A model generated the notes under the pieces. The model was not told where the DNA came from. It did no database searches and saw nothing but the letters and a program-made list of their open reading frames with translations. This document shows, one piece after another, positions 1 to 64,000 of a stretch of 64,000 bases of DNA. How positions within the stretch are numbered: the first letter of the stretch is position 1; every line of letters begins with the position of its first letter. The translations under genes and the position numbers were made by a program. The stretch comes from Octopus vulgaris. Its lineage: Eukaryota. The stretch covers positions 96,286,001 through 96,350,000 of the forward strand of contig OX597814.1 of the NCBI GenBank assembly GCA_951406725.2, written 5' to 3'.

Positions 1-320
1 GCAGCAAAATGAATCATATTATGTCCATCATGCCTGGGCATCTTCCGTTATGTACACTTTTTCTTCGACCAAAAGGGATCCCAGTAATTTCATTCGCCTT
101 TATTAAAATCAGCATCGGCAGTAACACATGGCAATATGTACCGAGAAATATTCCTTCTGGAATCGATAACGTCTAGAGAATGTACTAGTAAAATGGATTC
201 ATTCGGCTATATCTCTTGACTGGAAACGCTGGCATTTTCTCACTTAAAAGAAGTCCGAATCTGTAAAAACAAGCGAACAGCTGTTACAGGAATACGTTTA
301 AGCATATATATGTTTGGTTG

Positions 321-550
321 AAGGCGGCGAACTGGCAGAAACGTTAGCACGCCGGGCGAAATGCGTAGCCGTATTTCGTCTGCCGTTACGTTCTGAGTTC
401 AAATTCCGCCGAGGTCGACTTTGCCTTTCATCCTTTCGGGGTCGATAAATTAAGTACCAGTTACGCATTGGGGTCGATGTAATCGACTTAATCCGTTTGT
501 CTGTCATTGTTTGTCCCCTCTATGTTTAGCCCCTTGTGGGTAGTAAAGAA
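321..550 (+). mobile_element. tRNA-derived SINE, family 1, tail type A
   Basis: A-box-like TGGCAGAAACG and B-box GTTCAAATTCC; central GCCTTTCATCCTTTCGGGGTCGATAAA (Nin-domain-like); 17-bp TSD ATATATATGTTTGGTTG at 304-320 and 551-567; more than 10 related copies in the window. Confidence 0.9.
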
Positions 551-789
551 ATATATATGTTTGGTTGCACATATACATACAGATATCAGATCTTCTGTAA
601 ACATGACAAGAAATATGGGCTTGAGTCATACTGACTGCCTTTGACTTTTTCTATCCAAAGGATGTTTTAACCCAATATATTCATGCTATAATTTGTAAAT
701 TTATTTGCTTCGAGATTCACCCTTATCCCCCAAATTATTTCACGTTCTTGGTGTTTCTAAATTCTTATGACGTTAACAATATTCGATAC

Positions 790-1089
790 ATATGGATTAA
801 TTGTTAGGGTGTTGCACTAACAATTGCGAGGCCGTGGGTTCGATTCCCAAACCGGGTGTTACGTTGTATTCTTGAGCAAAGCACTTCATTTCAGGTCGCT
901 CTGCGCTCATTTTGTCATCTTATATGTGGCACATGTGGCACACGGTGCTCTTGTACAGTAATGTCGATTTGATGGAGAGAGTAAGCTTATATGTAAACAA
1001 ACATTTGATCACTATAAACAAACCATGTGTGGTTGTTTGGCAATAAATTACTGAACCCTCATACGTCGTCTAATGACGGGAGAGTCCGT
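790..1089 (+). mobile_element. degenerate tRNA-derived SINE, family 2
   Basis: B-box GGTTCGATTCCC followed by CTTGAGCAAAGCACTT; head similar to 59652-59980; ends approximate. Confidence 0.6.
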
Positions 1090-1112
1090 AATATATATAT
1101 ATATATATATAT

Positions 1113-1324
1113 ACTTAATCCAAATATGAACAAAGAGAAAACGCAACAACGCGAGGACGTGGCTCAAGTAGAGTGTTATTGGACGCCCAGGAAAGGAAAG
1201 AAAGAAGGAGGATTTAACGTTTCGAGCGGAGCTCTTCGTCAGAAACATAGAAAAAGGAAAGGCCCAAGGAAGGGAAGACGGAGAAAGAAAATCGCCAATG
1301 ATACACAAGCGGTCACATATTTAA

Positions 1325-1325
<1 letters not shown>
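1113..1325 (-). mobile_element. Penelope-like pseudo-LTR fragment carrying a hammerhead ribozyme
   Basis: Flanked by (TA)n; organisation resembles the 2851-3000 pLTR; HHR core at 1213-1245. Confidence 0.6.
1213..1245 (-). ncRNA. minimal type I hammerhead ribozyme
   Basis: Minus strand ttt-CTGACGA-a-gagc-tcc-gctc-GAAA-cgtt-aaa; canonical core but weak stem I. Confidence 0.65.
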
Positions 1326-1374
<49 letters not shown>

Positions 1375-1581
1375 CAATGATAAATATCAAAGTGAGTTAT
1401 ATACAGTAGCGGTAACACATCGTGACGTATTTTTGCCATTTCAATATGGCTAACCCCTAAGGGTAGATGCTACTGTAGTTTTTAGCCCCAGGAGGACACA
1501 CTCCTCCAGCTGGCCATAGACACACTATCTGTGTCCTGTCAGTATTTGCAAAGGGAAGTCATCCTTCCCGTCTTCAACTTA

Positions 1582-1638
1582 TGATACACACGGACTCGAG
1601 TTTCGAGGTATTGACCTCTCGTCAGCGTGTGACAATCA
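1582..1638 (-). ncRNA. type I hammerhead ribozyme, copy 1
   Basis: Reverse complement of the 1876-1932 motif. Confidence 0.9.
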
Positions 1639-1875
1639 TAGTTGTCGCCGAGAATTAGATTTCCTTCACAAATACTTATACTTTTTCCAGCGTCCACTGT
1701 CGCTGATATTGAAAAAGTGAAATCAAACAATGATAAATATCAAAGTGAGTTATATACAGTAGCGGTAACACATCGTGACGTATTTTTGCCATTTCACTTT
1801 TTCAATATCAGCGACAGTGGACGCTGGAAAAAGTATAAGTATTTGTGAAGGAAATCTAATTCTCGGCGACAACTA

Positions 1876-1932
1876 TGATTGTCACACGCTGACGAGAGGT
1901 CAATACCTCGAAACTCGAGTCCGTGTGTATCA
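1876..1932 (+). ncRNA. type I hammerhead ribozyme, copy 2
   Basis: cacacg-CTGACGA-gaggt-caat-acctc-GAAA-ctcgag-TC|cgtgtg; stems I, II and III all pair; predicted GUC cleavage after 1921. Confidence 0.92.
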
Positions 1933-2228
1933 TAAGTTGAAGACGGGAAGGATGACTTCCCTTTGCAAATACTGACAGGACACAGATAGTGTGTCTATGG
2001 CCAGCTGGAGGAGTGTGTCCTCCTGGGGCTAAAAACTACAGTAGCATCCACCCTTAGGGGTTAGCCATATTGAAATGGCAAAAATACGTCACGATGTGTT
2101 ACCGCTACTGTATATAACTCACTTTGATATTTATCATTGTTTGATTTCACTTTTTCAATATCAGCGACAGTGGACGCTGGAAAAAGTATAAGTATTTGTG
2201 AAGGAAATCTAATTCTCGGCGACAACTA

Positions 2229-2285
2229 TGATTGTCACACGCTGACGAGAGGTCAATACCTCGAAACTCGAGTCCGTGTGTATCA
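2229..2285 (+). ncRNA. type I hammerhead ribozyme, copy 3
   Basis: Identical motif; predicted cleavage after 2274, 353 nt downstream of copy 2. Confidence 0.92.
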
Positions 2286-2444
2286 TAAGTTGAAGACGGG
2301 AAGGATGACTTCCCTTTGCAAATACTGACAGGACACAGATAGTGTGTCTATGGCCAGCTGGAGGAGTGTGTCCTCCTGGGGCTAAAAACTACAGTAGCAT
2401 CCACCCTTAGGGGTTAGCCATATTGAAATGGCAAAAATACGTCA

Positions 2445-2475
<31 letters not shown>

Positions 2476-2483
<8 letters not shown>

Positions 2484-2839
2484 AACGGCAGTTTGTCTGT
2501 GCGTGTTTCTGTGTGTCTGTTTGCTTGTACCCTCACCCTGACCACGGCTTTCAACCGATTCTGATGAAACTTGACACACACATAGCCCAATGTCATAATT
2601 CAAAACTAACGCAGCGAAAATTTTGAAAAGTTCCCCCAGTTCTGAAAAAAATCGATAAATTCGACATGGGGTCGAGAATCAGAAACACAAACCACAGACT
2701 GTCTAGGGGACGCAACTCGACCTTTTTAACTAAAAAAAATTTACCATCATTTTTTTTCCATTTTTTGGCTATAACTCTCTAAAAATGCTTTATAGTTATT
2801 TCCCTTACAAACCCGAGCAACGCCGGGCGATACTGCTAG
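2476..2839 (+). mobile_element. non-autonomous Helitron
   Basis: 3' hairpin CCCGAGCAACGCCGGG (2812-2827), terminal CTAG (2836-2839) followed by T; 3' part shared with the copies at 15489 and 31315. Confidence 0.75.
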
Positions 2840-2850
2840 TATATATATAA

Positions 2851-3380
2851 AGGGAAGGTTTACGAAAATAAACAAAAGACGAAGGCAGGTGGTGTACAAA
2901 CAAACAAATGTATTAGTATAGCGCTCAGGAATAGAAATAGAAAGTCTTTTACGTTTCGAGCCTACGCTCTTCGACAGAAAGATACACAGAAAAAAACAAG
3001 GAGAGAAAAAAATACGTGTAGGAGCTAACGATCTATCATGGCGTCCTGACTTCGGACAGTGGTCAGACGCGAGAGGGACAGTAAGGGAGATAACAGGGTC
3101 AAGTGACTTCCAATACGAAGGTGCTCCCAACACAAAGGTGCGTGTGTGTATAAGAGAGTATGTATGTGCATGTGAAATAGGGCTGGTGGTCTGGACGTGT
3201 GTGTGTATGTATGTGCGGGTGTGGAGATGTGGGGATGGGTGTGTTGGTGGTGTGTTGTGATTTGATGTGTAATGTTGTATGGTGTAGTGTAGTGTGGTAT
3301 GATGTTGTGGGGAGGTGGGGGAGGCGAGAGTGGGGAAAGTACAGGTGGGGTGTGGGTTCGGCTGGGGGAGGGGATATGGG
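2851..3380 (-). mobile_element. 3' end/pseudo-LTR of a related Penelope-like subfamily
   Basis: Diverged reverse-complement similarity to 7510-8190; HHR-like motif at 2945-2982. Confidence 0.75.
2945..2982 (-). ncRNA. minimal hammerhead-like motif, CUGUCGA core variant
   Basis: tcttt-CTGTCGA-a-gagc-gtag-gctc-GAAA-cgta-aaaga. Confidence 0.65.
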
Positions 3381-3483
<103 letters not shown>

Positions 3484-3722
3484 GAAGGTTTGGAGATGAT
3501 GTACAGGTATTATATATTAGAAGAAATGAGGTAATCAGAAGATCGGATGGTTCATATTTATAGATATTTATTTATATATTACATTTTTTACATATATATA
3601 TCATATCATTCAGATCATATCATTCAGATTATTAGCGCTTTCTTCCATTCCAGTGGGGTTTTCAAATCAAATTAATTCCTTTGTGGGGAATTTGATCATT
3701 TTATAGAGTTTCTCTCTGTGTA

Positions 3723-3760
3723 TCTTTCTGTTGAAGAGCGTAGGCTCGAAACGTTAAAGA
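3723..3760 (+). ncRNA. minimal hammerhead-like motif in 5' pLTR, CUGUUGA core
   Basis: tcttt-CTGTTGA-a-gagc-gtag-gctc-GAAA-cgtt-aaaga. Confidence 0.65.
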
Positions 3761-4481
3761 CTTGTTTTATTTATATTTCCTGAGCGCCATACTAATACAA
3801 TTGCTCGTTTGTTTTCCACCTGCCTTCGTCTTTTGTCTATTTTCATAAAGCTTCCCGTTATATATTATGCGCTCACGTGGTCTCACTTTCATCCTATATT
3901 CTACCAATACCACTATCAACACTTACCTCTACCTTGGATTTTCTTTACCTCTTGGATACTTACCATTGGCTGCACCTCTCTTTCGCGGATCAAAGTGACT
4001 TTGCATTGATGTGAAATCCTTAAAAAATATACCACGACGTCTACACATTTCTCACCTTGAACTTTCAACCTTGAACTTGTTCGCATAAACTGTCCCGTTT
4101 GTTGTATTTTTATTTTCTCTTATATTACCACTTTTTTTACATTCATTTCATGCTTTCCACATTTTCCTGCATTTTTGTTCTCCTTTCCGTCTTTCTTCCC
4201 TCTCTGGATGTCCATACTCCGTTTCCTCTGCCTGCACCCCCTTTTTTGCCTCCCCCTCTCTCTGCTTCCCTTCTTTCTTTCCCTTTTCCGTTTGCCCCAA
4301 CTTTTCTGCCCCTATCGCTTACTTATCTTAGTTTTTTCATACGATTATTATTTTTTTGTTTTTTTGAACGTTTGTTTTTCCCCTTTTTTCGCTATCCTTT
4401 TTTTTCTATGTTTTTCATACGATAATTTTTGTTTTTTGTTTTTTTTTGTTTTTTCGAAGGTTTTTTTTCCGCTATCCCATC

Positions 4482-7400
4482 ATGCCGGATCCTAGGTCCT
4501 ACCTCCTCACCCTCCATCACCGTTTGAAGGATCATCTCCGTTCGCTTCCTGTATATTGCCTTCAGCCGTCCGTTAATCTCTCTCTACTTCTTTTTAAAAA
4601 AACCCGCTTCTCTAGCCATGTCTCTTTCCTAAGCCGCTGCCTACATCACCGACTCATCCCTAAAGGTTTCCGCCTCCACTTCCACCCTGCTCTCCACTCG
4701 GATTCTTCCATCTTACCCATACTCCGCACCACATCTTACCGCCTTATGCGGGCCACCATTCGCTCCAATCTCTCCAAACTACATGCCATCAACCGCCTTC
4801 TTCCTCCTGCTTTCTCCACCTTCTTCTCCTCTCTGCCGCCTCTCTATGCTCCAAACACGCTACGCTTCATTATCCATTTGAATCAACTCTTCCATCAATT
4901 TCTTTCTGATACCAAACTTCGTAAACTCCAATCACTCTTCCATTCCACCCTACCCGACGCCACTACCCCAACTCCTCCACCACCCTTCTCCCCTCCCGAT
5001 AGGCTCCATCCACCCACACCTAACCCCACTGCCCCTCCCTACAACCCCTTCTCCTCTCCCGATAGGCTCCATCCACCTACACCTAACCCTACTGCCCCGC
5101 CCAACCACCCCCACACACCTCCCCAATCCCTCCCCCTCAGACCTCCACGAGACCTACCACCCCTCCTACTTCTATTCCACCCACCCCTTCTCCACTTCCG
5201 TCTGTTGTTACCATTCCCCCCGATCTTCCCCTCTCTGCGGCTGAACGCTCCGTCCTTGGTAGGGGTCTGCAATTCATCCCCCTCACTCCATCCTGTAAGG
5301 AATTCCAGACGCGAGTTGATGTCCACAGCTTTGTGCGCCGTGTACGGTTGGGTGCGCGTTACCACGACTCGCCACCCACACCCAACGAAGAGGACTGCTT
5401 CACTGGCCTGGGCCGCCGACCATCCCCGTGGACGCCTGCCCCTGGCCAGATCCTAGCAGTGGATCTTTTCGCGGGCGCTTGTCAGCGTGCATTGGAGCGG
5501 TTCAACTTCTCCAGGCGCCAACGCCGCCTCAACATCTCCCCGGCTGAGCTCTTGGCTCTTCGTTCCCTCCAACGGCGCGCTGACATTATCATCAAACCGG
5601 CTGACAAGGGTGGAGCTGTAGTGGTGTGGCGCGCGGACCTCTATAGGGCCGAGGCTTTCCGCCAACTCAATGACACCTCCTTCTATTCCCCTCTGCCCTC
5701 TAACCCCACATGTAGCTACCAACAGACGGTATCCTCTACTGTCCACGACCTCATCTCGTCCTCCCGTCTCCCCCGCACCGCATCCAACCTAATTGTGCGA
5801 ACCCCACGTACCCCCATCATTTACTTCCTCCCCAAAATCCACAAAACCAACAACCCTGGCCGCCCCATCGTCTCCGCCTGTAACTGCCCCGCGGAGCTCA
5901 TCTCTAAATACCTCGACCGTGTCCTTGCCCCCTAGTGGCATCTCTTCCCTCCCACATCCACGATACCAACCATGCTCTCCGGCTTTTCAACTCTTTCTCC
6001 TTTCCTCCCGGCTCCTCCAAAATCCGTTTTACTATGGACATCCAAAGCCTCTATACTGTTATCCCTCACCACGAAGGACTGCAGGCCCTTCGACACTTTC
6101 TTGACCTCCGCTCTAACCCTGTACCTGACACCTCCACACTCATTCGTCTGGCCGAACTTGTCCTTACTCTGAACTGCTTCTCGTTCGCGGGCGAGTTCTA
6201 CCATCAGATCTCGGGAGTGGCCATGGGAACGCGAATGGGCCCCAACTATGCGAACCTGTTCGTTGGCTATGTTGAGGCCCAAATATTCTCTAATTTCACT
6301 GGTCCCACTCCTGAACTATATGGTCGTTACATTGACGACATTATCGGTGCCACCTCACTCTCCCGCGAACATCTAGATTCCTTCCTCTCTTTCGTCCAAT
6401 CTTTCCATCCAGCCCTCCACTTCACTTCCACTATCTCCAACACCTCTGTCTCCTTCCTCGACATTTCGGTTAGCATTCTTCACTCCACTCTTACCACCTC
6501 CATTCACTACAAACACACAGACTCACACTCATACCTCAACTTCTCTTCCTCCCACCCAGAACACACCAAGCTTTCCATCCCCTATTCCCAATTCCTCCCT
6601 TTTCCCCTCACTTACCACCCCACGACCCTACGTCTCCAACGCACCATTCTTCGAGCTTTCCGTCATCTCCAGTCCGACCCGTCCACTTCACACCTCTTCC
6701 CTAACCGACCCCTCCCCTCTTTCAAACGAGCCCACAACCTTCGAGACCTTTTGGTCCATAGCTCCTTCCCTGACCCTACCTCCCAACCCGGCTCGTTCCC
6801 CTGCTCCCGCCCACGTTGCCGCACTTGCCCTTACCTCTCCAACACCACCCGCCTCACTAGCACCCACCATCGACCCTATCCCATCATCCACTCCTTCACC
6901 TGCACCTCCAGCAATATTATCTATTGCATCTCTTGCTCTCTCTGCAATTCCTTGTACATCGGACAAACGGGACGCCGCTTGGCTGACCGGTTCGCGGAAC
7001 ACCTTCGTGACATCCACCTTGCGAACGACACACCGGTCTCACGCCATTTCCGCTCCACCGGTCACTCCTTGCAACACCTATCTGTGTTCGGTTTGTCCTT
7101 ACACAGAGGCCATCCGGATTCCCGTTTGCGCCGTGAACAGGAATTAATCTTCTCTCTTCGCTCTTATACGCCATTTGGTCTCAACTCTCCCCCTCCTCAT
7201 CTAACCCCTCTCTCCCCCTCCTCACCTATCCTTTCCCCCCGACCCCTACTTCTTCAGTCCTTCATCCTTTCACTCCTACTCCCCTTCTCTTCTTCCCTCT
7301 TTCTCCCTCCCTCCTTCCCTCTTCCCCTTCCCTCTGCTCCCTCACTCCCTCACTCCCCTTCTCTCTCCCCCTCTCTCTCCCCCTCTCCCTCTTTCCTCCT

Positions 7401-7578
7401 TCCTCCCATTCCTTCTCCCCCTCCTCTCTCTCCCCCTCCTCTCCTCTTCCCCCTCTCATCCCCCTCTTCTTCCCCTCCCCTTCTCCCCCCTCTTCCCCCC
7501 CTCTTCTCCTCACTACACCACACGACTTTACACATCACATCATATATGATGTGCCATGCTAATACATACACCAACTAA
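4482..7578 (+). pseudogene. Penelope-like reverse transcriptase / GIY-YIG endonuclease polyprotein, frameshifted
   Basis: Motifs LSAAERSVLGRGLQFIP, IKPADKGGAVVV, PKIHK..PGRPIVS, MDIQSLYT, GVAMGTRMGPNYANLF, RYIDDI, Cys linker CSRPRCRTC, IIYCISC..LYIGQTGRRLADRFAEH and GLN; frameshifts near 5100-5200 and 5930. Confidence 0.93.
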
Positions 7579-7872
7579 TACATACTAATACATACTAATA
7601 CATACACCAACCCTATACATACACACGTCCAGACCCCTCATACGCACTTATACTCTCTCATACACACACACACACACTTATACATACTAATACGTACTAA
7701 TACATACTAATACATACTAATACATACACCAACCCCATACATACGCACGTCCAGACCAATCCTACGCACTAATACTCTCTCATACACACACACACACACA
7801 CGCACACCCTTATACATACTAATACATACACCAACCCTATACATACACACGTCCAGACCCCTCCTACGCACT
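7560..7872 (+). repeat. tandem repeats in PLE 3' UTR (CATACTAATA units and about 3 longer imperfect units)
   Basis: Recurrent CATACACCAACCC..CACGTCCAGACC blocks. Confidence 0.7.
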
Positions 7873-8055
7873 ATTAGCTGGTCCTTCAACCCTATTATCA
7901 ACCCTATTATCAACCCTATTATCTCCCCTTATTTCGCTCTCGCGTCTCATGTTTGATCTTTGACCTCTGGCCGAAATCAGATCGCCATGTTGATTCGTTA
8001 GCTACTGCACGCATATTTTTCTCTCCTTCTTTCTGTGTTTTTTTCTCTCTGTGTA

Positions 8056-8093
8056 TCTTTCTGTTGAAGAGCGTATGCTCGAAACGTTAAAGA
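8056..8093 (+). ncRNA. minimal hammerhead-like motif in 3' pLTR, CUGUUGA core
   Basis: tcttt-CTGTTGA-a-gagc-gtat-gctc-GAAA-cgtt-aaaga. Confidence 0.65.
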
Positions 8094-8190
8094 CTTGTTT
8101 TATTTATATTTCCTGAGCGCCATACTAATACAATTGTTCGTTTGTTTTCCACCTGCCTTCGTCTTTTGTCTATTTTCATAAAGCTTCCCG

Positions 8191-8243
<53 letters not shown>

Positions 8244-10264
8244 TATGTATATAAACGTATGTATGTATGCCGTAGCCATCAAGAACCGTTGACATCCTGC
8301 ATTTCAAGGTTTTGGGGTTATAGTCTACAAGGTGATACTTTGTAGTATATTCAATGCAACGCGTTCGTTTAAGAATTAAAGTGAGAAAAAGAGTATTCAG
8401 TATGTAGTAAAACTGATGGCTCAAAATATAGCGCCAATGTAAAAATCGGGCAGTTTAATCTTTTTCCATTGACTTCCATCCATACTAACACTGAAGCTCA
8501 ACATCTGTCCACTACTAAACCATGAAGTCCGGGGAACAAGTAACAATTCTATTCGTCATCTTGATTTTCAACCCTGAGATCATATAATCAGTGACTTATA
8601 TTTCGTTAAGTCGTTGTAAACTTCTATTTTCCTCTGCAGAACGAACGAAATGAGCAAGTCTTATGAACTGATACAATGGCCAGAAGAAACTTGTAGAATT
8701 GTTCTTCGATTCATTCGCGAAAAAGAATTCTGTATTTTAATCATGTGGTCTATATGTACGGTGAAGCTAATTGTATGCTCATTTGCAGTGCACACGCAAA
8801 TATATTTACAACCTATCCACAGACGCTATCTCATTACTTTAGTTAATTAATATGCATCACCATTGCATATACTGGTATGAAGACGAGTAAAAGCAGAGCC
8901 TGTTATTTATCGTATTTATCACGAGTCACTCACTGCAAGCTACAATTTATTTCTCTGTAGAAGAAAAGTAAATTATTCTGAGGAGTTGGTAATGACTAAG
9001 CAAAACTAAAAGAGTTATTTTACCATTTCATTCAATATAATGAACAATAGTTTTACCACTGGGCTATCTACAGCAAAAGGTTTAATTACTGTTTATTGAA
9101 TGTATGCATACGCACAAACCTAAATACAAAGACATACACACATGCATATATAAATTTATTTAAAATGGCTGCTCCTATCTAAGATATGTTTTTGCTGTTT
9201 TCCTCTAGCACTTCTTTCCAATAATCGCAAATAAATCAGATTTAATCGAATCGTTTGTGTCATATATAAATATCAATGTAACGCAAGATGTTTTTTTCGA
9301 TTATTTTCCTCATGTTTTGAAGCCATAAACTTTAGTGGCTGTTAAAGTACGCGTCGTTGCAATTCTTCAGCTACTAAAAATATATTTCCACATCGAAATA
9401 AATTATTTTCAATCGTTTACAATGTTTGGAATTCGTTAAATTATTTTCCTATTCTTCATATATATTTTCATTTGAGCATTAGTTTTTCTCTTACATTACA
9501 ATTAAAGCTTTCTGATTTTTTCTCTCGTAGAATATAATCTAAAAGCTCTGTCTCGTAGATTCGCAAGTTTATCTTTATTACATTTCTATAGTTTAAATTA
9601 ATATCCCAACTAATCAGTATTCACATTAAAATTTTCCCACTCAAAATAGTAGTAGTAGTATTCGTAGTAGTAGTAGTAGTAGTAGTAGTAGTAATCGTCG
9701 TCGTCGTAGTAGTAGTAACAGTAGTTGTAGTAGTAGTGGTTTCTAATTGAGGCACGTGACAAGAAATTGTGAAGGGAGCGATTTAGTTGATACTGTCGAC
9801 CCCAGAGGCCCTAAGCGTTTAAAAGATTTTGGTACCTTCATATATATGTAATTAGGAAGCGTTAATTATGTTGTTAGCTGTCAGTATCATGAAAATGGAA
9901 AGGAGAAATAGAAAAAACAAAACAGGAACCAACTTACAAAGTTGCAAGGTTACTACGTGTGTTACACCGGACGCTGAGCGAACTATTGACTCTCACTGCA
10001 CTCACTCCTCAGTGAATGACTGAATGGGACAGCCGACATGACAAAAACAAAAAACGATCACGTGAACCTCTGTGGATCATGAGGCTTATCATGTGAACCT
10101 CTGTGGACCAGATTTGGATTTTGTTGTATTTCCAAGGTTAATGTAAATAATTAACCTCTGTTAATTATGCATATTTGGACTGATAATAACATTACAGTTT
10201 TACTTATCACTGCTTAGCGCCCCACTCTGTAATTTGCTTACGATGAACCGCCGCACAGCACTAC

Positions 10265-10955
10265 CAGTAAGGACTAATTGGATAAAAACCAAAATAGACA
10301 GAAACCAAGTAGATTCCCAATGTAGATTATACAAATCAAAAGAGGAAAGCGTTACTCATATAGTGAGTGAATGTAGCATGCTGACACAGGGAGAATACAT
10401 ACAAGACATGACAATTTAGGGAGAGCAATACACTGGGAGCTTTGTAGAAAGCTAGGATTTGAACACACTGATAAATGGTATGAACATGAACCTAGTATAG
10501 TACTAGAAAGTAAGAAGTACAATATGTTGTGGTAAGTTTAATATTCATACTGATAGTGTAATATAATCTAGAAGGCCTGAATTGGTAGTAGTAGATAAAG
10601 AGAATAGAAAGTGCCAGATAATTGACTTTACAGATCCTAATGATGAAAAAAGTAATATGAGAAGTAAAGAAAGAATAGCAAAGTACCAGGACCTTGCTAT
10701 TGAATTACAGAGACTATAGCAAGTGCGGGTAAAATGTATCCCAGTAGTTATAGGAGCATTGGGAACTATCCCTAAAGATTTGAACAGGTGGATAGAGGAA
10801 ATAGGCATAAAACCCAGTTTAGTACAGCTGAAGTAAACATTGTCAATAGGGACAGCTAGGATACTTAGGAGGGTTCTTGGCATCTAAGGTTACTTGTAGC
10901 CCGATGTTAGTATTTTTTTCTTTTCCAACAGTCTAATATGTTGAGTGTATATGAA
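10265..10955 (+). mobile_element. R4/Dong-clade non-LTR retrotransposon, 3' fragment
   Basis: CRL..ES..HIVSEC zinc knuckle, RHD, RPELVVVD..IIDF (restriction-like endonuclease), KYQDLA, PVVIGALG; followed by (TAA)n. Confidence 0.88.
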
Positions 10956-10969
10956 TGATAATAATAATG

Positions 10970-11031
<62 letters not shown>

Positions 11032-11049
11032 TATAATACATACAATAAC

Positions 11050-11142
11050 CATCAGAGCATCACAACAAATCACAGCACATACCTAAGGCACACAGAGCTG
11101 CGCTCGGTAGTGAAGTGAAAGCACGCTATAAAAATAAAACTA

Positions 11143-11147
<5 letters not shown>
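11050..11147 (+). mobile_element. R4/Dong 3' UTR fragment
   Basis: Homologous to 20918-21008; followed by (TAA)n. Confidence 0.7.
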
Positions 11148-11213
<66 letters not shown>

Positions 11214-11227
11214 TAATAATAATAATA

Positions 11228-11277
<50 letters not shown>

Positions 11278-11293
11278 AAGGCAGAAGTTCACC

Positions 11294-11334
<41 letters not shown>

Positions 11335-11399
11335 TGATGATGATGATGATGATTCTTAAAACACATCTCACGGAGAAACTTTGTAGATAACGAAGTACG

Positions 11400-12172
11400 C
11401 AGATATATAAATGCAAATAAATTAACCAAATTAGGACACAAGTATCTCATGGTAGACCAAATGAAAACAGCAACAATGCAGATGAAATAGGTAACAGATA
11501 CACAGAACTTAGTGTTCGAGCAGTACATCACAAGGAGGAAGCTTAAAAAAATAGGGAAGAACAGATATGCAAAAAAGAGGAGAAAGTAGACATACCTCAA
11601 GAACACTAGAATAGACATGACAGAATTTGAGGTGAATAATAAAGAGAAGATCATAGAAGCAAAAGAAGATATTATGAGAGAACTCAGTAAGACTGAATTT
11701 GTTGTCATGATCAATAGAGAACCGCTACCAAAGCTCTCAAACAACTTTAAAAATAACATAATCGTGATATATAATATTGCTCTTAGATTTTGAGAAATAA
11801 GGGAAACGACCTAAATAACCTCATCTATTCCATTGCTAAAGTTGTAACTACTCAACTAGCTATCAGGCTATCAGGAAGACACAGGAAAGGACTAACCGTA
11901 TCAATAGACCTTCTAAAGTGGAAAGTAGCAATACAAAAAGCGATCGAATTTCTGCGGGTGGATGTATCAGTTCTCAATGAATTTGCTAGAGGAGTAAATG
12001 TTAAAACGGAACAAGCTAGAAAAATCAATCAAAAATATAAAATCAAAGATTTTATAAACCTCCCTGCAACCAAGGAACAATTGCAACAACGAATACAACT
12101 GAAAGCCCAACGGCTAAGAAGGTATGACAAAAGAATCAAATTTTATTGACAAAACAAGATATTCAAGACGGA
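11400..12172 (+). mobile_element. R4/Dong ORF N-terminal fragment
   Basis: QLKAQRLRRYDKRIKFY; clear nucleotide similarity to 17560-17760. Confidence 0.8.
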
Positions 12173-12413
12173 TTCTTTTATTCTTTTACTCTTTTACTTG
12201 TTTCAGTCATTTGACTGCGGCCATGCTGGAGCACCGCATTTATCTATACAAAGAAATGCATCGTTTGATGTTGATGTTATTACATGAGGTTTTCTATAGA
12301 TTAACCTTTTCCATACTGGTGAGAAATTTTCATTGATTAAAATTTTATCTCATTGTTGTGCATACGCTCAAACAAAAGCTGACATAATTTTAATTACACA
12401 CACACACACCACA

Positions 12414-12498
<85 letters not shown>

Positions 12499-12502
12499 CA
12501 AT

Positions 12503-12933
12503 CAATTTATAAGTAAGGGAAAAAAAAAAATTCTAATATGCCGATAGATGATATGCCGAAAATAGACACAACGTCAATAACCTTGTAATTTATCACTACA
12601 AGCACGCGTTTCGAAGAAAGCCGACAGAAATTTTTTAAAAATCCCGTTATTACCATATCGAACCCTATTTCAGAGTTAGTTCATAAGAACCTTCCCTTCA
12701 TCAGTGATAAATGCGGTAAAGAAATAAGTGAAATACTTACTTATACCCATGGAAGAAGCGAACACTAAGTTATGAGCACAATTAAGTACCCCAAATATAT
12801 CCAGAATAGAAAGTCTCTAGCCCATCTCGAAACGCGTGCTTATAGTGGTAAATTACATGCTTATTGACGTTGTGTCTATTTTCGGCATATTTTGGTATTA
12901 GAAATTTTTTCTTTCGCCCTTACTTATAAATTG
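12503..12933. repeat. inverted repeat (arms about 110 bp) with degenerate hammerhead-like cores; probable PLE-derived inverted pLTR
   Basis: Arms 12503-12614 and 12827-12933 both contain GAAACGCGTG; CTGATGA on - at 12698-12704. Confidence 0.6.
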
Positions 12934-13015
12934 TTTATAAATTTAACCTTTAAAGGTATTTTTTAATATGCTTGCCATTGATAGAATTTTATTCGAAAAA
13001 TTTTATCCTACATTA

Positions 13016-13047
<32 letters not shown>

Positions 13048-13089
13048 CTACTTAGAGAAAGGCTTAATGAGGTTTTCGGTTTTTCCTTT

Positions 13090-15350
13090 TTTGCAAATGC
13101 TTTGCCTGCTGCCTTGTGAGAAAAGCTTTGTATAATATGTGTGAAATAAAAATTTGAACCGATGCCTGATTCATTGCTGAGTTGTGCGCAAGACACTAGA
13201 TGATCTAATATATATATTCTGAGAGTTCTTTATCAATTTGAGCTAACAGAATAAATGCTTTTGCTGACGCTGTTGCAGCAAGCACCGCGAGAAAAATACG
13301 AAATAATACACAAAGCTGTAGTAATATATATTTTGTTGATTAAATTCTACGAACTTGCCGCGAGGTATCGTAGCTTTCATGCCGACTGATTTAATAGAAA
13401 ATGTTTTGCCATTTACTTCAGCATTGAAAAATTTTGCAAATGATACACGCTTTGCGGTCGAACGATTTTCCAATATAGACAGTTATTGTCATAAGAATGA
13501 AAAAAAGAAATTTCGTAAGTCCAGACTACCAATGACAGAACTGATATTCACATAATAAAAAGCAGGTGTCTGAAATAATACTTCTACGTTTGTCAAAATC
13601 CTTTCCCTGACTTAAACCGCTAGACTGGCTATAATGAAAACTATTGCTTTTCCCTTTCCCTTATTTGCTCGTAGTTAATTTCAGTTTGCAGATTTTTAGC
13701 GACATCGTTTGATTCTGACAGAGTATCATATTGATCTCACAGTTTGTGTAGATTTCCTATGAAGATTTTAGTGTTGCTCACTTGAATATCAACAGTGTCA
13801 TATTGCGTATGTTAATGGAAGAATGTTGAGCCAGATGGTTGACACGAGTGTGTACAGGATAGTATCTCCTGTTTCTTCATTTCTGGTCTTTAGCGTCAGA
13901 TTCAGTTTCAGAACATCAGCAGAACCAATTTGATATCAATGAAATTTAACGCCACACTATCGATTCTCGTTGACGCTGAGTAGTTGACAGAATGAATGAC
14001 AGTCTGTGTGTATGTGACAAAAAAAAAAAAAATTGATATTTTCTTTTCTCCAATGGGAAAAGAACTTATAGATGCTTTCAATAGTTCTGTAATAGGTAAA
14101 CATTTCATTACGGCTCTGTGTTGAATCTGCGTTTTCAAATAGCGAGAGGATTTTTATTGAGGAATATTCTTTGTATTCCATATTCTTGGTTGTTTTATTA
14201 GCACCATTGTTATATCCTTATCTCAGCAAACTTTTAAGAGAATGATATGTTACTCCTTTATCAGATTTGCACTCACAGAACCTGTTTTCTCACAGCAATC
14301 TTCAAAGATAAAATTTCAAATGTTACACCTACATTCTATATCTTGAAGTCAACGGATGAAAAACGTCTGTTCGATATGCGCAGATCAGTTGTTGCATCAA
14401 CATTTATTGGATCGTATTTTATCTTTGATCCTCCAGAGGGTTTTCGCTTCAAAACTATCAAAGTAAAAAGAAATATATTCCTTTTGTGATTCAGCTGACA
14501 AATAATGTACTTGCAACTTTTCACCTTTTTGTTTTTGGCTTATTTTGATCTTCAGGACATTGGCTTCAAGTACAGTTTCCCAAGAGTAAAAAAGCTTTGT
14601 AAGCTCAAAGGAAGCGATGACTGAACGAATCACGGAATGCTAACCCTTTACACCTCCAAAATAAACATGTGTCAATCAGACAATGTAACTTTCTCTGCTA
14701 TAATTTGCTTATACAGAAAATGTTCTATGCTTCTGTTTGAATGAATTCTTCGAGTTCTCTTAATTCGACTTAGATCAACTTATGTGGACTAATTCACGTA
14801 AGTTTTCTCGATTTTCTGTGATAGACTATCAATTCTCTCTTGTCAAGCATGATACCTTTAACTTCACCTTTTTCAAAAGAATCATCATGATATAAATAAA
14901 ATATAGCTTGTTTCTCGAGGCTTCACACTAACCAAACCTTCTCAGGCATTTCCCTGTTATGATACCTTTTCGTGTTTAAAGAAGCGAACTAAACAGAACA
15001 GCTGCTCTCTATCGCTTGAATATGTTGTAGATGTAAAAAAATACAGCATTTCCGCACACGTTTTTCAATGTTTTCTATACTTCTTTATATGTAATTTTCA
15101 ATATCAAATCCCACCTGTTTGTCATTGTTGCGTTGATTTTCACAGTTGACTTTAGGTGTGATTTATTTGGCACTGAAGATATTTCGCGATCAACAATTTC
15201 CCTTTGAGTTTTAGATGAAGTTGTGTTGTCTTCAGCTTGTTCTTGCGCAGATGGTTCAGATTTTGCTGATAAATATCTAATTAATTTCTTAGCTTAGTAG
15301 CACACATATCCGTAATGACCACTTCGTGTTTTCAATAATCTTTTGTTTTC
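13090..15350 (-). pseudogene. decayed hAT transposase (ZMYM1/P52rIPK-like)
   Basis: Scattered minus-strand motifs VHYLSAESQKEYI, VDATTD..HIEQ, GYNNGAN, LNKNPLA, LKLIKN..RSS..LSN, IIQSFSHK (dimerisation region); many stops and frameshifts; ends approximate. Confidence 0.72.
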
Positions 15351-15488
15351 ATTAACATCACTATTGTGTTCTAATATTCTGTTAGTAAAATTTCACTGAT
15401 ACTTATAAACATATGTAGAAAATTAAAAGAATGTTCGTAAAAATAACAACCATGATAAATTATATATTATTTTACCTTATATTTCCCA

Positions 15489-15883
15489 CTAGCAGTATCG
15501 CCCGGCGTTGCTCGGGTTTGTAAGGGAAATAACTATATAAGCATTTTTAGAGAGTTATATAAAAAAAATAGCAAAAATATGCATTAAAAATGGAATAAAA
15601 AATGATGGTAATTTTTTTTAATCGTTGACTCATCGTAGACATTTTTAGAGAGTTACTTCCCTTATATAATAGCGAAAAAATGCATTAAAATGGAAAAAAT
15701 GATGGTAAATTTAAAAAAAAATCGTAGACGCATCGTAGACGCGCGCTAATACCCAGAAGGGCTCGATATGAATCACGACTATAATATACCCGGTTTTGGT
15801 TAAACTGCACCGCAAAATGTGGGAGTAGTTAGGAATCTAAATCGTAGGAGACAGACACATAACTTCACTTTTATATATAAAGA
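15489..15883 (-). mobile_element. non-autonomous Helitron
   Basis: 5' TC at 15883, 3' hairpin + CTAG at 15489, inserted between A and T. Confidence 0.85.
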
Positions 15884-16396
15884 TTTGTGAAACAACTAAA
15901 ACATTCGGTTGTGCAAATTGCTTGCACAGGAAACCTGCCCTGTGTGACGGTTTTTGCCGTTTTTGTGGATCTGTTTCAGCTTTTTTAGCGATTTCTGTTT
16001 TGGCGACTTCAAGCCATGAAGTCGTTGTTCTAAAAGAACGCTGGTCTCCTTGACAACGCTTTACGACGTTGATTTCCTTACACTCCCTTCCCCACAGCTT
16101 CACGAGGGAGGGAAGAAGGGGAGAAGCAACACAGGTGCAGGTGTGAGCATGGACGCCAACTCCGCCGCCATCGACACACGAAAAAATATGCGTTAAAATG
16201 GAAAAAAATTATGGTAAATTATTTTTAAAATCGTAGACTTATCGTAGACGCGCGCTAATACCCAGACGGGCTCGATATGAATCACGACTATAAGATACCC
16301 GAATTTGGTTAAACTGCACCGCAAAATGTGGGAGTAGTTAGGAATCTAAATCGTAGGAGACAGACACTCACACAACTTCACTTTTATATATATAGA
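15884..16396 (-). mobile_element. second Helitron 5' half abutting the first copy
   Basis: 16180-16396 duplicates 15675-15883 including the 5' TC; no CTAG end of its own. Confidence 0.7.
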
Positions 16397-17329
16397 TATA
16401 GCACCCCCCCCCCAAGAAAAAACCCCAGAAAACACCACCTCTTCTGATCTGATTGGTAGAATAATGTGCGATTATGATAATACAAACAACAACGATAACA
16501 ATCGTAATAACAATTCCACCACCACCACCACCACCACCACCACCACCACCACCACCAACAACAACCACAACAAAAGGTACCGGTTAAATACAACATGGAC
16601 GTCACTAAAACTCTCCAAAAACAAACATCCAATGACATAGGTGCAATGGAAGAAAACTCCGCTATACAACTGTAGGAAAAGTTCTGTTAAAGCAAAGGAA
16701 CTAAAAAATTGAAAAGTTTTTTGTTAAATACAGTGTAGTTTCTTTCTTAAATACGCAAGACGTCGAAACACACCAAGTACGTAAATGGAATAATTACCTA
16801 TACATGTAACTGTCCATGCATCCATGTGCACATGCTAATATTTACAAACAACATAAATAATGCTTACACGACACACACATACACATATAAAAAATAAAAG
16901 AGACGCCGAACCGAACAAAACCAAAGTGACTTCCCACAAACGAATATAAAAAGGAGTAAATTAGTCACTCAGTTTAAAACATCGCTAAACAGTTATGCCC
17001 GGAAACATAGCTACCAACAAAATAGAGGCGATTTTCGATCTATCAGCCTATGATATGACAAATATATCCATTCGAAGAACAAAGAAGTGGTGTCATGTCA
17101 AAAAGTCAACCCTGAACAAACAGCCCCGTCTCCTATTGTCATCGTCAATGCTTTAATGACAAGCCAAAACTCATGCCAGATCGGTCATCGCCCGGGACAA
17201 GGACCGCATTACCCGGTGGGAAACCAGACTGAGCTCGAAAAGTCTGCTGCTGGAACAAACTCTCAAAAAAAAAAAAAAGAAAAAAAAAAACCAACTACCA
17301 GGTAATCAGAAGCAGGATAACCCTATCCA

Positions 17330-20300
17330 TAGACCTGGAGTGGCACTACCAAAAAAACCCAAAAATCTCCTAAAGCAAAACGCATAAAAATGACTAGAGA
17401 GGATTATAGAGATGTGTTGAAAGCTTTCTATACAGCCCAACTAAACCCAAACAATAATCTCATTGTACAAACATACGCAGGTATATAAATGCGAATGAAT
17501 TAAGTAATGTACGTAGAGACATCATTAAGTATAAAAGGTTAACTGAAGCTGAAATTAACTAAATTAGGACACAAATTTCTCATAGTAGACCAAATGAAAA
17601 CAGCAATAATGCAGATGAAATAAGTAAATATATAAAATCAAAAAATATAAACCTCCCTGCAACCAAGGGAATAGAGAAACAATGAATACAACTGAAAGCT
17701 CAACGGCTCAGAAGGTATGACAAAAGAATCAAATTTTATCGACAAAACAAGTTATTCAAGATCGACGCAAAGAAATTTTATAGGGAAATTGGCAAAAGCA
17801 AGATAGAAGTAAAGGAGCCACCTACGACTGAGGTAATTGAAGAGTTCTGAAAAAAGATATAGAGCAACAAAAAAGAACATAATGCTAAAGCTGACTAGAT
17901 AGAGCGTGAGAAAGTGAGACTGGATGAAGTTGAAGAGCAGAAATGGGAGGCAATAGAAATAGAAGAGCTAAGATGTATTCTTAGGAAGTTTCACAAATGG
18001 AAAACCCCAGGACTGGACCAGATCCCTAAATTCTGGTTGAATTGTTTGATAGAAGTGCACCAAAATTTCGCTGCATCTCTAACTGATGTCATCCAGAACA
18101 CGGAGCAAATACCTGCCTGGCTGACCGAAAGAACAATATACCTTCTACCAAAAAATGAAGACACGAAAAATCCAAAGAACTACCCACCAATAACATGTCT
18201 CAATACCGCCTACAAGATCCTCACATCAAGACTAACTGACAGAATATACGCTTTCCTTGAACGGAACGCTCTCTTTACTTAAACTCAAAAAGGTTGTAAA
18301 AAGAATTATTATGGATGCTAAGATCAATTACTCATATATAAAATGACCGTAGAGAATTGTCGGAGCGAAAAGAAGAACCTGAGTATGGAATGGATAGACT
18401 ACAAGAAAGCTTTTGATAGTGTCCCACATAATTGGTTACTCAAGGCCCCATGAGATATATAAGATCTCTCCCGTCGTCTCTAAATTCATTCAAGGTAGCA
18501 TGGTAAAGTGGAATATACGTCTCCCTCTACACCATTGTAATGGAATGAGCCAATCTAACAACATCAAACGAGACATCTTTCAAGGTGACTCCCTCTCCCC
18601 ATTACTCTCTTGCGTGGCGCTGATCCCACTTTCAAACGAACTGAGTAACACAAGGAATGGGTTCAAAGTTTATAATATTAAAGTAAACCATCTGTTTAAT
18701 ATGGACGATCTGAAGCTAGAAACGACGAAGAGGTAATAGGGCTGTTAACACCTGTTACATATTTCAGCACAACACCAGGATGGATTTTGGCCTTGATAAG
18801 TGTGCTAAAGCAACCTTTGTAAGAGGCAAGGTCAAACAAACAGCGTCCATTATTATATACTGACATTACAATCAAGGAGCTTGACCCACAAGAAAATTAC
18901 AACTACCTGGGGATAAACTAAGGAGATAGTATACAACATGCTACAACGAAGGAAAAATAAGAAAGGGTTTTACAGGAGAGTAAGACTCATACTAAAAACT
19001 GAGCCCAACTCGGAAAATCGCATCGAAGCCATTAACACCCTGGCATGTCTAGTAGTCCAATATAGTTTTAACATCATTAACAGGAATCTTACAGAGCTCC
19101 AACGCTTGGACATGAAAGTGAGAAAACTGCTGACACCTAAGAACATGCAGCACCCAAAAGCAGGCGTTGATCGTCTGTACTACCTATAGGTAATGAGAGA
19201 AGAGGAATAATGCAGGTAGAACTGTGGTATGAGATCTCCACAATAGCAATGAACAAGTACTTATCTAGTACAGGAAACTACGCCGCAGCTTGTGTGTGAA
19301 CAAGAAAGCAGCAAAAAAATCACATTCTATTGTTAAGGAAGCTTGCAAATTTGCAAGGGAACCCAGCAATAACCCTGAATTAGATGAAGAACCTGAAACC
19401 ACTGCCACCGAACAAACAAAACCAAACAGACTACAAAAAAGAACGGGCAGAAAGAAACTGAGGAGTGTTGGAGCCAGAAGTCTCAGGTATGGACAGTATA
19501 TACCTCGAAGCCGAAATGCTGATGTAGACCAAACAACAACCCATTAGTGAGTGGTTGAGAAGCTCAGGACTGAAAGTTTCTTATTAGCGGTACAAAATCA
19601 AAGCTTGATTGCCAAAACATACAAGGATAATATTCTTAGAAACGATTCTAACCCGTTCTCATCTCAAGTGCAGATTCTGTGATACATTTGATGAAACAAT
19701 AGGCCATCTCATCTCGGGATGTCCTGTGCTGATGCCAAACGAATACAAAAATAGCCACGATAGAGTAGAACAGTATTGACATTGGAAAATATGTAAGCAC
19801 TACAAAATTGGCAAGGCAAAAGTGTCACTATCCTCTGGGATTTTCCAGTCAACACCGACAGACCAATCCAGCCATATCGACCAGACATAGTCATTAAAGA
19901 CTGGTAAGAAAATACTTGTAGAGTAATATTTGTAAATTTTCCCACCGGTAAAAATATATCTGTCAAGGCATTTGACAAATTAAGTAAATATAAGGACCTG
20001 GAAATTGAAATACAAAAGATGTGGCATCTTAAAGCAAGAACTGTTACTGTTATTGTGGGTGCTCTAGGTATGATAAGAAATGGATGTCAAAAACAATCTA
20101 GATAATATCCCAGAATACCCATGTCTCAGAGAAATCCAAAAGATTGTGCTGACAAGTACTTCTCACATCTTTAGAAAAACCCTATCAATTTAAATGTCTG
20201 TGTTATATTAAATGAAGATATTTCGCTACGCCCCTGCCAACTCCCCTCCCCAAGCTTTCAGTCATACATCTCTTATCCTTCATTCGCCCCAGGACGCTGG

Positions 20301-20345
20301 ATGTGTCTCGGTAATTGATTGGAACAAACATGCTGATCAGGAGTA
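17330..20345 (+). mobile_element. R4/Dong-clade LINE, long decayed copy (RT + zinc knuckle + REL endonuclease)
   Basis: KWKTPGLDQI, PKNYPPITCL, WIDYKKAFDSV, IFQGDSLSPLL, NMDDLKL, FGLDKC, RPDIVIKD, KYKDLEIE; (GTAA)n/(TAA)n tail; 5' boundary uncertain. Confidence 0.92.
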
Positions 20346-20362
20346 AGTAAATAAGTAAGTAA

Positions 20363-20420
<58 letters not shown>

Positions 20421-20440
20421 TAATAATAATAATAATAATA

Positions 20441-20526
<86 letters not shown>

Positions 20527-20529
20527 GTA

Positions 20530-20587
<58 letters not shown>

Positions 20588-20597
20588 TAATAATAAT

Positions 20598-21004
20598 AAA
20601 GCTAACAGGTCAGATATAGTTATCAGAGATCACCAAAAGAATAAAAATGTTTTCTAATCGATATATGACAACGTTTCTCTTAAAGTAACGGAGAAACTTT
20701 CAAAAGACAAAGATCTGGAAATAGAGATAACTCGGATGTGGAGTCTAAAAATAGAAACAATTCCTATCATAGTAATAGCATTATGTATGATAAAATAAAT
20801 ATTCAGACAAATACATAACAAAAACACCAGGACTAACAAGTATATATACCATACACAAATAGCACTTCTAGGCACCGCACACATCCTACGTAAAACACTT
20901 TCAATACAGTAAAAATAAGAGCATTACAACAAACCACAGCACATACCCAAGGCATACAGTTGCACTCGGTAGTGCAGTGAAAGCACATGATAAAAATAAG
21001 ATTA

Positions 21005-21008
<4 letters not shown>
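20598..21008 (+). mobile_element. R4/Dong 5'-truncated 3' fragment inside (TAA)n
   Basis: KDLEIEITRMWSLK..TAHILRKTLS; TAA arrays on both sides. Confidence 0.85.
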
Positions 21009-21090
<82 letters not shown>

Positions 21091-21119
21091 TAATAATAAT
21101 AATAATAATGATGATGATG

Positions 21120-21189
<70 letters not shown>

Positions 21190-22293
21190 CTTAAAAATCA
21201 TCATTGCTTTGAACTGCAAGCGTTCTTCACAGAGTTCTTGAAGCATGATCAGTAAAAAAATGTTACCTTAGTCTGTTGTCTGTGGGCAGTTGACATTTTC
21301 CATCATACCTAGCAAAATAAAGCTGAGATTTTTCACAAAAAAAAAATAATAATGATAAAAATAATAATATTATTAATAACGATAATACTAATAATACAGC
21401 ATGTGGTTTGAGAATATACATTTGAAATTTGGGAAAATGCAGGCATGGATATCTGAAATTTTAATTTATAAAATCGATGAGGCAAATTTTACATAAAATG
21501 TGTTTGTGAGTATACACACATATTTTCGGTTTTACAAAATCAATTGGGTAATGTGTTGTAGAAAGCATTCGTATTTGGTTGCTTCACAAAATCAGTTACA
21601 TAATGTGTTGTAAGGAAAGTATTATTAAAATTAGTTTGGAAAGAAAAAGAGATAAGGTAATTTTATGATTGTTTCGACTGGAACGTGCTTCGTTTTAAAA
21701 CAAGTGGAATGAAAGTAGTTCAATGCAAAAAATAATTTGAAATAAATTATTTTTTTTATTGGATGTTTTAATTTAGCGCCACACCTGAACTAATGGACCA
21801 TAGCGCAGAAGTAAATAAAAGTTAACATACATCTTTTCAATCAAGTAGACATCCCTTAAATGTTCTTAATTCAACTTAACGTGCCTCTTGACTTGAGAAA
21901 GCGGAGAGTTTAATCTTTCCTGTGCTGTTGTTTGGTCGTGACTGTGTTAAAATCGGCTGGGATAGTCTGTTGCTAGATTTGTCTGGTGTTGATTGAAGTG
22001 AGCCAAAAGCCAGTCGTGTATTTTGTTTACAGTAGAAAACAATAACAACAACAACAACGACAACAACAAACCATTAACTAATTGTTTAAAGGGCAGTCAT
22101 GGTAAGAACGAACAGCAAACTAGTGAGCGAAAGACAGTCATACGTACATATCTACATACACACAAATTCACCCCGCCACACACCATATACATGTATTTAA
22201 TCATTAATCTAAGTATATACACATATAAAAAGCTCTACATGTTCAAATACGAACCATTCGCATATAAACACAGTTCAGTTCTATCTGTACATA

Positions 22294-23833
22294 CAGCTTT
22301 GTCCAAAAGTATTAAGCCACCTCAATGTTTTGGAGTTCTGCTATGTCAATGTTAATGAAACTCGTGCACATGATAGATTATGGTATATTTCACAATATAC
22401 ATTATTAGTTTTAATATCTGGTTGAACCTCCTTTAGCATCAATTACCACTTTTATACTGTACTGTACATATGTAACCAATTATGAGTAAGACCAACGTCC
22501 AAAATTAACTTATGTTTCCTTGATTATTTCAAAGTTTTATGCTAAAATACGTTGTAGATACAGTTAATAAACAGTAAAATGCCTAAAACAAGGGAGTTGA
22601 GTGAGTGTGAGCGAGGTCAAATCGTAGCTCATCATGAAAGATGGAATGTTTCAAAGGCAAATTGCTCAGAAGATGAAATGTTCTCGATGTGCGGTGCAAA
22701 CGATTCTCAAGCGCTTCAGAGAGACAAAGGATGTGAAGATTATACAAAGAACAGGTAGAAAAAAGGTTACGTCACCTCATAATGACAGATCCATCATCCA
22801 TCAGCCACCCAGAAACAGAAGAAAAACATCGTCGGAGGTCTGTGCAGACTTCAGCGAAGCAAGTACTCCACAAATATCAACCAGAACTGTTAGAAGAAGG
22901 CTTGTAGAGTACGGTCTGAAAGGCTGTAAAGCCAGGAAGAAGCCATGGGTTTCTGAAGCGAATATGGAAAAACGTCTTCAGTGGGCCAAAAATCACTCAA
23001 ATTGGACCAGTGATCAATAGTCGAAAGTCATATGGTCAGATGAAAGTAACTATGAGGTAAGATAGTACATGTATTCAATCAACATATAAACTTAAAGGTT
23101 TGTTGCCTAAATTATATACAAAAAAGTATCGAACATAAAGCTAATATTACTTTTCATATATTTACCCAGGTTTTCAGTACATCTGGTGCAACTTTCGTGC
23201 GACGCAGAGTTGGGGAAGCATTTAAGGCTGAATGTCTGGTACCAACCGTAAAACATAGGGGTGGTTCTATCATGGTGTGGGCTTTCATGTCTGCCACAGG
23301 ACCCGGAAAAATGTTTTTAAGTCAGGGAAGGATGAATTTAGCTACCTATGTTTTCTATGCTATCGGCTGTTTTAGAGCCATCAATTGCTAAATTGCATCC
23401 AGGAGTGTCAAAAAACTGTTATCTTTCAACAGGACAACGCTCCATGTCATACAGCAAAAAATACTCGTAAATGGTTTGAGACACAGGGCATTGTTCCCAT
23501 TGACTGGCCAGCTCAAAGTCCCGATCTAAATCCGATCGAACACTTATGGGGAACTCTTGGTGAAGCTATCAGGAAAACAACAATTAGAAATAAAGAGCAT
23601 TTGTACCAAGTGTTGAGAGGAGAATGGAGTAAAATTGCGCCCGGCACCTGCAAGAAACTAGTTGATTTAATGCTTAACCGAATAAAAGCGGTAACTGATG
23701 CTAAAGAAGAGTCAACTAGATATTAAAACTAATGTATGTTGTGAAATATACCATAATCTACCATGTGCACGAGTTTCATTGACACTGAGATAGCAGAACC
23801 TCAAAACATTGAGGTAGCTTTTGGCCAAGGCTA
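22294..23833 (+). mobile_element. Tc1 DNA transposon
   Basis: About 160-bp TIRs (22294-22455 and 23682-23833) starting CAG; TA TSD at 22292-22293 and 23834-23835. Confidence 0.93.
22579..23726 (+). pseudogene. Tc1 DD34E transposase, two exons (22579-23056, 23170-23726), disrupted
   Basis: MPKTRELS..HTH, WSDESNYE|VFSTSG, FQQDNAPCH..SPDLNPIEHLW with 34 residues between D and E; GT-AG intron 23057-23169; premature TAG at 23018 and frameshifts. Confidence 0.9.
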
Positions 23834-24056
23834 TAAACAACATTAAAAAAACAAAACAAAATAAAACAAAACAAAAAAACATACGCACCCAGCCCGAAAA
23901 AAATTCCAGCTGTAAATTCTGAGATAGTTGCCAGTTTAGATTTAAGTAGAATTAAGAGATTTAGTGGTAGATTTAGGTATTAGGACGTGATGTTCATATA
24001 TCAGACATATTCATATATCAGTCTAGTTCATAAGATAACATATTAATAATAATAAT

Positions 24057-24336
24057 GGTTTCAAATTTTGTCACGAGGGCAGCAATTTTGGGGGAGGGGA
24101 CTAGTCGATTACATCACAGAGAGAGGACAAACAAAGACAGACAAACGGATTAAGTGATTACATCGACCCCCAGTGCATAACTGGTACTTATTTAATCGAC
24201 GCCGAAAGGATGAAAGGCAAAGTCGACATCGGCGGAATTTGAACTCAGAACGTCAAGACGGACGAAATGCCGGCCAGCATTTTGCCAGGTGCGCTAACGA
24301 TTCTGCCAGCTCGCCGCCTTCGTCTTAATAATAATG

Positions 24337-24369
<33 letters not shown>

Positions 24370-24477
24370 TATACTATGTATACTATGTATACTATGTATA
24401 CTATGAGTTTCTTTGCCCTAGGAGTCGGGAAGACACTCGGCAAGAAATGGAAGCAAATTTGAAAGAAGAAAAAGAAA

Positions 24478-24516
<39 letters not shown>

Positions 24517-26032
24517 GTTTCAAATTTTGGCACAAGCCAGCAATTTCGGGGACGGTGTAAGTCGACCCCAGTGCTCAACGTCTAAAGGATGATAGGCAAA
24601 GTCAACCTCAGTGGAGTTTGAACTCAGAATGTAAAGGCGGACGAAATGCCGCTAAGCATTCCGTCTGGCATGCTAACAGTTCTGCTAGGTCCCTACCTTT
24701 AGAAAATAAACAGTACTGGAATATTGGAGTTCATCTCCCATCTAGTAATGGAAATTTTCAGTGTGCGATTGATACTTATCTTGTTACCTTGCTGTCATCT
24801 AGAGATCACGGGAAAATTGGGGCTTATATTGTAAATGCGGAGAAAGTTTTTTCTTATCCCAAGGTTGTTAGCATCTAAACCTCAATTTTATTTTATTATT
24901 AATAGGTTTATTTATACGTATGGGTATGTGTTTATAGTTGCTGTTTAAACATCTTATAAATATTTTATTCCATTTATGAATATTTTGTATTGATCTAGTT
25001 TCATTCTCCAGAAAACAATTAAATTTTCCACGGGTGTACACAGCTTTTTGTTGTTAGTTAATTTATTTAAAACAAATTCATGACATTAGCCAATGAAACA
25101 AGATCAATACGTTAGAATTATGTAACATACGTTAGAATTTATATAACATAAAAGAAATTATCTACAATAAAATTATTTTAGATAATTTTTTTTATGTTAT
25201 ATAAATCGACCTCGGCAGAATTTGAACTCAGAACATAAAGACAGACGAAATGATACTGGGCATTTTGTCCAGCCAGCTAGTCGCCATAATAGTAATAATA
25301 GTCCTTTCCACTATATGTACTCAGAATGTAACGGCAGATGAAATACCTATTTCTTTACTACCCACAAGGGGCTAAACACAGAGAGGACAAACAAGGACAG
25401 ACAAACGGATTAAGTCGATTATATCGACCCAGTGCGTAACTAGTACTTAATTAATCGACCCTGAAAAGATGAAAGGCTAAGTCGACCTCGGCGGAATTTG
25501 AACTCAGAACGTAGCGGCAGACGAAATACCGCTAAGCATTTCGCCCGGCGCGCTAACGTTTCTGCCAGCTCGCCACTTTATGGTAATAATAACAATCGTT
25601 TGAAATTCTAGCACAAGGCCAGCAAGATTAGGGGAGGGGAAGTCGATTACATCGACCCCTGTGCTCAGCTGGTGCCTATTTTATCGACCCCGAAAGAATG
25701 AAAGATAAAGTTGACCTCCGCGGAATTTGAACTCACTCCGTAAAGATGGGTGGAATGCTGCTAAGCATTTTCCCCGGCGTGCTAGCGACTCTGCCAACTC
25801 AACGCCTTTTTAAGAATGGTTTTAAATTTTGGCGCAGGGCCAGTAAGTTCGGAGGAAGGGATAAATCAATTTCATCGAACCCAGTGCTCAACTGGTACTT
25901 ATTTTATCGATCTCGAAAAGATGACAGACAAAATTGACCTTGGCGGAATTTGATCTTGGAACGTAAAGATAGACGAAATGCCGCTAAGCATTTTGTCCGA
26001 CATACTAACGATTCTGTCAGCTAGCCGCCTTA
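24057..26032 (-). mobile_element. cluster of about 6 family-1 SINE copies or fragments (24057-24320, 24516-24700, 25205-25287, 25319-25578, 25597-25808, 25818-26032)
   Basis: Repeated GTCGACCTCGGCGGAATTTGAACTCAGAAC and similarity to 321-550; all on the same strand. Confidence 0.85.
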
Positions 26033-26559
26033 ATAGTAATAAAAATAATAATGTAGGGGAACAATTTTGAACATAATTTCAGTTGAGTTTTCTTTTTCTT
26101 GATTTAGAATAAAACTGGTTGATTGCAAAACTATAGTCAGTTTTCTTATATCACGTCAAGTTTTATTTTTATCAACAACTTATTCTCTGAATGAGTACAA
26201 TTGTAATGCTCACCCGTAAGAAATGAGGCTGGTCAACTGCTTTTATTATTTTATTGATAACACTAGGGAATATTCTTGAAAATAGTTCTAGTTGTCTTGC
26301 TTTTTACAATTAGTCCTACCTAATTCGATGGTGCTGGGTTCAGAAATGTCCTCAGAAATTTTCGATCACGTCAAGCTTTCTGCTAAACAAGAATTCATTT
26401 TTTTACTAAAAAATGTCAATTTTGCCTTTAAATGTAATACTGAAATAAGAAACTAATACAAACCAAATAGTACTTTTTATTCTTTAACAAATATATTACA
26501 TAAAATGTTTAGTTACACATCTTAAGATAGATATTTCTGTCAAACTTGAGTTTCAGCTA

Positions 26560-27090
26560 CTCAAGAAGTGAACTTTCTCTTTGCAGCTTTGCATGAATAA
26601 CTTGCATCACAACAATCTCTTTGCAGAAACCTACAGAAGTCAGCCATCATGTTATATTCCACCTGTCTTGATACCTAGGCTCCATGGCTTTGATGTCTTG
26701 GTAGAATCTTTCTCCTAGCTCATCATTTATTGACTTATGATTTTCAAGGAAGTAGTCCAGATGACTGGGCAGAAAATGCACTTTAACGCTTGAGTTGCAG
26801 TCCAGTGCTCAAAAACTGGTCAATAGAATCTGCATAATTTATTCATACTTTGATGATATCCTATTTTCCAGGAAATCAGACACATCTGCAGCAAAAAGCA
26901 TTCCATGCTTCTTTTTCAGCGACAGACATAGGTTTCAAAAACTGTTCGTTCTACAATAGCCACCTAATCTGTGGCCTATCAAACACACCAACCTTAATTT
27001 TCTCGTAAGACAAAGCTGGAAACTTTCTACTTATATATTCGAAGCAGTCACTGACTCAGTGTATCAACATGTGTTTTACACACTGTATGG
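26560..27090 (-). pseudogene. Chapaev3-like (CMC) transposase C-terminal relic
   Basis: Minus-strand SVKVHFL.SHLDYFLEN..NDELGERFYQDIKAMEPRYQ..MMADFC; superfamily label comes from motif memory. Confidence 0.6.
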
Positions 27091-27309
27091 GGTGCCCAGG
27101 TTTTGTTTTGATCATAGTTTGGAGCCAAAGTAAGTAAGATAAAGTTTCGTCACAAAATCTGTGATTTTGTTTCGCATAAATGCAAGTAAAGTGCAACATC
27201 CACAAACAGAGCAGAAGACATCGAGCTGTTTTCTCCTCTCAGAACTGGCTATATTTCTGAAATAGAAAGTATATATCCAAGCCGGTAGTCATTGTTTTAT
27301 TCTGGTACA

Positions 27310-27555
27310 AAAGAAGGGATACAACAGATATTCTGCTCATTACCACAGCTTTGCTTGTCAGTTGTTTGACCGTAACCAGTTGAACATGTCCTTTGATGGC
27401 TGACGATATACGCATCTCCGGTCACGATATACGCATCTCTTATCACGATATACGTATCTCTTATCACGAGCAGAAGTAGTGGGGGAGCAGCATAGCCATG
27501 TGTTGAGAGGAATTCTTTGGAGTTTGAATAATTCACCTCTGGAAACATGGATGTT
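27310..27555 (+). repeat. interspersed repeat, family 3 (also 35250-35430 and 61035-61505)
   Basis: Shared GAGCAGAAGTAG..AGCCATGTGTTGAGAGGAAT; this copy has a 21-bp unit repeated about 3 times at 27401-27468. Confidence 0.7.
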
Positions 27556-27559
27556 CAAC

Positions 27560-28720
27560 GTCCAAGATATGACAAAGAAAGGAGATTCTGTTATCGGTTG
27601 GATAGATACTAAAAACATAGGAGGCACAAACATATTGATATATACAGGAAGGGTAGCAGTTACTAGAAGATTAGATATTCCACAAGGAAACATTTTAAAA
27701 TAAAAAAAAAGCAAATGTGGAAATGGAAATTACAAAATAAAGTGAAAAGATCTGAGTAGAATAGAAGCCTGGGAAACTGAACAAGTTAGGAAACACAAGA
27801 GGCAAATCTTCTCTTGAGAAAATCTACTTAGTCAAAGAGAAAGGATCTGGGACAGCCACAGAAGAGTTGAAACAGCGTATCATAGCACTAGCAGGTAAGC
27901 TCTCCAGATATAAGAAAGAAATAGATCAGTATCAACATAATAGATTATTTGAGACAGAGCAGAGATTTTATAACCAAATAAACAGTGGAGAACAAAGTAC
28001 TGAAGATGAGAAGCCTAATGCAGAAGAAGCTAGAATGGTCTGGAGTAATATTTGGGATAAATCAATCAATCATAATGGAGTTGTAGTATGGTTAAAGAAA
28101 GTGAAGGAAGAAGTAGTGAGTGAGAAGCATCCAAATCTAAGACTAACTAGTGCATTAATACGTAAAGTATTGGGGAAAATGTCGAATTGGAAGGGCCCAG
28201 AATCAGATTTAGTTCAAGGGTACTGGCTAAAGGAATTCAGTAGTTTATATAAGAGGCCGAGGGAACAACTCCAGGATTGCCTTAATGGAGGAATAATAGC
28301 AGATTGGATGACAAGAAGGAAACAATAGTCCTTATGAAAAAGAAAAGCAAGGGTAATGCTTTCAGGAAGCATTTACGACTACCTTGACCACCAGAATTTA
28401 TTGCCAGAAGACCAGAAAGGTTGCAGGAACAAGGCTAGAGTAATGCATTATCTATTATACATAGACAAAGCAGTTGTAAATGAAGTAAAAGCTAGAAAGA
28501 AAAACTAACAATAGCATGGATAGATTACAAGAAAGCCTATGATATGATACCGCACTCATGGATAAGTGAATATTTGAGTATATTCAGGAAAGCAGACAAC
28601 ATAATAGCATTAATTATCTTTAGCATAAAGAAACGGAAAGTATATCTCTACTCAGGTGACAGCGATTTAGGAAAAGTTAATACCAAGAGAGGAATTTTCC
28701 AGGGGTACTCGTTGTCCCCT
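27560..28720 (+). mobile_element. R4/Dong-clade LINE internal fragment (different subfamily)
   Basis: KLSRYKK..QNRLF-like, WKGPESDLVQGYWLK, WIDYKKAYDMIPHSWI, RGIFQGYSLSP. Confidence 0.85.
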
Positions 28721-29234
28721 TTTATATTATATATTTTTATATTTTTACATATTTTTATATATATTTTTATATATTTTATTGCTTTATATATTTTTATATA
28801 TTTTTTCTGTACATTACCTTTCACCCTGCATATTTGTGCATGTGCGTTTAGAGACGTGTACATGAGCATAATTGTGCGCGTATGGGTATATATACGTGTG
28901 TGAGGGTATGTATATGTGTACATGTCTATGGATGCATATATATGTATACATATAGGTGTGTGTGTGTGCATGTATGTGTTTCACGCGAGTATATATGCAT
29001 ATATGCACATGTACGTGGATGTGCGTGCGTGTATGTGTATGTATGTACATACGCGCATACGCGGATTCTATGAGCGTGGGTTTACCTTCTTCGAGTATTT
29101 TTGCTTTCCCCTTGAGGTTTTTTCCCTTTATTTAACGGCCATTCTCATAGCTCTTTTGTTTGTCTTAATAACGGTCATCTTCATAGTAATTTCCCTTTAT
29201 TTAACGGTCATGTTCATTGCATTTTTGTTTGTCT

Positions 29235-29297
29235 TAATAACTGACAAGATGACGGAGCAGAATTCCGCCCCAACATCCGAAACTCTGAGTTTTATTA
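29235..29297 (+). ncRNA. degenerate type I hammerhead-like motif
   Basis: taataa-CTGACAA-gatg...catc-CGAAA-ctc-t-gag-TT-ttatta; stems pair but core G8 is replaced by A. Confidence 0.5.
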
Positions 29298-29357
29298 TGG
29301 CAACCGACTAATTGTCACATATTATATTATATTATATTATATTATATTATATTATAT

Positions 29358-29403
<46 letters not shown>

Positions 29404-29618
29404 ATACGATTTTTCGTGAGTGTACTCAAAATTTTTAGAAGAAAAATAGACAATTTCAGTGGATTTATTAGAAGTGCTATATACAAAACAATTTGTATGT
29501 AACAATATGTAGGACACGCACACACACACACACACAGAGTCACACACAGATAGTGTCATATATACACAGTTATATTCACGCACGCATATATATGTATGTT
29601 TATATGGATGCATCTAAA

Positions 29619-29701
<83 letters not shown>

Positions 29702-30731
29702 GTCTGTCTGTCTTCTGTCTGTCTATCTGTCTGTCTTCTGTCTGTCTCTCTGTCTGTCTGTCTGTCTGTCTAACTATCTTTATCAGTGTGTGCGGGACTT
29801 GTATATAATGGACATATGTGTTCTGATTTATTCGTTTATCCGTAAAAAGTTTCTACGAATGGACCGTCTGCTTATGCCGAATAATCAATGATATATGAAG
29901 TTCCTTGCTAAACATATATTGTATTTCCTTGTTATGTCTCTATGTTGCTACGTCCAGGACTTTTTTACCCTTTGACCTCCTTGTTTTTTAAGTACATGGC
30001 AAGCAATTTAATTTTTATGTCAGTGTAATTACTAAAATATACATTAAATCGTTTTCCATGTACTTCTAAAACAAGAGGACCAAAAAATATAAAGTGAAAT
30101 TTGTATAAGCTGGTATATTAAAATAATTCTAAATGCAATCTTTATTAAACATATCGAAAGTATGGTTTGAAGTTTGCTATCTTTGCTACATGGTGACTAT
30201 TCAAGATTTTGTTTCAGGCTATAGTTGCGTGTCTGTGCTTTATTACAACTTCAGTGTTTCTCTCAGATCACTATATTTGTTACTTCTAATTTAATATTCT
30301 TCTATTTTATTTTAATCCAGAAATACTGAAAGACTGTTATAGCTGACCTTCATAGTCTTTTCATTGAAAGTTTTTTTTTGGGGACGTGTGTTTTTATGTT
30401 GATTGAAGAAAACTGTTCCTTCCACACATATCTAAATGCTCCAATTAAATAGGCTGGTACAGAAAGGATATCTTCTCGTTTGGCCTAGTTGAAACTTTAT
30501 TGTTTTGGCACGTAATTCATTGTTCCCTTGTGCCTGTTAACTGAAATGATTTGTTACTAGAAATATATTGGCGTCATAAGAATTCATAAACTTTGAGAGA
30601 ATATCAAATAGTTCTTTTCTGGAATAGTGAATCTCGAAACACACAAAACTATACTTAATAGCATGTAAATATTGGGTTAGAAATCCATTTGGATACAAAA
30701 GGTCGAAGGTTACCCACAATATTATTATTAA

Positions 30732-30846
<115 letters not shown>

Positions 30847-30861
30847 ATTATTATTATTATA

Positions 30862-30936
<75 letters not shown>

Positions 30937-31106
30937 TTATTATCTTTTTTTTAAACAGTGGATCACTTCGAGATCCACTGCTTAAAAAAGAATTATACGC
31001 ACTCTCATATATAGATACACACACACACACACACATACACACACACACACACACACTCATACACACATACATTTATATATATGTATATGTCTGTGAGTGT
31101 GTGTGT

Positions 31107-31157
<51 letters not shown>

Positions 31158-31314
31158 TGCACATATATTTACAGTCCTGAGATGTCTCTGATTAGATCTG
31201 TATTGGACTCTGTAAAATGACTGCGGACAAGCTGAAGTCCGAACCATGTTGAGAAGGTATATAACAAATATCTTTGTCTATGCTAAGCATTAATAGTAAA
31301 TAATTTATCTTATA

Positions 31315-31707
31315 CTAGCAGTATCGCCCGGCGTTGCTCGGGTTTGTAAGGGAAATAACTATATAAGCATTTTTAGAGATGTAAAGTATAATAGCCATCT
31401 CAATATGGCTAACCACAAAGTGGGGTGTTACTGTAGCTTTTTACGTTCTGAGATTTAATAATACATTTTTAGAGAGTTACTTCCCTTATATAATAGCAAA
31501 AAATGCATTAAAAATGGGAAAAATGATGGTAATTTAAAAAAAAAATCATATACTCATCGTAGACGCGCGCTAATACCCAGAAGGGCTCGATATGAATCAC
31601 GACTATAAGATACCCGCTTTTGGTTACACTACACCGCAAAATGTGGGAGTAGTTAGGAATCTAAATCGTAGGAGACAGACACACAACTTCACTTTTATAT
31701 AATAAGA
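31315..31707 (-). mobile_element. non-autonomous Helitron with an internal insert
   Basis: 5' TC at 31707, hairpin + CTAG at 31315, A|T target; same family as 15489-15883. Confidence 0.85.
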
Positions 31708-31953
31708 TTTTTAGAGCAAGAGTGATAATTCACATGACAAATTCGGAGAGTTACGTAGCTTGGAATGAGAAGTGATAAAAAGAATTATCTAGATCAGGAT
31801 AAAAAAAGAAAGGAAAGACGGAGGGGGAAAAAAACCCAAGAAAAATTAAAGGAAGAAGAACGCAAAGGAAGACAAGTAGAGGCGAAAACGGAAATGACAG
31901 AGAAGAGAAAGGGAAAAAGACGGAGAAATAAGGAAAAGAGAAAAAGGTAAAGC

Positions 31954-31996
<43 letters not shown>

Positions 31997-33608
31997 CAAG
32001 AGAAGGCAGTCAGAAACAGATAGACAGACAGATAGATGGATAGATGGATAGATAGGAAAAGAGAGAAAGAGAGAGAGAGAGAGAGAGGGGGAGAGAGATG
32101 TAGAGAGAGAGGGGGAGAGAGAGAGGTAGAGAGAGAGGGGGAGAGAGGCAAAGAGAAAAGAAAAATGAAACAAAAAAAGGAGGGAAAGAGGATGGTGAGG
32201 TCAGACGATGGAGAAAGATTGGACTTGTTGGAGCAGTGGAGGCGACCATCGTACGGTGGCTTAGCTCTGTATCGGACGATATATTTTCTAAGTAGGGATG
32301 CATTGAATAACTTAACGCAATAAATTCTAAGTTTACTGAATTTTGCCTTGAGTTGGAGAAAGAAAGAAAAGCAAAAACCTTGTAGTAAATCTGAAGAAGT
32401 CACAAAGAAAAGAGGCAATAATTTCAAAATATTAATAGTTAGTTTCTATCCCTTCTAACCAAATAAGTGGTCATGTTATTAGAAATTATTAATGCGATAT
32501 CAAGGCAATAACTTCCATGTGCTGATTTGTTTCAGAATGAAGCAATATAAGTTGTTAGATAAACCCTATACATTACTGGTACTTGTTTAGCGATCTAAGA
32601 GGGGCGATAAGCAAAGCTGACTACGGTTAAAGTCGTTCTGAGAGGATAAAAGAACCATATAGTATTATTTAGTGCGGTTCTCTAACGATCCACCTATCCA
32701 TTTAAATATGTTAGTGAAACGCAATATATTATGCTATTTTCGAGACAATAAAACGATTTAATTTCCAGGTCTTTAAATAGAAAATAGAAAATAGAAAATT
32801 TTAGTTCTGCTGCAAAAGAAATTAAATGTAAAGGTTGAAATGCAGATGTTGCAGAGCATAACTCCAAGCAGTAGTAGCTAGAAATAAAACTCAATATCAA
32901 TGAAATATTACAATAAATCTGTTTAAGAACATAAGATTTCATCAACTCAATAATCATTTTCCGATTGAACATGAGAAATGTATATCAAGCATACGACATT
33001 TCTCGTATTCCTAAATTTTCCACCAGCTAGAACATATTAATGTTTTCTTATTCGGCTTCGTAAGGACAACTTGTTTCCGCTGACTCAAAACTTGTGTCAT
33101 TATTGTTGATATGATACTACGTCAAGATGATGTCAATGGCTTTAATAAATAAGCAGGTGATTTAGCAATAATCGCGTTAAACAATTTCGGTTTAAATCTC
33201 AAATATCTATTTTTATGGAAGTCAATTCATGACATGGTATTGTGTTTACTTTTTATAAGATAGCCAGACGAAGTGGAGTAGTTCTAATACGAAAGAACAA
33301 GTGGGGGGAGATATGATAAAAGTTTAGAGTACGTCAGAGTTGAATGAATGTGGATTGGAGAGTACTTGTCTGGCAAATGTTACAATGAAGTGGTTTGGAA
33401 GGAAACTTCCAATTCAAGAAATTAGAGTTGGATCGAGGCTACAGGTGGGAAATTTAACTAGAGGGCTCTTATGCTAGTCGAAGGTTTTATTAATTTCAAG
33501 AGCAACAAAATTGCTTTAACCGAATCTCTCAAGATAATATCTAAGAAATACTGGGGAACAGATTACCGCTATATATGGCTTTACGAAGGCCATACTGACG
33601 TTCAGTTA

Positions 33609-33647
<39 letters not shown>

Positions 33648-33859
33648 AGAGAGAGGGAGAGGGAGAGAGAGAGAGGGAGAGAGAGAGAGAGATATTAAAG
33701 AAGAGGAAGATAGTGATTGTTGTCAGCTATCTCGTTTCCATTGTCTACCTTTGAAATGTAGGAAGTGAAGTCGATAGTTCAAGAGATCGCAAGGTCAGTA
33801 GATTGCTATTTCTGAGACAGAACATACTGCAACATATTTCAAGAGACAGGGATAACTCG

Positions 33860-33961
<102 letters not shown>

Positions 33962-35249
33962 GAAAGAAAGAGAAAGAGAGGAAAAAGAAAGAGAGAGAGA
34001 GAGAAGGAAAGAAAGAGAAAGAGAGGAAGAAAAGAAAGAGAGAGAGAGTGAGAGAGAGAGGAAGAAGAGAGAGAGAGTTAAGTAGCAGTATATTAGAGAT
34101 GCAGATTCCGCCTTTCGGAGTAAACTTGGACTATAGAGAGTAGCTAGGCCACCAAAAATGGATTAGAGATTGAAAATGACATGTATCCTAGAGAAAAATG
34201 GAATGTCTGTTTTGTATTTTACTATGAAGAAGTGATAAAAGAGGGCCTGATGGACCAACGTCTTCGGATGTTTAAATTAGGATGGAAAAGAGAAAACCCC
34301 CAAAATTGTTGCTAACCACTTTGATACTTGTAACATAGATGCAAGTTAGTGAAGGCAGACGGAATCCTCGCAATCTTAGGTTAAAAGCCACAAACTGACG
34401 GAGAAGGGTATTTGGTGTGGACTTTTTGCGCCAGCTGGTAGGGTAACATCTTGTGAAATTGTATCAACTAATTTTCTGTTGGGTTTCCGTTGGAAGACTT
34501 TTTTCGTATGCTTCGGCTGGAAAGTAGTGATACTTATACCAGGGAAAGTGCAATTGGATGGCGCTTTAAGTTTTTGAGTTATCTCTAAACCGTGAGCCTA
34601 GTTTGAACGTTTGCAACAGAGTGAACTCCGCTAAAGACGCCCAATAACCCCAAAAGCGAGTTAGTCCTACAACTCTATGAGAATAAATAAAAAAGAGGTC
34701 CGTTGTCTTCATTTATCCTGATACCAGTAGTTTAGAAATTGCGTAACGAGACTCTGAGTTCCGTATGTCCTTCGGTCGTAGATAGTCACCCTTTAGCCAT
34801 CGAAGCTCGATATGTAGTTGAAGACATTCACGTTCTTGTTAATTTACATGACGAAGTTTCCGAAAAATATAAGTAATTCAATGGACAAGCTGATTCAATA
34901 ACATTGTGAAGGCTTTATGGCGTTTGCTCAAAGTGTTGGTGAATCGGAAAGATATATGGTGATGCTTCTTTTTTATGTGCTATAAATCCACGATAGCCAC
35001 CAAATGTAGTGTCTGCTCTATCTATTCTTATTTTGTAATAGGAGTATTAAACTGTGTAACAAAATTTTAATTTCTTTTGTCTTTGGTCAGTAAGGGTTAT
35101 TTCTTATTTGTTTCTATCTAGAAATCCACGGAAATGACTACTATTCTCTTCAAACTTTGCTTTTGTGACCTGGACATCAATGTTTTGAAACTGAACTATT
35201 TTCTATTACATTTCAGACAGATTCAGCGCTGAGCTGCTGAAGTAGAGAT

Positions 35250-35430
35250 ATCGTTATAGCAAATATCTAGCTCAATACCACAAATTTGCATGCCGGCTGT
35301 TTGACCTTAAGTACTTGAGTATGTCCCTTAGTGGCTGACTGACAATATGTGAATCTCTGATCATGAGCAGAAGTAGTTGGGGAGTATCACAGCCATGTGT
35401 TGAGAGGAATCCTTTGGAATTTGAATAAAC
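35250..35430 (+). repeat. family-3 repeat fragment
   Basis: Homologous to 27310-27530. Confidence 0.65.
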
Positions 35431-35539
35431 ATAACAAAAGCAAAGTTTGAAGTCAATAACTATTTTTCATAGTTTCTAGGGATAAGCAAATAAGAAATAA
35501 CAGTTGCTACTCAAGTGATATTTATCAGTGTTCAGCTAT

Positions 35540-35765
35540 TTTAGAAATTGTTGAGTCTTCTCTCGGTTTCCAGTTTTTCAGTGACTAGGAACTCTTCTCT
35601 ATCTACTTCATCAGTATTTCAATAAGGCATTAAACCAATAACAGGGAGTCAATATAGAATGAAGTTGTCTCAATGAGCTGCATCGAGTTGTAACGACATT
35701 TCGGTAGTTTCCAAATTACGACATAGTTTTCTCAATGTCATTTGCTGTTTCGTCAATTTGTATTG
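35540..35765 (-). pseudogene. hAT/Buster (ZBED5-like) transposase relic
   Basis: IDETANDIEK..SLQLD..EEFLV..LET across frameshifts. Confidence 0.5.
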
Positions 35766-37949
35766 ATATGATAATAAACTATATAATTAGTGATATACTA
35801 TTTTTATTTGGACCTATCATAATTTTTAGAACTATATTTACAACTGGTAAGACGAACGTTTCACCACTTGTATGTGATGCCTGTTTTGAAATTTTGTAAG
35901 ATGCAACTAATGTTTTATTTATCGTCAACTTTACTTTGCATTGAACTCACTAATTATAGATACTAAAATTTATATTTTAAATTCACGATATTTTTAAATT
36001 CACGATAATGGCAGTAAATAAACGAGCTCACTTTCGAAGAGATTCATACTTCCCCACAGAGAGGGGTACTACTGCACAGGCTTAAAAACATTACTGAAGT
36101 AATTAACCGGTATTTTTTTTGTCGAGGCATTAAACGAAATGCAGTCAGGGCATAATCGCTAAGGGACAGACTATGCGAGAGTGTGATAATGGTGAGTTAT
36201 TATTTACGGTACTTGATATAAAAAATACTCATGTTGCTATAAGGAAGGATGAGTTGGAAAATAACGCCAAATAATTAAATTTATAAATAAAGAACAAGAT
36301 ACATATATTGAATTTTTCTTTGATAAAAGAACTACTGATTATGAAATATAACACGAACTTCCAGTTTGTTAATCAATAAGTATTCGATGAAGTACTCTCA
36401 GCTCGTATTATTTTGGTCCAGTATGTGGTTTCTAACTATTTATGGTCTTTATCAATCACACAGAATCCCTGTATCGATCATATCTACACAATTCACACAA
36501 TGACTATATCTACATCATACATATAGTGGAAAAATTTACTCGAGTCACTCAATGATCTTATAACACGTTAAATGAATTTAAAGCACGTATTTACTCATTC
36601 AGCTTATAACTGAATGAGTAACTACGCAATGAATATATCCGCATTACGTACACAATGAATATGCTACACATCCTATTCAAAGAACCTATCTACAAAATTC
36701 TGCCATTAAATAATCCATGTAATGAATGTGTCTAGAAGGTTTTCCACTTCTGTGGTGCATTCTTGCTTACACACTGAAGTATTACACATTCTAAAAATGA
36801 CTTCTTTTTACTAAAGTTTTGCGAGTTATTTGTGTTAAAGGTAAATTAAAAATGTCGCCAAGTTTTATTTGTTTGTATTCCATTTCTACTTCAAAGTGAA
36901 ACACAAAGAATAATTTTTAAAATTCAAGTGAAATATAAGTGGTTAGACGAACTACATAACTCTTTTGATCGTTGGCGTAGTGTTGAATATTTCAGCCTTC
37001 TTTGTGCATCTGGGATAACATTTCTCAAGACAGAGCCCCCTCCAAACAATGTTTATGTTAATTTTTTAAACTGTATATTGTACGTTAATGAAGCACTGTA
37101 TATCATACTGCTGCGAATATTACTAATTTTTACATCCCTAATACACATAAAAACAACTATGTGAACTGAACCATTTGAAAGTTAAGTATTTTGCCGATTG
37201 ACAACAGATAGGGAGAGTGACTCCATGTGCATTATCGACCGTTCTGCCGGTAGCTCACCACGTAGGCAATTGTGGTTCTTTCGTCAACTGATTCATTTTC
37301 TTACTTCTCTATTATTTGTCATATATGATGACATCTATCAACGATTTTGTCGTTTTTGCCTTAGAATCATCACGTATCTATTTTGTATGCTTTATCATGG
37401 ATTTTATAAAGAGGAAACGTGGGAAAATGGATTTATTTCGCAGCTCATAACATGTGGAAGGCTGTTTCTCATCGAACGTTGAAAATGAAATATCGGTTTC
37501 TTTTTTTACAAGGCACAAAGACCATTTACGTGTTGAGTAAAACTAGGTATTGGATGCTCATGACATTCTCAATGAGATTAACAAACCTGTAAGGTTTAGA
37601 CGACCGTACGCAAGGAGTTGGTGACAAATGGCTCCTTTAGAACGCCGCAAGGTCGTTCCCTAGCATAATAAGAAAGCCAAATACATGGATATAAAGAATA
37701 TGTGCCAAAAGAATAAATGAGGACGAAAACCGTTCTACTGTTTGAGAGAAGAAGACTTTATTCACAGGGTACAAAGTGAAAGTGTTGAGCGTTAGCGTAG
37801 TGTTATGTATGAATGCGTGCGCAAGTATTTGTGTCTGTGTGTTCGTGTGTGCGACAGAAGATACAGACAAAGGGAAATGTGTATAACAGAAAATACAGAA
37901 TACCGAGCATAAGTCTCAGTATATTGAGTTAAGATAGAGTTAGTTTACC

Positions 37950-38182
37950 TATTTCTTTACCACCCACAAGGGGTTAAACACAGAGGGGACAAACAAGGAC
38001 AGACAAAGGGATTAAGTCGATTACATCGACCCCAGTGCGTAACTGGTACTTATTTAATCGACCCCGAAAGGATGAAAGGTAAAGTCGACCTCGGCAGAAT
38101 TTGAACTCAGAACGTAGCGGCAGACGAAATACCGCTCAGCATTTCGCCCGGTGAGCTAACATTTCTGCCAGCTCGCCGCCTT
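37950..38182 (-). mobile_element. family-1 SINE, tail A
   Basis: Full length; 16-bp TSD ATAGAGTTAGTTTACC at 37934-37949 and 38183-38198. Confidence 0.92.
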
Positions 38183-38236
38183 ATAGAGTTAGTTTACCAG
38201 TTCATGAGATACACAATAGTAAGTTCTATAACACGA

Positions 38237-38825
38237 TGTTAGCGGTTCACGTGGCAGAGCCGGTTACTACACGTGTAGAGGCTGGGGTTATCCTGCCGTG
38301 CTGAGTCTTGATAAAGTAAGTTCTTTAGATATACTGCAACAGTTACTTCTCGGTGAAAGATTCACACAAACAGCGTAGAGCTAAACTTGGTCGTTGTAGA
38401 TGTGTACGTGTTGGTGAGGTAGACGTAGATGGAGATCGTCCTGTCTGTTGTTGGTGTAGAATAGCGTCGTCGTAGCTGAAGCAGGAGCATGGTTGGCTGA
38501 CTGGTCATCTGTCGTTGGAACTGGAACATAGCTGAGTAGCTCTGTGGTCAGTGACTAGACCTTAGAAGGTCGAAAGACCCCGAATAGTGAAAATGCCAGC
38601 CTTTTTAAGGAGTTAAGGTGGCTCAAATGAAGCCTCCTATCCGAAGGTCGTGATTGGTTGCTTTACACTCTGGCGCGAAATAAGTAGGGAGACAAGCCGC
38701 GCCAAATGCCAACCAATCAGAGCAGTGGACACAACAGGATCAAACTAGCCGAAGATGGTTGTAACCTCAAACGAGATCATTCTTAATGTGTCTGTTAAAC
38801 AGTGAGGATATCAATATCGCTACGG
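38237..38825. mobile_element. possible solo LTR
   Basis: GC-richer block with TGTTAGCG...CGCTAC near-inverted termini and two CCAAT boxes; no clean TSD. Confidence 0.3.
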
Positions 38826-38999
38826 ACCTAATCAATGTGAAATGGTTTCAATCTGCAATTGAAACAACATCCCCAGTTGTCAGACTCTCACCACACTGAA
38901 AAAGTAGTAGTATTAATAACGAAAAGCCAAAACGAAGCATTATCAATCAATGACTAAGTTGTAGCTATCGCTTGAATCATTAACAGTATAGATTCTGGA

Positions 39000-39981
39000 C
39001 CAAGTCAAGCGAAGGCGAGCAATGAGTATGCCAGTTGCAGTCTTTTGCACTTGTTTTCAGTGTGTTTCCAAATAGCGTTTAATTCTTAACGAGGTTATTG
39101 ATACTGCTGCTATTTCTGTGTGAGTGTTTTTTTTTATGTTTGGATCGAATGGAGACAGCGTATTTACGAGGTTTTAGAGTAACGTTTTGATGCTGTGAAA
39201 GGGATTACGATGTTTGAAGTTTACTGTTGCCACAAACGGTGTCCCTTGTATGCGCAGAGTCTTTCATTTTAAGTATTTTACTTCCATTCTATGATGAGAC
39301 AATGTACAACTTCTGCTGGTGTTTTTGTATTCTTTGCAACTCATTGTGGTTGTTGTGAATGGGAGACTTTAGGACCATACGTAAGACTAACACAAATCTA
39401 TATTGTTTGTACATCCTTGCTGCTGTTTCTTTCTATAAACCAAATGTGGTACCAGTGATCGCAATGTTGTTTACCCTCGTTTTCTATGTGTAATGTAAAT
39501 GCTGTAGTTGTGTTTGTTTTTTGTGTGTTTGAGTCTTGTATATTTATTTTGGTTAAAGCATTCGTTGGTTGTATCTTATTTTCAATAGTGTTGTTAGTCA
39601 GAAGGGAGAATGTACATTTAGCACACGCTACTTGAAGTTTGCTTGGAGTCAGGTTTCTGGATGATTGATATGAATTTGGAGTAATTTTGCAGTAGTGTAT
39701 GAAGGTTTGTGAGACAATGTCACAGCTATATCATTTGCATATGAGGCTATGTCTGTAGTTTGTGCAGGCAAGGGAGGTAATATAGAGTGCGTTAGAGCAG
39801 TGGTTCCCAATTAGGCAAAATCCCGCTTCCTTATATACTAAAAGAATGAAATTCCCTCTTCCTTTATTAATTAGAGACGGAATGTGCCCACGGTGTTGCT
39901 TAAATCCAGCTGAACTTCATAAAATATCTCCATTTGTTCTTAAAGTATGTTTCTTAAGGATCGAGATTAATCCAGAAAGAA

Positions 39982-40042
<61 letters not shown>

Positions 40043-40480
40043 GAGGGAGAGAGAGACTGAGAGAGAGAATGGATAGAGAGAGAGAGAGACTGGATAGAGA
40101 GAGAGAGAGACTGGATAGAGAGAGAATGAGAGAGAGAATGAGAGAGAGAGGGAGAGAGAGGGAATGGATAGAGAGAGATGGAAGCGATTGGTGAGTACAG
40201 AGGCTAGCTCTGGTATACATTGTTTGAAAGGGAATGGAATGGATAATATTGTCAGGGCCAGTGTCCTTAGTTTGAAGCTACTGGAAATATTTTCAAACTT
40301 GGTGTGTATGTATGCATGGTGATGAATCTGGTAGAGGTGTAGGAGATAGTTTTGTAGGAGGTTTATCAGTTGTTTTGTAGGAGTCAAAGTAATATGCTGC
40401 AAGATGACAAAGCTGCGCGATAGATGACAATTTTCCTGCATCTCCATTTGACAACAACAATTTTGCAATGACAAATGGCC
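39000..40480 (-). pseudogene. highly decayed APE-type LINE RT (CR1/L2/Jockey-like)
   Basis: GPDNI, KQCIPELASVLT, SYANDIAV (YADD-like), ELQRIQK; split by (GA)n. Confidence 0.45.
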
Positions 40481-40597
40481 GTAAATAAAGAATCATTGTT
40501 AATATCTGCTGTGTGGACGCCCCCGGGCGATGAAGTAGACTAGCCCAATACGTAGATATAGAGGGAGAAGTCTAGACGTCGAGAGAACAGTTGAGTA

Positions 40598-40899
40598 AGT
40601 GTTTTATGTTATGTTTAATAATATCGGAAAATAGAAGAACAATTTTAGAGAACATATAACGGTTCAAATAATTGTAATGGTAGACGATAATTAATTGTTA
40701 CGTAAATACATGATAAAAACGGACAGTTTAAAAAGATTAATGGTAATGCATGTGATGAGGGGCACATGCAACCATTCATAACCCCATTATTGTATAATCA
40801 TCTCATCATATTCGTTCTATGTATTGTCCCCTCTGTGGTGTCCTGTCTGTCCTTGTTTGTCCCCTCTATGTTTGGGCCCTTGTGGCTAATAAAAAAACC
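40598..40899 (+). mobile_element. 5'-truncated retroposon sharing the family-1 SINE tail A
   Basis: 15-bp TSD GAGAACAGTTGAGTA at 40583-40597 and 40900-40914; 3' end GTCTGTCCTTGTTTGTCCCCTCTATGTTT..CCCTTGTGG..AATAAA. Confidence 0.75.
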
Positions 40900-41089
40900 G
40901 AGAACAGTTGAGTAGCGGTGAGACTAGAGTCGAGAGTAGTAGAGCAGAAGTAGAGTTGAGTAGTAGAGGCACCCGAACGTGCGACATAACAATATCAGAA
41001 CGTAGTTTTGCTTGATTGATTGTTAATGTAATTGAGAAGAAATTGAACTCTGCTTTGTTTCCTAGATGTGTTGATCATCATTTATCTTT

Positions 41090-41518
41090 TATCCTTTACT
41101 TGTTTCAGTCATTTGACTATGGCCATGCTGGGGCACCGCCTTGAAGAGCTTTTAGTCCAATAAATCGACCCCAGAACTTATGTTTTTTTTAAAACTCCAG
41201 CTGCTTAATCTATCAGTCTCCCGCTAGGTTACGGGGACGTAAATACACCAACACCGGTTGTCAAACGGTGGTGGGGACAAACACAGACACAAAGACAGAC
41301 CACTGACACACGCACACGCAAACACACACACACACACACATGCACGCACACATATAGGACAGGCTTCTTTAAGTTTCTGTTTACCAAGTCCACTCACAAG
41401 GCTTTGGTTGGCCTGAGGTTATAGTAGAAGACACTTGCTCAAGGTACCACGCAGTGAGACTGAACCAAGAACTATGTGGTTAGGAAGCAAGTTCTTACCA
41501 CACAGCTACGCCTGCACC
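41090..41518 (-). mobile_element. tRNA-derived CORE-like SINE, family 4 (fragments also at 12183-12237 and 46325-46482)
   Basis: Minus-strand head GGTGCAGGCGTAGCTGTGTGGTAAG..GGTTCAGTC..CCTTGAGCAAGTGTCTT; tail CCAGCATGGCC..AAATGACTGAAACAAGTAAA. Confidence 0.8.
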
Positions 41519-41681
41519 TAATCGAAAGCCAACTGTGGCAAAGTTGTCCTTTTTGGCCTTTGTTCTAGTGTTTTCCAATGAATGGAGAAAGAGCCGACTG
41601 TAGGATTGCTGGCATCTAGGGCAAGCTGAATTTCGACTTCCATGTATATCATTTTAAAATATTTTGACAAGGAATAAAACT

Positions 41682-41910
41682 TATTTCTTTATTGCCCACA
41701 AGGGGCTAAACATAGAGGGGACAAAGAAGGACAGACAAAGGGATTAAGTCGATTACATCGACCTCAGTACGTAACTGGTACTTAATTTATTGACCCCAAA
41801 AGGATGAAAGGCAAAGTCGACCTCGGCGGAATTCGAACTCAGAACGTAACGGCAGACGAAAAACCGCTAAGCATTTCGCCCGGTGTGCTAACGTTTCTGC
41901 CAGCTCGCCG
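41682..41910 (-). mobile_element. family-1 SINE, tail A
   Basis: Similarity to 321-550; TAAAACT repeated on both flanks. Confidence 0.88.
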
Positions 41911-42006
41911 TAAAACTGCAAATGTAGGAATAATGTTTTTATTACAATTTGTTAAAGGTTTTATTTTATTTAATACTTTCATATTTTTCACACACACATA
42001 TGTATA

Positions 42007-42039
<33 letters not shown>

Positions 42040-44641
42040 GGAGATTAAAAACTTTTTTTTGATGGGTTAGATGTCGATCAAGTCGACTTGAAATCAAAAG
42101 ACAGTGTATTAAATTGGTGATGCGTTATATAATTATCACCAGGTTTATAAATTCAGTTATTCAGTCCTTATACACATAATTCTGCTTTGTTTTCGAATGG
42201 AAGTATCAAAGCTTGTTTTATTTTGGATGTGTAGTTGACTGAAGTTGTTCACAAAGTGACAGAGGGAAAGTACAGTATGGGAGCATTCTAGTATGGTATT
42301 ACATACGTAATATAGTAAATATAGTAAACTGAAAAACTTTCATTAACCGAAATTATCCTTGCAATTAAACTCTCGCTATGGGGGGCGCGATTCTTTAAAA
42401 TATAAAAGCAACAAACAAGGGTGGTAACTACAATAAATCAACCGATATTCCTGGAAAATAAATACTATACAGAAGAGAGTGGACATAACACTTAGATTGT
42501 TATCTTACTTTTTGTCCAGTTAAACGATCAGTTATTACACATCTCAAATCTACAATATTGGAAACCTTGTAAGAAAATTCGAAAACAAAATAAATTCGTC
42601 TGTTGTAAAAAGATATGGCCTCCGACTACCTTCTGTTTCTCGATGTAAACCACTTTCAAGAGCTGATGAAATTATTTGTGAAAATTCTTCTGACATTAAT
42701 GACCTATATGAGAAAATCTGAAAATAGAAAACAGATAACTTGTACGAAAAGCATGAGAAATTTTTCAGCAGTCTAGCAAACTGCTCCGGAGTGGTTGCTT
42801 AAACATTCAATGGTTGATTCATATGTGTCATTTTTATCTTTTAACGCAAAATATTTGTACTTTTCTAATAAGTGTCATTTGTCATTCGCAAAGAAAAAGA
42901 AAAGGGAAAAATTTTCAATAAATATTTTTGTCTCCTTTTTTTTCCCATGTTGACATGGATAAATCATTTATGGCAATTGCTTGAGGCTCTGGGATAAATA
43001 ATTGATTCATCGAGTCTTTTGAAAATAGTAACAAAAGCACAAGTGAATTAACGTAAGCAATAAACATGAACTAAATTTTTATGACAAATGCACAGAACAA
43101 GTAAAGTTCTTTTCTCAACGTGAGGAGATTGACCTGACATACATATCTCTCCTCCTTAACATGAATAGCAAAAGGAAATGCTTATAACCGATACAAACTG
43201 ATACAGTTAAATATATGCACTTGTGTTCATACAGGACTGATAAAATACACGCATGATTACCCTTTATACATGGACAAAATAATACTAATAAAAAAACTTT
43301 GACTAAAATTATGTCCTCCTTGAGCACGAAATAAAATGTTTTAAAGAAAGTATTGCCGACGGAATCAGAGATAAAATATAATATACTTTTATTGACTCTA
43401 ATGCAATCAATAAAAATAAGAAACCTTAATGGCTCAGATGAGTTTCCAACTGAAAGAGTAGCCGAATGAAACTAAATAGTATAATGTAGTTAGAATAGTG
43501 CCCTATAATCCTTCGATACACTTAATTTTCCAGCAGAGAAATAATATAAAAATAGATAATGTTTAAAAATCAATATTGATTTCTTGACATTGGCACAAGG
43601 CCACACATTTGGAGGGGTATAAAGAGCTAATAAAATCGAATTTCAGTATATTTTTGGCATTATCTAAATAGGTGTCAGTCGAATGAAAGGCTGAAATAAT
43701 TATAATTGTTTATTTATATCACTTCAATAAATATAATGAGTTGTATTAATTTAAACTAAGTTCTAATGTTACAAGATATTTAACAGAAAGATGATCTTTT
43801 ATAAGATACATATCCCTTACATAAAGTGTTCCTGCAATGCGAGAACTAAGTCAGTAATCAACTGGAAAACAATGCTTATCCCTTCAATAACGACATAAAT
43901 GTATATAGTCTCAGCATTCCACAAACGAAAGTGGCGTAACATTTGATCGATGCTCCTGACCTAGCTTCATTTACATGTTAGATTACAGTTTGAGGAAATC
44001 GAAGACAGGAGAATAGCGTTTATCGAAATTTCAGAAATTTCAGTAATACACGCTATATACATTACGTATACTTCATAGGCTTGGTGATCTGACTTGTAGT
44101 TTAGTCAGTATTTTGTGTTAGATATTTTGGGTATAAGTGGAATGAAGTCGAAAGCTTTACTGCTGTCCATATTAGAAATATGCGTATAGGGTTGCTTTTT
44201 GCTATAGGAGTAGTCATATGTATTCGCTGTCAGGTTTCAGATTGATTGAATGCAGCGACCTAAATCTGTCTTGTGATTTGTCGAAAAGAATGCGTGAGTT
44301 AGTGATATGAAGGATGTCTTTCTGGAAACTTCAATGAGTATGTATAGGAGAGTCTTGAATTTGTATGATGCTACTTTGATTTTTTTTAGGTTTCAAAATT
44401 GTTTGGCCGGTTCCTAAATTCTTGCTTGTAGATATTGCAGTGTGTGAGTCCGGTGATTCATTCAGGCTTTAGATATTCTAAATGGATGTTTGTAGCTGTG
44501 GCAGCGGTTGGAACTTTTGAAAATGTTTTCGAATGTCTAATTGAGGGAAGAGATCAAAATCTTGTTTCTATGAATTTTGTCTGGATTTTGGTGGCTGATT
44601 TTTCGAGAAGTGTTTGATAAGAGTGCATGATTGGTGTTAGC

Positions 44642-44642
<1 letters not shown>

Positions 44643-44672
<30 letters not shown>

Positions 44673-44808
44673 TGTATGTATGTATGTATGTATGTATGTA
44701 TGTATGTATGTATGTATGTGTATGTGTGTATGTGTGTATGTGTGTATGTATGTATGTATGTATGTATGTATGTATGTATGTATGTATGTATGTATGTATG
44801 TATGTATG
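44643..44808. repeat. (TATG)n microsatellite
   Basis: Direct inspection; one of many (TA)n, (TAA)n, (CA)n, (GA)n and (TATC)n tracts. Confidence 0.95.
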
Positions 44809-47808
44809 TCACTGTATCGAGTAGCTTTCGAGTGATGTCGCTTCACTAGCTAGGCAGGAAGGCCAAAATTCATCTTGTACAGAACACTCCTTCGCAAGGT
44901 TCCCCACTTACAACTGGAGCAACGGGAAATGAAGTGTTTTGCTCAAGAACACCTTAAGGCCACACTTATTTGAAGTTTTTGAATTGAATGAGGTGTGATG
45001 TCAACGTTGTTGATCATATTGCTCACGAGTCCATGTTTTATTGTTTTGTGACGTTTGTAAGTTTTCTGTTTTTCTATGTTTTATTTTCGTTGTTATTTTT
45101 CTATTTGTTTTGACGATAAGTTTTATTTTTGTTGTGTGTAGTGTTGCTGTATTTATTGTGCTTGAGGTTGTCTCTAGTTTCTTTGTATATACAGGGTCAG
45201 CCGTTTCTAATTGGGTTGTACTTGATGCTAGTGAGATAGGTAGTCTGCACGCAGCAATAGTTATTTAGTTGAATGTATGTATTGCAATGTCTCTCCGGGG
45301 AATGTGGTGAAGTTGGCTTCTGTAAAAGTTGCGAAACTGGTTCCACTGGGATAAAAAAAAAAATTTGAATAAATGCTTTTGCTTTGGATATTTATGTGTC
45401 AGTATATTGCGTTGATTATAGGTAAGTGTCATAGGGTAGTTTTGATATTGTTTGCCATATGTCCAGGTAGCTAGGTGTGCGAAACAGACAGGGGTTGTCT
45501 GGGAGTAGAATTTTTGCTGCTGTTCAGGCCCAGGCTACTTCTGATTAAGAAGACTTATGATCAAAGGCTTTGCAATTGTGACCACCTCATCATTTTAGAA
45601 ATGCTTGAGAATACGTTATCAGACGTGGCCTTTCCTTTTTTAAGATATTAAAGAGATTTGGCTGTTAGTTCTAGCAAATCAAACGACCACGCAAATACAC
45701 CCTCATTAGTACGAATTATTGTACTTAGCTTGTCAAGATGTAGGCATTTTTGAGATGGTGTAGGCTATTTCAGATGTAAAAGGAGGTTAGTGGTAATGTT
45801 ATTGTGTCTTGTTTTATTCTACCTGTGGCATTGAGAAGGGAGATAACAGCGGTGCTTTATACTGTATGGCTTTTACTGTTATTTGTAATGGTAATGTTTC
45901 TGTAATGTCAAGTACTTGTGCGGAATTTTCATATTTGCAGTTGTTTGATCTTATTTTTGTTAGTATTTTAAAAAGTATTTTGTGCTTTTGATTAAATGCT
46001 CTCAGAGGCCCTAACTGGAAAACAAGTTTCGGTATATCCGATCAAATGGTAGTCAAGTCGTCGGGATAATTAACCAGTACATTCTCCCACTTTAAAAAAT
46101 CGTTTGGATATAATTTGATGGAGGTTTGGTTACTAATTCTATTAAGTAGAATGACTATATAGGACGCTTCCCAAAATTGACCATTTCCACGAATGGAGTA
46201 CCATAAGGATGCTGAATAGATTGCTTTGCGGAGGAATAATTGGAATAGAACTGTCATGAATAACAAAGATCTCAATATAAGAAGGGACTGATCCGCCCAA
46301 CAATACGGTTTATATGTATTTAATAGTCACGTGGGTAGATTTAGTAGACGGAAACTGTAAGAAGCCTGACCGATAGAATAAGTACTAGGCTTAAGATATA
46401 AGTCATCGGGTCGACTTGTTCGACTTAAAGCCTTTCAAGATGGTGCTCCAGCATGGCATCAAATGACCGAAACAAGTAAAAGAATGCCGGAAATTAATAT
46501 TTATGGTTTTAACATCTTGTAGCTCACTCTGGTGTTATCGATTGTTTTACTTTCATTTCCTAGAAACGGTTATCAATATAGTTTGTTAATCTTAGGAATC
46601 CTATGTACGATAGTCTATATCAAAATAAATATAACAACCATATAAAAAATCCATATAGAAAAACTTAATGGGAACTAATGTGAACCTGTCTTCTTATCTA
46701 AGACTGGAAGCATCTTTGATTTTCATGATTCACGATAGATCTGAGAAGATTATTATTACCTTGAATTACCATATTTTAACTTAACACTTGTTAGTTTGGG
46801 AAACCAGTTCGTGTATGTGAATGTGTGTGCGCGCGTGTGTATGCGTGTGTGTGTGCGTACGTGCGTATTTCACCTGCCTTGTTCTGATTTTAAACACGTC
46901 TTGTTTAGATATGTAAAACGATATGTAAGCATATCCACAAGCACGAGCGGGTATATGTGTAAGGGCAATTTGAACGTGACCCTGTAACTAGTTGCATCAT
47001 TGCAGCTAATTGGTTAAATATATATGCAACCAGTTGGCTACTACAATATTAGCCACGTTCCCTCTGAAAACATGGCTTTATGAAAGCGGTAGCAGTTTAA
47101 CATACCAAGCAGAATCAAAATATATTTCTAAATGGAACATAGCTGAAAGGCGTTGTTTTGATGAAAAAAAATATGGCCTTAATAACAATTAAGCACACTC
47201 GATTACGTAAGTTGTAATGTGGGACAAACATTATGACTATTATTAAATTTTTTACTGAGTCATTTTCGGTATTTCAGTTAATATACGAAGGGAAAACAAT
47301 TGAACATACAGACGTATTCAAAGTTAATGTTGTTATATTTAGAAGCACTATGAAGAGAAAGAAGAGAAGATAAGTGAGTTGTACATGTAAATTCTCCGCC
47401 GCATAGTTTATAATTTCTTTTAGGTCATTTCAGTACTATTTAATGGAAGGTTTATCAAATCGATGTATCCTTTACTCCATTCAATAAACAGTCGACCAGT
47501 CACAGCTGAATATTATTTTATGGCTTATCATCTACCGCCACCTTCTGTTGTTCATAAAAACAATATTCCGAGCAACGAAATGCTATCATGTATGTGTATT
47601 AGATGTAATTACATCTGTAATGATCTATGCAGCATTTTGTAGAGAAGATATGCAGCTCTTGAGCTGGAAGTCATCAAAACTGTAACGATTTATATGTAGC
47701 AAATAAGTGAGAAAAAGAAAAAATATTATTAGTTGAAATGGCGCTGCATTTTCAACGTAACAACATAAAATACAAATTCGAGTTGTTACTGTACACAGAT
47801 TCTTTTCA

Positions 47809-48232
47809 GGGATCTTTTCGGTTTGAACGGCAGGTTTTTCTAGCGGTGTCATATGAAATTGTCACCCATAATTATGACCCTAGAATCGATCTATTGCATT
47901 TTAATCTCTTTTAGGGTTAGGATTAGGGTTAGGGGTGGGGGAGGGGTATCTTTTTTTCTTTACAAATGTAAATAAACCCAATCTGCTTCTTAAACGAGGG
48001 ACATATTCATACGGCACAGAATGCTTTTTAACTCAATAGACGTCACTGATTGGTTGAAATTGCAGAAATTGAAGAAAAACAACAACAAATATCTTACAAA
48101 CTATAGAATTTTCTCAATAAAGCCAAGAGAAAAAGATCTTTTATAAACACATTCTACCTGTATACGAAGTTTAAATTTTTTTAGTTACCTAGAAATTATG
48201 TTAAAAACTGCCGTTCAAACCGAAAAGATCCC
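47809..48232. mobile_element. MITE with about 25-30 bp TIRs and 6-bp TSD
   Basis: GGGATCTTTTCGGTTTGAACGGCAG...CTGCCGTTCAAACCGAAAAGATCCC; TTTTCA on both sides; internal TTAGGG-like repeats. Confidence 0.88.
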
Positions 48233-51200
48233 TTTTCAGTTCTATAGTCCATCTTGTAGGTAGTTAAATTCATCTTTTGTTGACTACTAGGAGGATGGAT
48301 GGAAGAATTCAGAGAGAAAGAGTAAAAAAATCTACTTATCTGTGTTGACCAGTTGAGAGGGTGAAAGTTGTGTAGACGCGCGGCGACAAGCCATACGCAA
48401 CGTGAGAAACAAACAGATGTGCTCTTCCGACGAGGGGCCAAGTGAAAAAGATAGAACCGATTTTGGGTTCCATGTTTATATTTTTCCTAACTAAATTAGG
48501 TCAGGCTAAACAAAGGATTTTCCATCTCTTATCTGTCTGAACCCTATTTAACCTAAGACTGTTAACTTAAACCATAGAACTGAAATAAGTGTGGTAGTTG
48601 ACTCTCATTAATTTCTAGGTGCAAAAGCCGAGAACAAGAGAAATGAAATAGGTTTTGAATTTTGGGCAAGAATCCAGGAAGCTATTTGTTACACATACAT
48701 AATCCACTTATCACAGAGACCCCTCCTTTTTACAGTATAATTATAAAATCGTATAAAAAATAATAATCGTCAGTAACAAAGTAAAATTATTTTAATTCTG
48801 AACTTGCCAAGCTTTTTCAAAGCATAAACATTTCTTATACATGTGCATATTAAGAGAGAAAAGAGTACTATATTGCAACATTCTAAGACTATCCTAGACA
48901 CGCCAACTTTTCAGGTTTCGTCTTGAAGCACAGTTAATTACATATCCAAGTGACCAATACGAATGTATGTATGTATGTATGTATGTATGTATGTATGTAT
49001 GTATGTATGTATGTAGTTTTCACCGATACACCCACACACACCTGCAAATGATGTAAACATATAGAGAAACCTGAAAACACTTTGCCTTGTTAACGGAGTC
49101 CTCAGTTGATATTTATTCTGCAATAACTAACGTCGACGCTTCCTTGCCACTTCCTTAATGCCATCAGCGTCGTAAATACTCTGATCTGTTAAATATCTGC
49201 AATCAACGATGCTAACATTTACCAAATACAATATAAAAAAATACATAAAAAAATATATAAACCGCTAGATTATATTATTAATAATATTACCAAATGTAAT
49301 TATGTTTCTATTCACAAACCCTGTTATATTTAAATTAAATAACTGTCTTCGTCCTCCCTAAATTCAATTATCCCGATTCTGTCACATCTATTTTAGAATC
49401 ATAAGGATCTCCAAGGGCAGTATGCTCCTCCGGTTTGTGTTAAGCATTTGAGAGACAATTATCCAACTGAAAAAAATGTATTCATATGTGTTAAGCCAAA
49501 GAACAATTTGTCAAATTTATTGGTCTGCTTCCGTTCACAGAGACGAATTATACCTTTCAAATTGCCTGTCTTGACTACTAGCACAGTGTAGCACCTGATC
49601 TTTCAGCTGATTGTCCAGTGTTCTAATGATTCAATATTAAGGTTCTTATTCCTCTATCTAGGAAGATCAAAGGGGTGTGGACAGTTCCTTTTCTTCCCAC
49701 TAGAACATCTAAATTAAGTAGATGTTAAATATTCAGTCAAAAATAATCCCCAATCCTTATACATCATCTAATTGTCCATTGTCATTCAAGACTTCCCTTC
49801 ATCAAGTTGATAAAAAGGACAAAAAATATTAATAACAATTTAAACAATACGTAATCAGTTTCTCGGATGTGAAACGAAGTATTTTCATTCGTTAGTAGTT
49901 ATATGAAGTTTATGTTGTGGAATCAGTGGCTAGATTGATCCCAGCTTGGTTTAAACTAGATTACAGTAAATAACCCATTTAATGTTCTTCATAGCCCAGC
50001 GTTAAAAGCCATCCAATAATAAATGGAAGCATAAAAATAACTATTAAAATGATAATGTGTTTTTATATAAAATTAATTGTGACTGACGAACTTTAGAATG
50101 AATGGGTAAATTGAACAGAAAAAAGTTTTCGAACATAGTACGTCAGGCTGCTAAATCCTTGAATACACCGAGATCACTAGAAATATTTATGGCTGACATA
50201 ATTTCCTTGGTGTCTGGAATTCTGCACAAAAATAGAATACAAGCAGATTAAAAATATATGACTGAATAGTCCTTAACAATGTAAACCAGGGATATCAAGA
50301 TTACTTGGTCATAAACATTGGAGTTAGGTATACTTAACTATTGTATAGTTGTAATAATATCCAGTCTTTATACTATTTTCACTGATAAAACTATCTGAAT
50401 TGAGATAGAAGTGTTTCAGCTGACAAGAAATCAGCGACCAGTTTGTGGAATTTATAACGAAAACCCCTTGTTATATCTGTGGTAAATTTGTGTCTCGAAA
50501 GTAGATCCACAAATTGTCATCTTGCTTTTTGTCAACAACAGTTTAACTTCAGACAAACTGGTGTCAACAGACGTGTCTACATCATACGTATTTGGATCAG
50601 TATACTTAAGCGACAGTAGTTCATTCTTCTTCACGCTTCTGTTCATCAGTATTCACACTTGTAATCAATCAATAACACAAACCGATGCTATATTAACGAG
50701 GTATTATAGAAGAGCTTATTAACTGGAATTATTGGTAGTGATCGTTGAGCATGCACCCAAGACAAGTGGTAAGGAGAGTAGACACAGCCCAAGTTACAGT
50801 ATGCCTGGCTGTTGTAGTTGCTCTGGTCACGGCGATGAACAACATACCAACTGTGAAATTATCAGTTTATATATAGCTTTTAGCAAAATCTAATACACCA
50901 CTATAAAGAACCTTGACTAGCTCAACAATAAGACCTCCAGCCAACATAGCTCGACTGAGCCAACACAAGAATTAACGTGAACTCAGCAGACAGCCTTTAC
51001 CAACAACTCAAATGTCCGGTGTGTATATAACCAGCAGATTTTACTAAAAGTGTATATGTGCGTATGTGTAGATATACATACATACATACATACATACATA
51101 CATACATACATACATACATACATAAATGTATGTTGAACTTTTCTATCAGAATACGTTCTCTATCGCACAAGAGGTACATGCACAAAAACGAGTTGGCTAG

Positions 51201-51329
51201 TGTATGTACCGTCTTAATTTTGTTTTCTCTACCACTATTGGAAATAGTGCCGATGATAGGATAAAATACTGGAGTAGAGACGACAAAATGTAGTACCGAG
51301 TCCAGTGACAAAACACTCTACAAGTTTGT

Positions 51330-52500
51330 TCCTGAATCGTTGCAAGACTCAAACATTTATTGAGTATATTGATGACAAAATACTTGGATGTCTCACGCAG
51401 TACTTTGAAAAATCTTGTGTAGAGTGCCTGAAGCAGCTTAAAAACAACAACGACATCACAATGAATGAAAATATGTGACCAACTGGGGAAATCCCGTAAT
51501 CGTGTATTGTAGTTAGTTGCGGTGGTGGTGTGTTGGACATTTGTTTATGTTATCATTGAACATAATTGGATTAATCTGATTCTGAAACAAGACAGGTAGG
51601 TGCAGCCATTTGACCTAAAAACTTAATAATGGTAGTACAACAGAGAAGTTTGGCCTGTGTATCTCCAATTCGATCGCTCACTCTGGAGCATAGATTAAGT
51701 AGCACTAGAAGTTACTTGTACAACCTGCTCATGGCTGCCTGATATTGCAGCGCCGGAAATATTCTACCAGGCCGTTAGATGCCCGATGGTAAACAATAGT
51801 TTGGGTATTATTGCATCCTAACACTGATGTAAGTACAGCTTACAAGTTGGTCTTGAACTGCTGTCCCTTATTATAATAGTTGATGGTGTGTTGTATCTAG
51901 AAATCCAGTGCTGCATAAAGCTTTAGAACTGTCTCAGCTCTGACAATGTCTAAAATAATAGCATCGGATCATCGATCATCATCATCATTGTTCGACCGTG
52001 GTCGAGACAATGGAATTTACCATGCTACGTCAGACTTCACAATCCATCATAGCATTACGGAGGTGCTGTTGCTGGATGCCTGTATCCCTGGAGATTACAT
52101 CAGGGTAGGAGAGTGTGCGCCCTCTGGTATCGCGAGTAGATGACTTCCAGAGGAGAAGAGTAGAAATTGCCTCGTTTTCAGCTCTACAACAATGTCCAGC
52201 AAACTGGACTCTCCTACCTTTCACAAGAGATGACACAGGTGGTAGTTTCCCATATATTTGCATTTTGGTTGAATGACGCTTCCACGAGAGATTTTGAGCT
52301 CTCATAAGGAGGCGAGTATAGGTTCCATCCAACCGCCTCTCAAGCTTCTTTGATAACGTCCAGGTTTCTAAGCCATGTAGTAGAATTGGTTCGACTGTGG
52401 CTTTGAAGATTTCAAGTTTGAAGTCTCTACTTAGATTTGATGACCAGATCTTATACATATCATTACAGGATCATCGATACAAGTAAAGCAAACATGAAAG
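51330..52500 (-). pseudogene. Gypsy LTR-retrotransposon integrase relic, interrupted by the RTE insertion
   Basis: TCID, AETV..QHWISRYNTPSTI..KGQQF, YHRASNGLVE, HIFIHCDVV..FKVLRETSKYF. Confidence 0.65.
51977..52467 (-). mobile_element. RTE-clade LINE, 5'-truncated
   Basis: FKATVEPILLHGLETWTL..RRVQFAGHC; (GAT)n tail; 11-bp TSD GGATCATCGAT at 51966-51976 and 52468-52478. Confidence 0.9.
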
Positions 52501-52732
52501 CCACGCGAAAACCTTGCGACAGTGACTTTCAGATACTAAGGGGGGTTCGTGACAGATTGAGATATCACATCAAATATATCTTGTTGGGAAATTAATTTTA
52601 TTTTTTATCATTGCTTTATTATTACTTTTTCTATTTCTTATATTAAAAAAATCTTTTGAATTTAACGTATGATAGCGTCTCATAAAGAGAGATTTCTATA
52701 TATCTTAAATTTGTGGATGGATTTGCGGTGTG

Positions 52733-52812
52733 GGCGGTTTAGTTTAATTGGTTCAGAGCACCGCGACACGTAATCACTGAGGTGTGAGTTCGAGTCTCAT
52801 AGTCGGCCGCCA
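52733..52812 (+). pseudogene. tRNA-like sequence (pseudo-tRNA or SINE head)
   Basis: A-box TAGTTTAATTGG, B-box GTTCGAGTC, GGCGGTT/GGCCGCC acceptor-like pairing, T6 at 52817; anticodon arm malformed. Confidence 0.5.
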
Positions 52813-53778
52813 ACACTTTTTTCTGCAAAATAGTGGTAGCTTATCCTGTTCAGGCTATATTATTAACATTATCCTGCGTTTGAGAATTTAAAATCATTTC
52901 TTTAACTTTCTAAGACATCTCAATGCTTCTAAAGCAAACTTCGTTTATTTGTTTACGTTCGTCTTAATTTTAATTACTAATACTTAATTTTTTTACTGTT
53001 TTAATTTTTTAAAATTATTTTAATCTAATTTAATTTAAAATTATATTCGGCCTTCAGTTTTATTTAGTTTTTAAATAACTGTATATGATTTGATTTTAAC
53101 ATCACATTTCTCCCTCTAGTTCTATTTAATATCTAAGCTCACGAGAGCTTTCTCAGCCTTCCCTTCATAATATAGTTACTGCTGATTTTTCATTCATTTT
53201 CTAATAGGATTCCCTCAATATGCGCGATAATACAAATGACCAAATATTAAGGATTTAAGTTGATCATGACAAGGGACTTATACCAAATTCCAATACAATA
53301 TCTGGACGATATTTGACCTGAAAATAATTGAAATGTTTTCCCGTGTGATGACTCAATTACAAACACCAATGATTTTAGGACTGTCCTTGCCTTAATTTCG
53401 ACTATCTTCTGTCTCCTTTTCTATCAAATACCTCCCCTCCTCTATTCTTTTTATTCCTTCCTCTCTTCCTTTCTTTCCTTTACTTTTCTTTAGTCCTTCT
53501 CTTCCAAACCATTACTTCGCTTCCCTTACCTCTTTATCTCTCTTCCATTTACCTTATACTAATTCTTATTGCCTCTCTCCATTCCCCTCCGCATGCCTGT
53601 ACCATTCCTTCAGTGTTTTGCTTGGTTATAGCCAGAAATGATTCCGAAGAAAGCAGCATTCGTTTCTTAGGTCGTTCAATTTTTCTCAACCGACCAATGA
53701 GCCGATTGAGTAAACCTATAAATAACTAGCCTATAATAACTATTTGAAACAGCTGTTAGTGGAATTTACTACAATAAA

Positions 53779-53850
<72 letters not shown>

Positions 53851-53919
53851 TTAATGACCATTATTTATGCCTTGCTTATGTCTTGCTTATGTATGTATGT
53901 ATGTATGTATGTATGTATG

Positions 53920-53997
<78 letters not shown>

Positions 53998-54198
53998 ATC
54001 AACTGACGTGATGTTGCATTGGCTCCGCAGGTAACCCCTTTTTTCAACCTTTTATTGCACACATTTTGTTTTAATTTTTGTACACAAGGTGTGTAAAGCA
54101 CCCAGCTTTCGTTTGAGTGTGTTTTCAAGGAGGAATTAGCCCCTAGGGGCAGTTTTAAACCTATTTCTTCGATTTCCTTACCATATTTCTAGACAAAT

Positions 54199-55510
54199 AT
54201 GGCTAAGCGAAACCATGAGGCCGACTTCTCGCCTCCACCAATGCTAAAGGCGAAGGAAGCTGAAAGCAAAGCCGTTCCGCATGAACGCACACAGGCCTTA
54301 GAAAGCACGAATGCTTCTGCTACTATAACCACTGGCTCCAACACTACCGCCATCACCACTACAACCAATACGAATACTGAAAAAAAATTTGCCGCAGTTT
54401 TAAAGTTAAAGAAAACAGTCATGTGCTTTTCCAAAGAAGAACTGCTCGCCTGTAAAGCAATGTTTAAAAAAGACGAACTCAGCGTACAACTACAGACACC
54501 ACAAAACATCACGGAAAAAATCGAAAAAAAACCCCCAATTATTTACAGGATACTCAACCTAAAAAGAAGGCTATATGAAAAGGCCACTCAAGAAAATGTT
54601 GAAAAATGTTTAAGACCTATATGGGCCTTTAAAGACTACATCAGAAGGGGGAACATATTTGCTACGATCGAAGTTCGATTCGACAGTGAAGAAAGAGCCA
54701 AGGACCTCTCCACAAAGTCCTTCCAATTTGAAAATTTACTGATGATCCCTACATACCTTATTGTAGGGTCACAAAAATTAAAATAAAGAACGTGCCTCCA
54801 GAAATAGAAATATAATGGCTCGTGTCTGTCATTAGCTATGACATCGAGGACGAAATCCATATCTTGGAAATCGCTGTCGTGGACCAGCAAAACTGGATTG
54901 GCCAAGAAATCGAAATTCTTGCTCAAATTAATCCGAAAAAATTCAACATCGAGTCCAATTGAGAAAGAATTCGAGTTTACATGTGGCCGTTGAAGGCAAA
55001 TAGCCACGTTACTACGTTTGTGGTAGCAAAGTACACTTACAAACTACTTGGCCACTAGCACAGAAACAACAACAGCAACAACAACGACAACAAGATCACG
55101 AAAAACAACAACAACCACAAGCAAACCAAAAACAGCAAAAACCCAGCACTGCTACCCACACCGCCATATGCACAATTAATTAAACAGCTCTACAAACAAG
55201 TGAAAGAACATCAGCAACCAACAAGTCAGGCCAACCAAACAACACCACCACCACCAGCGCTACCAAGAACAGAAACACCACCACCACCACAGCCCAACTG
55301 TCACCAACCAGCACCAACACCAACAACAAAAATAAAACTCACTCAGAATACAGACCCCGATACACTTTCCCAACCACCTTCTGATTCCTCCGACATGTCG
55401 TCAGATGAAGACGACACAGAGGATTGGCAAGTGGCCACAGGGGGAAGGAGAAAAAGGGGGAAAAAGAATAGAGATGCAGGCAAACAAAGCAGGGAGTTTT
55501 ACCATTCCCA
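54199..55510 (+). pseudogene. non-LTR retrotransposon ORF1 (L1/Tx1-like), frameshifted and 3'-truncated at a microsatellite
   Basis: 195-aa ORF with RRM-like IEVRFDSEERAK, then IKNVPPEI, degenerate knuckle YVCGSKVHLQTTWP, Pro/Gln linker and WQVATGGRRKRGKK. Confidence 0.6.
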
Positions 55511-55522
55511 AAATGTGTGTGC

Positions 55523-55587
<65 letters not shown>

Positions 55588-57039
55588 GTATGATTTATGT
55601 ATGTGTATATGTATGCGCAAGAACTTAGAAATATGAGAAACCACTCATCAACAAACTTGTAGAATATTTTGTTCGTCTTCACCTCGGTTACATTCTCTTC
55701 TTTGTGTTTATTTGTAACATTCCGATTTTCTCTGCATAGTGTGTAGTAATTTTCGTTTATTATCGCCTTCGTGTCGAAATCGAAGCCTCATCTCGTTTGT
55801 ACTAGTTATAATGATCGGATGGATTTGTCTCACCTCCTTTGATATCATAGAATCTGGGGGAGCTGCAAAAAAAAAAAAAAAAAAAAAACCAAAAAAGCAT
55901 TGCTTAACGTTTTCTTGCAGTTTTGATACCATTCCCTATTTACAATACTCTATAAAAAATTTCATTCGGAATGGGACTTTAAATTTCGCCTCTTATCTTA
56001 TTCAACCAGTCTGGTCGAATAAGCCGTCAGGTGAAAGTGAATAATAAATTTAACTTTACTTTTAGAATTGAGTCTCCTCGATAAATGTTCAGCTGCTTTA
56101 GAATAAAAGCCCTAAGCATTTATAATTCTCTGTAATATTCAGTTTTCTATACTTTGTCCGAACGATTATATTTTTCCTGTAAATGGATAATACTATAAAA
56201 AATATTGCAAATATTTTTGTTTATATTTTTCTGCTATCAATAATTGAATTTAGAGCGTTGACTCCGTAACTGTTATTAGTCTCTCTCTATCATACATCGT
56301 CATTCAGTCACATAATTCCCAATTTTATTTTTATGGAGAGCCACCACAACTGTAGTAACTAAACCTTTGACCTTCATATCTAAAATTAGATTTTCTAATA
56401 TAAAGAAGCGTATTTTTCATTTCAGATTTGCTATCTATAATTCTGAATCTTATCATTTTGGAATATGGCGGATAAAGAATGTAAAAATACACTATAAATG
56501 ATTTGTTATACAATCCAGAATTTGAAACCAATAAGATATCACATGATTGTGAAAGAAGCAAAATTTTGGATAATACTTCGGAATGTCTATCGGTAATCAG
56601 GACATGCATTAGGTTCCCAAATATAATATGTAAAAGTTGCTGATTTACTCTAGACGAATAGTTAAAAGGTGTGAGAAAGAGAGTCGAAGAATTACCATGG
56701 TTACTGCTATTTCTACATCCATGATATTCCAAATTGTAGGAAGGTTAAAAAAAGCCAAGCAGTTCAGTACCCAGACGTACTGTCTTCTATAGTACCTGCT
56801 CTTCATAGCGAAAGTTTGCCAATACTACAATCACAAGCACATGTAATTAATATTACGTTGCAACTTGTACTTTGAGTTACTTAGAACCTGTAAGGCGAGC
56901 TTTGAAGCTCTCAGTAACTAAAAGTACTATTAACTTTACAATGGAAACCAATATCCATTACTACATATTACACACTCGGTACAAATGAAAGATTATGAAA
57001 ATGTTAAGCAGCTACTTACCAAAATCAACTACGCAGTAT

Positions 57040-57790
57040 AAAGGGTATGTGTGTGGGGTGATTTCAAGATGCTTGTCTTTATGCTTGGTATGCAGGGCGG
57101 TTATACAAAATATTTATGTTTCCTTTGCTTATACGAAAGCAAGGCTGTTGGTGATTATTACTGGAAAGTTCAGTTGCCCTCCTGCTACAATAAACATAGC
57201 CAGAAGGGTTAAATCATGTCAGACAGCCTCTTGTAGAGTCTGATAATGTTTTGTCACCTTCCTTTGTATAAAATTTAGATTAACGAAAGAGTTTGTAAAG
57301 TATTAGATTTTGGAAGAAAAGCTTTTCGAAAAATTGCCTTGTGTTTCTAAAGTTTACTGATGCTAAAAATCAAGGGTTGCATATTAGTTGTGCCTCAAGT
57401 AAATGTTGAAGTCTGAAAAACTTGAGAGGAAAATTATCAGAGTCAAAAGGAAGTATAGTATTCATTTTGCAATAAAGACTGTGGAGATTTACGGATGTTA
57501 ACCACAAGAAGCTGGTAACAAGGTTTTTGGAAAGAAACAATCATGGGCTGTCACGCATTTTTATCAGTGTATTTCTTGCATACATATTCTTATTTTTTCA
57601 CTTGGAAACTAAGCTGACGTCTGTGAGGGGGCACAATGAGGAACACGGTTTCACCAAGATTTTGCAACAATGGAGAGAAGACACCAAGGTCACTGGAATA
57701 TTACAATGATGGGAATCTATATAGCTGGTCTCTAGTTAGAAAAGGTAAAAGTGTTCACAAAAGGAAAGTGTGATCTGCAAAATATTTTAA
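57040..57790 (+). pseudogene. Chapaev3-like transposase relic, second copy
   Basis: GDFKMLVFMLGMQGGYTKYLCFLCLYESKA; degenerate PLHIKLG..FVK; FHQDFATMERRHQGHWNITMM. Confidence 0.65.
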
Positions 57791-57908
57791 ATTTTTAGAC
57801 TATTTTTTTATTTTCTGAGTTTTTCTATTATTTTACTTGTTCAATATATTATTTGAAAAAGTTTCAGGCAAATTAAGCATATTTTTCTCTCAGTATAGGT
57901 ATAGAAGT

Positions 57909-58310
57909 AAGGCGGCGGGCTGGCAGAAACTTTAGCAAGCCGGGCGAAATGCGTAGCCGTATTTCGTCTGCCGTTACGTTCTGAGTTCAAATTCCGCAGA
58001 GGTCGACTTTGCCTTTCATCCTTTCGGGGTTGATTAAATAAGTACCAGTTACGCACTGGGGTCGATATAATCGACTTAATCCATTTGTCTGTCCTTGTTT
58101 GTCCTCTCTGTGTTTAGCCCCTTGTGGGTAGTAAAGAAATAGGTATTTCGTCTGCCGCTACGTTCTGAGTTCAAGTTCTGCTGAGACTGACTTTGCCTTT
58201 CATCCTTTCAGGATCGATGAAATAAGTACCTATCAAGAACTGGTGTCGTAATAATTGACTAGTCTCCCTCCCCCCAAATTTCAGGCATGGACCTGTAGTT
58301 GAAAGGATTT
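57909..58310 (+). mobile_element. dimeric family-1 SINE (tail-A copy fused to a head-less tail-B copy)
   Basis: Junction AAAGAAATAG|GTATTTCGTCTGCC near 58142. Confidence 0.8.
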
Positions 58311-58733
58311 TATAAAGACTAAATACAAAACTAAAATATTTAAGAAAGGCATACCGATGAACGTCGAAAATACCGATCTCGAAATGATAAAAGGCAAAGT
58401 CGACCTCGGCAGAATTTCAACTCGGAGCATAAAGACGGCACAGCAAAACATTCTGTATAACCAGAGTATCAGATAATAGTACAAAATTGTGTCGTAATAA
58501 TTGACTAGTCTCCCTCCCCCCAAATTTCAGGCATGGACCTGTAGTTGAAAGGATTTTATAAAGACTAAATACAAAACTAAAATATTTAAGAAAATACCGA
58601 TGAACGTCGAAAATGCCGATCTCGAAATGATAAAAGGCGAAGTCGACCTCGGCAGAATTTCAACTCGGAGCATAAAGACGGCACAGCAAAACATTCTGTA
58701 TAACCAGAGTATCAGATAATAGTACAAAATTGT
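58243..58733. repeat. recent tandem duplication, 246-bp unit x2
   Basis: 58243-58488 versus 58489-58733 near-identical. Confidence 0.92.
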
Positions 58734-59651
58734 TGTAAGCTAGTAAATATTACCAAACTTTCAATAGCAAATTCTCAGCCAGCGCAGGTAAATAATACTT
58801 TTATTAGTTGAGTTTGTATGGAATATTATATTATTTACAAAGTTTTATAACCAACCTCTGTGTGCAACAGCTTACATTGTAGTGATGATATTGGATTATT
58901 GGTGAGAGTATACTTCGTATGAAGAGATCTTCAAATCTAGTATAATATTAGTGTGCAACTAGTTTAGGTTTCTATTTATTATATGTTGCTGTTATAAAAC
59001 TTTGGTAGGGTGATATTCGGTAGTACTACGTGTTGTAGTCAGAAATGACTCGATATATTACTCGCTACACCACAGCTCACTTGAAAAACTTATTTCTACC
59101 TAACCTTCTAGCATAGTAGCGCATTCTCAGACATCTGCCAAATAAATCTAAATATATCAATTGGATGAAGATTACATGGTATGCTTTTGCCATTAAAAAA
59201 AAAAGAAAACACTGAGATTAATTACTCAGAGACGCCATTCGCATGAAAAGTAAATGCAGAACATTAAAAAATCAACATCCAATTATGCATTAATGAAGGA
59301 GTCTCAGTGAATGATATCAGTTTAATCCTTTCGCTGTTGATTTTCAAGCGGATGGCGCCTGTTTGCTATTAACCCCAAAGATTTGTTTTCATAAATTTGT
59401 TAATTTTTCCATGTGCCGTTTGTTTAAAACAACGTAATCCTACTAAGAGATTCTTTCGCCTCTACTTCGACACGTACGGTGAAGTCTATGCTTCGTCACG
59501 GAGGTAGATTCAGTGAGCGGAATCTACCTTGCGTGCCTCCACTATTGCTAACAAGTGAACCTACGAGAGTGAATTGTGAATAAAAATCATTAGTTCGTCC
59601 TATGTCTGAAGAGAACCACATTTACACTATAATATAATCGGGTCATTTGAA

Positions 59652-59980
59652 ATCGCATGACTCAGTGGTTACAGCGTTGGGCTCACAATCATGGGGGAGT
59701 GAGTTCGATTCCCGGACCGGGTTGTGTTGTGTTCTTGAGCAAGATACTTTATTTCACGTTGCTACAGCTCACTCAGCTGTAGAAATGAGTTGCGACGTCA
59801 TTGGTGCCAAGCTGTATTGACCTTTGCCTTTCCCTTGGATAACATGGTTGGCACGGATAGGAGAGGCTGGTATGCATGGGCGACTGCTGGTCTTCCATAA
59901 ACAAATTTTCCCGAACTTGTACCTCGGAGGGTAACTTTCTAGGTGCAATCCCAAGGTCATTCATGACCGAAGGGAGTTCT
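59652..59980 (+). mobile_element. tRNA-derived SINE, family 2
   Basis: TGACTCAGTGG A-box, GTTCGATTCCC B-box, CTTGAGCAAGATACTT, CACTCAGCTGTAGAAATGAGT. Confidence 0.8.
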
Positions 59981-60153
59981 TCTCTATAACCATGTCATGT
60001 TAAAGTTCATTCAATAGGTCTTAACTAGGCAGGTGTACGGTATATTTGGTGCAATGGGGAAATGAATAGTGCCTCAAAACAAGGTTAAACAACTACACAT
60101 ACATGAGTATTATTATTTGGCGAACTTTAGGTTACTTAAAACAGGTTTGTGGT

Positions 60154-60653
60154 TTTTAAAGGCAAATTCACTGAAGTTATTGTGCAGAAAAAAAGTTTCT
60201 CTCATAGTAAAAGGTGTAAAACACCGCATTTACTCAGTGTTACCCTCTATCGGATTCCCAGACGCAGCGTTTCCAGCTCTTTAGCCGTTATCAATGGGGA
60301 ATGCCCAAGAGAGATACGGTGTTTTTACACCTTTTACCATAAGAAGGAATTTGCCTTTATTTGTTGAAATTTGTTACAAAGATATTTTAACTAATTTAAA
60401 GTTTGCTTATGACTAAACACTGCTTGATGATGATACTACTGAATGCCTTCCAACCTGTAGGTCCAGTAACGTGACTCAGTTAATGTTATTGATTGTGTTT
60501 TAGTTAAAGCTACGGTTTTAAATCTGCACAGAGTTACCTCACTTCAGTATTTCCTATTGACAACGGTTAAAGAGCTAGAAAGGTTGTGTCTGGGAATCCA
60601 TAGAGGGCAACACTGGGCAGATATGGGTAACTGCAGTGAATTTGCCTTTAAAA
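60154..60653. repeat. 26-bp inverted repeat pair, possible old MITE
   Basis: TTTTAAAGGCAAATTCACTGAAGTTA / TAACTGCAGTGAATTTGCCTTTAAAA. Confidence 0.5.
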
Positions 60654-60770
60654 TACGTCACATATTTCAACTCACCTAAAGTTCGCTTATACCCAAACAC
60701 TGCTTGACGCAGATACTAATGACTTATTATGGTTATGATTATGATTATCATCATTAATATTGTTATTATT

Positions 60771-60982
60771 AAGGTGGCAAAGCTGGAAGAATAGTTTGTA
60801 CACCGAGCAGAATGCTTAACGGTATTTCGTCCCTCCTTACATTTTGAGTTAGAGTTCCCCCGAGGTTTGGCTTTGCCTTTTATTCATCTGGGGTCGATTA
60901 AATAAGTAGCAATTGAACATTGGTGTCGATGTAATCAACTTAATTCGACCGCCGAAATTGCTGGCCTTTGCTAAAATTTGAA

Positions 60983-60984
<2 letters not shown>
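60771..60984 (+). mobile_element. degenerate family-1 SINE, tail B
   Basis: Similarity to family 1; ends AAATTTGAAAC then (TAC)n. Confidence 0.75.
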
Positions 60985-61033
<49 letters not shown>

Positions 61034-61034
61034 G

Positions 61035-61505
61035 AGATAGAGAGTACCGCATGTCATCTCAAAGTGACACTGGGGCACAATTATACAAATTATACATAGC
61101 CCAATATACACATCGTGACTACCCGTCTGATAAGGGTACACCAGACACATGCATCACAACCATATGTGCGCGACATGGTGATCTCATATCAAGATAAACA
61201 GCGCATAATCTTGCAGGTGGAACCCAGTTAGAATTTTCTTCAGGTCGAGTAGCCCATCCCGCTCAAAAGGTTCCTGATTAAGGCTTGTTTAATGATGATG
61301 AACGAAATACACCTGTTTCCAGAGATGAATTACTCAAACTCCAAATTCCTCTCAACACATGTTTATGATGTCACCGCGCTACTTCTGCTCGTTATCAGAG
61401 ATGCACATATCGTCAGCCATTAAAAGACATGCTCAGCTGGTTAAGATCAAACAATTGACAAGCAAATCCATGGTATTGAGCAGAATATTGGCTGTAACCT
61501 ATCTT
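61035..61505 (-). repeat. family-3 repeat, longest copy, ending at a (TAG)n tract
   Basis: Reverse-complement similarity to 27310-27555. Confidence 0.65.
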
Positions 61506-61519
61506 TTATACCTTTCTAT

Positions 61520-61708
61520 AATAGGCACAAGACCTGAAAGTCGGTGGAGGAGGATAGTCGATTACATCGACCCCAGTACTCAACTAGTACTTAATTTATC
61601 GACCCCGAATTGATGAAAGGAAAATTTGAACTCAGAACATAGCGACTGGCGAAATACAACTAAGCATTTCATCCAGCGTGTTAACAATTATGCCAGCTCG
61701 TTGCCTTA
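61520..61708 (-). mobile_element. degenerate family-1 SINE
   Basis: GTCGATTACATCGACCCCAGT..TTTATCGACCCCGAA. Confidence 0.75.
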
Positions 61709-61746
61709 GCCCATCTTTTATACCATGACAACGTGTTATTATTGTT

Positions 61747-61809
<63 letters not shown>

Positions 61810-61819
61810 GTTATTATTA

Positions 61820-64000
61820 TATGCTTGACTTTTGCTTTGTATTTGTACAAGTTGGCTCCAAGTATCACCCAGAGACCTCAAGAGACAACAAGTTAGAAGT
61901 TCATGTTGGTGTTATGCCTAGGGTGTCATATATTTGGTTTTGCACATAGTATTGTTCTAGAGAATGTTTAAGAGAACATGAGAAAATTATGAGTTTGTTT
62001 TAAAACTTTTACGTAGTATTTTACGTAGGATATGGGCAGTTCCTATGAGCACTATCCTTTGAATTTCTGCCATTTTTGGGTTTCTTGGTATCTGAGGTAG
62101 GTAGCAATCATTCCTAGGGCACCTATGACAACAGGTATTGTTTTTGTCTTGAGGCTCCACATTTTACCAATTTCTATTTCAAGATCTTTATACTTGCTCA
62201 GTTTTTGGTAGGTTTTGACAGATACATTTATGGCGATTAGGACAGTCATATCAACGAGGAGGCATGGTTTTTGTCCGAAGTCTTTTAATATTATGTCTGG
62301 CCTATTCGTATCTATCTTTCTGTCAGTTTCAATGGCGAAGTTCCAGAGGAGTGGGATGTAATCATTTTCAAGTATCGGAGGTGGTTTGTATTCCCACCAG
62401 TTTTAATCATGGGCAGGTCCAGGTTTTTGCAAATTACCCAGTGAATATATTGTACTGCTCTGTCATGCCTGTTGAGATACTGTGTAGGCGCAAGATGACT
62501 GCACTTGGAGACAACATGATCGATGGTTTCATTTTGTTGTTGACATACACATGTTGGGCTACTGACGTTCTTTAATATGTTGGCCTTGTAGATCCTTGTA
62601 GGTAGGCATTGATCTTGGGCTGCTATGATAAACCCTTCTGTTTCTGATTTTAAGCCAGAAGACACTAACCATTGATTGGTAAGGGCATTGTCAACATCGG
62701 CACTATTAGCTCTCATTGGACATTTGCTATTGAGAGGTTTTTCTTGCCATTTGTCAGTAAGCAGCAGTTTTAGCACGGGTTTTCATACGCTTAGCTTTTT
62801 CTGTGCTTCTTTCTAGTACGTCTAATTCTGGAATTTGTTGAATTCATTTAGATAATATTTGCTTGTTTTATTACTGAGAATGATTTTTTCTTGTTTTCGT
62901 GTTTTAAGGCAAGTTTTAACATCCATTCATCAGAGTTTTTGAGGTAGGTTTCTAGGCCAATTGTGAAAATCTTCATTGTTAATTCCAGTTGTAAAAGTTC
63001 ACGGCCAACTTCTTTTCTTGGCAGGTAAAGTCGCTCTATATCTGCCTTAGGGTTGTGCATTCTGTGCATTGTCAACAACTTTTGTACTTTTCTGTCAAGA
63101 TTTCATATTTCAATAATTGACCAGTTAATGATATTGAAACTGTAAGTCACGACTGGTATGGCTAAAGTATTGATTGCTTCGATCCTGTTTCTTGCATTCA
63201 GCTCTGTCTTGAGTATTGTCCTTACTTTGCGATATCATTCTTTTCTGATCTGTTCCCTCATCACTGAATGTTTGATTCCTTCCCTTTCAAATACCCCTAG
63301 GTATTTGTAGCTCACCGCTGGATCTAATTCCTTTATCACATTCTGCTGGTCAAGATTAACATTGGATGTTTCTGTCATTTTTCCTCTGATAAAGATAGCT
63401 TCTGTATATTTGTCGAGGCCAAATTTCACCCTGCTCTGATCGCTGAATTGTTTAACAATCGCTAGTAAACCCTGTAGTTGTTGGTCAGTTTTTCCAAAGA
63501 GCTTTAAATCATCCGTGTAAATGAGATAATTTATATTTTTATCAAATATTTTATAACCGTACTGAGCAATTTTGAGAGAGGTATGAAGGCTAGATAAAAG
63601 AGACGAGGTGATAGGGAGTCAATCTGGAAAATGCCATATGAAATTTTTACATCTCTCACATTAAGAGATTCATTGTCATTGTTCAAAGTCAGTGTGGTTC
63701 TCCATGATCTCATACTTACAGACAAGAAGTTTCGCAGTGTAGGTGCTATTTTATGAATTTTCAGACATTTCTTAATCTAGCTATGTGGCAGACTATCAAA
63801 GGCATTTTTTAGTCCATCCAGGCTATCGACAAGTTCTTATGTTGCTTGTGACAATTTTCCAAGATGATCTTATTAAAGAGTAGCTGATCTTTACAACCAT
63901 AGGATCCACATTTACATCCTTTTTGCTCATTAGAGAAGATGCCACTTTCTATTAAAAAAAAAAACTATAGGAATTTTCAGTCAAGGCAGATGTTAGCATT
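61820..64000 (-). mobile_element. R4/Dong-clade LINE 3' portion (runs off the window end)
   Basis: IFQIDSLSP, FGLDKY, YKYLG, ETEGFIIAAQDQ, ETIDHVVSKC, NRHD, KYKDLEIE, PVVIGALG; (TAA)n tail at 61750-61820. Confidence 0.92.

Follow-up and report, generated by a model that had tools for sequence, protein, structure and literature searches.

Near the beginning of the window analysed here (the whole stretch of 64,000 nucleotides of Octopus vulgaris DNA, positions 96,286,001 to 96,350,000 of contig OX597814.1), an element lies between two (TA)n tracts and consists of an inverted arm and a sense arm joined head to head (Table 1). Both arms are built from a repeat unit of 353 nt, numbered so that unit position 1 is window position 1791. 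The sense arm is 100% periodic with 0 mismatches to the unit, and the inverted arm shows 1 mismatch to its reverse complement. The presence of this inverted two-arm structure in the assembled window is confirmed. Because the arms are arranged head to head, the 3' ends of both face the TA tracts; and because the insertion lies inside (TA)n, a target-site duplication is unreadable.

Table 1. Features of the inverted insertion and of the neighbouring Penelope-like element (PLE); positions are those of the window
Feature	Position	Strand	Remarks
Left (TA)n target tract	1317..1373		
Inverted arm	1373..1796	-	424 nt = 1.2 units (unit 281..353,1..351); 3' end outward at unit 350/351
One-sided extension	1373..1418	-	46 nt, unit 306-351; absent from right outer end; equivalent of the PLE 'tail'
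Sole arm-arm difference	1465		unit 259, C to T on sense strand; the corresponding place, 2049, is not among the listed family variants
Type I hammerhead, inverted arm	1587..1631	-	Rfam; predicted cut between 1593 and 1592
Junction microhomology	1791..1796		6 nt; unit 1-6 sense, unit 281-286 antisense
Sense arm	1791..2448	+	658 nt = 1.86 units (unit 1..353,1..305); 3' end outward at unit 303-305
Type I hammerhead, sense arm	1883..1927	+	Rfam; predicted cut after 1921
Second type I hammerhead, sense arm	2236..2280	+	Rfam; predicted cut after 2274
Right (TA)n target tract	2447..2483		
Near-full-length PLE	3709..8192	+	RT, CxxC-bearing linker, GIY-YIG; broken reading frames; ends in (TA)n

The original prediction, made from the letters of this DNA, had set the outer limits of the arms at 1374 and 2447. 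The arms stand, while the limits are less sharp than that, since 1373 and 2447-2448 fit the element and the TA tracts alike. The junction had been described as an overlap at ATTTCA (1791-1796) that occurs in both orientations of the unit, and this is borne out: ATTTCA and TGAAAT occur once each in the circular unit, one sense and one antisense occurrence. The single substitution reported between the arms corresponds to the mismatch at 1465, and both arms do cross the hammerhead cleavage site and exceed one unit, with a Hammerhead_1 match in each. Of the 124,609 inversion junctions that the unit allows, 0.26% have a microhomology of at least 6 nt (a chance of 0.0026). A second complementary register, of 9 nt (unit 10-18 with unit 277-285; window 1791-1808 and 2067-2076), lies beside the 6-nt junction that was used, and cDNAs may be especially prone to anneal to each other in this region.

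The unit is non-coding (42.5% GC; longest ATG ORF 38 aa), and the element, having no ORF above 38 aa, lacks the RT and GIY-YIG frame by which an autonomous PLE is recognized. Rfam Hammerhead_1 matches three copies of the ribozyme at 32.2 bits each (E 2e-5), which lies below the gathering score of 34, so that none is a gathering-level match. In the copy at 1883..1927, the inner part of stem I has 6 bp and is extended by another 10 bp, stem II has 5 bp, and stem III has 2 pairs and a loop that is part of an 8-nt palindrome; core and stems are intact. In the predicted structures, the active fold of the monomer is about 6 kcal/mol worse than its minimum fold, and the dimer fold pairs the palindromes of two copies. 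Dimer-dependent hammerheads have been described for animals (PMC4209133), and with a hammerhead of this type uncleaved multimers are plausible. From cut to cut, the monomer has a predicted folding energy of -122 kcal/mol (z = -7.7), a stability reached by 0 of 100 shuffled sequences. Rfam miRNA matches also appeared, far below their gathering scores, and are artefacts of the inverted repeat and of microsatellites.

These features place the element close to the metazoan non-LTR retrozymes; here and below, published systems are compared from the available parts of the papers cited. Those retrozymes likewise have a non-coding unit (the published criterion is 150-450 nt with GC <50%, against 353 nt here) with one type I hammerhead per unit (PMC7229834; bioRxiv 10.64898/2026.07.22.740005), and share with the octopus family the head-to-tail repeats, the high copy number, the strong fold and the presence of PLEs in the same genome. 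In contrast to the present insertion, the copies described in these two papers are tandem only. Judged from its sequence, the element joins the non-LTR retrozymes as a new member, with a ribozyme that is predicted to cleave itself.

How do other members of the family end? Public runs were searched with one unit plus the junction, a query of 32 words, and 24 runs are listed. Twenty of these 24, from 12 studies, hold 84-91% of the words, and none holds all 32; the best 10 of the 24 hold 29 of 32 words each, where about 2.4 words would be expected to be specific to the junction, although the missing words are not named. The shortfall fits an absence of the junction from the 24 runs. All listed holders are contigs, and none is on record as an RNA holder, which has no bearing on expression. 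Ten organism codes occur among the runs with 84-91% of the unit words (the aligned runs represent two of the codes), and this spread may reflect closely related organisms, mixed samples or recent horizontal transfer. Pattern scans of metagenome, viral and prokaryote collections gave 0 loci.

Four of the 24 runs (X3, X6, X8 and X10), all contig sets, which show presence only, were aligned onto the monomer at 1922-2274. X10 gave 3383 records and X3 gave 3396 records at >=90% identity, these being record counts rather than copy numbers. In X8, two contigs close the 353-nt repeat with 0 differences to the unit, and in X6 three of the eight listed pieces have 0 differences. The contigs without differences, together with some 3,400 records in each of X10 and X3, indicate that the unit is the dominant family sequence and that the insertion is young and belongs to a family with many copies. 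The head-to-tail joint, at which the alignment goes back 353 nt across the ribozyme cut, was present in 4 of 4 aligned runs. The four contig sets list no joint with a change of strand, neither the present one nor another, and so give no sign that inversions are common in the family; contigs drop rare paths, and inversions may still occur elsewhere. Some contigs pass from the unit into hammerhead-like sequences related to it, a sign that the same genome probably harbours several sister families of retrozymes.

Among the 15 loose-end rows listed out of 178, three continue into (TA)n, which follows window position 2092 (unit 302) in 16 records of X3 and 1 record of X6, and follows 2141 (unit 351) in 3 records of X3. 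The loose ends at unit 302 have the same TA register as the end of the right arm and are one base shorter, and unit 351 is the end of the left arm. Both outer ends of the insertion therefore match contig ends of other copies (unit ~302-305 and 350-351), whereas a random end would be expected within 3 nt of a given site in 2% of cases. Measured from the predicted ribozyme cut, the shared ends come 171-174 and 219-220 nt downstream, and neither coincides with it. The remaining listed rows run into diverged relatives, apart from one X6 record that leaves the unit at 2125 into other sequence, and the 6 loose-end rows listed for X10 contain no (TA)n end; not every copy, then, stops at the two sites. 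The original prediction had counted fixed linear ends in other copies as evidence against itself. Such ends are found in part, as 3' ends at unit 302 and 351, and are not found at the ribozyme cut.

The two outer ends look like two internal start sites of reverse transcription, some 46-49 nt apart, of the kind that lies behind the 'tail' of PLEs. A purified PLE protein from Anolis cleaves AT-rich DNA and extends both strands of the target (PMC11167929); it starts reverse transcription at two internal sites, the interval between which corresponds to the genomic tail, and hammerhead cleavage is unnecessary for the reaction (PMC11167929). An inverted 5'-truncated copy, a tail of 30-40 bp and targeting to (TA)n are standard features of PLEs (PMC8557442; PMC3846280). 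The octopus insertion has an inverted 5'-truncated copy at its 5' end, two alternative 3' ends, and (TA)n both on its two sides and behind other copies. Its tail of 46-49 nt is longer than the reported 30-40 bp, which counts against the comparison.

The likeness to endonuclease-bearing PLEs extends to the head-to-head placement of the inverted copy, the one-sidedness of the tail and the AT-rich or (TA)n target (PMC3846280; PMC8557442; PMC11167929), and further to a short overlap at the junction and a hammerhead about 170-220 nt upstream of the ends. The similarity to the inverted pLTRs of Penelope elements, to which the original prediction had drawn attention, thus holds for the inverted-head architecture. 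The differences are that the retrozyme insertion has no ORF, that both of its arms are longer than one repeat unit, that its tail measures 46-49 nt, and that its junction is an offset 6-nt microhomology without a palindrome, with arms that are adjacent in template coordinates. In a rotifer PLE example, the overlap between the arms is a palindrome, and the arms do not correspond to neighbouring pieces of the template (PMC3846280).

We consider it likely, at a probability of about 0.68, that the element is one very recent non-LTR retrozyme insertion, made in trans by a PLE through twin priming. The PLE endonuclease would cut both strands of the (TA)n tract. The bottom-strand end would then prime a cDNA at an internal start near unit 302-303, which runs for 658 nt, and the top-strand end would prime a second cDNA at unit 350-351, which runs for 424 nt, as the positions of the outer ends suggest. 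The 3' ends of the two cDNAs would anneal at 6 complementary bases, each templating the second strand of the other, and the product would carry its two pieces head to head, with a one-sided tail. The strands are arranged as this scheme expects: the left arm runs antisense from the left flank on the top strand, the right arm does so from the right flank on the bottom strand, and their 3' ends are complementary over 6 bases. Twin priming predicts annealing between cDNAs at microhomology (PMC2912911).

If the left arm is turned back and placed before the right arm, the two form a periodic stretch of 1084 nt, or 3.07 units, with 1 mismatch and with unit 352-353 (2 nt) missing; the gap between the arms could be up to ~9 nt, depending on how the common bases are assigned. 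Such adjacency has a probability of 0.048 by chance within 8 nt, and 3 of the 41 junctions with microhomology of at least 6 nt start no more than 10 nt away (5-7%, for a single locus). The 2-nt gap between the arms on the template speaks for a single linear RNA of 3 units or more, on which the first cDNA would stop where the second had been primed. Since both cDNAs cross ribozyme cut sites, the template would have been uncleaved or religated, whether it was circular or a linear multimer. Had it been a single circle, each polymerase would presumably have had to displace the product of the other. If the adjacency is a matter of chance, two separate RNAs, circular or linear, are possible.

A further parallel in the literature is the 5'-inverted L1 made by twin priming, where the inverted 5' segment is likewise template-adjacent to the direct segment and the junction carries microhomology (PMC2912911); in one twin-primed example made by L1, the adjacent fragments lie 12 nt apart (bioRxiv 10.1101/2024.12.14.628481). 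The retrozyme differs from L1 in having no poly(A), a tandem repeat as template and, as the likely enzyme, a PLE RT with GIY-YIG; moreover, both retrozyme primings apparently took place at fixed internal sites, with a target match of 1-2 nt.

Perhaps a single polymerase made both arms instead, passing more than one lap around a circle or along a multimer and then switching to an antisense template or folding back, with an endonuclease resolving the far end. Circular templates that give more-than-unit cDNA belong to the published retrozyme model (PMC7761336; PMC4209133), self-priming has been proposed for the inverted junctions of PLEs (PMC3846280), the unit folds strongly, and a 6-nt microhomology fits a switch as well as it fits annealing. 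However, copying back on its own cDNA would yield 378 of the 424 nt of the left arm and leave 46 nt unavailable; a second switch or an antisense RNA would be required. The junction is also no palindrome, with a shortest loop of 67 nt, whereas the published self-priming model rests on palindromic junctions (PMC3846280). A strand switch by one RT is also weakened because the left outer end coincides with an end common to other copies (2141, unit 351), and we regard this explanation as unlikely. The original prediction had envisaged a single integration event in which RT copied a circle more than once and then switched template or strand. The type of element and, most likely, the single event hold up, and the strand switch and the need for a circle are weakened: a circular template is not required, because the two arms continue one another in a single array of 3.07 units, which fits an uncleaved linear multimer at least as well.

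Could the inversion be an artefact of assembly or of a fold-back or chimeric read? The junction was found in none of the public contig sets (24 runs listed, 4 aligned), and tandem and inverted structures of PLEs are troublesome for assemblies (PMC8557442). A fold-back read, however, would mirror the right end and its flank, and the left arm has a different end that is shared with the family, an unrelated flank (the two flanks share nothing above 9 nt) and a private base; a misjoin between repeat copies would presumably need a long overlap rather than 6 nt. We regard an artefact as improbable. Slightly less probable still is a plain tandem insertion of 3.07 units in which DNA repair later turned round the first 424 nt. 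Such an event would explain the adjacency and the 2-nt loss directly, and microhomology is common in repair, but it requires one break exactly at the element boundary (there are no TA bases at the junction) and a second on an end that the family shares (a 2% chance), and the near identity of this copy with the dominant sequence of the family leaves little time for it.

The twin-priming reading of this locus also suggests a broader proposal, which we advance tentatively and at well under even odds: that animal retrozymes are integrated by PLE proteins via twin priming at two fixed internal starts of one uncleaved linear multimeric RNA, that RNA circles, though abundant, need not be the intermediate of transposition, and that the inverted head and the one-sided tail of PLEs are two results of the same double priming.

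Would the inverted structure matter to the host as RNA? A double-stranded RNA of about 350 bp from read-through transcription had been envisaged, and the sequence would allow such a duplex: the longest possible in a read-through RNA is 378 bp (1419-1796 with 2071-2448), and an alternative register gives 351 bp. The read-through itself fared less well, since no host gene was found in the window by a Pfam scan of 15 + 129 reading frames (the 129 being taken from the top 148 in a ranking of 301 filtered frames), in which short exons could be missed; the scan returned transposon domains and two weak matches on one low-complexity frame. The suggestion that the duplex is a substrate for ADAR or a source of siRNA is unsupported. 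Four A>G places occur in X6, which is RNA by guess, as they do in X10 and X3, and the comparison was made on contigs, which cannot show editing. A tRNA scan found 0 genes in the window, and a bacterial promoter scan was uninformative.

The PLE at 3709-8192 means that PLEs are present in the same genome as the retrozyme. Its direct terminal repeats (3709-3865 and 8042-8198) are 98.7% identical, with minimal hammerhead cores at 3728 and 8061. Of 5786 candidates compared with its RT-EN frame, 815 are related to it, and relatives occur in corals, snails, a sea urchin and sharks. The linker, as described in PMC8557442, makes it a candidate member of the Neptune clade. It has no match to the retrozyme unit and no visible likeness to its ends, and is at most a candidate partner. 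Two PLE-type 3' fragments on the minus strand (1112-1316 and 2843-3380, with hammerhead cores at 1242 and 2977) each end at a TA tract; together with the retrozyme and the PLE, four PLE-type insertions thus lie within 7 kb of TA tracts.

Other elements crowd the same region. The right TA tract is directly adjoined by an element at 2476-2840, which we take to be non-autonomous and Helitron-like; it has a 3' hairpin followed by CTAG, and its 3' end recurs at 15488 and 31311. Within the retrozyme, 57 nt at 2031-2087 (unit 241-297) are 81% identical to 31386-31441, inside a Helitron-like element at ~31304-31710, and the related copy at 15488-15886 apparently lacks this segment. One of the two elements may have captured the piece from the other. 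In 3 of the 4 aligned runs, summed depth also peaks at unit 241-297. Elsewhere in the window lie a Tc1/mariner-type remnant (22314-23820) with 142-nt inverted ends and matches to HTH_Tnp_Tc3_2 and DDE_3, a LINE-like remnant on the minus strand (62312-63618) with weak RVT_1 and zf-RVT matches, and a dispersed 230-nt repeat of 75-94% identity at 321-553 and about ten other places including 58243-58733, one copy of which stands beside a 243-nt tandem pair.

The architecture of the insertion is the known PLE one, since the inverted head and the tail are already known for PLEs. For retrozymes, a literature search found no account of inverted or tailed insertions, nor of twin priming in PLEs, although subscription papers and supplements could hold one. 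In the available text, 'inverted' occurs nowhere in PMC7229834 and in one reference title in bioRxiv 10.64898/2026.07.22.740005, where 'tail' has 0 occurrences. A 2020 review names PLEs as likely candidates for retrozyme mobilisation (PMC7761336). As far as the accessible parts of these papers go, Li, Clavereau and Pollet (2026) tie retrozymes to PLEs by co-occurrence, a shared ribozyme and pLTR phylogeny rather than by insertion ends (bioRxiv 10.64898/2026.07.22.740005), and Cervera and de la Pena (2020) likewise do not draw the link from insertion ends (PMC7229834). Insertion ends record the footprint of the enzyme directly, as co-occurrence and phylogeny do not.

The identity of the enzyme that moves retrozymes in animals and the origin of the inverted and tailed ends of PLEs are both described as open questions in the available literature (bioRxiv 10.64898/2026.07.22.740005; PMC8557442; PMC7761336). 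A single locus is a lead rather than proof, and this one is mechanistically informative. With a young, high-copy, non-coding family that has two fixed ends, both questions are testable in one long-read assembly, where copying from a circle and twin priming on a linear RNA would be expected to relate one arm to the other in different ways. If the twin-priming reading is true, the order of the template could be read from insertions of a retrozyme, which is a short perfect repeat, in a way that full PLEs would not allow.

Follow-up and report, generated by a model that had tools for sequence, protein, structure and literature searches.

A young hammerhead retrozyme family in Octopus vulgaris bears the genomic insertion footprint of Penelope-like elements

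The analysed window is a stretch of 64,000 nucleotides of the Octopus vulgaris genome (assembly GCA_951406725.2, contig OX597814.1, forward-strand positions 96,286,001 to 96,350,000), and coordinates given without a contig refer to it. Near its left end lies an insertion (1373–2448) consisting of two head-to-head arms of a 353-nt unit, set between a left (TA)n target tract at 1317–1372 and a right one at 2447–2483. We number the unit from the first base past the predicted ribozyme cut. The direct arm (1791–2448, plus strand, 658 nt) runs from unit position 223 round to 174; the inverted arm (1373–1796, minus strand, 424 nt) runs from unit position 150 round to 220 and contains a single difference, at position 1465. 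The arms overlap by 6 nt (1791–1796), a microhomology junction between the 5′ ends of both. Two sites within the unit are central to the analysis. Site A (unit positions 171–174; internal copy at 2092–2095, plus strand) is located at or just beyond the loop of a predicted hairpin, and its copy at 2445–2448 is the true right end of the insertion. Site B (unit positions 214–222; internal copy at 2135–2143, plus strand) provides the outer end of the inverted arm, where unit position 220 is window position 1373. The sequence between the two sites forms a 46-nt 'tail' that is present at one end only (1373–1418, minus strand). The period of 353 nt is exact (1791–2095 is 100% identical to 2144–2448), and a single cut-to-cut monomer (1922–2274, plus strand, 353 nt, 42.5% GC) corresponds to the predicted circular RNA. 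A sequence-only reading of this window had placed two hammerhead cut sites 353 nt apart, and that spacing is the exact repeat period. The extent it gave, 1791–2447, is too short: the element is 1373–2448, and the reading overlooked the 424-nt inverted arm with its third hammerhead, the 6-nt overlap and the (TA)n at both outer ends.

Three type I hammerheads are found in the insertion. Two are on the plus strand, at 1883–1927 (core CTGACGA beginning at 1889, predicted cut after 1921, stem I extending over 1870–1939) and at 2236–2280 (core beginning at 2242, predicted cut after 2274); the third is identical and lies in the inverted arm (1587–1631, minus strand, with its core starting at 1625 and a predicted cut between 1593 and 1592). 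The parts are a 5-bp stem II, GAAA, the stem III palindrome ACTCGAGT and GUC sites, which end at 1921 and 2274 on the plus strand; every motif previously named for two complete plus-strand ribozymes is present. A scan by E-value of positions 1780–2460, a range outside which hammerhead 3 falls, matched the full Rfam model Hammerhead_1 (RF00163) to 1883–1927 and 2236–2280 (32.2 bits, E 4.4e-6), just below the model's gathering score of 34, and no ribozyme class besides the hammerhead was among the matches in that range. At the gathering score the Rfam scan of the window gave no matches.

The unit holds no credible open reading frame, as the first reading had maintained: the longest frame beginning with ATG is 38 aa, and the frame encoding reverse transcriptase (RT) and GIY-YIG domains of an autonomous Penelope-like element (PLE) is absent. 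The self-complementary motifs listed in that reading were all found in the unit, and folding of the circular monomer, which it had proposed as a check, gave a strongly self-paired structure (−116.9 kcal/mol, z −5.6; none of 100 shuffles was equally stable). In an alignment of 15 copies from both subfamilies (see below) and one old copy, with 97% of cells paired, two-sided changes occur at 7 pairs, against 0–4 in slid controls; relatedness of the copies inflates the shuffle test of this covariation. A lone hammerhead favours a misfold (−24.2 versus −18.3 kcal/mol for the canonical fold), the predicted pairing probability of stem III in the monomer is near 0, and the lowest-energy fold of the monomer differs from the hammerhead fold. 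Two hammerheads co-fold at −53.1 versus 2 × −24.2 kcal/mol into a canonical double hammerhead comprising stems I and II and an 8-bp shared stem III. On these folding energies the hammerheads would probably cleave as dimers via the stem III palindrome, and the earlier suggestion of dimer cleavage finds agreement in co-folding in silico. Each unit carries one hammerhead, in one polarity, the minus-strand hammerhead of the window belonging to the inverted copy. A viroid or viroid-like replicon would carry ribozymes in both polarities of the unit, and the term 'viroid-like' applied earlier was an overstatement.

The window unit is a member of a family. In the 2.8-Gb genome there are 439 exact copies of the 33-nt hammerhead core, 494 exact junctions of site A with (TA)n and 478 exact copies of site A read through, with reversed-pattern controls of 0 in each case. 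The genome-wide counts of cores and end junctions agree with the proposal of a young multicopy non-LTR retrozyme family; the unit is not single-copy. A young subfamily shows about 97–100% identity to the window unit and an older one, with a unit of about 352 nt, about 85–95%; stray copies are found near 70–79%. The core of the older subfamily reads CCGAUGA in 17 of 24 hammerheads (loci L131–L170), and this U4C change reduces hammerhead activity in vitro (PMC3088659). The older hammerheads mostly have no G–C pair at the base of stem II, and a two-sided A–U/G–C change is seen at the pair next to the base mismatch. The insertions analysed number 114, comprising 74 not chosen by their ends (best full-unit matches, first exact-core matches and four larger arrays) and 40 further end-selected insertions on contigs C1 and C2; the set excludes two segmental duplicates and three old copies of less than 90% identity.

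Comparison of these insertions reveals a strong preference for particular ends. The 74 insertions picked without regard to their ends have 112 outer ends, of which 104 fall at site A or site B, about 45 nt apart; (TA)3 stands directly beyond 92 of these 104, against a background of 6% across the loci and 1% over the window. The outer ends are set at two fixed internal sites and not at the ribozyme cut. Across the family the insertions are partial tandems with fixed 3′ ends and variable 5′ truncation; the older subfamily with the U4C core shows the same ends as the young one, and an old copy of 73% identity still ends at site A. The ends are embedded in (TA)n, where a target-site duplication would be unreadable. 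Priming by microhomology was rejected as the rule: the most (TA)-like part of the unit (about positions 189–195) is the end in just 1 of 112 cases.

The two sites are not used independently. Two arms are present in 63 of the 114 insertions, and in 58 of these 63 one arm ends at A and the other at B; none is AA, none is BB, and five have one odd end. The A+B arrangement accounts for 34 of 38 two-armed insertions in the set not chosen by ends, and under independent site use the chance of 34 discordant pairs is below 1e-10. One-armed insertions in the same set end at A in 27 cases, at B in five and elsewhere in four, and TA is also present on the 5′ side in 25 of these 36. The inner junction between arms shows an overlap of at least 1 nt in 46 of the 63 two-armed insertions. 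A correlation between arm lengths (rho 0.44) was discarded, having gone within the sample sets.

Such insertions have a precedent in PLEs, which leave partial tandems with an adjacent inverted, 5′-truncated copy, carry a tail of 30–40 bp, usually at one end, and show a bias toward microsatellites (Craig et al. 2021; Arkhipova et al. 2013). In work with the purified protein of an anole PLE, AT-rich DNA was cut and extended on both strands, and reverse transcription began at two positions inside the RNA, which mark the limits of the tail (Frangieh et al. 2024, PMC11167929). Shared between the octopus family and insertions of EN+ PLEs are the partial tandems, the 5′ truncation, the adjacent inverted copy, the one-end tail, the (TA)n bias and two internal RT starts. 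Unlike EN+ PLEs, the octopus unit has no open reading frame, its hammerhead is canonical and not minimal, and its small sequence is repeated for as many as six complete rounds; its tail, about 42–50 nt across insertions, is slightly longer than the 30–40 published for PLEs. The match of the A+B rule, the one-end tail and the inverted arms to the PLE signature leads us to attribute the insertions to PLE-type mobilisation. The main mechanistic signal, which the first reading had missed, is that two start sites of Penelope type inside the unit, and not the ribozyme, determine where genomic copies end. We conclude that the family is a non-LTR retrozyme with direct genomic evidence for PLE mobilisation, the enzyme presumably being provided by a helper.

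The nature of the template is reflected in the cleavage junction and in variation between rounds. End-selected loci numbered 65; 39 of their 65 A arms continue past the cleavage site, and 5′ ends do not pile up at the cut (5 observed versus 3.1 expected). A pile-up of 5′ ends after whole rounds is not significant, and there is no excess of stops at positions 1–12 past the cut. None of the 171 crossings has an indel within 7 nt of the cut, a precision that is partly biased, the loci having been picked by exact match to unit positions 321–353. Given clean crossings and no excess of ends, cleaved linear monomers are not the usual template. Arrays reach up to six rounds of the unit, and several haplotypes have five or six. 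Divergence is 0.66% within insertions versus 1.47% between them, common markers agree across rounds in 393 of 402 locus checks, and 10 locus-private variants are present in all rounds of their locus, including 6/6 and 5/5 across both arms. Rare substitutions at positions with at least three copies number 113: 98 are single, nine are in all rounds and six in some rounds. As read from the copies themselves, the all-round variants favour a putative rolling-circle copying of one monomer. To accommodate the six partial-round variants, copying purely from a single circle would have to be supplemented by conversion or template switching, and in one four-round array (L013, C31:10831003–10832367) two haplotype markers are mixed between rounds. 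The predicted template is probably a circle.

Three other explanations were weighed against copying from a circle. The same PLE-driven insertion could draw on an uncleaved linear multimer from an existing array, with a hammerhead that cuts weakly or plays no necessary part in mobility. Such a template likewise predicts that arms pass cleanly through the junction, and the U4C core of the older subfamily and the six partial-round variants speak for it, as does work on other elements: for the anole PLE unprocessed RNA is the main template and ribozyme mutants inserted normally (PMC11167929), and one of nine Xenopus dimers cleaved in vitro (10.64898/2026.07.22.740005). Three of seven shared arm pairs stand at offset +1, where an A-ended parent would place them, but the closest hairpin register at these loci is likewise +1 and gene conversion explains it equally well. 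Arrays copied from linear multimers could only shorten, yet several haplotypes have five to six rounds; private variants in all five to six rounds need a monomer bottleneck; and round-private variants recur between loci as 8 pairs among 140, which is about chance by our estimate. We regard a multimeric template as unlikely, while granting it some weight.

The two remaining explanations fare worse. An RT that copied self-cleaved linear monomers, jumping from the 5′ end to a 3′ end held near by stem I, would travel a pseudo-circle and account for homogeneity within insertions; stem I is predicted by folding to bring both monomer ends together, and non-LTR RTs can jump templates (PMC8857657). Jumping by R2, however, depends on non-templated additions (PMC8857657), and the missing excess of stops at positions 1–12, together with 171 crossings free of indels, makes such jumping very improbable. 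Amplification of a satellite at the DNA level, through unequal crossover or extrachromosomal DNA circles and with the hammerhead as a relic, has in its favour that satellites are, in the standard view, expected to expand locally in tandem (10.64898/2026.07.22.740005). It leaves the fixed A/B ends, the one-site-per-arm rule and the random 5′ truncation unexplained, and equally the (TA)n flanks and the covarying RNA helices; it is effectively refuted by the end statistics, and we attach scarcely any credence to it.

Returning to the circle, we consider it likely that this is a young non-coding retrozyme with fixed A/B ends, copied by a PLE RT/endonuclease from a predicted self-cleaved, circularised 353-nt RNA. 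Tandem copies would be transcribed, the hammerheads would cut, probably in dimers paired at the stem III palindrome, and the monomer would be ligated into a circle, by analogy with other retrozymes. A PLE protein would then grip unit positions of about 170–220 and nick both strands of a (TA)n tract, and one DNA end would be primed at site A and the other at site B, where ends are observed. Each RT would circle the template through the ribozyme junction, the read-through of which is seen in the arrays, for a random length of up to six rounds. Joining of the two cDNA 5′ ends by microhomology would give the observed head-to-head arms, and priming at a single end, mostly at A, the observed one-armed insertions. 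A bolder reading takes the genome as a fossil record of rolling-circle reverse transcription on a ribozyme-made circle by a Penelope-like dimer, with a single circle held at a 45-nt landing pad, from which each subunit, at a fixed site of its own, would prime one of the two ends of a cut (TA)n tract, the pad having evolved without sequence homology to the helper; this we advance tentatively, as a real possibility that falls a little short of being probable.

The circle-templated synthesis of tandem cDNA by a PLE had already been proposed for retrozymes (Cervera & de la Peña 2020, PMC7229834), but this route of return to DNA is not demonstrated in the literature surveyed. To that proposal the octopus family adds start sites at base level, a (TA)n target and a rule of one site per DNA end. 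The 353-nt substrate suits the existing in vitro PLE assay, by which circular versus linear template and the identity of the helper become testable. The family also bears on the origin of PLE tails and inversions, being a short non-coding unit with both arms readable in dozens of insertions.

The retrozyme class is already known and PLE dependence has previously been argued from homology; new are the octopus family and its insertion footprint. Like the non-LTR retrozymes of coral, mussel and axolotl (PMC7229834), which consist of a tandem non-coding unit of 150–450 nt, the octopus unit has a canonical type I hammerhead, a GC content under 50% and a self-paired circle (here predicted); its two-pair stem III with tetraloop resembles that of axolotl HHR_Amex2, whose cleavage is better in dimeric form (PMC7229834). 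RNA has been demonstrated for the coral, mussel and axolotl retrozymes, whereas the octopus family is known from genomic DNA. Fixed internal ends, the tail, inverted arms and (TA)n targeting are seen here and were not found in the main text of PMC7229834, in which 'inverted', 'microsatellite' and 'cephalopod' have no matches. Animal retrozymes are reported to depend on PLEs (Li, Clavereau & Pollet 2026, 10.64898/2026.07.22.740005) on the evidence of co-occurrence and pLTR homology, mostly in vertebrates; in octopus the evidence is the insertion footprint, and comparison with the two PLEs examined found no pLTR homology. The family also differs from MRC1-type non-autonomous Chlamys elements, which are from green algae and have a 3′ end resembling that of an autonomous family; most Chlamys elements are without hammerheads (Craig et al. 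2021). A literature search of incomplete coverage found no octopus or cephalopod retrozyme (supplementary lists could name one) and no tail or inversion analysis of any retrozyme; within that coverage, the earlier view of a family possibly undescribed in its lineage holds.

The window itself contains a candidate helper, a near full-length PLE (3709–8182, plus strand) with RT, CxxC linker and C-terminal GIY-YIG, whose frame is broken near 5930. Its RT and GIY-YIG domains are recognised by Pfam, both below curated cut-offs, and its 157-nt pLTR ends in (TA)n and has a minimal hammerhead-like core, CUGUUGA. The family is very young (all 150 scored matches listed for its 137-aa endonuclease region stand at 100%) and abundant (16,986 first-look candidates). 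A role as partner is not supported: it shares a motif 24 nt beyond site A, but the second-end pattern gave no matches, and nearly all of its listed ends are at one site. The octopus genome also carries many intact 781-aa frames of a second family (L201–L216), in which a simple pattern found no hammerhead. Copies of this family stop at either of two points separated by 40 nt, running into (TA)n, and 3/3 of its two-armed loci are A+B. As a possible partner it shares the end geometry of the retrozyme and has no sequence match. The unit showed no DNA similarity at E<1 to 50 PLE-bearing loci, mostly of two families, and clustering of (TA)n-adjacent ends found no partner; further PLE families are present in the genome. 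As the unit is without DNA similarity to the two PLE families examined, the helper is given as a class and not as a named element.

Near-identical words of the unit occur in sequencing runs under eight organism labels from 11 studies; the unit was found in 20 of 24 rows, none of them on record as RNA. Contigs from four runs all bridge 2274 to 1922, and one of 383 nt (353+30) from run X1 has zero differences; tandem DNA would look alike, and we rejected these contigs as a demonstration of circular RNA.

Several further arrangements were observed. Stubs of pLTRs from other PLE subfamilies, bearing minimal hammerhead motifs and each ending in TA repeats, lie on the minus strand at 2843–2997 and 1091–1316, the latter adjoining the left (TA)n tract of the retrozyme. 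The junction of pLTR to 5′ end of the window PLE recurs every 470–510 nt at C8:18600708–18602209, C2:121324535–121325027 and C5:64049998–64050529, possibly as tandem mini-PLE arrays. At L001:470–1460 part of an element related to the 781-aa PLE stands head-to-head with an odd-ended retrozyme arm, a join that may be a chimera or a chance insertion. Finally, positions 58243–58733 of the window hold a two-copy tandem of period 243 with 97% matches, in which no hammerhead pattern occurs.
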